DNA of 24,441 nucleotides, taken from Desulfurellales bacterium. GTDB taxonomy: Bacteria; Desulfobacterota; Binatia; HRBIN30; CADEER01. The stretch covers positions 1,663-26,103 of the forward strand of contig JBBITY010000002.1 of assembly GCA_037440565.1 (NCBI GenBank), in the 5' to 3' direction. Positions within the stretch are counted from its first letter, which is position 1; every line of letters starts with the position of its first letter. Below are positions 1 to 24,441 of this stretch, piece after piece. The position numbers and the translations under genes were made by a program. The notes beneath the pieces are model-generated. The model was not told the origin of the DNA, ran no database searches, and worked only from the letters and a program-made list of their open reading frames with translations.

Positions 1-1025
1 TCGGCCAGCATAGAAGGGTCGGCAAAACGATGCCCGAGGGCGTCGGCCAAGGCGCATGGGTCCTCCGGCGGCACCAACAGCCCCGTCTGGCCATCGATCA
101 CCGTTTTCCGGAGGCCTCCGACCGCCGTCGCGACCACGGGCCGAGCGGCCGCCATGGCCTCGAGTGCCGCGACGCCCAATCCCTCTTCCCGAGACGAGGT
201 GACGAACACATCGCAGGCCGCAAGGAGGTCGGCTATGTCGCGGCGCTGGCCGAGGAAGCGCACCTGTTCTCGCAGCCCCAGCCGACTCACCTGCGCTTCG
301 AGGGCGGACCGTTCCGGGCCACTCCCCCCAATCCAGAGCAAGGGGCGGATGTTTTGCCGACCGAGCAGGCTCAACGCATCCAACAAGAGATCCAGTCCTT
401 TGCCGTGCACGAGCGCCGCCAAGGCGAGCAACACCTGGTCGTGAGGCCCGGCGCCGAGGAGCGCCCGCACCGTTGCCCGGTCGGCCGCCGGCCGCAACGC
501 CGCCGGGTCGACCGCACTTGAAATGACGCGAATTCGTTCCGGCGCCACATGGCCGGCAGCCAAGGCGTCCGCCACCGCTGGCGAGATGGCGACGACGCGC
601 TCGACGAGCACGCCAAACATCAGGCGGGCGCGCCAGCCAGGCGTGACGCGACGGTCCATGCGGCGCGTGGCGACAGCGGGTAGACCGGCGACCCGTGCCG
701 CCAGCCCTCCGAGCCACGTGGCGCGCCCCGTGTGCAAATGCACCACATCGGCACGGGACTCACGAAGGACCCGCACCAGCGCAGGAACGGCCGCAAAATC
801 GAGATGATTGCGCATGCGGATCGTCACCGAGTCGATCCCCCGCCGCGCCGCCTCCTCTGCGCAGCCGCTTTTCGGCCGGCAAACGAGCACTACCCGATCG
901 CCGCGCGCGCGCAGCCCTTCGAGGAGCAGAAACACCTGCACCTCGCCGCCGCGGAAACCGACCTCCGTATCGACATGCACCGTACACAGCGGGCTCGTCT
1001 CCCGCGGTGGTCCGACTCCGGTCAT
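1..1025 (-). CDS. Glycosyltransferase family 4 (GT-B), probably LPS core; 3' end truncated by window edge
   Basis: Not in the ORF track. I translated it by hand from ATG at 1025: MTGVGPPRETSPLCTVHVDTEVGFRGGEVQV...VVHLHTGRA...HGKGLDLLLDAL...VRFLGQRRDIADLLAACDVFVTSSREEGLGVAALEAMAAARPVVATAVGG...DGQTGLLVPPED. It carries the E-x7-E GT4 signature and stays open to base 1. The ATG overlaps the upstream stop (TGATG). Confidence 0.92.
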   Translation of the reverse strand, partial: MTGVGPPRETSPLCTVHVDTEVGFRGGEVQVFLLLEGLRARGDRVVLVCRPKSGCAEEAARRGIDSVTIRMRNHLDFAAVPALVRVLRESRADVVHLHTGRATWLGGLAARVAGLPAVATRRMDRRVTPGWRARLMFGVLVERVVAISPAVADALAAGHVAPERIRVISSAVDPAALRPAADRATVRALLGAGPHDQVLLALAALVHGKGLDLLLDALSLLGRQNIRPLLWIGGSGPERSALEAQVSRLGLREQVRFLGQRRDIADLLAACDVFVTSSREEGLGVAALEAMAAARPVVATAVGGLRKTVIDGQTGLLVPPEDPCALADALGHRFADPSMLA

Positions 1026-1765
1026 CAGGACCCGTCTGGATCGGCAATGTGGTGCAGCGCCTCGACGCATCCCAGCGTGATGATTTCCGACGTCGGATCG
1101 AGGCGCCGGATGGAGCGGCAGATACGCTTGAACGCCGCCTGCCGCTGCCGCGCCGATACCGGTCCGAGGCGGACGCGGTCGAAGTCGATGATCAGCACCT
1201 CGCGTCCGGCCGGACCCCGCCGCACCAAGTAGTTCTGCAAGTTCAGATCGGGATGGACGGCGCCGGCGTCGTGCAAGCGGCGGGTCGCCTGTGCCGCGTC
1301 GGCACACACGCGCGCCCGCTCCGCGCGATCGACCTCGCGCAAGTACTGCCACAGGTTCACCGCCAGGGGCAGCTCACGACTGACCAGCGCGCCGCGGTAG
1401 CAGCCCGGCGCCAGCCAGTACGCTGCAGCCGCCAGCACCTCCAAGGTCGGTACTCCTCGGCGGCGCAGCTCCTCCGTGACCAGCAGCTCGCGCACCGGGC
1501 GCGGCCGCACGCCGCAAAAGGCATCCCGGACGAATCGACGGACCAAGCCGCCGCGCCGGTAGGGTCGCAGCACCACGGCCAGCTCCGCCCCGAGATGATA
1601 GACGCCTGCCGCGCCCCGCCCACCCGCCAGCGGCCGCGGCGGGGGGAGCATCTCCGAGGCCCACTGGCGCAGCAGCGGCAGCAACGCGTCGCGCACGTCC
1701 CGGCGCACCACGACGCGCAGGCGCCCTTCGCCAACGAAGTCGAAGCCGGGCGGCAGGTTACGCAC
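1025..1765 (-). CDS. kdkA: Kdo kinase-like protein (KdkA/WaaP lipopolysaccharide kinase family)
   Basis: Motifs VLRPYRRGG, HPDLNLQNYLV (catalytic HxDLNxxN) and IIDFD. Start placed at GTG 1765 because the track's ATG 1966 lies inside the Trm112-like gene; the start is uncertain. Confidence 0.8.
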   Translation of the reverse strand: MRNLPPGFDFVGEGRLRVVVRRDVRDALLPLLRQWASEMLPPPRPLAGGRGAAGVYHLGAELAVVLRPYRRGGLVRRFVRDAFCGVRPRPVRELLVTEELRRRGVPTLEVLAAAAYWLAPGCYRGALVSRELPLAVNLWQYLREVDRAERARVCADAAQATRRLHDAGAVHPDLNLQNYLVRRGPAGREVLIIDFDRVRLGPVSARQRQAAFKRICRSIRRLDPTSEIITLGCVEALHHIADPDGS

Positions 1766-1794
1766 GGGGGAAAAAACGCCTCGTCCTTCCCATG

Positions 1795-1862
1795 CCCACA
1801 CCCATACCTGTTCCCGTACCCGGACCGTGCCTGCCTTGTCCGAGTGCGGGTAGGCGTACGGG
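1795..1862. repeat. Imperfect inverted repeat built from CCC(A/G)(T/C/G)A hexamers (REP-like hairpin)
   Basis: Left arm cccaca-cccata-cctgtt-cccgta-cccgga-c, 12-nt loop (1826-1837), right arm g-tccgag-tgcggg-taggcg-tacggg. Intergenic between Trm112-like and kdkA. Confidence 0.7.
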
Positions 1863-1871
1863 TACCGGCGG

Positions 1872-2045
1872 TTACGACTCCAGCCGAATCGCCTCGTCGA
1901 TGAGCATGACGGGGATATCGTCCTTGATCGGGTACAGGAGCTTACACGCGTCGCACACCAAGCCATCCTGCGTCTCGGTCAAGCGGACATCCCCTTTGCA
2001 TTTCGGGCAGGCCAAAATTTCCAGCAGCTCTTGACTGATCGCCAT
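1872..2045 (-). CDS. Trm112/YcaR-like zinc-ribbon protein, 57 aa
   Basis: MAISQELLEILACPKCKG...LVCDACKLLYPIKDDIPVMLIDEA. GGAGG SD upstream; TGATG overlap with the lpxK stop. lpxK-ycaR adjacency is well known. Confidence 0.95.
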   Translation of the reverse strand: MAISQELLEILACPKCKGDVRLTETQDGLVCDACKLLYPIKDDIPVMLIDEAIRLES

Positions 2046-3130
2046 CAGATTCTCCCTCCGACACGTGCGGACAGACCCGCTCGCCTCAGCACCGCCTCGA
2101 CCAACGCCTCTCCCGGGTCGACCCGTGGGACTATGCGTAGCGCAACCAGCTTGCCGGTTGCAAAGGGGAACGCCGCCAGCTTGACGAGATCCTTCTCCGT
2201 GGTCACGACGAGATCCGCCCGCTGGCTGCCGCGCGCGATGTGCTGCCAATCGGTGCGGCTGTAGCGATGGTGGTCCGGGAACTCGAACACCTCGCTGATT
2301 TCCGCCTCCCAACGGCGGAGGAGGGCGTAGAAACCCTCCGGGCGGGCGATGCCAACCACCGCGACCACGTGCTTTCCGGCCAGATCCGCCAATGGGCGTT
2401 CCTGCCATGTGCCGCCGACTGCCTCGACGAGGGCCGCCGGTTCGAGGCGCATGCGGCAGATCAGCTTATCCGTCGCCGCGCTCGGGACGTCGACCACAGC
2501 CGGCGTTTCGCTGTCCTCGATCAACACGACGGCATCGGCGCGGCGCAACGCGCCAGGGCGTTCACGCAGCGGCCCGGCTGGCAGCAGCGGCCCGCGCCGT
2601 CCGTCGACGAGCACGATATCGAACACCCGGGCGATGGCGCGGTGCTGGAATCCGTCGTCCAGCACGACCAGCTCGCAGCCCAAGTCCGCCATCGCCTGTG
2701 CTCCGGCGATCCGGCGGGGTGCAGTCACGACCGGACCGGGGAAGTTCTTCGCCAGCATGACCGCTTCATCGCCCACTTGTTCTGGGCCGACCTCCGGCCC
2801 GCCCCCGCGCGATACGATTGTCACGCCCGTAACCGTGCCGCCGTATCCGCGCGACAGGATGCCGACCCGCAACCCGCGCGCCGCCAGGGCGCGGCTCAGC
2901 CACAGGGTGAGCGGTGTCTTGCCCACCCCGCCGACGACCAGGTTGCCGACACTGACCACGGGCATTGGCGCACGGTGCGCGCGCAGCACCCCGACCCGGT
3001 AGGCAAGATTGCGCGCGCCGACCGCGACGCCGAAAAGCTCGCTCAGTGGACGCAGAACCATATAGCCGAGCCGGCCGGCCAGACCGCGCCGCAGCCACAC
3101 CGTCTCGCGCACGTGCGCCGCCACGCTCAC
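2045..3130 (-). CDS. lpxK: Tetraacyldisaccharide 4'-kinase
   Basis: VVSVGNLVVGGVGKTP (P-loop), LSRGYGG, VGDEA, LDDGFQHR, LLPAGPLRE, FPDHHRY, TTEKD. GTG 3130 overlaps the waaA stop (GTGA). Confidence 0.95.
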   Translation of the reverse strand: MSVAAHVRETVWLRRGLAGRLGYMVLRPLSELFGVAVGARNLAYRVGVLRAHRAPMPVVSVGNLVVGGVGKTPLTLWLSRALAARGLRVGILSRGYGGTVTGVTIVSRGGGPEVGPEQVGDEAVMLAKNFPGPVVTAPRRIAGAQAMADLGCELVVLDDGFQHRAIARVFDIVLVDGRRGPLLPAGPLRERPGALRRADAVVLIEDSETPAVVDVPSAATDKLICRMRLEPAALVEAVGGTWQERPLADLAGKHVVAVVGIARPEGFYALLRRWEAEISEVFEFPDHHRYSRTDWQHIARGSQRADLVVTTEKDLVKLAAFPFATGKLVALRIVPRVDPGEALVEAVLRRAGLSARVGGRI

Positions 3131-4551
3131 GGGCTCGCTCCCACATAGGGGGCCAGCAAATTCCACGTCTGTTCGAGCGCATCGGCCCACGCGTCCGCCA
3201 CCGCTCGGGCGCGCGCCCCCATCGCCTCCGCTCGCTCGGGATCCAGCAGCAGCCGGCGCCACACGGCCGCGAGATCCGCTGGTTCCCGCACCAACGCGCC
3301 GCCCCCCTGCTCGATCAGCGCGCGGGCTGCGTCGGCGACGTTCTCCGTATTCGGACCGAAGGCCACCGGTTTTCCATAGACCGCGGGTTCCAGCACGTTG
3401 TGCCCCCCGAGGGGGGCGACGGTGCCCCCGACGAAGACGGCACGGGCAAACGGCAGGAACTGCGTCAGCTCGCCGACCGTATCGAGTAGGACCACCTGCG
3501 TCTCACCGTCCACGTTCGCCTCCCTGGCGCTGCGCCGCTGATAGCGCACGCCGGCCCGTCGCACCACTTGCTCGACGGCACTGAAGCGCTCCGGCCGCCG
3601 GGGCGCCAACAGGAGGAGGATATCAGGGCACAAACCCCAGAGATCGCCACACGCTCCCAGAACGAACTCCTCTTCACCCGGCTGCGTGCTGGCGGCAACG
3701 AGCAAGGGCCGGCCCGTCAGTCCATTCAAGGGCGCGGTCGCAGGTGCGGCTGGCGGCCGGCGGCTGGCCTTGAGACTCCCGGTCACGCGGACGCGCTCGG
3801 CCGGTGCGCCCAGCGCCATGATTCGCTCGGCATCGGCGGGTGTCTGCATGCCGAAGGCCGCCACCGACTGCACGGCGGCGCGGAACAAGGGCCGCGCCCA
3901 GCCGTAGCGGCGCAGCGAGCGCTCGGACAGCCGCCCGCTGACCACTACGACCGGGGCCTCGACGCGGCGCGCCGCGCGCAGCAACCCCGGCCAGAGCTCG
4001 GTTTCGACCAGGACGAGGCCGCGGGGGCGGACGCGGCGGAAGGCGCGGTCGACGATTCTGGCGGCGTCAATCGGCAGTAACGTCACGGCGTCGAGGGATA
4101 GTTCCCGCTCCGCAACGATCCGGCCGGTCAGCGTCGTGGTCGACATCACCAGTGGCAGTGCGGGGCAGCGGCGGCGCAGCGCCCCCACCAGCGGCGCTGC
4201 CGCCCGCGTCTCACCAACCGACGCGGCGTGAATCCACAGCGGCGCCGGTAGCGCCCGCAGCGCATCGGGCAGGCGGCCGAGCCGCTCGCACACGCCGCGG
4301 CCATGGCGGCTGGCCAACACAAAGGGCAGCGCAGGGGTGCAGAGCACGGCCGCGAGTGCGCCCACCACGTCGTAAGCCGCGTACGCCAGGCGCCCGGTCG
4401 CGTCTGGCTTAGAGCCTATCCCAGAACCGCTCCCGTCGGCCCTCGCGCCATCTCGGGGCTGCGAGCAGGGTGCTCGCTCGGGCCGCATCGACGTAGCCCT
4501 CCAGCTATGCCTGCGGCGTCCCTCGCTGTGCTTCCCGCGCTCGCCTCCCAT
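3127..4551 (-). CDS. waaA: Kdo transferase
   Basis: WIHAASVGE, ETELWPG, SGRLSERS, TGSLK, AASTQPGEE, APRRPERF, DTVGEL, FVGGT..PLGGHNVLEPA. ATG 4551 has a GAGGAG SD; ATG 4488 is an alternative start. Confidence 0.95.
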   Translation of the reverse strand: MGGERGKHSEGRRRHSWRATSMRPERAPCSQPRDGARADGSGSGIGSKPDATGRLAYAAYDVVGALAAVLCTPALPFVLASRHGRGVCERLGRLPDALRALPAPLWIHAASVGETRAAAPLVGALRRRCPALPLVMSTTTLTGRIVAERELSLDAVTLLPIDAARIVDRAFRRVRPRGLVLVETELWPGLLRAARRVEAPVVVVSGRLSERSLRRYGWARPLFRAAVQSVAAFGMQTPADAERIMALGAPAERVRVTGSLKASRRPPAAPATAPLNGLTGRPLLVAASTQPGEEEFVLGACGDLWGLCPDILLLLAPRRPERFSAVEQVVRRAGVRYQRRSAREANVDGETQVVLLDTVGELTQFLPFARAVFVGGTVAPLGGHNVLEPAVYGKPVAFGPNTENVADAARALIEQGGGALVREPADLAAVWRRLLLDPERAEAMGARARAVADAWADALEQTWNLLAPYVGASP

Positions 4552-4591
4552 CTGACACGAACTCCTCGGTCCGGGGTTCTGGGATAGGCTC

Positions 4592-5311
4592 TTAAGCGGC
4601 GAGGCGGGTTTCGGCGGCACGGGTCAGTTCGTTGAGGCAGCGCTCGAGCTGGAGGCGGTGCGCTTCCATCTGCTCCGCCGCTGCCGCTCGTGGAACGCGC
4701 ACGGGCTCTCCGACGACAATCGTCACCCGTGAGAACGGCAGCGGAATGATCAATCGATCCCAACTGCGCAATCGAACGGCGCGGCTCGCCGCGTACGTGA
4801 CCGGGAAGATCGGTGCTCCGGTGGTCCTGGCGAGATGAATCACGCCCGGCTTCGCCACACAGCACGGACCGCGCGGGCCGTCCGGAACCACCGCCAGGCT
4901 ATAGCCCTGCCGGTAGGCGTTGACGAGCCGCTGGAATCCGCCCACCGCGCCGCGGGTCGCCGAACCCCGCACGGCGTGAATCCCCCAATGCGACAACGCG
5001 CGTGTGGCAATCTCCCCATCGCGGTGGTGACTCACCAGGACGCAGATGCGCGCCCCGTTGGCAGCAAGCGGCATCATCAGCAACCGGTTGTGCCAGAACG
5101 CGATGATCACCTGTTCGCCCCGGGCCCAGGTGCCGGACAACTCGTCGAAATTGACGAGCGCGATGCGCAAGGTCCGCCCGAGAACCCGCAAAACAATACT
5201 GATCACCGCCGGGCCGACTGCCGTAAGGAAACGGAGGAGCAGTGCCCTGCGGCCCCACCGGCGCCGGCGCGCCGGACGGCGGTCGGGCCCTGATCTAGGC
5301 GAACGTGTCAT
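4592..5311 (-). CDS. DUF374 lysophospholipid acyltransferase family (LpxJ-like late lipid A acyltransferase)
   Basis: AFWHNRL, VSHHRDGE, VRGSATRG, PDGPRGP, SWDRLIIPLPFS; sits between msbA and waaA. Confidence 0.85.
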   Translation of the reverse strand: MTRSPRSGPDRRPARRRRWGRRALLLRFLTAVGPAVISIVLRVLGRTLRIALVNFDELSGTWARGEQVIIAFWHNRLLMMPLAANGARICVLVSHHRDGEIATRALSHWGIHAVRGSATRGAVGGFQRLVNAYRQGYSLAVVPDGPRGPCCVAKPGVIHLARTTGAPIFPVTYAASRAVRLRSWDRLIIPLPFSRVTIVVGEPVRVPRAAAAEQMEAHRLQLERCLNELTRAAETRLAA

Positions 5312-5358
5312 CCGGATTTCGTATCGCGCCGCGGACTCTCGTACCCCGCCGCGTCGAG

Positions 5359-5410
5359 CCCTCTCCCCTTTGCAACCCTCACCCCGTGGCCCCTCGAACC
5401 CTCGACCCCC
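5359..5410 (-). repeat. Array of seven G-runs (3-5 G) on the coding strand; putative G-quadruplex or short tandem repeat
   Basis: Plus-strand C-runs start at 5359, 5365, 5376, 5382, 5390, 5399 and 5406 with loops of 3, 7, 3, 4, 5 and 4 nt; units such as ccctcgaa / ccctcgac. Confidence 0.6.
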
Positions 5411-5411
5411 A

Positions 5412-7163
5412 TCAGTGGAGCGCCGGCTGCGCGGTCGGGTCGGCGAACTGCAGGTCGTGCAGCTTGCGGTACTCGGCGTTGAGCGCGAGTAGCTCCTCGT
5501 GTGTGCCCTCTTCGACGATCTGGCCGCGTGTGAGCACGACGATGCGGTCGGCGGAGCGGATGGTCGACAGGCGATGCGCGATGACCAGCGTCGTGCGCCC
5601 CTGCATCAGAGTCTCGAGCGCCTGCTGAACCAGGCGTTCGGACTCGTTGTCGAGCGCCGAGGTTGCCTCGTCCAACACCAGGATCGGCGCGTTCTTGAGC
5701 AGGGCGCGGGCGATGGCGATCCGCTGGCGCTGTCCGCCGGACAAGCGCAGGCCCAGCTCGCCGATCACGGTGTCATACCCCTGCGGCAACTCCATGATGA
5801 AATCGTGTGCGTGCGCCGCCTTCGCCGCCGCGACGATCGCATCCATGTCCTGGTCGATCGATCCGTACGCAATGTTGTTCTTCACCGTGTCGTTGAAGAG
5901 AAACGTGTGCTGGGTGACCAGGGCGATGTGTGCGCGCAAACTCGCCAGCGTGAAGTCGCGAATATCAACGCCGTCGATGCGAACGGAACCGGCCGTCACG
6001 TCGTAGAAACGCAGAACCAGATCGGCCAACGTGCTCTTGCCCCCCCCGCTCGGACCCACCAGCGCCACCACCTCGCCGCAGCGAATGGTGAGGTGAACGT
6101 CCTGCAGCACCATCTCGCTGCCGTACGTGAAACTGACCCCGACGAGCTCGAGGCCGTGGCGCACGCCGTTCAGCGCCCGGGCGTGCGGCCGGTCCTGCAC
6201 CTCTGGCACCGCATCCAGCACCTCGAAGACGCGGTCCGCTGCCGCCAACCCTTGCTGGAGCGTCGTATTGGCCTTTCCGAGCGACTTGAACGGGTCGTAC
6301 AAGAGAAAGAGCGCCGTCAGGAAGGCGAGAAACGCGCCCTGGGTGCGCCCACCGGTGATGACGCTGTGGCCTCCGTACCAAACGACTCCCGCAATGCCGA
6401 ATGCGGCCAGAATCTCCAGCATCGGTGTCGTAAACGCGCGAATGCGCACCACCTTCATGGCGAGGCGGAAGAGCGCCTCGCTTTCCTCGGCGAAGCGCCG
6501 CTTCTCGTAGTTTTCCATCCCAAAAGCCTTCACGACACGGTTGCCCTGCACCGTTTCTTGCAGCAGCGCGGTCAGTTTCCCCAGCGATGTCTGACGCTTG
6601 CGCGCGAAGCGCCGCAGCTTCTTCGACATCCGGATAATCGGCAGGATCGACGCCGGAAAGACCACGAAGGCGATGAGGGACAACAACCAGTCGTGCCAGA
6701 AGGCCACAACCACCAGGACCACGAGCGAGACGCTATCCCGGAGAACCGACGCCACGGTATCGGTCAACGCATTGCCGATGACGAAGACGTCGTTCGAGAC
6801 GCGCGACAGAATTGCTCCGGTCGATTGCCGGTTGAAGAACGACAGGGAGAGATGCTGGATGTGCTCGTTGAGTTGATTGCGCAGGTCGGTGATGATGCGG
6901 TTGCCGACGTAGTCGCTGAGATAGGTGCTGCCGAACTGCAGCACGCCGCGAATGACGAATGTGCCGAGAATCACGCCCGGCAGCAGGCCGAGCATGACGG
7001 CGTTCTTGTTGGTGAAGATGTCATCGAAAATCGCGCGGACGAGGAACGGCATGACGCCGTTGGTCGCGCTGAACAGCACCATGCAAATCATGGCGCCGAC
7101 AAAGTACGGCCAGAAGTACGGTCGCAGGTACGCGAGGACGCGCCGCACGTGTCGGGTGCTCAT
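5412..7163 (-). CDS. msbA: Lipid A-core flippase, ABC exporter
   Basis: N-terminal TM domain, Walker A GPSGGGKST, signature LSGGQRQR, Walker B LDEATSALD, IAHRLST. ATGA overlap with lpxB. Confidence 0.95.
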   Translation of the reverse strand: MSTRHVRRVLAYLRPYFWPYFVGAMICMVLFSATNGVMPFLVRAIFDDIFTNKNAVMLGLLPGVILGTFVIRGVLQFGSTYLSDYVGNRIITDLRNQLNEHIQHLSLSFFNRQSTGAILSRVSNDVFVIGNALTDTVASVLRDSVSLVVLVVVAFWHDWLLSLIAFVVFPASILPIIRMSKKLRRFARKRQTSLGKLTALLQETVQGNRVVKAFGMENYEKRRFAEESEALFRLAMKVVRIRAFTTPMLEILAAFGIAGVVWYGGHSVITGGRTQGAFLAFLTALFLLYDPFKSLGKANTTLQQGLAAADRVFEVLDAVPEVQDRPHARALNGVRHGLELVGVSFTYGSEMVLQDVHLTIRCGEVVALVGPSGGGKSTLADLVLRFYDVTAGSVRIDGVDIRDFTLASLRAHIALVTQHTFLFNDTVKNNIAYGSIDQDMDAIVAAAKAAHAHDFIMELPQGYDTVIGELGLRLSGGQRQRIAIARALLKNAPILVLDEATSALDNESERLVQQALETLMQGRTTLVIAHRLSTIRSADRIVVLTRGQIVEEGTHEELLALNAEYRKLHDLQFADPTAQPALH

Positions 7164-8284
7164 CGCACCAGCTCCAGTGCCAGGTCGGCAGCGCGCTCTG
7201 CGGCCCCCGGATCACCGAGGCTGGCGCGCAGGGCGGTCAGGGCGTCGGCCAGCTCCGCCCGCCGTTCGAGGAGGCTGCGGACAGCCGCCGCCATGGCCCC
7301 GGGGGTCGCCGCCGCCTGGATGAGCTCGGGAAAGACCGATCGCCTGAGAATGATGTTCGGCATGCCGATCCAGTCCACCTGGACCAGCCGGCGCGCCAGC
7401 CAGTATGTGAGCGGAGACATGCGGTAGACAATCACCATCGGGCAGCCCAGCAGTGCCGTTTCCAGCGTCGCCGTTCCCGACGCGACAATCGCGGCATCCG
7501 CCGCCGCGACCAGATTATACGTATCGTCGCTGACGAGCGGAAATCCCGGCACCTGGCCGTTCAGCGCCTTGGCGGCGTCGGCCGGATCGAGCCCGGGCGC
7601 GAGCGCCAGCACGGCTTGCCAGCCCTCCGCTGCCAGCAGCGCGGCGGCGGCTCCCATCGGCGGGAGCAAGTACCGCACCTCTTTTTTGCGGCTCCCCGGC
7701 AGCAGGGCGAGCAATGGCCGGCCGCAATCCAAGCCGTAGCGCCGCCGCGTCTCGTCGCGCGAGCACGTGGCGCGCACCACGTCGAGCAGCGGGTGCCCGA
7801 TGAACGTCGCCAACTCGCGGCCGTCATTGTACAGCGCCGGCTCGAACGGCAGGACGAGCCCCATGCGGTCCACCCGACGGCGAATCTTGCGCACGCGCCC
7901 GCGGCGCCATGCCCACACCTGCGGCCCGATGAAATAGAAGACCCGGATACCGCGCCGTTTCGCCTGCCGCGCCAGCAGCAGATTGAACTCCGGGTAGTCG
8001 ATCAACACCACGAGATCGGGGCGCTGCTCGTCGAGGAAACGCACCAGTCGCCAGTAGAGCCGGACCAGCCGGCCGATGGTGCCGAAGGTCTCGGTGAATC
8101 CCATCGTGGCAACGCTGGCGGCGTCGACGAGGATGCGCATGCCAGCGGCGCGCAACTGCTGGCCCCCTACCCCCCACACCTCGATGGCGGGCACACGGCG
8201 TTGCAGGGCGCGGACCAAGGCCGCACCGTGCAAGTCGCCGGACGCTTCACCGGCCACCAGGAGCACGCGTAGCGGTGCGCTCAT
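7160..8284 (-). CDS. lpxB: Lipid A disaccharide synthase
   Basis: VAGEASGDLHG, IDYPEFN, PQVWAWR, GHPL, LLPGSR, SGTATLE. Confidence 0.97.
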   Translation of the reverse strand: MSAPLRVLLVAGEASGDLHGAALVRALQRRVPAIEVWGVGGQQLRAAGMRILVDAASVATMGFTETFGTIGRLVRLYWRLVRFLDEQRPDLVVLIDYPEFNLLLARQAKRRGIRVFYFIGPQVWAWRRGRVRKIRRRVDRMGLVLPFEPALYNDGRELATFIGHPLLDVVRATCSRDETRRRYGLDCGRPLLALLPGSRKKEVRYLLPPMGAAAALLAAEGWQAVLALAPGLDPADAAKALNGQVPGFPLVSDDTYNLVAAADAAIVASGTATLETALLGCPMVIVYRMSPLTYWLARRLVQVDWIGMPNIILRRSVFPELIQAAATPGAMAAAVRSLLERRAELADALTALRASLGDPGAAERAADLALELVR

Positions 8285-9222
8285 GCCGTCTCCAGCGCGC
8301 CCCGGATTTGCTCGGCCACCTCGAGCGCGCGGACCGCGGCGGTCCCGTCAACCAACGGGCGCTCACGCACACGCACGGCACGAACGAAGGCCTCGATCTC
8401 GTCGAACAGTGGGTCCGCATCGCCAAAGCGGTGCTCCGCGACGTCGATCGTCGGCAACCCACCGCCCACTGCCGGCAGGCGGCGGCAGATGCGCACCGTC
8501 TTCTCCCCGTAGTCCACCGACACGTAGGTATCGGCCTGAAAGAAGCGGATCTTGCGCTCGCGCTTGCGCGCCACGCGACTCGCCGTCACGTTCGCGATGG
8601 CGCCGCTGGCAAAGCGCAACCGCGCGTTGGCGATGTCGACCGTCTCGGACAGGACCGGCACGCCGACGGCTTCCACCCGCTCAACCGGCGCGTCCACCAC
8701 GCTGAGGATGACGTCGAGGTCGTGGATCATCAGATCGAGAATCACATCGACCTCGGTGCCCCGCTCGACGAAGGGCGCCAGGCGGTGGCACTCGATGAAG
8801 CGGGGCCGGGTGAGGATGCCGGCCAGCGAGCGAATGGCGGGGTTGAAACGCTCCAGGTGTCCGACCTGAAGAATCCGCCCGTGAGCGGCGGCCAGCGCGG
8901 CCAATTGCCGTCCCTGCGCCGCCGTCTCGGTCATGGGTTTCTCGACCAGGACATCGATGTCGTGTTCGAGCAGATCCGCAGCCAGGGGAAAGTGGGCCGG
9001 CGTCGGGACGGCCAGACTCACGCAGTCGACCCGCCCGAACAGTTCGCGGTAGTCGGTGAAATGGTGCGTCCCGAGGCGGCGGCCCACCGCCGCGGCGCGT
9101 GTGGCGTCAGCATCCACCACGCCGGCGAGCTCGACGCCTTCGAGGTTCGCGTACTTCTCGGCGTGAAAGGTCCCGAGGTAGCCGACGCCGATCACGGCCG
9201 CGCGGATACGCTCACGGTTCAT
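8281..9222 (-). CDS. Gfo/Idh/MocA NAD-dependent oxidoreductase, GnnA-like (UDP-GlcNAc 3-dehydrogenase candidate)
   Basis: VIGVGYLG Rossmann motif, LVEKP, VGHLERFNP, DLMIHDLD, ASRV. It lies between lpxA/lpxI and lpxB, the known gnnA position. Confidence 0.85.
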   Translation of the reverse strand: MNRERIRAAVIGVGYLGTFHAEKYANLEGVELAGVVDADATRAAAVGRRLGTHHFTDYRELFGRVDCVSLAVPTPAHFPLAADLLEHDIDVLVEKPMTETAAQGRQLAALAAAHGRILQVGHLERFNPAIRSLAGILTRPRFIECHRLAPFVERGTEVDVILDLMIHDLDVILSVVDAPVERVEAVGVPVLSETVDIANARLRFASGAIANVTASRVARKRERKIRFFQADTYVSVDYGEKTVRICRRLPAVGGGLPTIDVAEHRFGDADPLFDEIEAFVRAVRVRERPLVDGTAAVRALEVAEQIRGALETA

Positions 9223-10033
9223 CGCTGCGCACTCCGACGACCGCTAACGCGTGCGTCTCAGCGGCTGCGAGGAACTCCTCGCGGTCGAGCAGCAAGGTCT
9301 TCCCCGCCTCCAGAGCGAGCACGGCGATGCCGGCTGCCCGACACACCGCCACCGTGTTCACTCCCACCGCCGGGACGTCGAAGCGGAGGTCCTGCCCGGG
9401 CTTGCTCACCTTGACGGCGACCGCACCGCCGTGGCCCAGCTCGCCGCCGCGGCGCAGGGCCGCGTCGGTGCCCTCCAGGGCCTCCACGGCCAGGACGATG
9501 CCGGACTTCACCACCACCGTCTGGCCGATGTCCCACTGCCCGATGCCTTTTGCCACCGCGAGTCCGAGCCGCAGGTCGCGCCACTGCGCGGCGTCCGGCT
9601 CGCGCCGGGTCAGCGGCCCTGCGGGAGTCAAGAGCGACGACAGAAACAGCGTCGATTCGACAACCTGGATGCCCTCGCCCTCCAGTTCCGCTGCCAGTCC
9701 GCGCAGGACGGCATCGTCACTCCACGCCGGCAGCCGCGCCAGCAACCGCGCCCCCCGCTCGTCGGGCGCGAAATGCGCCATCAGCGTCGCCTTGCGAATC
9801 CCACCCGCCATCACCGCGCGCCGCACACCGTGCGATCGCAAGGCGCGCACGATGGCATCGAGCTCGCCGACCTTGATCCAGGTCACCGAGTCAACCCATG
9901 CCGCCAGCTCGGGCTCGGTCTCGCCCTCGTGGGCGACCGCGATCACCCGCACGCCCTCGGCTCTTGCGGTGCGGGAGAAGATCAGCGGGAAGCGGCCGTT
10001 TCCCGCGATCAGACCGACGGGTTCGCTCGGCAT
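9212..10033 (-). CDS. lpxI: UDP-2,3-diacylglucosamine pyrophosphatase (DUF1009)
   Basis: GLIAGNGRFP, DIGQTVVV, LAVEALEGTD, VKVSKPGQDLRFDVPAVG. ATG 10033 has a GAGGAAG-like SD. Confidence 0.93.
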   Translation of the reverse strand: MPSEPVGLIAGNGRFPLIFSRTARAEGVRVIAVAHEGETEPELAAWVDSVTWIKVGELDAIVRALRSHGVRRAVMAGGIRKATLMAHFAPDERGARLLARLPAWSDDAVLRGLAAELEGEGIQVVESTLFLSSLLTPAGPLTRREPDAAQWRDLRLGLAVAKGIGQWDIGQTVVVKSGIVLAVEALEGTDAALRRGGELGHGGAVAVKVSKPGQDLRFDVPAVGVNTVAVCRAAGIAVLALEAGKTLLLDREEFLAAAETHALAVVGVRSDEP

Positions 10034-10097
10034 AGTCTCTTCCTCGCTCCGACCGCCGCACAGACCGCGTGTTGCCATCCGCGCATCGGGGGGATGC

Positions 10098-10880
10098 TCA
10101 GCGGCACACGCCGCGCGCGGAGCGCTCCACAAAGCTGACCAATCGCTCGACCTCGGCACTTTCGGGCTGCTCCTGGCGGATACGGGCCGCCGCCTCGGCG
10201 ACCTTGAGTCCCGACTGGAACATCAGGTGATAGGCGTGCTTGATCGCCCGGATGACCTCGGGGGAAAACCCGCGGCGTTTCAAGCCGACCGTGTTGAGGC
10301 CGTGCAAGCGCGCGCGGTCTCCCGTCGCATTGCAGAAGGGTGGCACGTCCTGCGACACCATCGACCCCGCACCCACAATAGACGATTCGCCAATCCTAAC
10401 AAACTGGTGGACGCCCGCCAGGGCGCCGAGCACAGCGAAGCTCTCCACGGTGACGTGCCCGCCGAGCTGGACGCCGTTCGCCACAATGATGTGGTTCGCC
10501 AGCCGGCAGTCGTGTGCGACATGCGCGTAATTCATCAACAGATTGTCGTCGCCGACTTCCGTGACCAGACCACCACCCGCGGTACCAGGATTGAGCGTGC
10601 AGAACTCGCGGATGCGGTTGCGGTGGCCGATGATCAAGGCGCTGTCCTCGCCCTGGTACTTGAGGTCCTGCGGCGGCGCGCCGATCGAGGCGAACTGAAA
10701 GATGCGGTTTCCTTCGCCGATCGTCGTGCGGCCCTCGATGACCACGTGCGGGCCGATCACCGTGCCTGCGCCGATCCGCACCCGCGGGCCGACGACGCTA
10801 TAGGCACCGACCACCACGTCGGGTGCCAGCTCGGCCTCGGGCGCCACCAGCGCCGTAGGATGCACCCGCGTGCCACCCAT
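10098..10880 (-). CDS. lpxA: Acyl-ACP:UDP-GlcNAc O-acyltransferase
   Basis: Hexapeptide repeats, PQDLKY, HVAHDC, LGGHV, VHQF, QDVPPF, GLKRRGF. Confidence 0.97.
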   Translation of the reverse strand: MGGTRVHPTALVAPEAELAPDVVVGAYSVVGPRVRIGAGTVIGPHVVIEGRTTIGEGNRIFQFASIGAPPQDLKYQGEDSALIIGHRNRIREFCTLNPGTAGGGLVTEVGDDNLLMNYAHVAHDCRLANHIIVANGVQLGGHVTVESFAVLGALAGVHQFVRIGESSIVGAGSMVSQDVPPFCNATGDRARLHGLNTVGLKRRGFSPEVIRAIKHAYHLMFQSGLKVAEAAARIRQEQPESAEVERLVSFVERSARGVCR

Positions 10881-10916
10881 CAGCCCGTGACTACAGAACG
10901 CGCTTGCCCACTGGTG

Positions 10917-11435
10917 TTACTGCTGCTTCTTCTTGTTGTAAGCCTCAATGATCTTGTCCGTCAGGTCCACCTCGGGGGCACCGTACAAGACGCTGCTGCT
11001 GGACTGCTCGAGGATGACCGTATAACCGCCTTGGCGGCCGAACTCCTCGATCACCACCTGCAGTTCCTTCAACAGCTCGTTGGTCAGCTCGCTGTCTTTC
11101 GTCTGGAGCTCGCTTTGCGAGTCCTTGTAGCTGCGCTCGAAATCGCGCAGCCGGCGCTGGTAGTCCTTCTCCAGGTTGCGGCGCTCCTCCTCTTTGATCA
11201 CCAGCGCCTTCTTCTCCAGTTGGCTCTTGAGCGCATCGAGCTCGTCCTTCTGCTTCTTGAGCTCGACCTGCAGGCGGTCGACCTGCACCTTGAATTGTTC
11301 CTTCGCCTTCTTGCCAGCGGCGGAATCGTTGAGCGCGCGCTGCAGATCGACGTAGCCGATCTTGACGGGCTGTTGTTGTCCCGATGCCGCCGTCGCCAGC
11401 CACAGCGCCAGCGCCAGGGCATGCCACACTTTCAT
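10917..11435 (-). CDS. skp: Periplasmic chaperone Skp/OmpH
   Basis: Signal peptide MKVWHALALALWLATAASG, KIGYVDLQRAL, long coiled coil, YTVILE..VLYG..VDLTDKII. GAGGAGG SD. Confidence 0.95.
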   Translation of the reverse strand: MKVWHALALALWLATAASGQQQPVKIGYVDLQRALNDSAAGKKAKEQFKVQVDRLQVELKKQKDELDALKSQLEKKALVIKEEERRNLEKDYQRRLRDFERSYKDSQSELQTKDSELTNELLKELQVVIEEFGRQGGYTVILEQSSSSVLYGAPEVDLTDKIIEAYNKKKQQ

Positions 11436-11461
11436 GATGCTGCCTCCTCTTGCATCTCTTC

Positions 11462-13852
11462 TCACGGCGGGCCGCCAAAGGAAAACAGGACCGCCTGTGT
11501 ATCGTCGCCCACTCGGGGGTTGAGCGGGAACCCCACTTCGATGCGCAGCGGACCGATCGGCGAGAGCCAGCGCACGCCCGTGCCGACGGCCATGCGCATG
11601 TCGGTGAAATCGATCCCCTGCGCAGCGGAGAAGGCCTCGCCGGCATCGAAGAACAGCACGCCCTTCAAACCCAGGGCCTGCACAATGGGGAAGACGATTT
11701 CGTTGTTGAAGATCAGTTCGTGGCTGCCGCCGATCACGTCGCGCCGGATCAGTTGCGCGCACTGGTCGGGCGCCTCCAGACTGCAGCGACTGCTCGGTTC
11801 CCGGCGTTGGGCAAACACCGGCACGCGCGGACCCAGCGACCGCACCCGAAAGCCGCGAATCGAGTTGATGCCGCCGGGGAAATAGCGTTCGAACAGCGGC
11901 AGCTCGCGCTGGTCGCCGTATCCGAGGCCGTAGCCGAACGTCCATCCCGTCGAGAAGGTCGTGGTACCCAAGCGCGCGCTCTCCCAGATCGGCCGGTACC
12001 AGCGCGCCCGGGACTCGGCCTTAAAGAACTTGCTGCTGCCGCCGAGCCCGGCGAACTCGAACGAGAAGTCCTGTAGCGAGCCCGCTGTCGGATCGAACGG
12101 ATGGTTGCGCGTGTCGCGGAACACGCGCGGGATGATGCTGCTGGTCAGGCTCGTACCCTGTTCGGCGCGGATGACCGAGGCGGCGGTCCGACTGACATCA
12201 CTGATCTCGGCCTGCTCGATGCGATATTCGAGTCCGAAGCGGGTGTCGACCAGCGACACTCCCCATAGCGAGTTCCATCCCAGCGCCGTGAAGGGGTACA
12301 GGGTGCGAATGCCCCCGCCAGTGCCGCCGCGCGTGAACTCGTCGAAGATCAGCTCCCAGTTGTAGGCGTCGGCACCCACGGTCAGCTCCGAATCGAGGAA
12401 GTACGGCTCCGTGAAGCTGAGGCTCAGGTTGCGCCGGATGGAGCCGAAGTCGGCGTTGAGCACCAACCGCTGCCCGCGCCCGAAGAGGTTGATCTCCTGC
12501 AGGCGGACGTTGAACAAGAACGCCTCGCCCGAGCTGATGCCGGCCCCGGCCGAGAAGGCGCCGGTGGAGCCCTCCTTCACGTCGACCACGACGTCGAGCC
12601 GGTCCTCGCTGTCGGCCTTGCGGGTGGTGACGTTGACGTCCTCGAAGAACCCGAGGCGGCGCAAGCGCTCCTGACTGCGACGGAGTTTGGAGCCGGAGAA
12701 GCGCTGCTGTTCTTGCAGCTCCATCTCGCGCCGGATCACCTTGTCGCGGGTCTTGGTATTGCCGCTGATCTCAATGCGGTCGATGAACACCTCCGGGCCG
12801 CGGGTGATGCGATAGGTGACGCCGACCTGTTTGGCAGCGGCGTCGACGTCCGTCTCCGGCGTGACGTTGACAAACGCGTAACCGCGGTCCCCGTACACCT
12901 CCGTGAGGGCGTTCATGTCGTCGCGCATCTTGCTCGGGCGGAAGGTCTCTCCGGTCTTGGCGGTCAGCCGTGCCCGCAGCGCCTCCGCATCAGGCAACAC
13001 CTCCCCGCTGAGCCTGACATCGCCGAAGGCATACACCTGCCCTTCATCGATCTTGAAGGTGACGGAGATGCCCTTCGGCTCCCGTTGAATCACGGGCTCG
13101 TCGATCCGCACGTCGATGTACCCGTGCTCATAGTAGTATGCGGTGAGGCGCTCCGTGTCGGTGTTGAGCACCTCACGGTCGAGGTTGCCGGCGCCGGTGA
13201 TGAACGACAGAAACCATCGTTCCTTGGTCGCCATCACCTTCTTGAGCTGGCGGGCGGAGAAGGCGCGGTTCCCCTCGAAGATCAAGCTGTGGATGCGCAC
13301 GGGTTTGCCTTCGTCAACGACGAAGGTCAGGCTCACCTCGTTTTCCCCCACCGGTGTGGTTTCGTAGCGGATGCTGGCGTCCAGGTAGGCCTTTTTTTCA
13401 TACAGCTTTTTCGCTTCTTCGATGCCGCGCCGGGCCTTCTCGGGATCGAGAATGGTATTGGGCCGCGCCCGCAGGGCGGCTTCCAGTTCCTCGCGGTCGA
13501 TTTTCTTCGCCCCCTCGACTTTCACCTCCCGCACGAACGGCCGTTCCACGACGCGATAGGTCAAGACGCGGCGGCTGTCTTCCTCGCTCAGCTCAGCCTG
13601 AACGTCGCTGAAGAAGCCCATACGATAGAGGGCGCGAAGGTCGGCATCAATCATCTCTTCGCTCACGTCAGCGCCTGCCTGAGCGCTCAGGCGTACGCGA
13701 ATCGCCTCCTCCTCGACGCGCTGATTGCCGGCGATGACAATCCGGTCGATGCGCCCCAGGTTCCGCGCGTCCACGCCTCCTGCCGGCGCGGCGAGCCCTA
13801 CCGCGGACAGCACAACCAGCAGTGCTCGCACGCCTTGCCCAAGAGGTTGCAT
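11462..13852 (-). CDS. bamA: Outer-membrane protein assembly factor
   Basis: Signal peptide, POTRA repeats (GNQRVEEEAIR, FEGNRAFS, ISGNTKTRDKVIRRE), GSTGAFSAGAG, NLFGRGQ, IRGF lid-lock motif, RWLSPIGPLR. Start at ATG 13852. Confidence 0.97.
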   Translation of the reverse strand: MQPLGQGVRALLVVLSAVGLAAPAGGVDARNLGRIDRIVIAGNQRVEEEAIRVRLSAQAGADVSEEMIDADLRALYRMGFFSDVQAELSEEDSRRVLTYRVVERPFVREVKVEGAKKIDREELEAALRARPNTILDPEKARRGIEEAKKLYEKKAYLDASIRYETTPVGENEVSLTFVVDEGKPVRIHSLIFEGNRAFSARQLKKVMATKERWFLSFITGAGNLDREVLNTDTERLTAYYYEHGYIDVRIDEPVIQREPKGISVTFKIDEGQVYAFGDVRLSGEVLPDAEALRARLTAKTGETFRPSKMRDDMNALTEVYGDRGYAFVNVTPETDVDAAAKQVGVTYRITRGPEVFIDRIEISGNTKTRDKVIRREMELQEQQRFSGSKLRRSQERLRRLGFFEDVNVTTRKADSEDRLDVVVDVKEGSTGAFSAGAGISSGEAFLFNVRLQEINLFGRGQRLVLNADFGSIRRNLSLSFTEPYFLDSELTVGADAYNWELIFDEFTRGGTGGGIRTLYPFTALGWNSLWGVSLVDTRFGLEYRIEQAEISDVSRTAASVIRAEQGTSLTSSIIPRVFRDTRNHPFDPTAGSLQDFSFEFAGLGGSSKFFKAESRARWYRPIWESARLGTTTFSTGWTFGYGLGYGDQRELPLFERYFPGGINSIRGFRVRSLGPRVPVFAQRREPSSRCSLEAPDQCAQLIRRDVIGGSHELIFNNEIVFPIVQALGLKGVLFFDAGEAFSAAQGIDFTDMRMAVGTGVRWLSPIGPLRIEVGFPLNPRVGDDTQAVLFSFGGPP

Positions 13853-13900
13853 CAAAATGGTGGGACCCCTACCAGACCGGTCCGCAATGAGCAACGCGCG

Positions 13901-14070
13901 CGGGAGCGGGGCCGAGGCGGTCTCGCGGCGCCACTCCCCGTTGGCTCGGCGCTTGTGAAAATCCCCCGGGGAGGAGCACGGCTCCCCCCTCGAGAATGGC
14001 GCCGGCACACCGCCGCTCCACTGGCGAGGGCGGGAGCACCGCTCCCGCCCGTCCGCCGGTGCTCCCGCCC
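13901..14070. repeat. Cluster of GC-rich inverted repeats in the lolD-bamA gap
   Basis: gggcgggagc-acc-gctcccgccc (14028-14050, perfect 10 bp); gggcgggagcaccg (14028-14041) vs cggtgctcccgccc (14057-14070, perfect 14 bp); ggagc-acg-gctcc (13973-13985); cggcgcca (13926-13933) vs tggcgccg (13997-14004); gccgag (13911-13916) vs ctcggc (13945-13950). Confidence 0.8.
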
Positions 14071-14098
14071 GTGCCCGCCTGAATTTCTTCGCACGTTC

Positions 14099-14773
14099 TC
14101 AGAACAACCGCCCGTCGCGCAATTGAAGCGTCCGGTCGGCCAGCGCTGCCAGGCGGTCGTTGTGGGTGACGATTACCAGCGTGATCCCTCGCGTACGGTT
14201 CAGCTCGATCAACAACTGGTGGACCTCTTCCGCCGTCGCCGGGTCCAGGTTGCCGGTCGGCTCGTCGGCGAGAATCGCCCGGGGCGACATGACCACCGCC
14301 CGGGCCACCGCCACCCGCTGCTGTTCGCCGCCGGACAGCTCGCCCGGTTTATGTCCGACGCGGTGGCCGAGCCCCACCTGCTCCAGCACGGCACGGGCGC
14401 GCGCCGCCGCTTCGTCCCAGCCCACGCCACCGATAAGGGCCGGCATCATCGTATTTTCGAGCGCGGAGAAGTCGGGCAGCAGGTGATGGAACTGGAAGAC
14501 GAACCCGATCTCGCGGTTGCGGAGCAGTGCCAGTTGCCGCTCGTCAAGCTGTGCCAGGTTGACGCCGTCGAACAAGACCTCGCCCGCCGTGGGACGGTCC
14601 AACGCCCCGAGGACGTGCAGCAACGTGCTCTTGCCGACTCCCGACTGGCCGACGATGACGAGCTTCTCGCCGGGCGGCACCGCCAGGTTCAAATGCATCA
14701 GCACCTCGACGCGGTGTCGGTCGCCGTAGACCTTGGAGAGGTCGACGGCGCGGATGAGCGCCGCGTCACTCAT
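14099..14773 (-). CDS. lolD: Lipoprotein-releasing ABC ATPase
   Basis: [50 protein letters not shown]. Confidence 0.95.
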
Positions 14774-16022
14774 AGCGGATGATGTCGACCGGCACCAACC
14801 GGGCGGCCTGCCGAGCCGGGTACACGCTGGCGAGCAGGCAAATGATCAACGAGGCCAGTGTGACCAGCCCAAAGTATTCGCCATAGATGCGCACCGGCAG
14901 CGTTGAGACGTAAAAGACGTCAGGAGGCAGCTCGATGAATTGGTAGCGGCGGAGCGCCCAACACGCCGCGTAGCCCCCCAGGTTGCCGAGCGCCGTGCCC
15001 ACCGCACCGATCACCAGTCCCTTGAAGACAAAGATCGCGCCAATGCCGGCGCGGGTCGCGCCCATCGACTTGAGCACGGCGATGTCCTTTCGCTTCTCCA
15101 TGACCACCATGATCAGCGTCGCGACGATGTTGAAGGCGGCCACCAGCACGATCAGCAGGAGGACCACGAAATACACGGTTTTCTCGAGCTTGAGCGCTGA
15201 AAACAGGTTGTGGTTCATTTCCATCCAGTCCCGCACCCGATACGGGAATCCCAAACGCGCGGCGATGTCCGCCCCGACCCGGCGGGCGTCGTACAGATCC
15301 GCAACCTGCACCTCCACGCCCGTCACCCCATCGTCCAACCGAAAGAAGCGCTGCGCGTCGGGGAGGTTCACGTAGGCCAGGGAGCTATCGTACTCGGACA
15401 TCCCCGAGTCAAACAGGCCGACGACCGCGAACCGCTTGATGCGGGGCACCATTCCAACGGCCGTTGGCGTCCCCACCGGGGAGACCACGCTGACCGGATC
15501 GCCGACCGCGACGCCGAGTTGGCGGGCCAACGTCTGGCCCAAAATGATGCCGGGCAGCTCCACTGCGGCGCCCCCTTCGGCGTCCCGGGGGACCGCGTGG
15601 CGGGTCGCGAGCCCCTCGATCTGGCCTTCGGTCAGGTGGTGGGCGAAATCGATCGCGCCATCGGGGCCGGGCACCACGCCGCGCAGCAAGGCCCCCGCGA
15701 CCGTCTCTGGCGTCGAGATCATCACCTGCCCATAGACGAAGGGGGCAGCGGTGACGACGCCGGGAACGGCCTGCACGCGGCCCAGCACGCTCGGATAATT
15801 GCTGACGGTGCCGCTGTAACTGAGGACGAGCACGTGCGGGCTGAAGCCGAGGATGCGATCGCGCAGATCTTCCTCGAAGCCCGTCATCACTGCCAGCACC
15901 ACGGTCAGCGTCATCACGCCGATAGCGACACCTCCCGTGGCAATGAGGGTGATCAGGGAAATGAAGGCTTCCTGGCGCTTGGCGCGCAGGTAGCGGAGGC
16001 CAATGAACAGCGCGTAGCGCAT
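14766..16022 (-). CDS. lolC/E: Lipoprotein-releasing ABC permease; single LolC/E-type subunit (LolF-like arrangement)
   Basis: [74 protein letters not shown]. Confidence 0.93.
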
Positions 16023-16050
16023 CGTCCCGAAGGGCCACGGGGCCCCGCGC

Positions 16051-17565
16051 TCACCGCCGCTCGGGGCGCATGTGCGGAAAGAGGATGACGTCGCGGATGG
16101 ACGGCGAATCGGTCAGCAACATGACCAGTCGGTCCACGCCGACGCCTTCGCCGGCAGCCGGCGGCATTCCGTGCTCGAGCGCGCGCAAAAAGTCCTCGTC
16201 CATCGCGTGCGCTTCTTCGTCGCCGGCGGCGCGCTGTCGCAACTGGGCTTCCAGACGCGCTCGTTGATCATCCGGATCGTTGAGTTCCGAGAAGGCATTG
16301 GCCATTTCGCGCCCGGCGATGTAGAGTTCGAATCGGTCGACGAAGTGCGGCCGCTGCTCGTTGCGGCGCGCGAGCGGTGACACGGCCACCGGGTAGTGGT
16401 AGACGAACGTCGGCTGGATCAGCTCCGGTCCGGCCAGTGCTTCGAAGAGGTCCGTCAACAGGTACGCAGCGGCGCCCTCACCGTAGTGGCCTTCGTAATC
16501 CACCTTCGCGCCGAACCCAGCCCGCTGGGCGGCCGCCCTCAGAACACCGAGATCGAGAGCCAGTACGCCCTCGAGTGGTACCTGCGCCCGTTCCGCCACG
16601 TACTCGGGAAGGCACAGGCGGCGCCACGGCGGGGTGAGATCGATCGGCATGCCACCGTAGGTGAGCTGACGGCTCCCGATCACCGCATCCGCCACCCCGA
16701 CGAACAGCTCCTCGGTCAACCGCATGAGATCCTCGTAGGTGGCGTAGGCCTGATAGAATTCAAGCATGGTGAACTCGGGATTGTGCAGCGTCGACACCCC
16801 CTCGTTGCGGAACACGCGGTTGAGTTCGAACACGCGCTCGAAGCCGCCGACCAGCAGGCGTTTCAAGTACAGCTCCGGGGCGATGCGCAGGTACAGATCG
16901 ATGTCGAGCGCGTTGTGGTGGGTAACGAACGGGCGCGCCGCGGCGCCCCCGGCGACCGGCTGCATCATGGGCGTTTCCGCCTCGATGAAGTCGCGCTCGA
17001 CGAAAAACCGCCGCAGATACTGAACGATCTCGGCGCGGCGACGAAACGTCGCGCGCACGGCCTCGTTGCCGATCAGATCGAGGTAGCGCTGTCGATAGCG
17101 CGCCTCGACGTCGGTCAGGCCGTGCCACTTCTCCGGCAGCGGGCGCAAGGCCTTGGCGAGCAGCCGCACCTGCTGAGCCTCCACCGTGAGCTCGTCGGTC
17201 TTCGTGCGGAACGGGCGCCCGACGATGCCGGCGAAGTCGCCGACGTCCATCTGCTTGAACACCGCGAACGCCTGTTCCCCGACGCTGTCGCGCTTGACGT
17301 AGGCTTGCAGGCGCCCGGCGCGATCCTGGAGGTGCAAGAACGAAGCGCGGCCGAAGTCGCGCCGCGCGATCACGCGCCCTGCCACCGCCACCACCGCGCG
17401 GTTCTCCGCGAGGCGCTCGGGCGTAAGGCCGCCGAACTGGACCCCCACCTCCGCCGTCGTGTGCGTCGGGGTGAAGTCGTTCGGGAAGGCATTCACTCCC
17501 TTGGCGCGCACCGCAGCTAACTTGCGCCGCCGCGCCGCGAGCAGATCGGTTACTTCGGCGTCCAC
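16051..17565 (-). CDS. lysS: Lysyl-tRNA synthetase, class II
   Basis: N-terminal OB-fold, RYRQRYLDL, LYLRIAPELYLKRL, FRNEG, HNPEFTMLEFY, GMPP..G.GVGVDRL. GTG start. Confidence 0.98.
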   Translation of the reverse strand: MDAEVTDLLAARRRKLAAVRAKGVNAFPNDFTPTHTTAEVGVQFGGLTPERLAENRAVVAVAGRVIARRDFGRASFLHLQDRAGRLQAYVKRDSVGEQAFAVFKQMDVGDFAGIVGRPFRTKTDELTVEAQQVRLLAKALRPLPEKWHGLTDVEARYRQRYLDLIGNEAVRATFRRRAEIVQYLRRFFVERDFIEAETPMMQPVAGGAAARPFVTHHNALDIDLYLRIAPELYLKRLLVGGFERVFELNRVFRNEGVSTLHNPEFTMLEFYQAYATYEDLMRLTEELFVGVADAVIGSRQLTYGGMPIDLTPPWRRLCLPEYVAERAQVPLEGVLALDLGVLRAAAQRAGFGAKVDYEGHYGEGAAAYLLTDLFEALAGPELIQPTFVYHYPVAVSPLARRNEQRPHFVDRFELYIAGREMANAFSELNDPDDQRARLEAQLRQRAAGDEEAHAMDEDFLRALEHGMPPAAGEGVGVDRLVMLLTDSPSIRDVILFPHMRPERR

Positions 17566-17637
17566 GGCGTGCTACCCAGTCCCCGCCGCTTAACCGAGAC
17601 CTACCAGGGAGTCAAGGTGACGGCGTCGCCGGTGTTG

Positions 17638-17657
17638 TCCCAAATTCGGAATTGGGA
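17638..17657. promoter_or_regulatory. 20-bp dyad TCCCAA-N8-TTGGGA in the lysS/ttuB divergent region; candidate operator
   Basis: TCCCAAATTCGGAATTGGGA, 16/20 positions self-complementary; AT-rich against a GC-rich background. Confidence 0.4.
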
Positions 17658-17721
17658 TGCGCCGCATCGGCGCGTACGGCGCACGAACATGCACCGGGGG
17701 CTCGGTTGCTCGCCGGGCGAA

Positions 17722-17750
17722 TTGACAGCCAGAGGCCTTTCCCCTATTGT
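17722..17750 (+). promoter_or_regulatory. sigma70-type promoter for the ttuB-ttuA-trmI operon
   Basis: TTGACA (17722-17727), exactly 17 nt, TATTGT (17745-17750), then a GC-rich discriminator. Confidence 0.75.
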
Positions 17751-17761
17751 CCCGCCGCTCC

Positions 17762-17959
17762 ATGCGCATTACGGTGCTACCGCAACACAAGCAGGTGGAG
17801 CTGAGCGGCCGCCGCCGTGCGAGCGAGGTGTTGACCCAGCTCGGTTTCCTGCCCGGCACGGCCATGGTGATCCGCGGCGACCAACTGGTGCTGGAGCACG
17901 AGATGCTGGACGCAGACGACGTCGTCGAAATCCGTTCGGTGATCTCCGGGGGGAGCTGA
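17762..17959 (+). CDS. ttuB: Ubiquitin-like ThiS/MoaD-family sulfur carrier (TtuB-like), 65 aa
   Basis: MRITV...VLTQLG..PGTAMVIRGDQLV......L...DVVEIRSVISGGS; beta-grasp pattern, directly upstream of ttuA. Confidence 0.88.
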   Translation: MRITVLPQHKQVELSGRRRASEVLTQLGFLPGTAMVIRGDQLVLEHEMLDADDVVEIRSVISGGS

Positions 17960-17962
17960 GCG

Positions 17963-18970
17963 ATGGCCGCCCTGCCGCCGGAACACGCCGGCGCGCGGCA
18001 GCGCGCGGGCGAACCGAGCTCGGGCCGCCGAAGGTCGGCGCGATGGACGTTCTGCCGGCGCTGCCACGCCAAAGCCGAGGTCACGCTCCGGCATCACAAC
18101 GCCGCGTTCTGCCGCGCGTGCTTCACCTTCTACCTGCAACGGCAGGTGGAGCGCACGATCGAGAAGGAACGGATGTTCCGCAAGGACGAGCCGGTCCTCG
18201 TGGCCGTGTCCGGTGGCAAAGACAGCTTGGCGCTTTGGGATATCCTCGTCGAGCTGGGCTTCCTGACCACCGGGCTCCACTTGTCCCTCGGCATCGGCGC
18301 GTATTCGGACCAATCGACGCTGAAAGCCACTCAGTTCGCCAACGCGCGCGGGCTGACGCTGATTACGGTCCCGCTGGCGGAGGAAGGATTGGCCGTGCCA
18401 GCGGTGGCGGCATTCACCAACCGCCCCGCGTGTTCGGCCTGCGGAGCACTCAAACGTCACTACTTCGACCGGCTCGCCATTGACCGGGGTTTCCCCGTCC
18501 TGGCCACCGGCCACAATCTCGACGACGAAGCGGCGCGTCTATTGGGCAACGTGCTCCATTGGCAGATGGATCACTTGGCCCGGCAACGCCCGGTCCTGGA
18601 ACCCACCCACGAGCGCTTCGTGCGCAAGGTAAAGCCCCTGTATCGCTGCAGCGAGTACGAGACCGCCGTGTACGCGTTTTTCCGCGGTATCGACTACATG
18701 ATCGAGGAGTGTCCCAACAGTGTGGGTGCGACCCAGCTTGTATACAAGGACATGCTGAACCGGCTCGAGGCCGTCAGCCCGGGCAGCAAGTCGACCTTCG
18801 TCCGGGAGTTTCTCCGCCGGGGTCGACTGCTGGCGGCAGCGTCCCCTGTTGCGCCACCCCAGGCGTGCGAGCGCTGCGGGATGCCGTCGTACGGGGGGCT
18901 GTGCGCCTTCTGCCGGCTGGTGCGCGAAGTGGAGGTCAAACGAGAACGGCGCGCCGCCGCGCGGCCCTAG
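17963..18970 (+). CDS. ttuA: TtuA/NcsA-family [4Fe-4S] tRNA 2-thiouridine synthase (TIGR00269-like)
   Basis: N-terminal CxxC..CxxC Zn finger, PP-loop VAVSGGKDSLALW, LHLSLGIGAYS, ACSACG, ATGHNLDDEA, VKPL, EECPN, C-terminal CERC...LCAFC. It tracks Thermus TtuA motif by motif as I recall it. GGAG SD 7 nt before the ATG. Confidence 0.9.
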   Translation: MAALPPEHAGARQRAGEPSSGRRRSARWTFCRRCHAKAEVTLRHHNAAFCRACFTFYLQRQVERTIEKERMFRKDEPVLVAVSGGKDSLALWDILVELGFLTTGLHLSLGIGAYSDQSTLKATQFANARGLTLITVPLAEEGLAVPAVAAFTNRPACSACGALKRHYFDRLAIDRGFPVLATGHNLDDEAARLLGNVLHWQMDHLARQRPVLEPTHERFVRKVKPLYRCSEYETAVYAFFRGIDYMIEECPNSVGATQLVYKDMLNRLEAVSPGSKSTFVREFLRRGRLLAAASPVAPPQACERCGMPSYGGLCAFCRLVREVEVKRERRAAARP

Positions 18971-19022
18971 GGTGGTCCCGACCCGGCCGCTTCGCTGCGC
19001 TCGGCACACGACGCGAACCGCC

Positions 19023-19862
19023 ATGACGGCTTCATCCCGCGAACGGCTGCAGGCAGGGGAGAGCGTCCTCTTTATCGATCGCAAGGAACGGGAGTACCTG
19101 CGCGTCCTGCAGCCCGGGACGCGGCTGCGCGTGCGCGACGGCACCATGCAAGCCGACCACCTCATCGGCTTGGCCGAAGGCAGCACCGTTTACAACTCGG
19201 CGATGGAGCGGTTTCTCGTGCTGCGGCCCACCCTCGCAAGTCTGATTCCAAACCTCCCGCGGCGCGCCCAGGTCATCTATCCCAAGGACATCGGCCCGAT
19301 CTTGCTCTGGGGCGACATCTACCCTGGCGCGCGCGTTCTGGAAGTAGGCGCGGGACCAGGCGCGTTGACGATGGCCCTACTGCGGGCGGTGGGGCCGGCG
19401 GGGCAATTGATCTCGTATGAGGCGCGCGAAGACTTCTGCCGGATGGCGGAGGCGAACGTGCGGCAATTCTACGGTGAGGCGCCGAACTGGATCCTGAGGC
19501 GGGCGGACGCCACTCACGGGATCGACGAGCACGATCTCGATCGCCTGTTGATGGATATCCCGGAACCGTGGACGCTGTTGCCCGCGGCCGGCACCGCGCT
19601 GCGCCCGGGCGGGGTGCTGGTTGCCTACGTCCCAACCGCGCTGCAGGTCAAGCAGTTCGTCGATCAGGCTCGGAGTGGCGGCTTTGGCGCCGTCCAGGTC
19701 ATGGAAACGTTGATTCGCTTCTGGCACGTGAAGGGGCTCAGTGTGCGCCCGGAGCACCGCATGATCGGCCACACCGGCTTCATCATCAGTTGCCGCCGAC
19801 TAGCCGACAGCGGGGTGGCAACGGCCGACGCGGCGACGTTGACTCCGCGCGGCGGCGTGTAG
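19023..19862 (+). CDS. trmI: tRNA (adenine-58-N1)-methyltransferase
   Basis: HLIG..EGS.V, FLVLRP.L, PRRAQVIYPKD, VLEVGAGPGALT, SYEAREDF, MDIPEPW, YVPT..QV, VRPEHRMIGHTGFI. Confidence 0.93.
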   Translation: MTASSRERLQAGESVLFIDRKEREYLRVLQPGTRLRVRDGTMQADHLIGLAEGSTVYNSAMERFLVLRPTLASLIPNLPRRAQVIYPKDIGPILLWGDIYPGARVLEVGAGPGALTMALLRAVGPAGQLISYEAREDFCRMAEANVRQFYGEAPNWILRRADATHGIDEHDLDRLLMDIPEPWTLLPAAGTALRPGGVLVAYVPTALQVKQFVDQARSGGFGAVQVMETLIRFWHVKGLSVRPEHRMIGHTGFIISCRRLADSGVATADAATLTPRGGV

Positions 19863-19894
19863 TAGCAGAGGGCCGTTCGCGTGCGACCAGCACC

Positions 19895-20632
19895 ATGACG
19901 AAGGATGCGATCCGGCACAAGGTGTGGACCCGTGTAACCGTGGCCGGGGTGGCCCGCTTCCCTAGTCCATATGGACGCGTGCCGAATTTCACCGGTGCGG
20001 AACGCGCGGCGGGCCTGCTGTGTCAACTGACGATCTGGAAGCGGGCCAAAGTGATCAAGGTGGAGGCTGGCGCGCCCCAGCTCGCCGTTCGGCGCGCGGC
20101 GCTGCAGCAGGGGAAAATCCTTTACCTGCCGATACCGGGCCTGCGCGCGGAGCGCTGCTTCGTCGAGGTGGATCCTGCACGTCTGGGTCCGAAGGCCTGG
20201 CGCGCGGCCACGCTGCGCGGCGCGCTGCAGTACGGACGCCCGGTCGCGCCGCACGAGCTGCGTCCGGTCGATCTGGTGATGGTCGGGTCTGTCGCGGTGT
20301 CGCGCCAGGGGGCACGAGTCGGCAAGGGTAATGGCGCCAGCGATCTCGAGTACGCGTTGCTGCGGCAGGCGGGCAAGGTGCGCGAGTACACGCCGATCAT
20401 CACCACCGTCCACCCGCTGCAAGTCGTCGAGGACCGCATCCCGATGCGTGCGCACGACATCCCAGTCGATTTTCTCGTGACGCCGGATCACGTGGTCGCC
20501 GCTCCGAGTCTGTACCCGCGCCCGCGCGGCATTCTGTGGGACCTGCTACCCGACGAACGCATCCGCTCGATCCCCATTCTGCGCAAAGGGCGACGCGACA
20601 GCCGGGGAACGAGCACACCGGGTCACTTTTGA
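19895..20632 (+). CDS. 5-formyl-THF cyclo-ligase paralog, archaeal/MTHFSD type
   Basis: IRHKVW, ARFP.P.GRVPNF.GA..AA, PQ..VR..AL..GK, VDLV.VGSVAV...G.R.GKG.G.SDLE, TTVHPLQV, HD.PVD...TP. Confidence 0.85.
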   Translation: MTKDAIRHKVWTRVTVAGVARFPSPYGRVPNFTGAERAAGLLCQLTIWKRAKVIKVEAGAPQLAVRRAALQQGKILYLPIPGLRAERCFVEVDPARLGPKAWRAATLRGALQYGRPVAPHELRPVDLVMVGSVAVSRQGARVGKGNGASDLEYALLRQAGKVREYTPIITTVHPLQVVEDRIPMRAHDIPVDFLVTPDHVVAAPSLYPRPRGILWDLLPDERIRSIPILRKGRRDSRGTSTPGHF

Positions 20633-20681
20633 CCTCGCCGAGCGGGAGCGCGCCTTCGCCGTACCCCCACTCCGGACCAAC

Positions 20682-21179
20682 TCACCGCTCGCGGCGCCTC
20701 CTGCCTGACGCCCGTGCACGAGGCCGGGCGAGTTGGATCGCCACCTCGACCGCCTCGGCAGGAGTACGAGCCACGCGAACGCCTGCGACGTGCTCCCATG
20801 CGTTCAGGACGACCACAGGTCGGCCGAGTTTCAGCGCGAGGGCGATCTCTGAGGCCGTGCCGTGCTCACCCGAAAGCGCGATCACCGCGTCACCCGATGC
20901 CGCAACGATGACGTTGCGCGCATGTCCCATCCCGGTTGCCAGGGCAACCGCAATGGCGGGATGTGCCGCCGACAAATCGTAAGTCGGGAGCACACCGATC
21001 GTCAGCCCGCCGGCGCGCTTCGCACCGGAAGCGGCGGCGCCCATCACCCCGCCGAGTCCACCACACACGAGCACGGCACCGCGGCGGGCGAGCGCCGCGC
21101 CGACTGCCGCTGCGGCCCGCGCGATGGGCCGCGAACACTTCCCCCCTCCGATGACCGCTATCTGCAGGCGTCGGGTCAT
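20682..21179 (-). CDS. TIGR00725-family LOG/DprA-like Rossmann-fold protein
   Basis: IAVIGGG, LVCGGLGGVM.A...GA...GG.TIGVLP, TGMGHARN, GEHGTASEIALALKLGRPVV. Confidence 0.88.
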   Translation of the reverse strand: MTRRLQIAVIGGGKCSRPIARAAAAVGAALARRGAVLVCGGLGGVMGAAASGAKRAGGLTIGVLPTYDLSAAHPAIAVALATGMGHARNVIVAASGDAVIALSGEHGTASEIALALKLGRPVVVLNAWEHVAGVRVARTPAEAVEVAIQLARPRARASGRRRRER

Positions 21180-21361
21180 GGCTCTGCACAGTATGCTACG
21201 CGTCGGCCGTCGGCCAGAGGACGCCTCGCCCCATTTTCTCACCTGTTTGCTGCTGCGGCCGCCCTCGCGACGGAACCCGGCGAGAAATGCGGGCTGGCGG
21301 GCACGTGTCGCGCCCCAGTTGCCAGCGGCCGCCGGGTTGGATAGAGGGATCGGGACGACAA

Positions 21362-21805
21362 ATGGCGACCGTCAGGAACGAAAAGAAAGAGCGATCATGG
21401 CCAGCCATTCTGGGGTGGGGTGGCCTATTCGTCTTCGCCGGGATCTTCGCCTGGCTGATTATCAGCCAGCTCCAGTCGGCGCAGACGTGGTCTGGGCGCA
21501 AGAACGAGGCCGTGGAACTGGTGAAGAACTTCCGGCCGGGCGGCCCGAACACCGAGACCCTGTACGACTTGATCCGGGCATACTCACTCAAAGCCAAGGA
21601 ACAAGACGCCTACGTCGGTGAGTTCACCTGGGACGCGAAGCAGAAAGACGGTCCAGATTACGAGGTCACCCTGCTCTGGAAAGAGGGGGAACGGCATCGC
21701 GTCGCGGTATGGCGCGTCAACCTGGGGAGCAGGGAGATCCGTCCCCAAGGCGAGGAAGCAGCGAACCTTCCGCAGCGGGCGAAGACCGGCCTAATCGGCA
21801 GTTGA
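21362..21805 (+). CDS. Hypothetical single-pass membrane protein, 147 aa
   Basis: Basic N-tail, one TM helix (WPAILGWGGLFVFAGIFAWLII), then a soluble domain of normal composition. GAGGG SD-like element upstream. Confidence 0.75.
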   Translation: MATVRNEKKERSWPAILGWGGLFVFAGIFAWLIISQLQSAQTWSGRKNEAVELVKNFRPGGPNTETLYDLIRAYSLKAKEQDAYVGEFTWDAKQKDGPDYEVTLLWKEGERHRVAVWRVNLGSREIRPQGEEAANLPQRAKTGLIGS

Positions 21806-21895
21806 AAGCCAGATGGCCTGGTGTGGGACCGGAGGGCAGACGTTCGCGCATACCACGCCCCACGATCTGGCATCGCTGCGCAGCATCTCGGCGAG

Positions 21896-22585
21896 CTAGC
21901 GCTGGCGTGCCCGCTGCAGCTCCAGAAACCGCTGCCGCCATCTGACCGCGCGCCGGGCGTACACGCGAACGAGTTGTTCCGAACATCCGGCCAGAAAGAC
22001 ACGGGCGGCGACGACGATCACCAGCACATCGTCGGCCAGGCCCGCCAGTGCGGCGCGGTCCGGGACGAGATCGCGTCTGTAGACTCCGTAGACCATCGCG
22101 CCGGCCAGGAGCAGCTTCCTACTGACCGAGACCTTCGGCGTCAACACGAGGCGGGCATGCACGTAGAGCATGAGCGGAACGTAGTTGGCGAGGACACGCA
22201 GCCCGTCTCGGCGCCATGCGGCCACGAGCCCCCGATCGACGAGTAAGGCGACGAGCACGACGGGCACGAAGAGAAGCGCCCGCCCGAGCCATGCTCCCCA
22301 TGTTTCGGTCGAGCGCGACACCGTGCGGAAGATACGCCGGAGCCAGCGCCGAGTCCCTTTTAGCAACGCCTCGGCAGATTGACCGAGGGTCTGTTCGAAA
22401 GGCCTCCCCGTTTGGCTAACAAGTGATGCCCCCTCCCCAAGACCCCCGCTGGGCGCTAGCACGACACCCCGCGCCGCCGTGAGTCTATACCGTTCGCCGC
22501 CGCCAATGCCGGCTAGGAGCACGAGGCCGAGGATCAACACGAACATCTTTCCACTGTGATTCCCCGCCTCCATTGTCGTCACCAT
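21896..22585 (-). CDS. Membrane protein with divergent YkvA/DUF1232 C-terminal domain
   Basis: RLVLTPKV....KLLL.GAMVY....DLVPD.....GLADDVLVI plus N-terminal hydrophobic segments. Start may be 22585 or 22573. Confidence 0.65.
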   Translation of the reverse strand: MVTTMEAGNHSGKMFVLILGLVLLAGIGGGERYRLTAARGVVLAPSGGLGEGASLVSQTGRPFEQTLGQSAEALLKGTRRWLRRIFRTVSRSTETWGAWLGRALLFVPVVLVALLVDRGLVAAWRRDGLRVLANYVPLMLYVHARLVLTPKVSVSRKLLLAGAMVYGVYRRDLVPDRAALAGLADDVLVIVVAARVFLAGCSEQLVRVYARRAVRWRQRFLELQRARQR

Positions 22586-22705
22586 GCTAGAGCCGCGGCG
22601 AGAAAGTCAACTCCCGCGTCGGAGACAAGCGGATTCCACAGAACCTGCCATCGGATTGACGGTTGGGGCTTCTGATCGACGTGCCGCACGATTCGAAAAT
22701 ATCTG

Positions 22706-22721
22706 TGGCATATCGCTTGCT
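22706..22721 (+). promoter_or_regulatory. sigma54 (RpoN) -24/-12 promoter
   Basis: TGGCATATCGCTTGCT versus consensus TGGCACG-N4-TTGCW; exact GG-N10-GC spacing; intergenic, correctly oriented, 58 nt before the XRE start. Confidence 0.7.
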
Positions 22722-22779
22722 GACCCGAACCAAGCAACGACGCCAAGGCGTGGCTCTGAGATTGGAGGAAACACAAACA

Positions 22780-23028
22780 ATGGAAGACAACATGAGCAAC
22801 TTCGTCCGCCGGCTTCGGCGTCAACTCGGGATGACTCAAGAGGAGTTCGCTCACGCACTCGGGATTACCGTCGGCACCGTCAATCGCTGGGAAAACGGGC
22901 GCTTTCGCCCCAGTAAGCTCGCACGCGCCACAATCACGGAGTTTGCCCGCCGTCACGGTGTGGCCGTGAATGCTCCGGCGCCGGACGGCGGCACCACCTC
23001 ACCCGAGCGCGAAGGGCCTATGCACTGA
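22780..23028 (+). CDS. XRE-family helix-turn-helix regulator, 82 aa
   Basis: VRRLRRQLGMTQEEFAHALGITVGTVNRWENGRFRPS. GGAGG SD at 22764-22768; ATG 22792 is an alternative start. Confidence 0.92.
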   Translation: MEDNMSNFVRRLRRQLGMTQEEFAHALGITVGTVNRWENGRFRPSKLARATITEFARRHGVAVNAPAPDGGTTSPEREGPMH

Positions 23029-23083
23029 CTTGGCCGCCGAACACTTGCTCTCTCCGGGCCGCTCGACTCCGGCACTCCTCCCC

Positions 23084-23107
23084 AAGTCGGGCGGCCCGCT
23101 TTTCTTT
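23084..23107 (+). terminator. Possible intrinsic terminator after the XRE gene
   Basis: aag(t)cggg-cgg-cccg-ctt followed by ttcttt; short stem and an interrupted U-tract. Confidence 0.4.
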
Positions 23108-23139
23108 CTACTCACAGCTTGCGAGCAAACCCCTCGGGG

Positions 23140-23213
23140 TGGAGCGCCCGCTCCAGAACGGCGCGCGCGGAGGCGCGGCTCCAGTCCTGCGGGCGGGGCC
23201 AGTGCTCCCGCCC
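23140..23213. repeat. Hairpin cluster related to the lolD-bamA repeats
   Basis: tggagc-gccc-gctcca (23140-23155), ggag-gcgcgg-ctcc (23169-23182), gggcgggg...tcccgccc (23191-23213). gtgctcccgccc at 23202-23213 is identical to 14059-14070. Confidence 0.6.
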
Positions 23214-23261
23214 TTCCACCCGTGTTCCTGCCTACCCCCACCTGGATTTCTTCACACGCTC

Positions 23262-24441
23262 TCAGCCCCCCGGCTCGATACGAACAATAATACTTGCCGG
23301 CAAGCCCGGCTGTCCGAGACTGTCGCGGACGCGTGCGGTAACCCTGGTGTCGCCGGGAGGAAAAGCCATCTCTATGCCGACTCCGACGGACGTGCAGAAC
23401 TGCACCGTCGAAGCGAGGTTGACAAAACGCTCTTCTTGAAAGCGGTTCTTCGTACACGCGTCGGTCGACGCCCGGCGGGCATCGAAACGACAAGTCAGGT
23501 CATTGACCGCGTTGGCGGCGAATTGGGAGCCTCCGAAAAGAGGCGGATCCACGGCCGGCACGCCGCCGATGAAGTCCGGGGTTTCCCCTCGATCGCATAC
23601 CGCCGTACTGCCATTCCCGAGTGGGCGGGACACCACCATCTGGAGGTCAGGCAGGACGGTCGGGTCGGAAGGGCTCCAATTGAACGTGGAGGTCGCAACC
23701 GGCTTGCCGCTGGGGCCCGGTCGGGCCTCGAGCACGATAAAGAACCCCTGCGGCAGAGTGCGGCGGAAGATGGGTGTGCCGTCCTCGGCCGAGATTGGCG
23801 TCACCACGATCCCAAACGCATTGGCGATCCCGAAGTAGGTAATTTGCGGTCCGATCGTCTGAGGAGTGCGCGTCACTGACGGAGTCGACGTCGGCGTTCG
23901 GCTCGGCGTGGGTGTCCGCGTGGCGGTCCGCGTGCGCGTGGGCGTGGCACTAGGCGTCGAAGTCTTCGTCGGCTTGGTCGTTGGAGTGTTCGTGGCGGTG
24001 CGGGATTCCGTAACGGTTCGCGTGGCCGTCGCGGTCGGGGTCGTGCTAGCGGTCCGGGTGCTGGTTGCCGACGCGGGCAGCGGCGAATGAGTTTCCGTCG
24101 GTCGCGGTGTGACGGTCGGCGTGACGGTAGGGGTGGATGTCGCCGTCCGACTCGATGTTGAGGTGGGCGGGGGAGCGGTATCGGTCGCTGTGGGCGTGAC
24201 CGTGCGCGTAGCCGTTGTGGTTCGCGTCGGGGTCCGCGTGTGCGAGGCCGTAGCCGTACGGCTGGCGGAAAGCGTGCGCGTCACACTTGGCGTTGAGCTG
24301 GCCCCACCGGTCGGCGTGCGAGACGCGGTGGATGTTTTCTGCACCGTTGCGGTTCGGCTCGGCGTGGGTGTTCGCGTAGCGGTCCGCGTGCGCGTGGTCG
24401 TCCGAGTCACTGTGGGCGGACGTGTTCGGGTTGCAGTGCGC
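23262..24441 (-). CDS. 3' part of a large Thr/Pro/Arg-rich (mucin-like) probable surface protein with a ~200-aa 4-Cys C-terminal domain; 5' truncated
   Basis: The frame is open to the right edge (RTATRTRPPTV...), so GTG 24410 is not the true start. (T-x)n linker, then GPQITYFG...VCD...TCRF...ACT...QFCT...FPPGDT.VT.RVRD..G..G....IIVRI. Confidence 0.85.
   Translation of the reverse strand, partial: RTATRTRPPTVTRTTTRTRTATRTPTPSRTATVQKTSTASRTPTGGASSTPSVTRTLSASRTATASHTRTPTRTTTATRTVTPTATDTAPPPTSTSSRTATSTPTVTPTVTPRPTETHSPLPASATSTRTASTTPTATATRTVTESRTATNTPTTKPTKTSTPSATPTRTRTATRTPTPSRTPTSTPSVTRTPQTIGPQITYFGIANAFGIVVTPISAEDGTPIFRRTLPQGFFIVLEARPGPSGKPVATSTFNWSPSDPTVLPDLQMVVSRPLGNGSTAVCDRGETPDFIGGVPAVDPPLFGGSQFAANAVNDLTCRFDARRASTDACTKNRFQEERFVNLASTVQFCTSVGVGIEMAFPPGDTRVTARVRDSLGQPGLPASIIVRIEPGG
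23896..24397. repeat. 46-bp direct repeat inside the Thr-rich linker (23896-23941 and 24352-24397)
   Basis: 44/46 identical, 456 nt (152 codons) apart; each encodes TRTRTATRTPTPSRT. Confidence 0.85.

What the first reader, a model, noticed from the sequence alone, without database searches (positions are those of the whole stretch)
17722..20632. Four-gene tRNA T-loop modification operon: TtuB - TtuA - TrmI - MTHFSD-like orphan
Seen: one promoter, four co-directional genes, gaps of 3, 52 and 32 nt. Established: in Thermus thermophilus, TtuA/TtuB make 2-thio-ribothymidine at tRNA position 54, TrmI makes m1A58, and m1A58 promotes U54 thiolation; together they heat-stabilise tRNA. Inference: this looks like a packaged T-loop-locking module in a GC-rich diderm that shows no other sign of thermophily in this window, plus a fourth gene with no known tRNA role. 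It would imply m5s2U54/m1A58 used for something other than extreme heat, or an unrecognised thermotolerant host. The E1-like activator (TtuC/MoeB), the cysteine desulfurase and the U54 methylase are not in the window.
Basis: partly seen in the sequence, partly recalled or inferred. Interest (0 to 1): 0.85.

Follow-up and report, generated by a model that had tools for sequence, protein, structure and literature searches.

The report
tRNA elbow thiolation operon plus orphan
A soil-type Binatia bacterium carries the Thermus-type genes for sulfur on tRNA U54 and methyl on A58 as one block, with a fourth gene related to the uncharacterised human protein MTHFSD; that link is a new lead to the family's function.

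Summary
Four co-directional genes lie at 17762-20632 with gaps of 3, 52 and 32 nt, behind one promoter-like site.

- **Gene identities.** Genes 1-3 are clear relatives of Thermus TtuB, TtuA and TrmI. TtuA keeps every catalytic and zinc-binding residue and scores far above NcsA and TtcA.
- **Fourth gene.** It is a divergent 5-formyltetrahydrofolate cyclo-ligase paralog of the MTHFSD/COG0212 type. The genome also has a canonical 5-FCL elsewhere.
- **Missing partners.** E1 enzymes, cysteine desulfurases, TrmFO and a JAMM protease are present elsewhere in this 77%-complete MAG.
- **Host.** It is a Candidatus Binatia MAG, and calibrated proteome indices show no thermophile signal.
- **Core cluster is not unique.** ttuB-ttuA occurs in about 65 of 80 surveyed loci, and trmI follows in 41 of 80, across Binatia, Nitrospirota and Actinomycetota. 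This scan has already noted the core in at least 49 other genomes.
- **What is specific here.** In 40 of 42 relatives that carry the paralog, it sits about 1 kb downstream of ttuA. It was never found in a relative lacking ttuA. Outside Binatia the family is not linked to ttuA.
- **Carrier tail.** TtuB ends Gly-Gly-Ser, so it probably needs trimming.

No modification chemistry or co-transcription was tested. Interest is moderate: a new variant of a known system.

The parts
17722..17750 (+). Sigma-70-like promoter candidate (TTGACA, 17 nt, TATTGT). It would leave a very short or absent leader before the ttuB ATG at 17762.
   Evidence: 10 of 12 matches; 1 site found against 0.3 expected in shuffles. 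This is a consensus match only, and function is not shown.
17762..17959 (+). ttuB: a 65-aa ubiquitin-fold sulfur carrier ending ...SVISGG-S, with one residue after the reactive Gly-Gly.
   Evidence: The best PDB match is Thermus thermophilus TtuB (5ztb_E, E 4e-10), aligned to its C-terminal SAISGG. There is a weak ThiS NCBIfam hit. An orthologue sits upstream of ttuA in about 65 of 80 loci, most with 1-12 residues after GG.
17963..18970 (+). ttuA: a PP-loop, [4Fe-4S]-type tRNA 2-thiouridine(54) synthetase of 335 aa, with a 27-aa N-terminal extension shared with its closest homologue.
   Evidence: PDB: Thermus TtuA 276 bits (E 4e-81), Pyrococcus TtuA 239, NcsA 89. NCBIfam: TtuA 252, NcsA 97, TtcA 56. 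Conserved residues: C31/C34/C50/C53; SGGKDS at 83-88; C157/C160/C250, equivalent to Thermus C130/C133/C222; K164, equivalent to K137; C302/C305/C314/C317.
19023..19862 (+). trmI: tRNA (adenine58-N1)-methyltransferase, 279 aa.
   Evidence: Pfam GCD14 (E 1e-23) plus TrmI-like_N. PDB: M. tuberculosis Rv2118c 221 bits, Thermus TrmI 133 bits. It lies immediately downstream of ttuA in 41 of 80 loci.
19895..20632 (+). MTHFSD/COG0212-type paralog of 5-formyltetrahydrofolate cyclo-ligase, 245 aa. Its nucleotide-loop motif is GKGNGASDLEY in place of GxGGG(F/Y)YD. Its substrate is unknown.
   Evidence: Pfam PF01812 scores 81 bits. NCBIfam MTHFS scores 29, below the cut-off of 85. The AF2 model (pLDDT 70) best matches 5-FCL structures. 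A canonical 5-FCL lies elsewhere in the genome. The family includes RRM-fused members. It lies about 1 kb downstream of ttuA in 40 of 42 relatives that have it.

Best explanation
This is a chromosomal operon for modifying the tRNA T-loop (elbow) in a non-thermophilic Candidatus Binatia bacterium.

Shown by homology:
- TrmI methylates N1 of A58 using SAM.
- TtuA is a PP-loop ATPase with a [4Fe-4S] cluster held by C157, C160 and C250. It adenylates C2 of (m5)U54 and replaces the oxygen with sulfur delivered by the thiocarboxylated C-terminus of TtuB.

Inferred:
- m5U54 is supplied by TrmFO, encoded elsewhere.
- TtuB is made as a Gly-Gly-Ser precursor that must lose its Ser. The single JAMM protease on contig C523 is a candidate for this.
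- TtuB is then adenylated by one of the ThiF-type E1s (C225 or C294) and loaded with sulfur from a cysteine desulfurase (C61 or C16).
- As in Thermus, m1A58 made by the co-expressed TrmI favours thiolation.
- The product, m5s2U54 with m1A58, would rigidify the tRNA elbow for a purpose other than growth at extreme heat. Possible purposes are tRNA stability or turnover control under stress.

The fourth gene encodes an ATP-using enzyme of the MTHFSD/COG0212 branch of the 5-FCL fold. It is not a folate cyclo-ligase. My preferred reading (about 0.4) is that it acts in the same pathway, on tRNA or on the carrier. Its reaction is unknown.
For: - Gene identities and conserved catalytic residues.
- Arrangement: one promoter-like site and no internal terminator.
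- ttuB-ttuA adjacency in about 65 of 80 loci and ttuA-trmI adjacency in 41 of 80, across several phyla.
- TtuA is found in 53 of 60 relatives, counting one broken and one partial copy, and forms phylum-wise clades. The Binatota clade has 100/99 support, which indicates long residence rather than recent transfer.
- Partners elsewhere in the genome: ThiF E1s, TrmFO, JAMM, desulfurases.
- MnmA, the usual U34 thiolase, scores over its cut-off in 55 of 61 genomes searched (the 60 relatives plus this MAG), so U34 is already covered.
- 31 of 32 tRNA genes carry the G53-U54-U55-C56-R57-A58 loop.
- No thermophile signal. IVYWREL is 0.411 here against 0.408 for Nitrospira moscoviensis with the same pipeline. 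Relatives with the same cluster come from soil, groundwater and sediment MAGs.
- Fourth gene: it is adjacent in 40 of 42 relatives that have it and absent from all 7 relatives lacking TtuA. Other members of its family carry RNA-related domains: RRM in 5 of 46, and Tpt1/KptA, zf-CCHC and Pol-beta NTase in one each.
Against: - No tRNA chemistry, enzyme assay or transcript data exist for this organism or any Binatia. The target position is inferred from orthology and from trmI adjacency.
- TtuA scores below the NCBIfam equivalog cut-off (252 against 450). That model is Pyrococcus-specific, and only 1 of 14 control genomes passes it.
- MnmA was not found in this MAG itself, which is 77% complete.
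- The Gly-Gly-Ser tail means the carrier cannot work as translated, and the trimming enzyme is only guessed.
- For the fourth gene, linkage is confined to one class.
  - Eleven relatives with TtuA lack it.
  - One Binatia chromosome has it 290 kb from ttuA.
  - Outside Binatia its neighbours are heterogeneous.
  - Block inheritance alone could therefore explain the pattern.
Confidence: 0.72

Rival explanations
1. The fourth gene is a passenger. It would be an MTHFSD/COG0212-type enzyme with its own metabolic role, for example the cryptic thiamin-related role proposed for this family. It would have become fixed behind trmI in an ancestor of the Binatia order and is inherited or lost with the block without acting on tRNA.
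For: - Outside Binatia, 79 of 80 family loci lack ttuA and trmI. Their neighbours are mixed: CutA1-NUDIX in 12, hisI/hisG in 8.
- Eleven relatives with TtuA lack the gene.
- Genome G065 keeps it 290 kb away from ttuA.
- Pribat et al. 2011 (PMID 21538139, cited in PMC5041015 and PMC4120688; abstract recalled from memory) linked the family to thiamin metabolism.
Against: - The position is kept in 40 of 42 relatives, with only a 32-nt gap here, across at least 30 genera.
- It was never seen in a relative without TtuA.
- No thiamin gene or TPP riboswitch is in the window.
- RNA-domain fusions elsewhere in the family point to RNA.
Confidence: 0.35
2. The fourth gene is a working 5-formyl-THF cyclo-ligase. 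It would keep the folate pool available for TrmFO, which makes the m5U54 that TtuA thiolates.
For: It has the 5-FCL fold and matches Pfam PF01812. The N-terminal K-x3-R motif and the G-x-G-x-G..D loop are retained. TrmFO is folate-dependent and present in the genome.
Against: - A canonical 5-FCL with GRGGGFYDR exists elsewhere in the genome.
- The paralog lacks the aromatic pair and is only 29% identical over 75 aa to the canonical copy.
- It scores below the NCBIfam MTHFS cut-off.
- TrmFO is present in 57 of 61 genomes searched, whether or not they have the paralog.
- COG0212 proteins were reported to lack 5-FCL activity (Pribat 2011, from memory).
Confidence: 0.07
3. The thiolase works on wobble U34 of tRNA-Lys/Glu/Gln, like archaeal NcsA. 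The head-to-head lysS gene would hint at this.
For: lysS starts 196 nt upstream on the other strand. MnmA was not found in this MAG.
Against: - lysS adjacency is absent from all 80 other TtuA loci, including the closest Binatia ones.
- MnmA is over its cut-off in 55 of 61 genomes searched, together with TtuA.
- The protein scores three times higher against TtuA than against NcsA.
- trmI, whose product is a TtuA determinant, is the conserved neighbour.
Confidence: 0.04
4. The host is an unrecognised thermophile, and the operon serves ordinary heat stabilisation of tRNA.
For: The uncalibrated Zeldovich index gives about 50 C. CvP is 7.2 and tRNA GC is 63.8%, which are intermediate values.
Against: - The same pipeline gives 47 C for Nitrospira moscoviensis, which grows at about 39 C (from memory), so the index runs about 8 C high.
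- Relatives with the same cluster are soil, groundwater and sediment MAGs.
- Binatia are reported from soils, floodplain sediments and sponges (PMC9455692, PMC11264602, PMC9531527).
Confidence: 0.1

Closest known systems
Thermus thermophilus s2T54 system: TtuA, TtuB, TtuC (E1), TtuD (rhodanese) and IscS/SufS, with TrmI/m1A58 as positive determinant and TrmFO for m5U54
   Same: - TtuA aligns over its full length (276 bits) with both zinc fingers, the PP-loop, the three Fe-S cysteines and K137 conserved.
- TtuB is the best PDB match of gene 1.
- A TrmI homologue is present.
- TrmFO, ThiF-type E1s and desulfurases are present in the genome.
   Different: - The host shows no thermophile signal.
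- The carrier ends GG-Ser instead of GG.
- trmI is fused into the same operon.
- A fourth, MTHFSD-type gene is attached.
- TtuC and TtuD orthology was not established.
Mycobacterium tuberculosis TrmI (Rv2118c), the m1A58 methyltransferase of a mesophile
   Same: It is the best structural-database match of gene 3: 221 bits, E 2e-64, over nearly the full length. It shows that m1A58 is not restricted to thermophiles.
   Different: In the window the gene follows ttuA. Whether Rv2118c has a TtuA partner was not examined here.
5-formyltetrahydrofolate cyclo-ligase (MTHFS/YgfA, EC 6.3.3.2)
   Same: Same fold (Foldseek probability 1.0 to 1ydm, 2jcb, 1sou and 3hy4) and same Pfam family. The glycine-rich loop with its Asp is retained.
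   Different: - 13-27% identity to solved 5-FCLs.
- The aromatic pair of the GxGGG(F/Y)YD motif is replaced: GKGNGASD.
- A C-terminal extension of about 45 aa is present.
- The score is below the NCBIfam cut-off.
- A canonical copy coexists in the genome.
MTHFSD (animals) / COG0212 5-FCL paralog (Pribat et al. 2011, PMID 21538139), function unknown
   Same: It shares the family-wide blocks RIPNF, NPDxPQ, GSVAV..GKGxGxxDLEY, TTVHxxQ and HDxPxD..TP with 225 representative clusters at E <= 1e-30, some of which carry an RRM like MTHFSD.
   Different: No RRM is present here. Here and in Binatia the gene is embedded in a tRNA-modification operon, a context not seen for the family elsewhere. No thiamin gene is nearby.
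Capped sulfur carriers trimmed by JAMM proteases (CysO/Mec+, QbsE/QbsD, HcyS/HcyD; from established knowledge)
   Same: There is a residue after the Gly-Gly. A single Prok-JAB gene is in the genome. A second carrier in the same genome ends GG-Ala next to an E1.
   Different: No JAMM gene lies in or beside the operon. Trimming is inferred, not shown.

Membership tests
TtuA (tRNA-5-methyluridine54 2-sulfurtransferase) | PP-loop ATP-binding motif SGGKDS | tested here: met
   Residues 83-88 are identical to Thermus TtuA in the alignment and invariant in 19 homologues.
TtuA (tRNA-5-methyluridine54 2-sulfurtransferase) | Three cysteines ligating the [4Fe-4S] cluster (Thermus C130, C133, C222) | tested here: met
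   C157, C160 and C250 align to them and are invariant.
TtuA (tRNA-5-methyluridine54 2-sulfurtransferase) | N- and C-terminal CxxC...CxxC zinc fingers | tested here: met
   C31/C34/C50/C53 and C302/C305/C314/C317. Pfam TtuA_LIM_N scores 28.7 bits, above its cut-off of 27.
TtuA (tRNA-5-methyluridine54 2-sulfurtransferase) | Closer to TtuA than to the NcsA/Ncs6 and TtcA branches | tested here: met
   NCBIfam: 252 against 97 and 56 bits. PDB: 276 and 239 against 89 bits. The score is below the Pyrococcus-type equivalog cut-off of 450, which only 1 of 14 control genomes passes.
TtuA (tRNA-5-methyluridine54 2-sulfurtransferase) | Thiolates position 54 of tRNA | not testable with these tools
   Only indirect support: trmI adjacency, MnmA in relatives, and a canonical T-loop in 31 of 32 tRNAs.
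TtuB (ubiquitin-fold sulfur carrier) | Small beta-grasp protein encoded next to ttuA with a C-terminal Gly-Gly | tested here: inconclusive
   The best PDB hit is TtuB, aligned up to its terminal GG, and the position directly upstream of ttuA is conserved. However, the Gly-Gly is followed by Ser, so a free terminal Gly requires processing.
TrmI (tRNA m1A58 methyltransferase) | GCD14-type Rossmann methyltransferase domain with the TrmI-like N-terminal domain | tested here: met
   PF08704 scores 84.6 bits and PF14801 41.5 bits. Rv2118c scores 221 bits, and Thermus and Pyrococcus TrmI 129-135 bits.
5-formyltetrahydrofolate cyclo-ligase (EC 6.3.3.2) | Passes the curated equivalog model and carries the GxGGG(F/Y)YD motif | tested here: not met
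   TIGR02727 scores 29.3 bits against a cut-off of 84.9. The motif reads GKGNGASD. A canonical copy with GRGGGFYD lies on contig C4.
5-formyltetrahydrofolate cyclo-ligase (EC 6.3.3.2) | 5-FCL fold | tested here: met
   Foldseek probability is 1.0 with TM 0.45-0.6 to 1ydm, 2jcb, 1sou and 3hy4. The model is of medium quality, pLDDT 70.
MTHFSD / COG0212 paralog family | Family-specific conserved blocks shared with RRM-bearing (MTHFSD-type) members | tested here: met
   E-values are 1e-36 to 1e-68 to 150 representatives. Alignments share the RIPNF, GSVAV..GKGxGxxDLEY, TTVHxxQ and HDxPxD blocks. RRM_1 is present in 5 of 46 longer members.
MTHFSD / COG0212 paralog family | C-terminal RNA recognition motif (animal MTHFSD architecture) | tested here: not met
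   Only PF01812 was found in the 245-aa protein.

The most novel reading that the evidence does not exclude
The MTHFSD/COG0212-type protein is a fourth, ATP-dependent component of T-loop modification in Binatia. It would act on the tRNA elbow or on the TtuB carrier. That would be the first functional assignment for a family found in all domains of life, including human MTHFSD, and it would mean the family works on RNA rather than on folate or thiamin.
Probability: 0.2. Interest if true: 0.8.

Novelty: new variant of a known kind. Interest (0 to 1): 0.5.

Why it matters
Reviews treat m5s2U54 and the Ttu proteins as a thermophile trait (PMC7912444, PMC6313347, PMC5372739).

A vertically inherited ttuB-ttuA-trmI block occurs in Binatia, Nitrospirota (including the cultured Nitrospira moscoviensis), Rokubacteria and Actinomycetota. 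This suggests that elbow thiolation has a role at moderate temperature. That idea can be tested by LC-MS on a cultured carrier of the block.

The MTHFSD/COG0212 family has no known function. I found no mechanistic paper among the 25 listed of 134 papers that mention MTHFSD. Its stable placement behind trmI across an entire bacterial order, together with RNA-domain fusions elsewhere in the family, gives a concrete and testable hypothesis for it.

Tried and rejected
- The Pribat 2011 paper (PMC6078417) is not held. Its content is cited from memory and from citing papers.
- lysS linkage / U34 hypothesis: rejected, because the adjacency is not conserved and MnmA is present in relatives.
- Folate link through TrmFO: TrmFO is near-universal in the class regardless of the paralog, so there is no correlation.
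- Raw thermophily index of about 50 C: discounted after calibration on N. moscoviensis.
- Rfam and tRNA scans of the window found nothing, including no TPP riboswitch.
- The context of the unlinked paralog in G065 is uninformative: a luciferase-like monooxygenase and a HAD hydrolase.
- A broad family alignment (A4) was too diverse for the search for related loci. A narrower one (A5) worked.
- No outgroup-rooted TtuA/NcsA/TtcA tree was built, because no reference sequences could be fetched. HMM and PDB score ratios were used instead.
Full report
**Observation.** The + strand between 17722 and 20632 holds four ORFs:
- 17762-17959, 65 aa from an ATG. An upstream TTG at 17747 lies inside the -10 hexamer.
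- 17963-18970, 335 aa.
- 19023-19862, 279 aa.
- 19895-20632, 245 aa.

One such site was found where shuffles give 0.3. No + strand terminator-like site lies inside the block. The neighbours are on the other strand: class II lysyl-tRNA synthetase at 16051-17565 and a SLOG-cluster4 protein at 20682-21242. Rfam and tRNA scans of the window found nothing.

**Gene identities.**
- *Gene 2 is a TtuA.*
  - Its best solved relatives are Thermus thermophilus TtuA (276 bits, E 4e-81, residues 30-327) and Pyrococcus horikoshii TtuA (239 bits). The U34 thiolase NcsA scores 89 bits.
  - NCBIfam gives TtuA 252, NcsA 97 and TtcA 56 bits.
  - The alignment to 5gha_A shows both zinc fingers (C31/C34/C50/C53 and C302/C305/C314/C317), the SGGKDS PP-loop, the three Fe-S ligands (C157/C160/C250, equivalent to Thermus C130/C133/C222) and K164, equivalent to K137.
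- *Gene 1 is a TtuB.* It finds Thermus TtuB as its best PDB match (E 4e-10), aligned up to that protein's terminal SAISGG. The window protein reads SVISGG followed by Ser.
- *Gene 3 is a TrmI.* It has the GCD14 and TrmI-like_N domains. It best matches M. tuberculosis Rv2118c (221 bits), then the Thermotoga, Pyrococcus and Thermus TrmI proteins.
- *Gene 4 is a divergent 5-FCL-family protein.*
  - It matches Pfam 5-FTHF_cyc-lig at 81 bits but scores only 29 bits against the NCBIfam MTHFS equivalog, whose cut-off is 85.

**Host.** The window lies in a MAG of 3.75 Mb in 579 contigs, 77% complete, with 66.5% GC. The closest TtuA and gene-4 homologues are labelled Candidatus Binatia.

Raw thermophily proxies are intermediate: IVYWREL 0.411, which the Zeldovich regression converts to about 50 C; CvP 7.2; tRNA GC 63.8%. 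The same pipeline applied to 200 kb of Nitrospira moscoviensis gives 0.408, or 47 C. From memory, that organism is grown near 39 C. A second Binatia chromosome gives 0.400. The index therefore runs high, and there is no thermophile signal. Moderate thermotolerance cannot be excluded. Relatives with the same cluster are soil, groundwater and sediment MAGs. Binatia are reported from soils, floodplain sediments and sponges.

**Rest of the pathway.** The following lie elsewhere in the MAG:
- two full ThiF-type E1 genes, on C225 and C294;
- TrmFO, scoring 327 bits over the half that precedes a contig end;
- one Prok-JAB/JAMM gene on C523;
- six ThiS-family genes;
- strong cysteine desulfurase matches on C61 and C16.

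MnmA was not found in this MAG. It is over its cut-off in 55 of 61 genomes searched, nearly all of which also have TtuA. Its absence here is therefore best put down to incompleteness. Of the 32 predicted tRNAs, 31 carry G53-U54-U55-C56-R57-A58.

**Conservation of the core.** A scan of one genome per GTDB species returned 80 TtuA loci. By tblastn, a TtuB homologue lies directly upstream in about 65 of them, and TrmI lies directly downstream in 41. These span Binatia, Nitrospirota, Actinomycetota/Acidimicrobiia and others. TtuA loci also include Rokubacteria/Methylomirabilota, Dehalococcoidia, Nitrospira moscoviensis and named thermophiles: Hydrogenobacter, Thermaceae, Thermotogaceae, Thermoanaerobacter and Thermaerobacter.

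A maximum-likelihood tree of 79 TtuA sequences gives phylum-wise clades, with Binatota at 100/99 support. The thermophile sequences sit on deep branches. This speaks for long vertical residence in these phyla rather than recent import. The tree is midpoint-rooted only, and two rows were skipped.

Among 60 relatives of the same family, order and class, TtuA is present in 53. This count includes one broken and one partial copy.

Reviews describe m5s2U54 and the Ttu proteins as features of thermophiles (PMC7912444, PMC6313347, PMC5372739). A full-text search for TtuA together with Nitrospira found nothing. This scan, however, has already recorded the ttuB-ttuA-trmI block in at least 49 other genomes, mostly Acidimicrobiia, and reached the same conclusion.

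**The carrier's tail.** Most TtuB orthologues in the 80 loci carry 1-12 residues after the Gly-Gly. Twelve end exactly at GG, including the Thermoanaerobacter and Thermaerobacter loci. In five Actinomycetota loci ttuB is fused in frame to ttuA. In Binatia-type loci the tails are S, AP, C, AA, SR, V, AG, VA or longer.

A free terminal Gly is needed for adenylation and thiocarboxylate formation in all ThiS/MoaD/Urm1-type carriers (established knowledge). Trimming is therefore inferred, with the single JAMM gene as the obvious candidate. A second carrier next to the C225 E1 ends GG-Ala, so capped carriers are not unique to this operon.

**The fourth gene.**
- *Relation to canonical 5-FCL.* The genome has a canonical 5-FCL on contig C4, scoring 138 bits with the GRGGGFYDR motif. 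The window protein is only 29% identical to it, over 75 aa around the glycine loop, and reads GKGNGASDLEY there. An AlphaFold model (pLDDT 70, pTM 0.71) best matches 5-FCL structures at probability 1.0, TM 0.45-0.6 and 13-27% identity.
- *Family.* An exhaustive search of 1.84 billion representatives found 225 clusters at E <= 1e-30 and 1157 at E <= 1e-10. Prokaryotic-size members share blocks with the window protein: RIPNF, NPDxPQ, GSVAV..GKGxGxxDLEY, TTVHxxQ, HDxPxD..TP. Of 46 longer members, five carry an RRM, which is the MTHFSD architecture. One each carries Tpt1/KptA, zf-CCHC and a Pol-beta nucleotidyltransferase domain. The library holds no paper on what MTHFSD does.
- *Linkage inside Binatia.*
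  - Among the 60 relatives, 42 have this paralog. In 40 of them it lies about 1 kb downstream of ttuA on the same strand. The other two have both genes at contig ends.
  - All 7 relatives without TtuA lack it. Eleven relatives with TtuA also lack it.
  - One Binatia chromosome has it 290 kb from ttuA, between unrelated genes.
- *No linkage outside Binatia.*
  - Nitrospira moscoviensis and the Rokubacteria, Actinomycetes and Dehalococcoidia genomes with TtuA have no such paralog.
  - Of 80 soil-metagenome loci of other family members, only one, itself Binatia-like, has ttuB-ttuA-trmI. The rest have mixed neighbours: a CutA1-NUDIX fusion in 12 and hisI/hisG in 8.
  - TrmFO is present regardless of the paralog, so a folate-supply link gets no support.

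**Mechanism.**
- *From homology.* TrmI makes m1A58, and TtuA with TtuB makes the 2-thio group on (m5)U54.
- *Inferred.* TrmFO supplies m5U54. The carrier is trimmed by a JAMM protease, activated by a ThiF-type E1 and loaded from a cysteine desulfurase.
- *Carried over from Thermus.* m1A58 stimulates thiolation.
- *Fourth protein.* It keeps the ATP-loop features of 5-FCL but not the folate-contacting aromatic pair. I read it as an ATP-using enzyme with another substrate. Its probability of acting in this pathway is about 0.4, its probability of being a passenger about 0.35, and its probability of being a true 5-FCL under 0.1.

**Alternative considered.** That adjacency is absent from all 80 other loci. 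MnmA coexists with TtuA in relatives. The hypothesis is not supported.

**Verdict.** The three-gene core is a new member of a known system in a lineage where it was not expected, but the scan has seen it repeatedly. The Binatia-wide attachment of an MTHFSD-type paralog is the new element. It makes this a new variant of a known kind, with moderate interest. Nothing about the actual tRNA modifications or transcripts was tested.

Noticed in passing
L024, L025, L031, L032, L056 (Actinomycetota TtuA loci), around locus positions 5785-7035: ttuB is fused in frame to ttuA, with the Gly-Gly followed by a short linker and then the TtuA zinc finger. The carrier's reactive end is therefore buried inside one polypeptide.
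   Followed up: partly
Own genome, contig C225: 3-815 (+) and 958-1290 (+): A ThiF-type E1 of 270 aa is followed by a ThiS/Ub-Mut7C-like carrier whose ORF ends ...LAGG-A. This is a second capped sulfur carrier in the same genome.
   Followed up: partly
Own genome, contig C294: 1-4140 (- strand): The cluster runs E1, threonine-synthase-like gene, ThiS-family carrier ending exactly in GG, cysteine-synthase-like gene, then a second E1 fragment. It looks like a carrier-dependent cysteine or homocysteine synthesis unit.
   Followed up: no
Relative G010, C1:1415367-1417955: TtuA is split into three adjacent pieces and the gene-4 homologue into two. This is either decay of the cluster or frameshift errors in that assembly.
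   Followed up: no
Relatives G008 (100% complete, 3 contigs) and G017: MnmA was not found although TtuA is present. All other relatives with TtuA have MnmA.
   Followed up: no
L198:2713-3513 (-) and 11 further soil-metagenome loci among L120-L199: A CutA1-NUDIX fusion gene lies divergently just upstream of non-Binatia members of the MTHFSD-type family. It is the commonest neighbour, seen in 12 of 80 loci.
   Followed up: partly
P0241 (representative library): An 1810-aa protein contains seven tandem stretches matching the MTHFSD-type domain.
   Followed up: no
window 20682-21242 (-): A SLOG cluster4 (LOG-like) gene lies convergent with the operon's end. A homologue is within 4 kb of ttuA in only one other locus (L006).
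   Followed up: partly
window 17750-17762: Only 11 nt separate the end of the -10-like hexamer from the ttuB ATG (17751-17761), so the mRNA would be leaderless or nearly so.
   Followed up: no

Follow-up and report, generated by a model that had tools for sequence, protein, structure and literature searches.

The window, by which we mean the whole 24,441-nucleotide stretch of Binatia DNA that was analysed, carries a block of four forward-strand genes that begins with the gene of a small sulfur carrier and ends with a paralog of 5-formyl-tetrahydrofolate cyclo-ligase (5-FCL) that starts with ATG and encodes a product of 245 amino acids (Table 1). The gaps between the four genes measure 3, 49, and 32 nt, the promoter candidate in front of them is the sole promoter-like match between positions 17,400 and 21,400, and no terminator-like site was found on the forward strand inside the block. 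Judged by gene order, the paralog is the fourth gene of a predicted ttuB-ttuA-trmI operon, and the preliminary description was correct in placing it in an operon for tRNA modification, with all three of these genes directly upstream on the same strand. TtuB stays below the Pfam cut-offs for both ThiS (E 0.024) and SAMP2 (E 0.054), and orthologs of its gene occupy the same position in all linked loci, with products that end for instance in GGA (L031) or GG (L034). TtuA combines an N-terminal LIM-type zinc finger (PF22082) with a PP-loop domain (PF01171); among NCBIfam models it scores best with the TtuA equivalog NF049949, whose cut-off of 450 bits it misses with 252, and we assign it to the TtuA family with U54 as its putative target. 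TrmI matches PF08704 (E 2e-23) and PF14801 (E 1.7e-10), and the start of its gene was set at the ATG of MTASSRERL, inferred partly from the gene calls of orthologs (270 to 298 aa). The LOG-like gene that follows the paralog scores 120.8 bits with TIGR00725, over the cut-off, and is a recurrent neighbour that lies outside the operon.

Table 1. Genes and other features at the locus of the 5-FCL paralog (positions in the window).
Feature	Position	Strand	Remarks
sigma70-like promoter candidate	17722..17750	+	directly upstream of ttuB; TTGACA-17-TATTGT, 10/12 consensus matches
ttuB, ThiS/SAMP2-like sulfur carrier	17762..17959	+	65 aa, C-terminal Gly-Gly-Ser
ttuA, tRNA 2-thiolase, TtuA/NcsA PP-loop family (U54 as putative target)	17963..18970	+	Pfam TtuA_LIM_N + ATP_bind_3
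trmI, tRNA m1A58 methyltransferase, GCD14/TrmI family	19020..19862	+	Pfam GCD14 + TrmI-like_N
COG0212/MTHFSD-type 5-FCL paralog	19895..20632	+	remodelled pocket (E57-A58-G59, G82, A148)
SLOG cluster-4/TIGR00725 (LOG-like) gene	20682..21242	-	convergent with the paralog; Pfam LDcluster4 E 1.3e-40

The paralog matches Pfam PF01812 (E 1.8e-22, 80.6 bits) but falls short of TIGR02727, the equivalog model for bacterial 5-FCL, with 29.3 bits where 84.9 are required, and of NF007661, with 16.8 bits where the cut-off is 343. The same genome has a second PF01812 gene, on contig C4, that passes TIGR02727 with 147.7 bits, and because the genome thus also has a canonical 5-FCL gene, the gene in the window is a true paralog. 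An AF2 model built from a 56-sequence alignment (pLDDT 94.6) matches the Arabidopsis COG0212 protein Q9SRE0 over its full length (TM 0.94, 39% identity) and vertebrate MTHFSD orthologs nearly as well (TM 0.91 to 0.93, 36% to 39% identity), compared to a TM of 0.51 to 0.58 for canonical 5-FCL enzymes and 0.47 to 0.55 for 5-FCL structures in the PDB. The folds nearest to the model are those of 5-FCL, eIF2B-like proteins, and ribose-5-phosphate isomerase. The gene therefore encodes a protein of the COG0212/MTHFSD family that resembles 5-FCL in its fold without being a 5-formyl-THF cyclo-ligase, and the profile and structural matches together bear out its initial classification as a member of this family and not of the YgfA type.

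Canonical 5-FCL enzymes (MTHFS/YgfA/YqgN, EC 6.3.3.2; PDB 1ydm, 2jcb, 1sou, 1wkc, and 3hy3 to 3hy6) have the same superfamily fold and share with the paralog an N-terminal K/R helix, a G-x-G-x-G loop, and acidic residues (hhalign probability 97%). However, identity amounts to only 15% to 25% at a TM of about 0.5, and the paralog is around 50 residues longer, with a GRxPNF insert and a C-terminal extension. Profile alignment places its E-A-G-A-P-Q opposite canonical D-N-E-V-P-T and its A-S opposite F-Y. The acidic residue of the canonical E-x-x-T region and the aromatic pair after G-x-G-x-G, which we take to be the folate contacts in MTHFS structures, are motifs that the paralog does not conserve.

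Comparison with its own family gives a more differentiated picture. The paralog carries the GR[IV]PNFxGAxxAA motif (GRVPNFTGAERAA, residues 27 to 39, with GRVPNF at 27 to 32), in which P30 is invariant and F32, G34, A38, and A39 reach at least 90% in the 56-sequence alignment, and its N-terminus MTKDAIRHKVW is common to full-length orthologs. Where the family consensus reads K-x-N-P-D-x-P-Q (N in 53, P in 56, D in 63, and Q in 62 of 74 aligned sequences), the paralog has K-V-E-A-G-A-P-Q at residues 55 to 62. Its glycine-rich loop GKGNGASDLE (residues 143 to 152) retains the glycines, K144, D150, L151, and E152 of G-K-G-x-G-[YF]-x-D-L-E but has lost the aromatic residue at position 148, which is Y or F in 63/74 family sequences and Ala here. 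Among 84 sequences outside the clade of the query, N57 (93%), P58 (96%), D59 (99%), and K144 (99%) are nearly invariant. Going by these alignments, both motif deviations, which had been suspected from the outset, are real and far past what chance drift would leave at such positions.

Of 86 positions that are strongly conserved in the family, 15 are changed in the paralog, and these cluster in three loops, which in the sublineage of the window have lost near-invariant residues at 57 to 59, 78 to 82, and 144 to 148; the loops were placed after beta strands from the DSSP string of the model, and their spatial clustering is inferred from that. The replacements are mostly smaller residues (G, A, or S) that differ between close relatives, with 3 to 4 residue types each at positions 58, 59, 144, and 146, and residues of the ATP type are retained (K3, R7, R141, G143, G145, G147, D150, D188, and D192). 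Since the basal operon-linked copies still have both K-x-NPD-x-PQ and GKGxG[YF]xDLE, the altered motifs are a later change in a subclade and not part of the link to tRNA, and a rule that altered motifs accompany the tRNA operon was rejected on these grounds. The loss of K-x-NPD-x-PQ is thus a derived trait within the family and is no argument against membership by descent. Compared to close relatives, the paralog shows a dN of 0.09 to 0.15 versus 0.14 to 0.22 for TtuA and 0.18 to 0.30 for TrmI and evolves more slowly than both; only dN was compared, with dS being saturated (about 1.0 to 1.7), and the TtuA pair with L009 was left out for its nonsensical dN of 2.47. Over its whole length the protein is strongly basic (K+R 15.9%, net charge +19, pI 10.9), and this is true throughout the family, with a median pI of 9.7 and values above 9 for 94% of its members.

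The closest known relatives of the paralog are the COG0212 "5-FCL-like" proteins of Arabidopsis (At1g76730/Q9SRE0) and Haloferax volcanii. As in Arabidopsis, the GR[IV]PNFxGAxxAA motif and the glycine-rich loop come with a canonical 5-FCL alongside in the genome, but the protein in the window has no plastid transit extension and, unlike the COG0212 family in general, lacks the conserved N57, P58, D59, and R82 besides the aromatic residue 148. Pribat and colleagues are said to have found in 2011 that COG0212 is essential for the viability of the Arabidopsis embryo. PMC3223725 reports that 5-FCL activity is absent from the family and that a ygfA mutant was not complemented, and this paper and PMC4120688 tie the family to thiamin metabolism and thiamin gene clusters, whereas the genomic partners of our protein are genes for tRNA T-loop modification. 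Vertebrate MTHFSD (Q2M296 and orthologs) has an RRM at its C-terminus where the protein in the window is a bare domain, and sampled MTHFSD representatives retain the canonical pocket motifs that it has lost. We know of no reported tie between MTHFSD and tRNA modification. The link of MTHFSD to RNA runs through its RRM and its description as an RNA-binding protein (PMC8935057), while that of the paralog runs through the operon.

Beyond the window, the order ttuB-ttuA-trmI-paralog is seen again, with shuffled flanks, in no fewer than 22 loci or genomes (four-gene order in L003 to L013, L015, L031, L034 to L037, L051, L061, L063, L073, L078, L084, and L086), and the linkage to trmI is thus not confined to the genome in which it was first noticed. 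The flanking genes of linked loci differ and can be lysS/macB, ETF/cyclase, NUDIX/isochorismatase, or sigma70/DnaJ, and the four-gene order is kept to a divergence of about 57% identity (43% for the fast-evolving copy in L051). An apparent gene fusion in L016 was an ORF mis-call, and mis-called rows of high GC content were left out. All linked copies of the paralog fall into one clade (Binatia, SH-aLRT 97) that is nested within the family with canonical 5-FCL as the outgroup, and eukaryote-type members branch elsewhere. Given that the linked copies are monophyletic, the linkage has a single origin in the ancestor of the Binatia clade, and it has persisted through changes in the surrounding genes. 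With a single event in a single class, inheritance may be a partial cause of the conserved order.

Genome G110 of the same class, which is 100% complete, has ttuB-ttuA-trmI without the paralog, and two loci within the clade, L105 and L134, have the paralog without ttuA/trmI. In a sample of the phylum, TtuA is encoded by 8 of the 12 paralog-bearing genomes and by 33 of the 139 that lack the paralog (odds ratio 6.4, uncorrected for kinship), so that 33 of the 41 TtuA-positive genomes do without the paralog, and 4 genomes have the paralog without TtuA.

Elsewhere, members of the family are fused to an RRM (5 representatives), to zf-CCHC (1), or to the RNA 2'-phosphotransferase Tpt1/KptA, the last in Ca. 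Alkanophagales archaea, where three independent assemblies show it; archaeal contexts are spot samples. An alpha/beta-hydrolase is encoded directly 3' of the family gene in 14 of 80 metagenome loci, a sample that was found with 12 closer sequences and is biased to members with canonical motifs. Other contexts comprise HisI/HisG with NUDIX, MFS with FMN reductase, tautomerase/HpcH, and a fusion to GTP cyclohydrolase II, and most of those sampled outside Binatia consist of metabolic or transport genes. Genes for TruD, FtsJ, and tRNA_bind were each met once only and were rejected as conserved partners, and TruD beside the family gene showed no recurrence among the 80 metagenome loci.

Association of the paralog with TtuB, TtuA, and TrmI can be viewed against the m5s2U54/m1A58 network of Thermus thermophilus. 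In Thermus, m1A58 speeds thiolation by TtuA (PMC6418473), which makes a shared T-loop module biologically coherent. Of the proteins of this network, TtuB, TtuA, and TrmI are the operon partners here, whereas the gene of TrmFO lies at another place in the genome. Different from Thermus thermophilus, the TtuB of the window is capped by one residue (GGS) and a fourth, 5-FCL-like gene is appended, only in Binatia; the established Thermus pathway (TrmFO, TtuA-D, IscS, and TrmI) lists no such protein (PMC6418473).

Co-folding of TtuA, TrmI, and the paralog, with TtuB left out of the job, predicted a contact between the paralog and TrmI with a score of 0.35 versus 0.02 for the best of three controls, which is weak support: the mark is reached by 58/80 solved complexes and 2/110 mismatched pairs, but those that do so at 0.60 or below are only 7/80 solved complexes and both of the passing mismatches. 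One of three runs scored 0.00, and the control with TtuA replaced also scored 0.00 even though the contact is claimed with TrmI. The predicted contact involves residues 84 to 90, 205 to 211, and 249 to 254 of TrmI and 41 to 50 and 192 to 206 of the paralog. Positions of the paralog at this contact are specific to the clade, such as A202 in place of the E found in the rest of the family. TrmI is a tetramer, and since it was modelled as a monomer, the surface used in the co-fold may normally be buried.

We favour the view, at a probability of about 40%, that the paralog is a lineage-specific, ATP-binding accessory factor directed to tRNA. It would still bind ATP but no longer handle the ancestral small ligand of the family, and as a strongly basic protein it would act on or with tRNA during the maturation of the T-loop, in which TrmI forms m1A58 and TtuA/TtuB form s2T54. 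Its likeliest protein contact would be TrmI, and it would be an optional helper of one lineage rather than belong to the core of the pathway. The role in tRNA binding or as a cofactor that was suggested at the outset is conceivable, with support that is weak and indirect.

It is also conceivable, and only somewhat less probable, that the paralog performs the small-molecule job of its family, with its co-transcription with ttuB-ttuA-trmI being a historical accident in Binatia. This job could be to salvage, repair, or detoxify a heterocycle, for instance a thiamin- or pyrimidine-related compound, at the expense of ATP, and the pocket changes would then mark a shift to another small substrate. 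The metabolic and transport genes around family members outside Binatia agree with such a role, as do the ties to thiamin and the lack of 5-FCL activity reported in the literature, the retained ATP-type residues that an active enzyme is expected to have, and the single origin of the linkage together with loss of the gene in G110. Yet the four-gene order survived deep divergence while its flanks were wholly turned over, and 3 to 4 residue types at each of four pocket positions are odd for a specific small-molecule site, particularly in a protein that evolves more slowly than its neighbours. Basic charge across the family and fusions to RNA domains also speak against an exclusively metabolic function. 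Rather improbable to us is a function in housekeeping of the pathway, in which the paralog would remove or recycle a by-product of the module or a modified nucleotide connected with it (turnover products of m1A- or s2T-containing tRNA, for example) together with its LOG-like and NUDIX neighbours. The SLOG cluster-4 gene indeed faces the paralog tail-to-tail here and in L009, L034, L036, L037, L073, and L086 and even in L134, where ttuA/trmI are missing; NUDIX genes adjoin ttuB upstream in L034 and L051, and in about 11 metagenome loci they are oriented divergently to the paralog, and an Ogt/MGMT alkyl-repair gene is found directly upstream in L042 and L044. However, convergent orientation does not equal co-transcription, many linked loci have no SLOG gene (L003 to L008, L010, and L011), both MGMT cases belong to a single genome family, and the data name no substrate.

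The different ends of TtuB, GGS here and GGA or GG in orthologs, imply that some genomes require processing of this end, and an ATP-dependent paralog could act on TtuB by activating it, uncapping its Gly-Gly-Ser end, or recycling it. Such a role would also explain the (ThiS-type) association of the family with thiamin gene clusters that the literature describes, but it seems very unlikely for a fold without similarity to peptidases or E1 enzymes and a family that occurs in eukaryotes and many genomes without TtuA, and the co-fold, from which TtuB was absent, put the paralog on TrmI. The least probable reading, which we rejected, is that of a genuine 5-formyl-THF cyclo-ligase or, as the preliminary description had offered, a supplier of folate or C1 units for TrmFO-dependent m5U54. 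TrmFO is the m5U54 enzyme of the class, given that four class genomes have a gene that passes TIGR00137, that the genome of the window has a partial match at a contig end, and that no TrmA exceeds its cut-off, and the paralog has its fold and ATP-type residues in common with 5-FCL. But the genome already has a canonical 5-FCL, the paralog failed TIGR02727 and has lost the positions aligned to folate contacts including aromatic 148, the family is reported to be inactive as 5-FCL (PMC3223725), and trmFO is unlinked and equally present in G110 and G038, two class genomes without the paralog. TrmFO moreover uses methylene-THF, a cofactor different from the methenyl-THF that 5-FCL produces.

Read most broadly, the whole COG0212/MTHFSD family might consist of ATP-dependent enzymes directed to RNA, probably tRNA, and not of small-molecule vitamin enzymes, an idea that we consider unlikely. 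If true, the Binatia operon, the archaeal Tpt1/KptA fusion, the fusions to RRM and zf-CCHC in animals, and the basic charge would be independent traces with one class of RNA substrate behind all four, and the subclade of the window would be a variant with a changed or enlarged nucleotide pocket. The operon, the Tpt1/KptA fusion, and the basic charge suggest tRNA binding or modification as a line to test, and an operon that also encodes two enzymes of tRNA T-loop modification is a second concrete line of enquiry for a family that spans the three domains of life and whose human member has been tied to ALS studies. The Binatia clade is a natural experiment in this regard, with operon-linked orthologs that have an intact or an eroded ancestral pocket, and their comparison could separate catalytic from binding functions. 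Even with a purely historical operon link, such genes are wrongly annotated as 5-formyl-THF cyclo-ligase, as in the source names. The locus thus provides a new, single-lineage handle on the function of the COG0212/MTHFSD family.

The gene studied here, a relative of 5-formyltetrahydrofolate cyclo-ligase (5-FCL), has an ATG start, encodes 245 residues and lies in a window, C2:1663-26103, of about 67% G+C. The first 197 residues of its product match PF01812 of Pfam (5-FTHF_cyc-lig; E 1.8e-22), and it scores 29.3 bits against TIGR02727, the bacterial 5-FCL equivalog with a cut-off of 84.9. A second PF01812 gene of the same metagenome-assembled genome (MAG; 77% complete, 579 contigs), located on contig C4, passes TIGR02727 with 147.7 bits, so the target is a true paralog alongside a canonical 5-FCL. 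Its near homologs are 245-aa proteins of Candidatus Binatia MAGs, named, if at all, "5-formyltetrahydrofolate cyclo-ligase". A confident AlphaFold2 model (56-sequence alignment; mean pLDDT 94.6, pTM 0.90) matches the Swiss-Prot models of Arabidopsis "COG0212" (Q9SRE0; TM 0.94, 39% identity) and vertebrate MTHFSD (TM 0.91–0.93, 36–39% identity), whereas canonical 5-FCLs (E. coli YgfA, B. subtilis YqgN, yeast and Arabidopsis mitochondrial) reach only TM 0.51–0.58 and 15–21% identity, which bears out the archaeal/eukaryotic paralog type assigned in the preliminary description. In the PDB, canonical 5-FCLs rank first (TM ~0.5), with eIF2B subunits and ribose-phosphate isomerases next, and we found no solved structure of the MTHFSD/COG0212 type by sequence or fold. 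Published work describes the COG0212/MTHFSD-type family as "not a 5-FCL enzyme", links it to thiamin metabolism and calls its biochemical function unknown (PMC3223725, PMC4120688); MTHFSD has been described as an RNA-binding protein (PMC8935057). A library search recovered 2321 cluster representatives (E <= 0.001), many of them longer and eukaryote-like; seven separate stretches of the top match (P0125, 1810 aa) match the paralog domain, resembling a tandem array; the protein may truly have many domains or owe its form to an erroneous gene model.

The paralog is the fourth gene of a block (see table) with intergenic gaps of 3, 49 and 32 nt. Scanning positions 17400–21400 revealed a single sigma70-like site and no terminator-like site on the + strand inside the block, and we infer from the sequence that the four genes are co-transcribed. 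In many loci of the Binatia clade the SLOG cluster-4/TIGR00725 gene faces the paralog tail to tail, and the two are still paired at L134:2515-2958, a locus that lacks ttuA and trmI and has an acyl-CoA dehydrogenase gene upstream. TtuB-like proteins end in Gly-Gly-Ser (window 17945–17959), Gly-Gly-Ala (L031:6096-6110) or bare Gly-Gly (L034:6150-6161), and this variable one-residue cap would need removal ahead of thiocarboxylation. The block at 21287–24410 follows the operon in most near relatives. In metagenome runs, 0.90 of the sampled words of window positions 17700–20700 occur in one subsurface run and 0.07–0.10 in three hot-spring runs; the thermophile-associated s2T54 machinery would be in keeping with a warm habitat.

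Features of the window and of loci carrying family members (L, retrieved loci)
Feature	Position	Strand	Remarks
lysS			divergent, upstream of the four-gene block
sigma70-like site	17722-17750		candidate promoter just before ttuB
ttuB	17762-17959	+	ThiS/SAMP2-like carrier, 65 aa, ends Gly-Gly-Ser
ttuA	17963-18970	+	LIM-type zinc finger and PP-loop
trmI	19020-19862	+	GCD14 and TrmI-like_N
paralog	19895-20632	+	COG0212/MTHFSD type
SLOG cluster-4/TIGR00725 gene	20682-21242	-	LOG-like; convergent, downstream of paralog
SepH-like/DUF3071 gene	21287-21805		in block 21287-24410 behind operon
DUF1232 gene	21896-22585	-	in block 21287-24410
382-aa ORF	23262-24410	-	in block 21287-24410; no family matches
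Ogt/MGMT	L042:2637-3152	-	directly 5' of paralog, same strand
Ogt/MGMT	L044:4302-4781	-	directly 5' of paralog, same strand
Tpt1/KptA fusion ORF (P0251)	L137:4001-5263
Tpt1/KptA fusion ORF (P0251)	L138:467-1729
Tpt1/KptA fusion ORF (P0251)	L139:249-1511

The same four-gene order is found at twelve loci of Binatia-type MAGs in the genome collection (L003–L013, L015), in two more genomes of the class from the species collection (G076 and G143; L036, L037), in L031–L035 with ETF/cyclase or NUDIX/isochorismatase flanks instead of lysS/macB, in L051, where a fast-evolving paralog (43% identity) adjoins sigma70/DnaJ, and in 6 of 80 metagenome loci retrieved with canonical-motif patterns (L061, L063, L073, L078, L084 and L086). 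All 22 linked copies in a maximum-likelihood tree of 109 sequences form one clade (SH-aLRT 97), inside which the unlinked L105 and L134 also fall; the linkage has a single origin and was passed on while its flanks turned over. It is not obligatory, since G110, a 100% complete genome of the same class, has ttuB-ttuA-trmI without the paralog. The proposed tie to a tRNA-modification operon is real and conserved, but confined to one lineage and dispensable there. Among the 151 genomes of our phylum sample, TtuA occurs in 41, the paralog in 12 and both in 8, on separate contigs in 5 of these 8; the odds ratio of 6.4 (p = 0.003; 4.1 outside the own class, p = 0.046) is weak evidence because it ignores kinship. 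Besides its operon copy, the same-order genome G076 carries a deep-branching second copy (L039; G076:C2:510725-511420; 46% identity) unlinked to ttuA or trmI.

The altered motifs are equally genuine. In a 74-sequence family alignment, the consensus at residues 55–62 is K-x-N-P-D-x-P-Q (N in 53, P in 56, D in 63 and Q in 62 sequences) and that at residues 143–152 is G-K-G-x-G-[YF]-S-D-L-E (Y or F in 63); the query has K-V-E-A-G-A-P-Q and G-K-G-N-G-A-S-D-L-E, with an unbroken GR[IV]PNFxGAxxAA motif. A profile-profile alignment (probability 97%) to the canonical 5-FCL of this genome places the NPD region on the canonical D-N-E-V-P-T stretch and [YF]-S on the F-Y pair, both of them substrate-side motifs in MTHFS structures. 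K-[VIL]-NPDAPQ and GKGGG[YF]xDLE are retained in the basal subclade of linked copies (L037, L061, L063, L073, L078, L084, L086) and eroded stepwise in a derived subclade (15 rows, support 100), so the altered motifs are a secondary feature of this subclade and no signature of tRNA association. In the window's nine-member group N57, P58, D59 and the aromatic residue 148 are gone, R82 is replaced by a fixed Gly, and K144R occurs in most members. Altogether, 86 positions are conserved to 80% or more in sequences outside the clade, and 15 of them have changed in this group, clustering in three loops after beta strands (57–59, 78–82, 144–148), several with three or four residue types among near relatives; K3, R7, R141, G143, G145, G147, D150, D188 and D192 are retained. 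Comparing dN alone, as dS is saturated, the paralog is the operon's slowest gene product among near relatives (0.09–0.15, TtuA 0.14–0.22, TrmI 0.18–0.30), and its dN against the basal subclade (0.32–0.36) equals or exceeds that of TtuA. This is one episode of ligand-site change followed by strong constraint on the rest of the protein.

A folate or one-carbon supply to TrmFO had also been proposed for the paralog. TrmFO (TIGR00137) exceeds its cut-off in G076, G110, G143 and G038, and the window's genome has part of it at the end of a contig. No TrmA above cut-off was found in the class genomes searched; the class thus probably makes m5U54 by the folate-dependent enzyme, as had been assumed. 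However, trmFO is not linked to the operon and occurs in both class genomes without the paralog, a canonical 5-FCL is already encoded in the window's genome, and the residues aligned with folate-side motifs are missing from the paralog, all of which makes this role very improbable.

A single co-folding job of TtuA, TrmI and paralog, with a separate alignment for each, predicted a contact of the paralog with TrmI. Its score of 0.35 (best of three controls, 0.02) counts as weak support: of 80 solved complexes 58 reached the pass mark, as did 2 of 110 mismatched pairs, yet only 7 solved complexes, plus both mismatches, passed at scores of 0.60 or below. The predicted contact involves residues 84–90, 181–182, 205–211, 229 and 249–254 of TrmI and 41–50, 165–167, 192–193 and 200–206 of the paralog. 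One of the three runs scored 0.00, as did the control with TtuA replaced, though the contact does not include TtuA. TrmI is a tetramer and was entered as a monomer, which may have exposed conserved surfaces artificially. The paralog's contact positions are clade-specific (e.g., A202, E in most other members), a pattern that relatedness alone would also yield.

The main rival reading sees the paralog as a passenger of the operon that serves some small-molecule function. Family contexts outside the operon are heterogeneous. An alpha/beta-hydrolase gene lies directly 3' of the paralog in 14 of the 80 metagenome loci and in Solirubrobacterales, and other small-molecule contexts include HisI/HisG on the 3' side plus a divergent NUDIX gene, MFS with FMN reductase, and tautomerase/HpcH; the domain is fused once to GTP cyclohydrolase II and once to an amine oxidase. 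The hydrolase gene (Abhydrolase_1), the commonest tight partner in the metagenome loci, follows within a few bases in an actinobacterial, Solirubrobacterales-like clade (L090, L091, L104, L106, L110–L112, L115, L121, L125, L126, L129, L132, L135; also L016). A radical SAM gene of a Blastocatellia MAG (L014:3732-4796) stops 7 nt short of the paralog on the same strand. Nucleic-acid contexts comprise the Ogt/MGMT (O6-methylguanine-DNA methyltransferase) pairs, which come from two genera of one family in the same phylum and overlap in one case; TruD, FtsJ and tRNA_bind genes adjoining family members in single cases; fusions to RRM in five representatives and to zf-CCHC in one; and single ORFs of Ca. 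Alkanophagales archaea (three independent assemblies, four 90%-identity clusters) that fuse the domain to the RNA 2'-phosphotransferase Tpt1/KptA. In P0251 the COG0212-type domain is N-terminal and Tpt1/KptA C-terminal; the fusion adjoins prefoldin and SRP54-family genes, and one cluster has a 465-aa form (52% identity). Basicity is a family-wide trait (median pI 9.7; above 9 in 94% of 84 sequences), even more marked in the Binatia clade (pI 10.2–11.3; query net charge +19). That the whole family is RNA-directed seems unlikely to us, and the passenger reading, although a serious competitor, is doubtful.

Every particular observed in the preliminary description (paralog type, altered motifs, operon setting) was thus confirmed, and its interpretation partly supported. 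Our main reading, tentatively given a probability of about 0.4, is that the family's ancestral ligand pocket was remodelled in the window's lineage and that the paralog would be a lineage-specific, strongly basic accessory factor that keeps ATP binding and may act on or with tRNA during T-loop maturation. No COG0212-type component belongs to the network known from Thermus for m5s2U54 and m1A58 (PMC6418473); a role of the paralog at the tRNA T-loop would, if true, be new.
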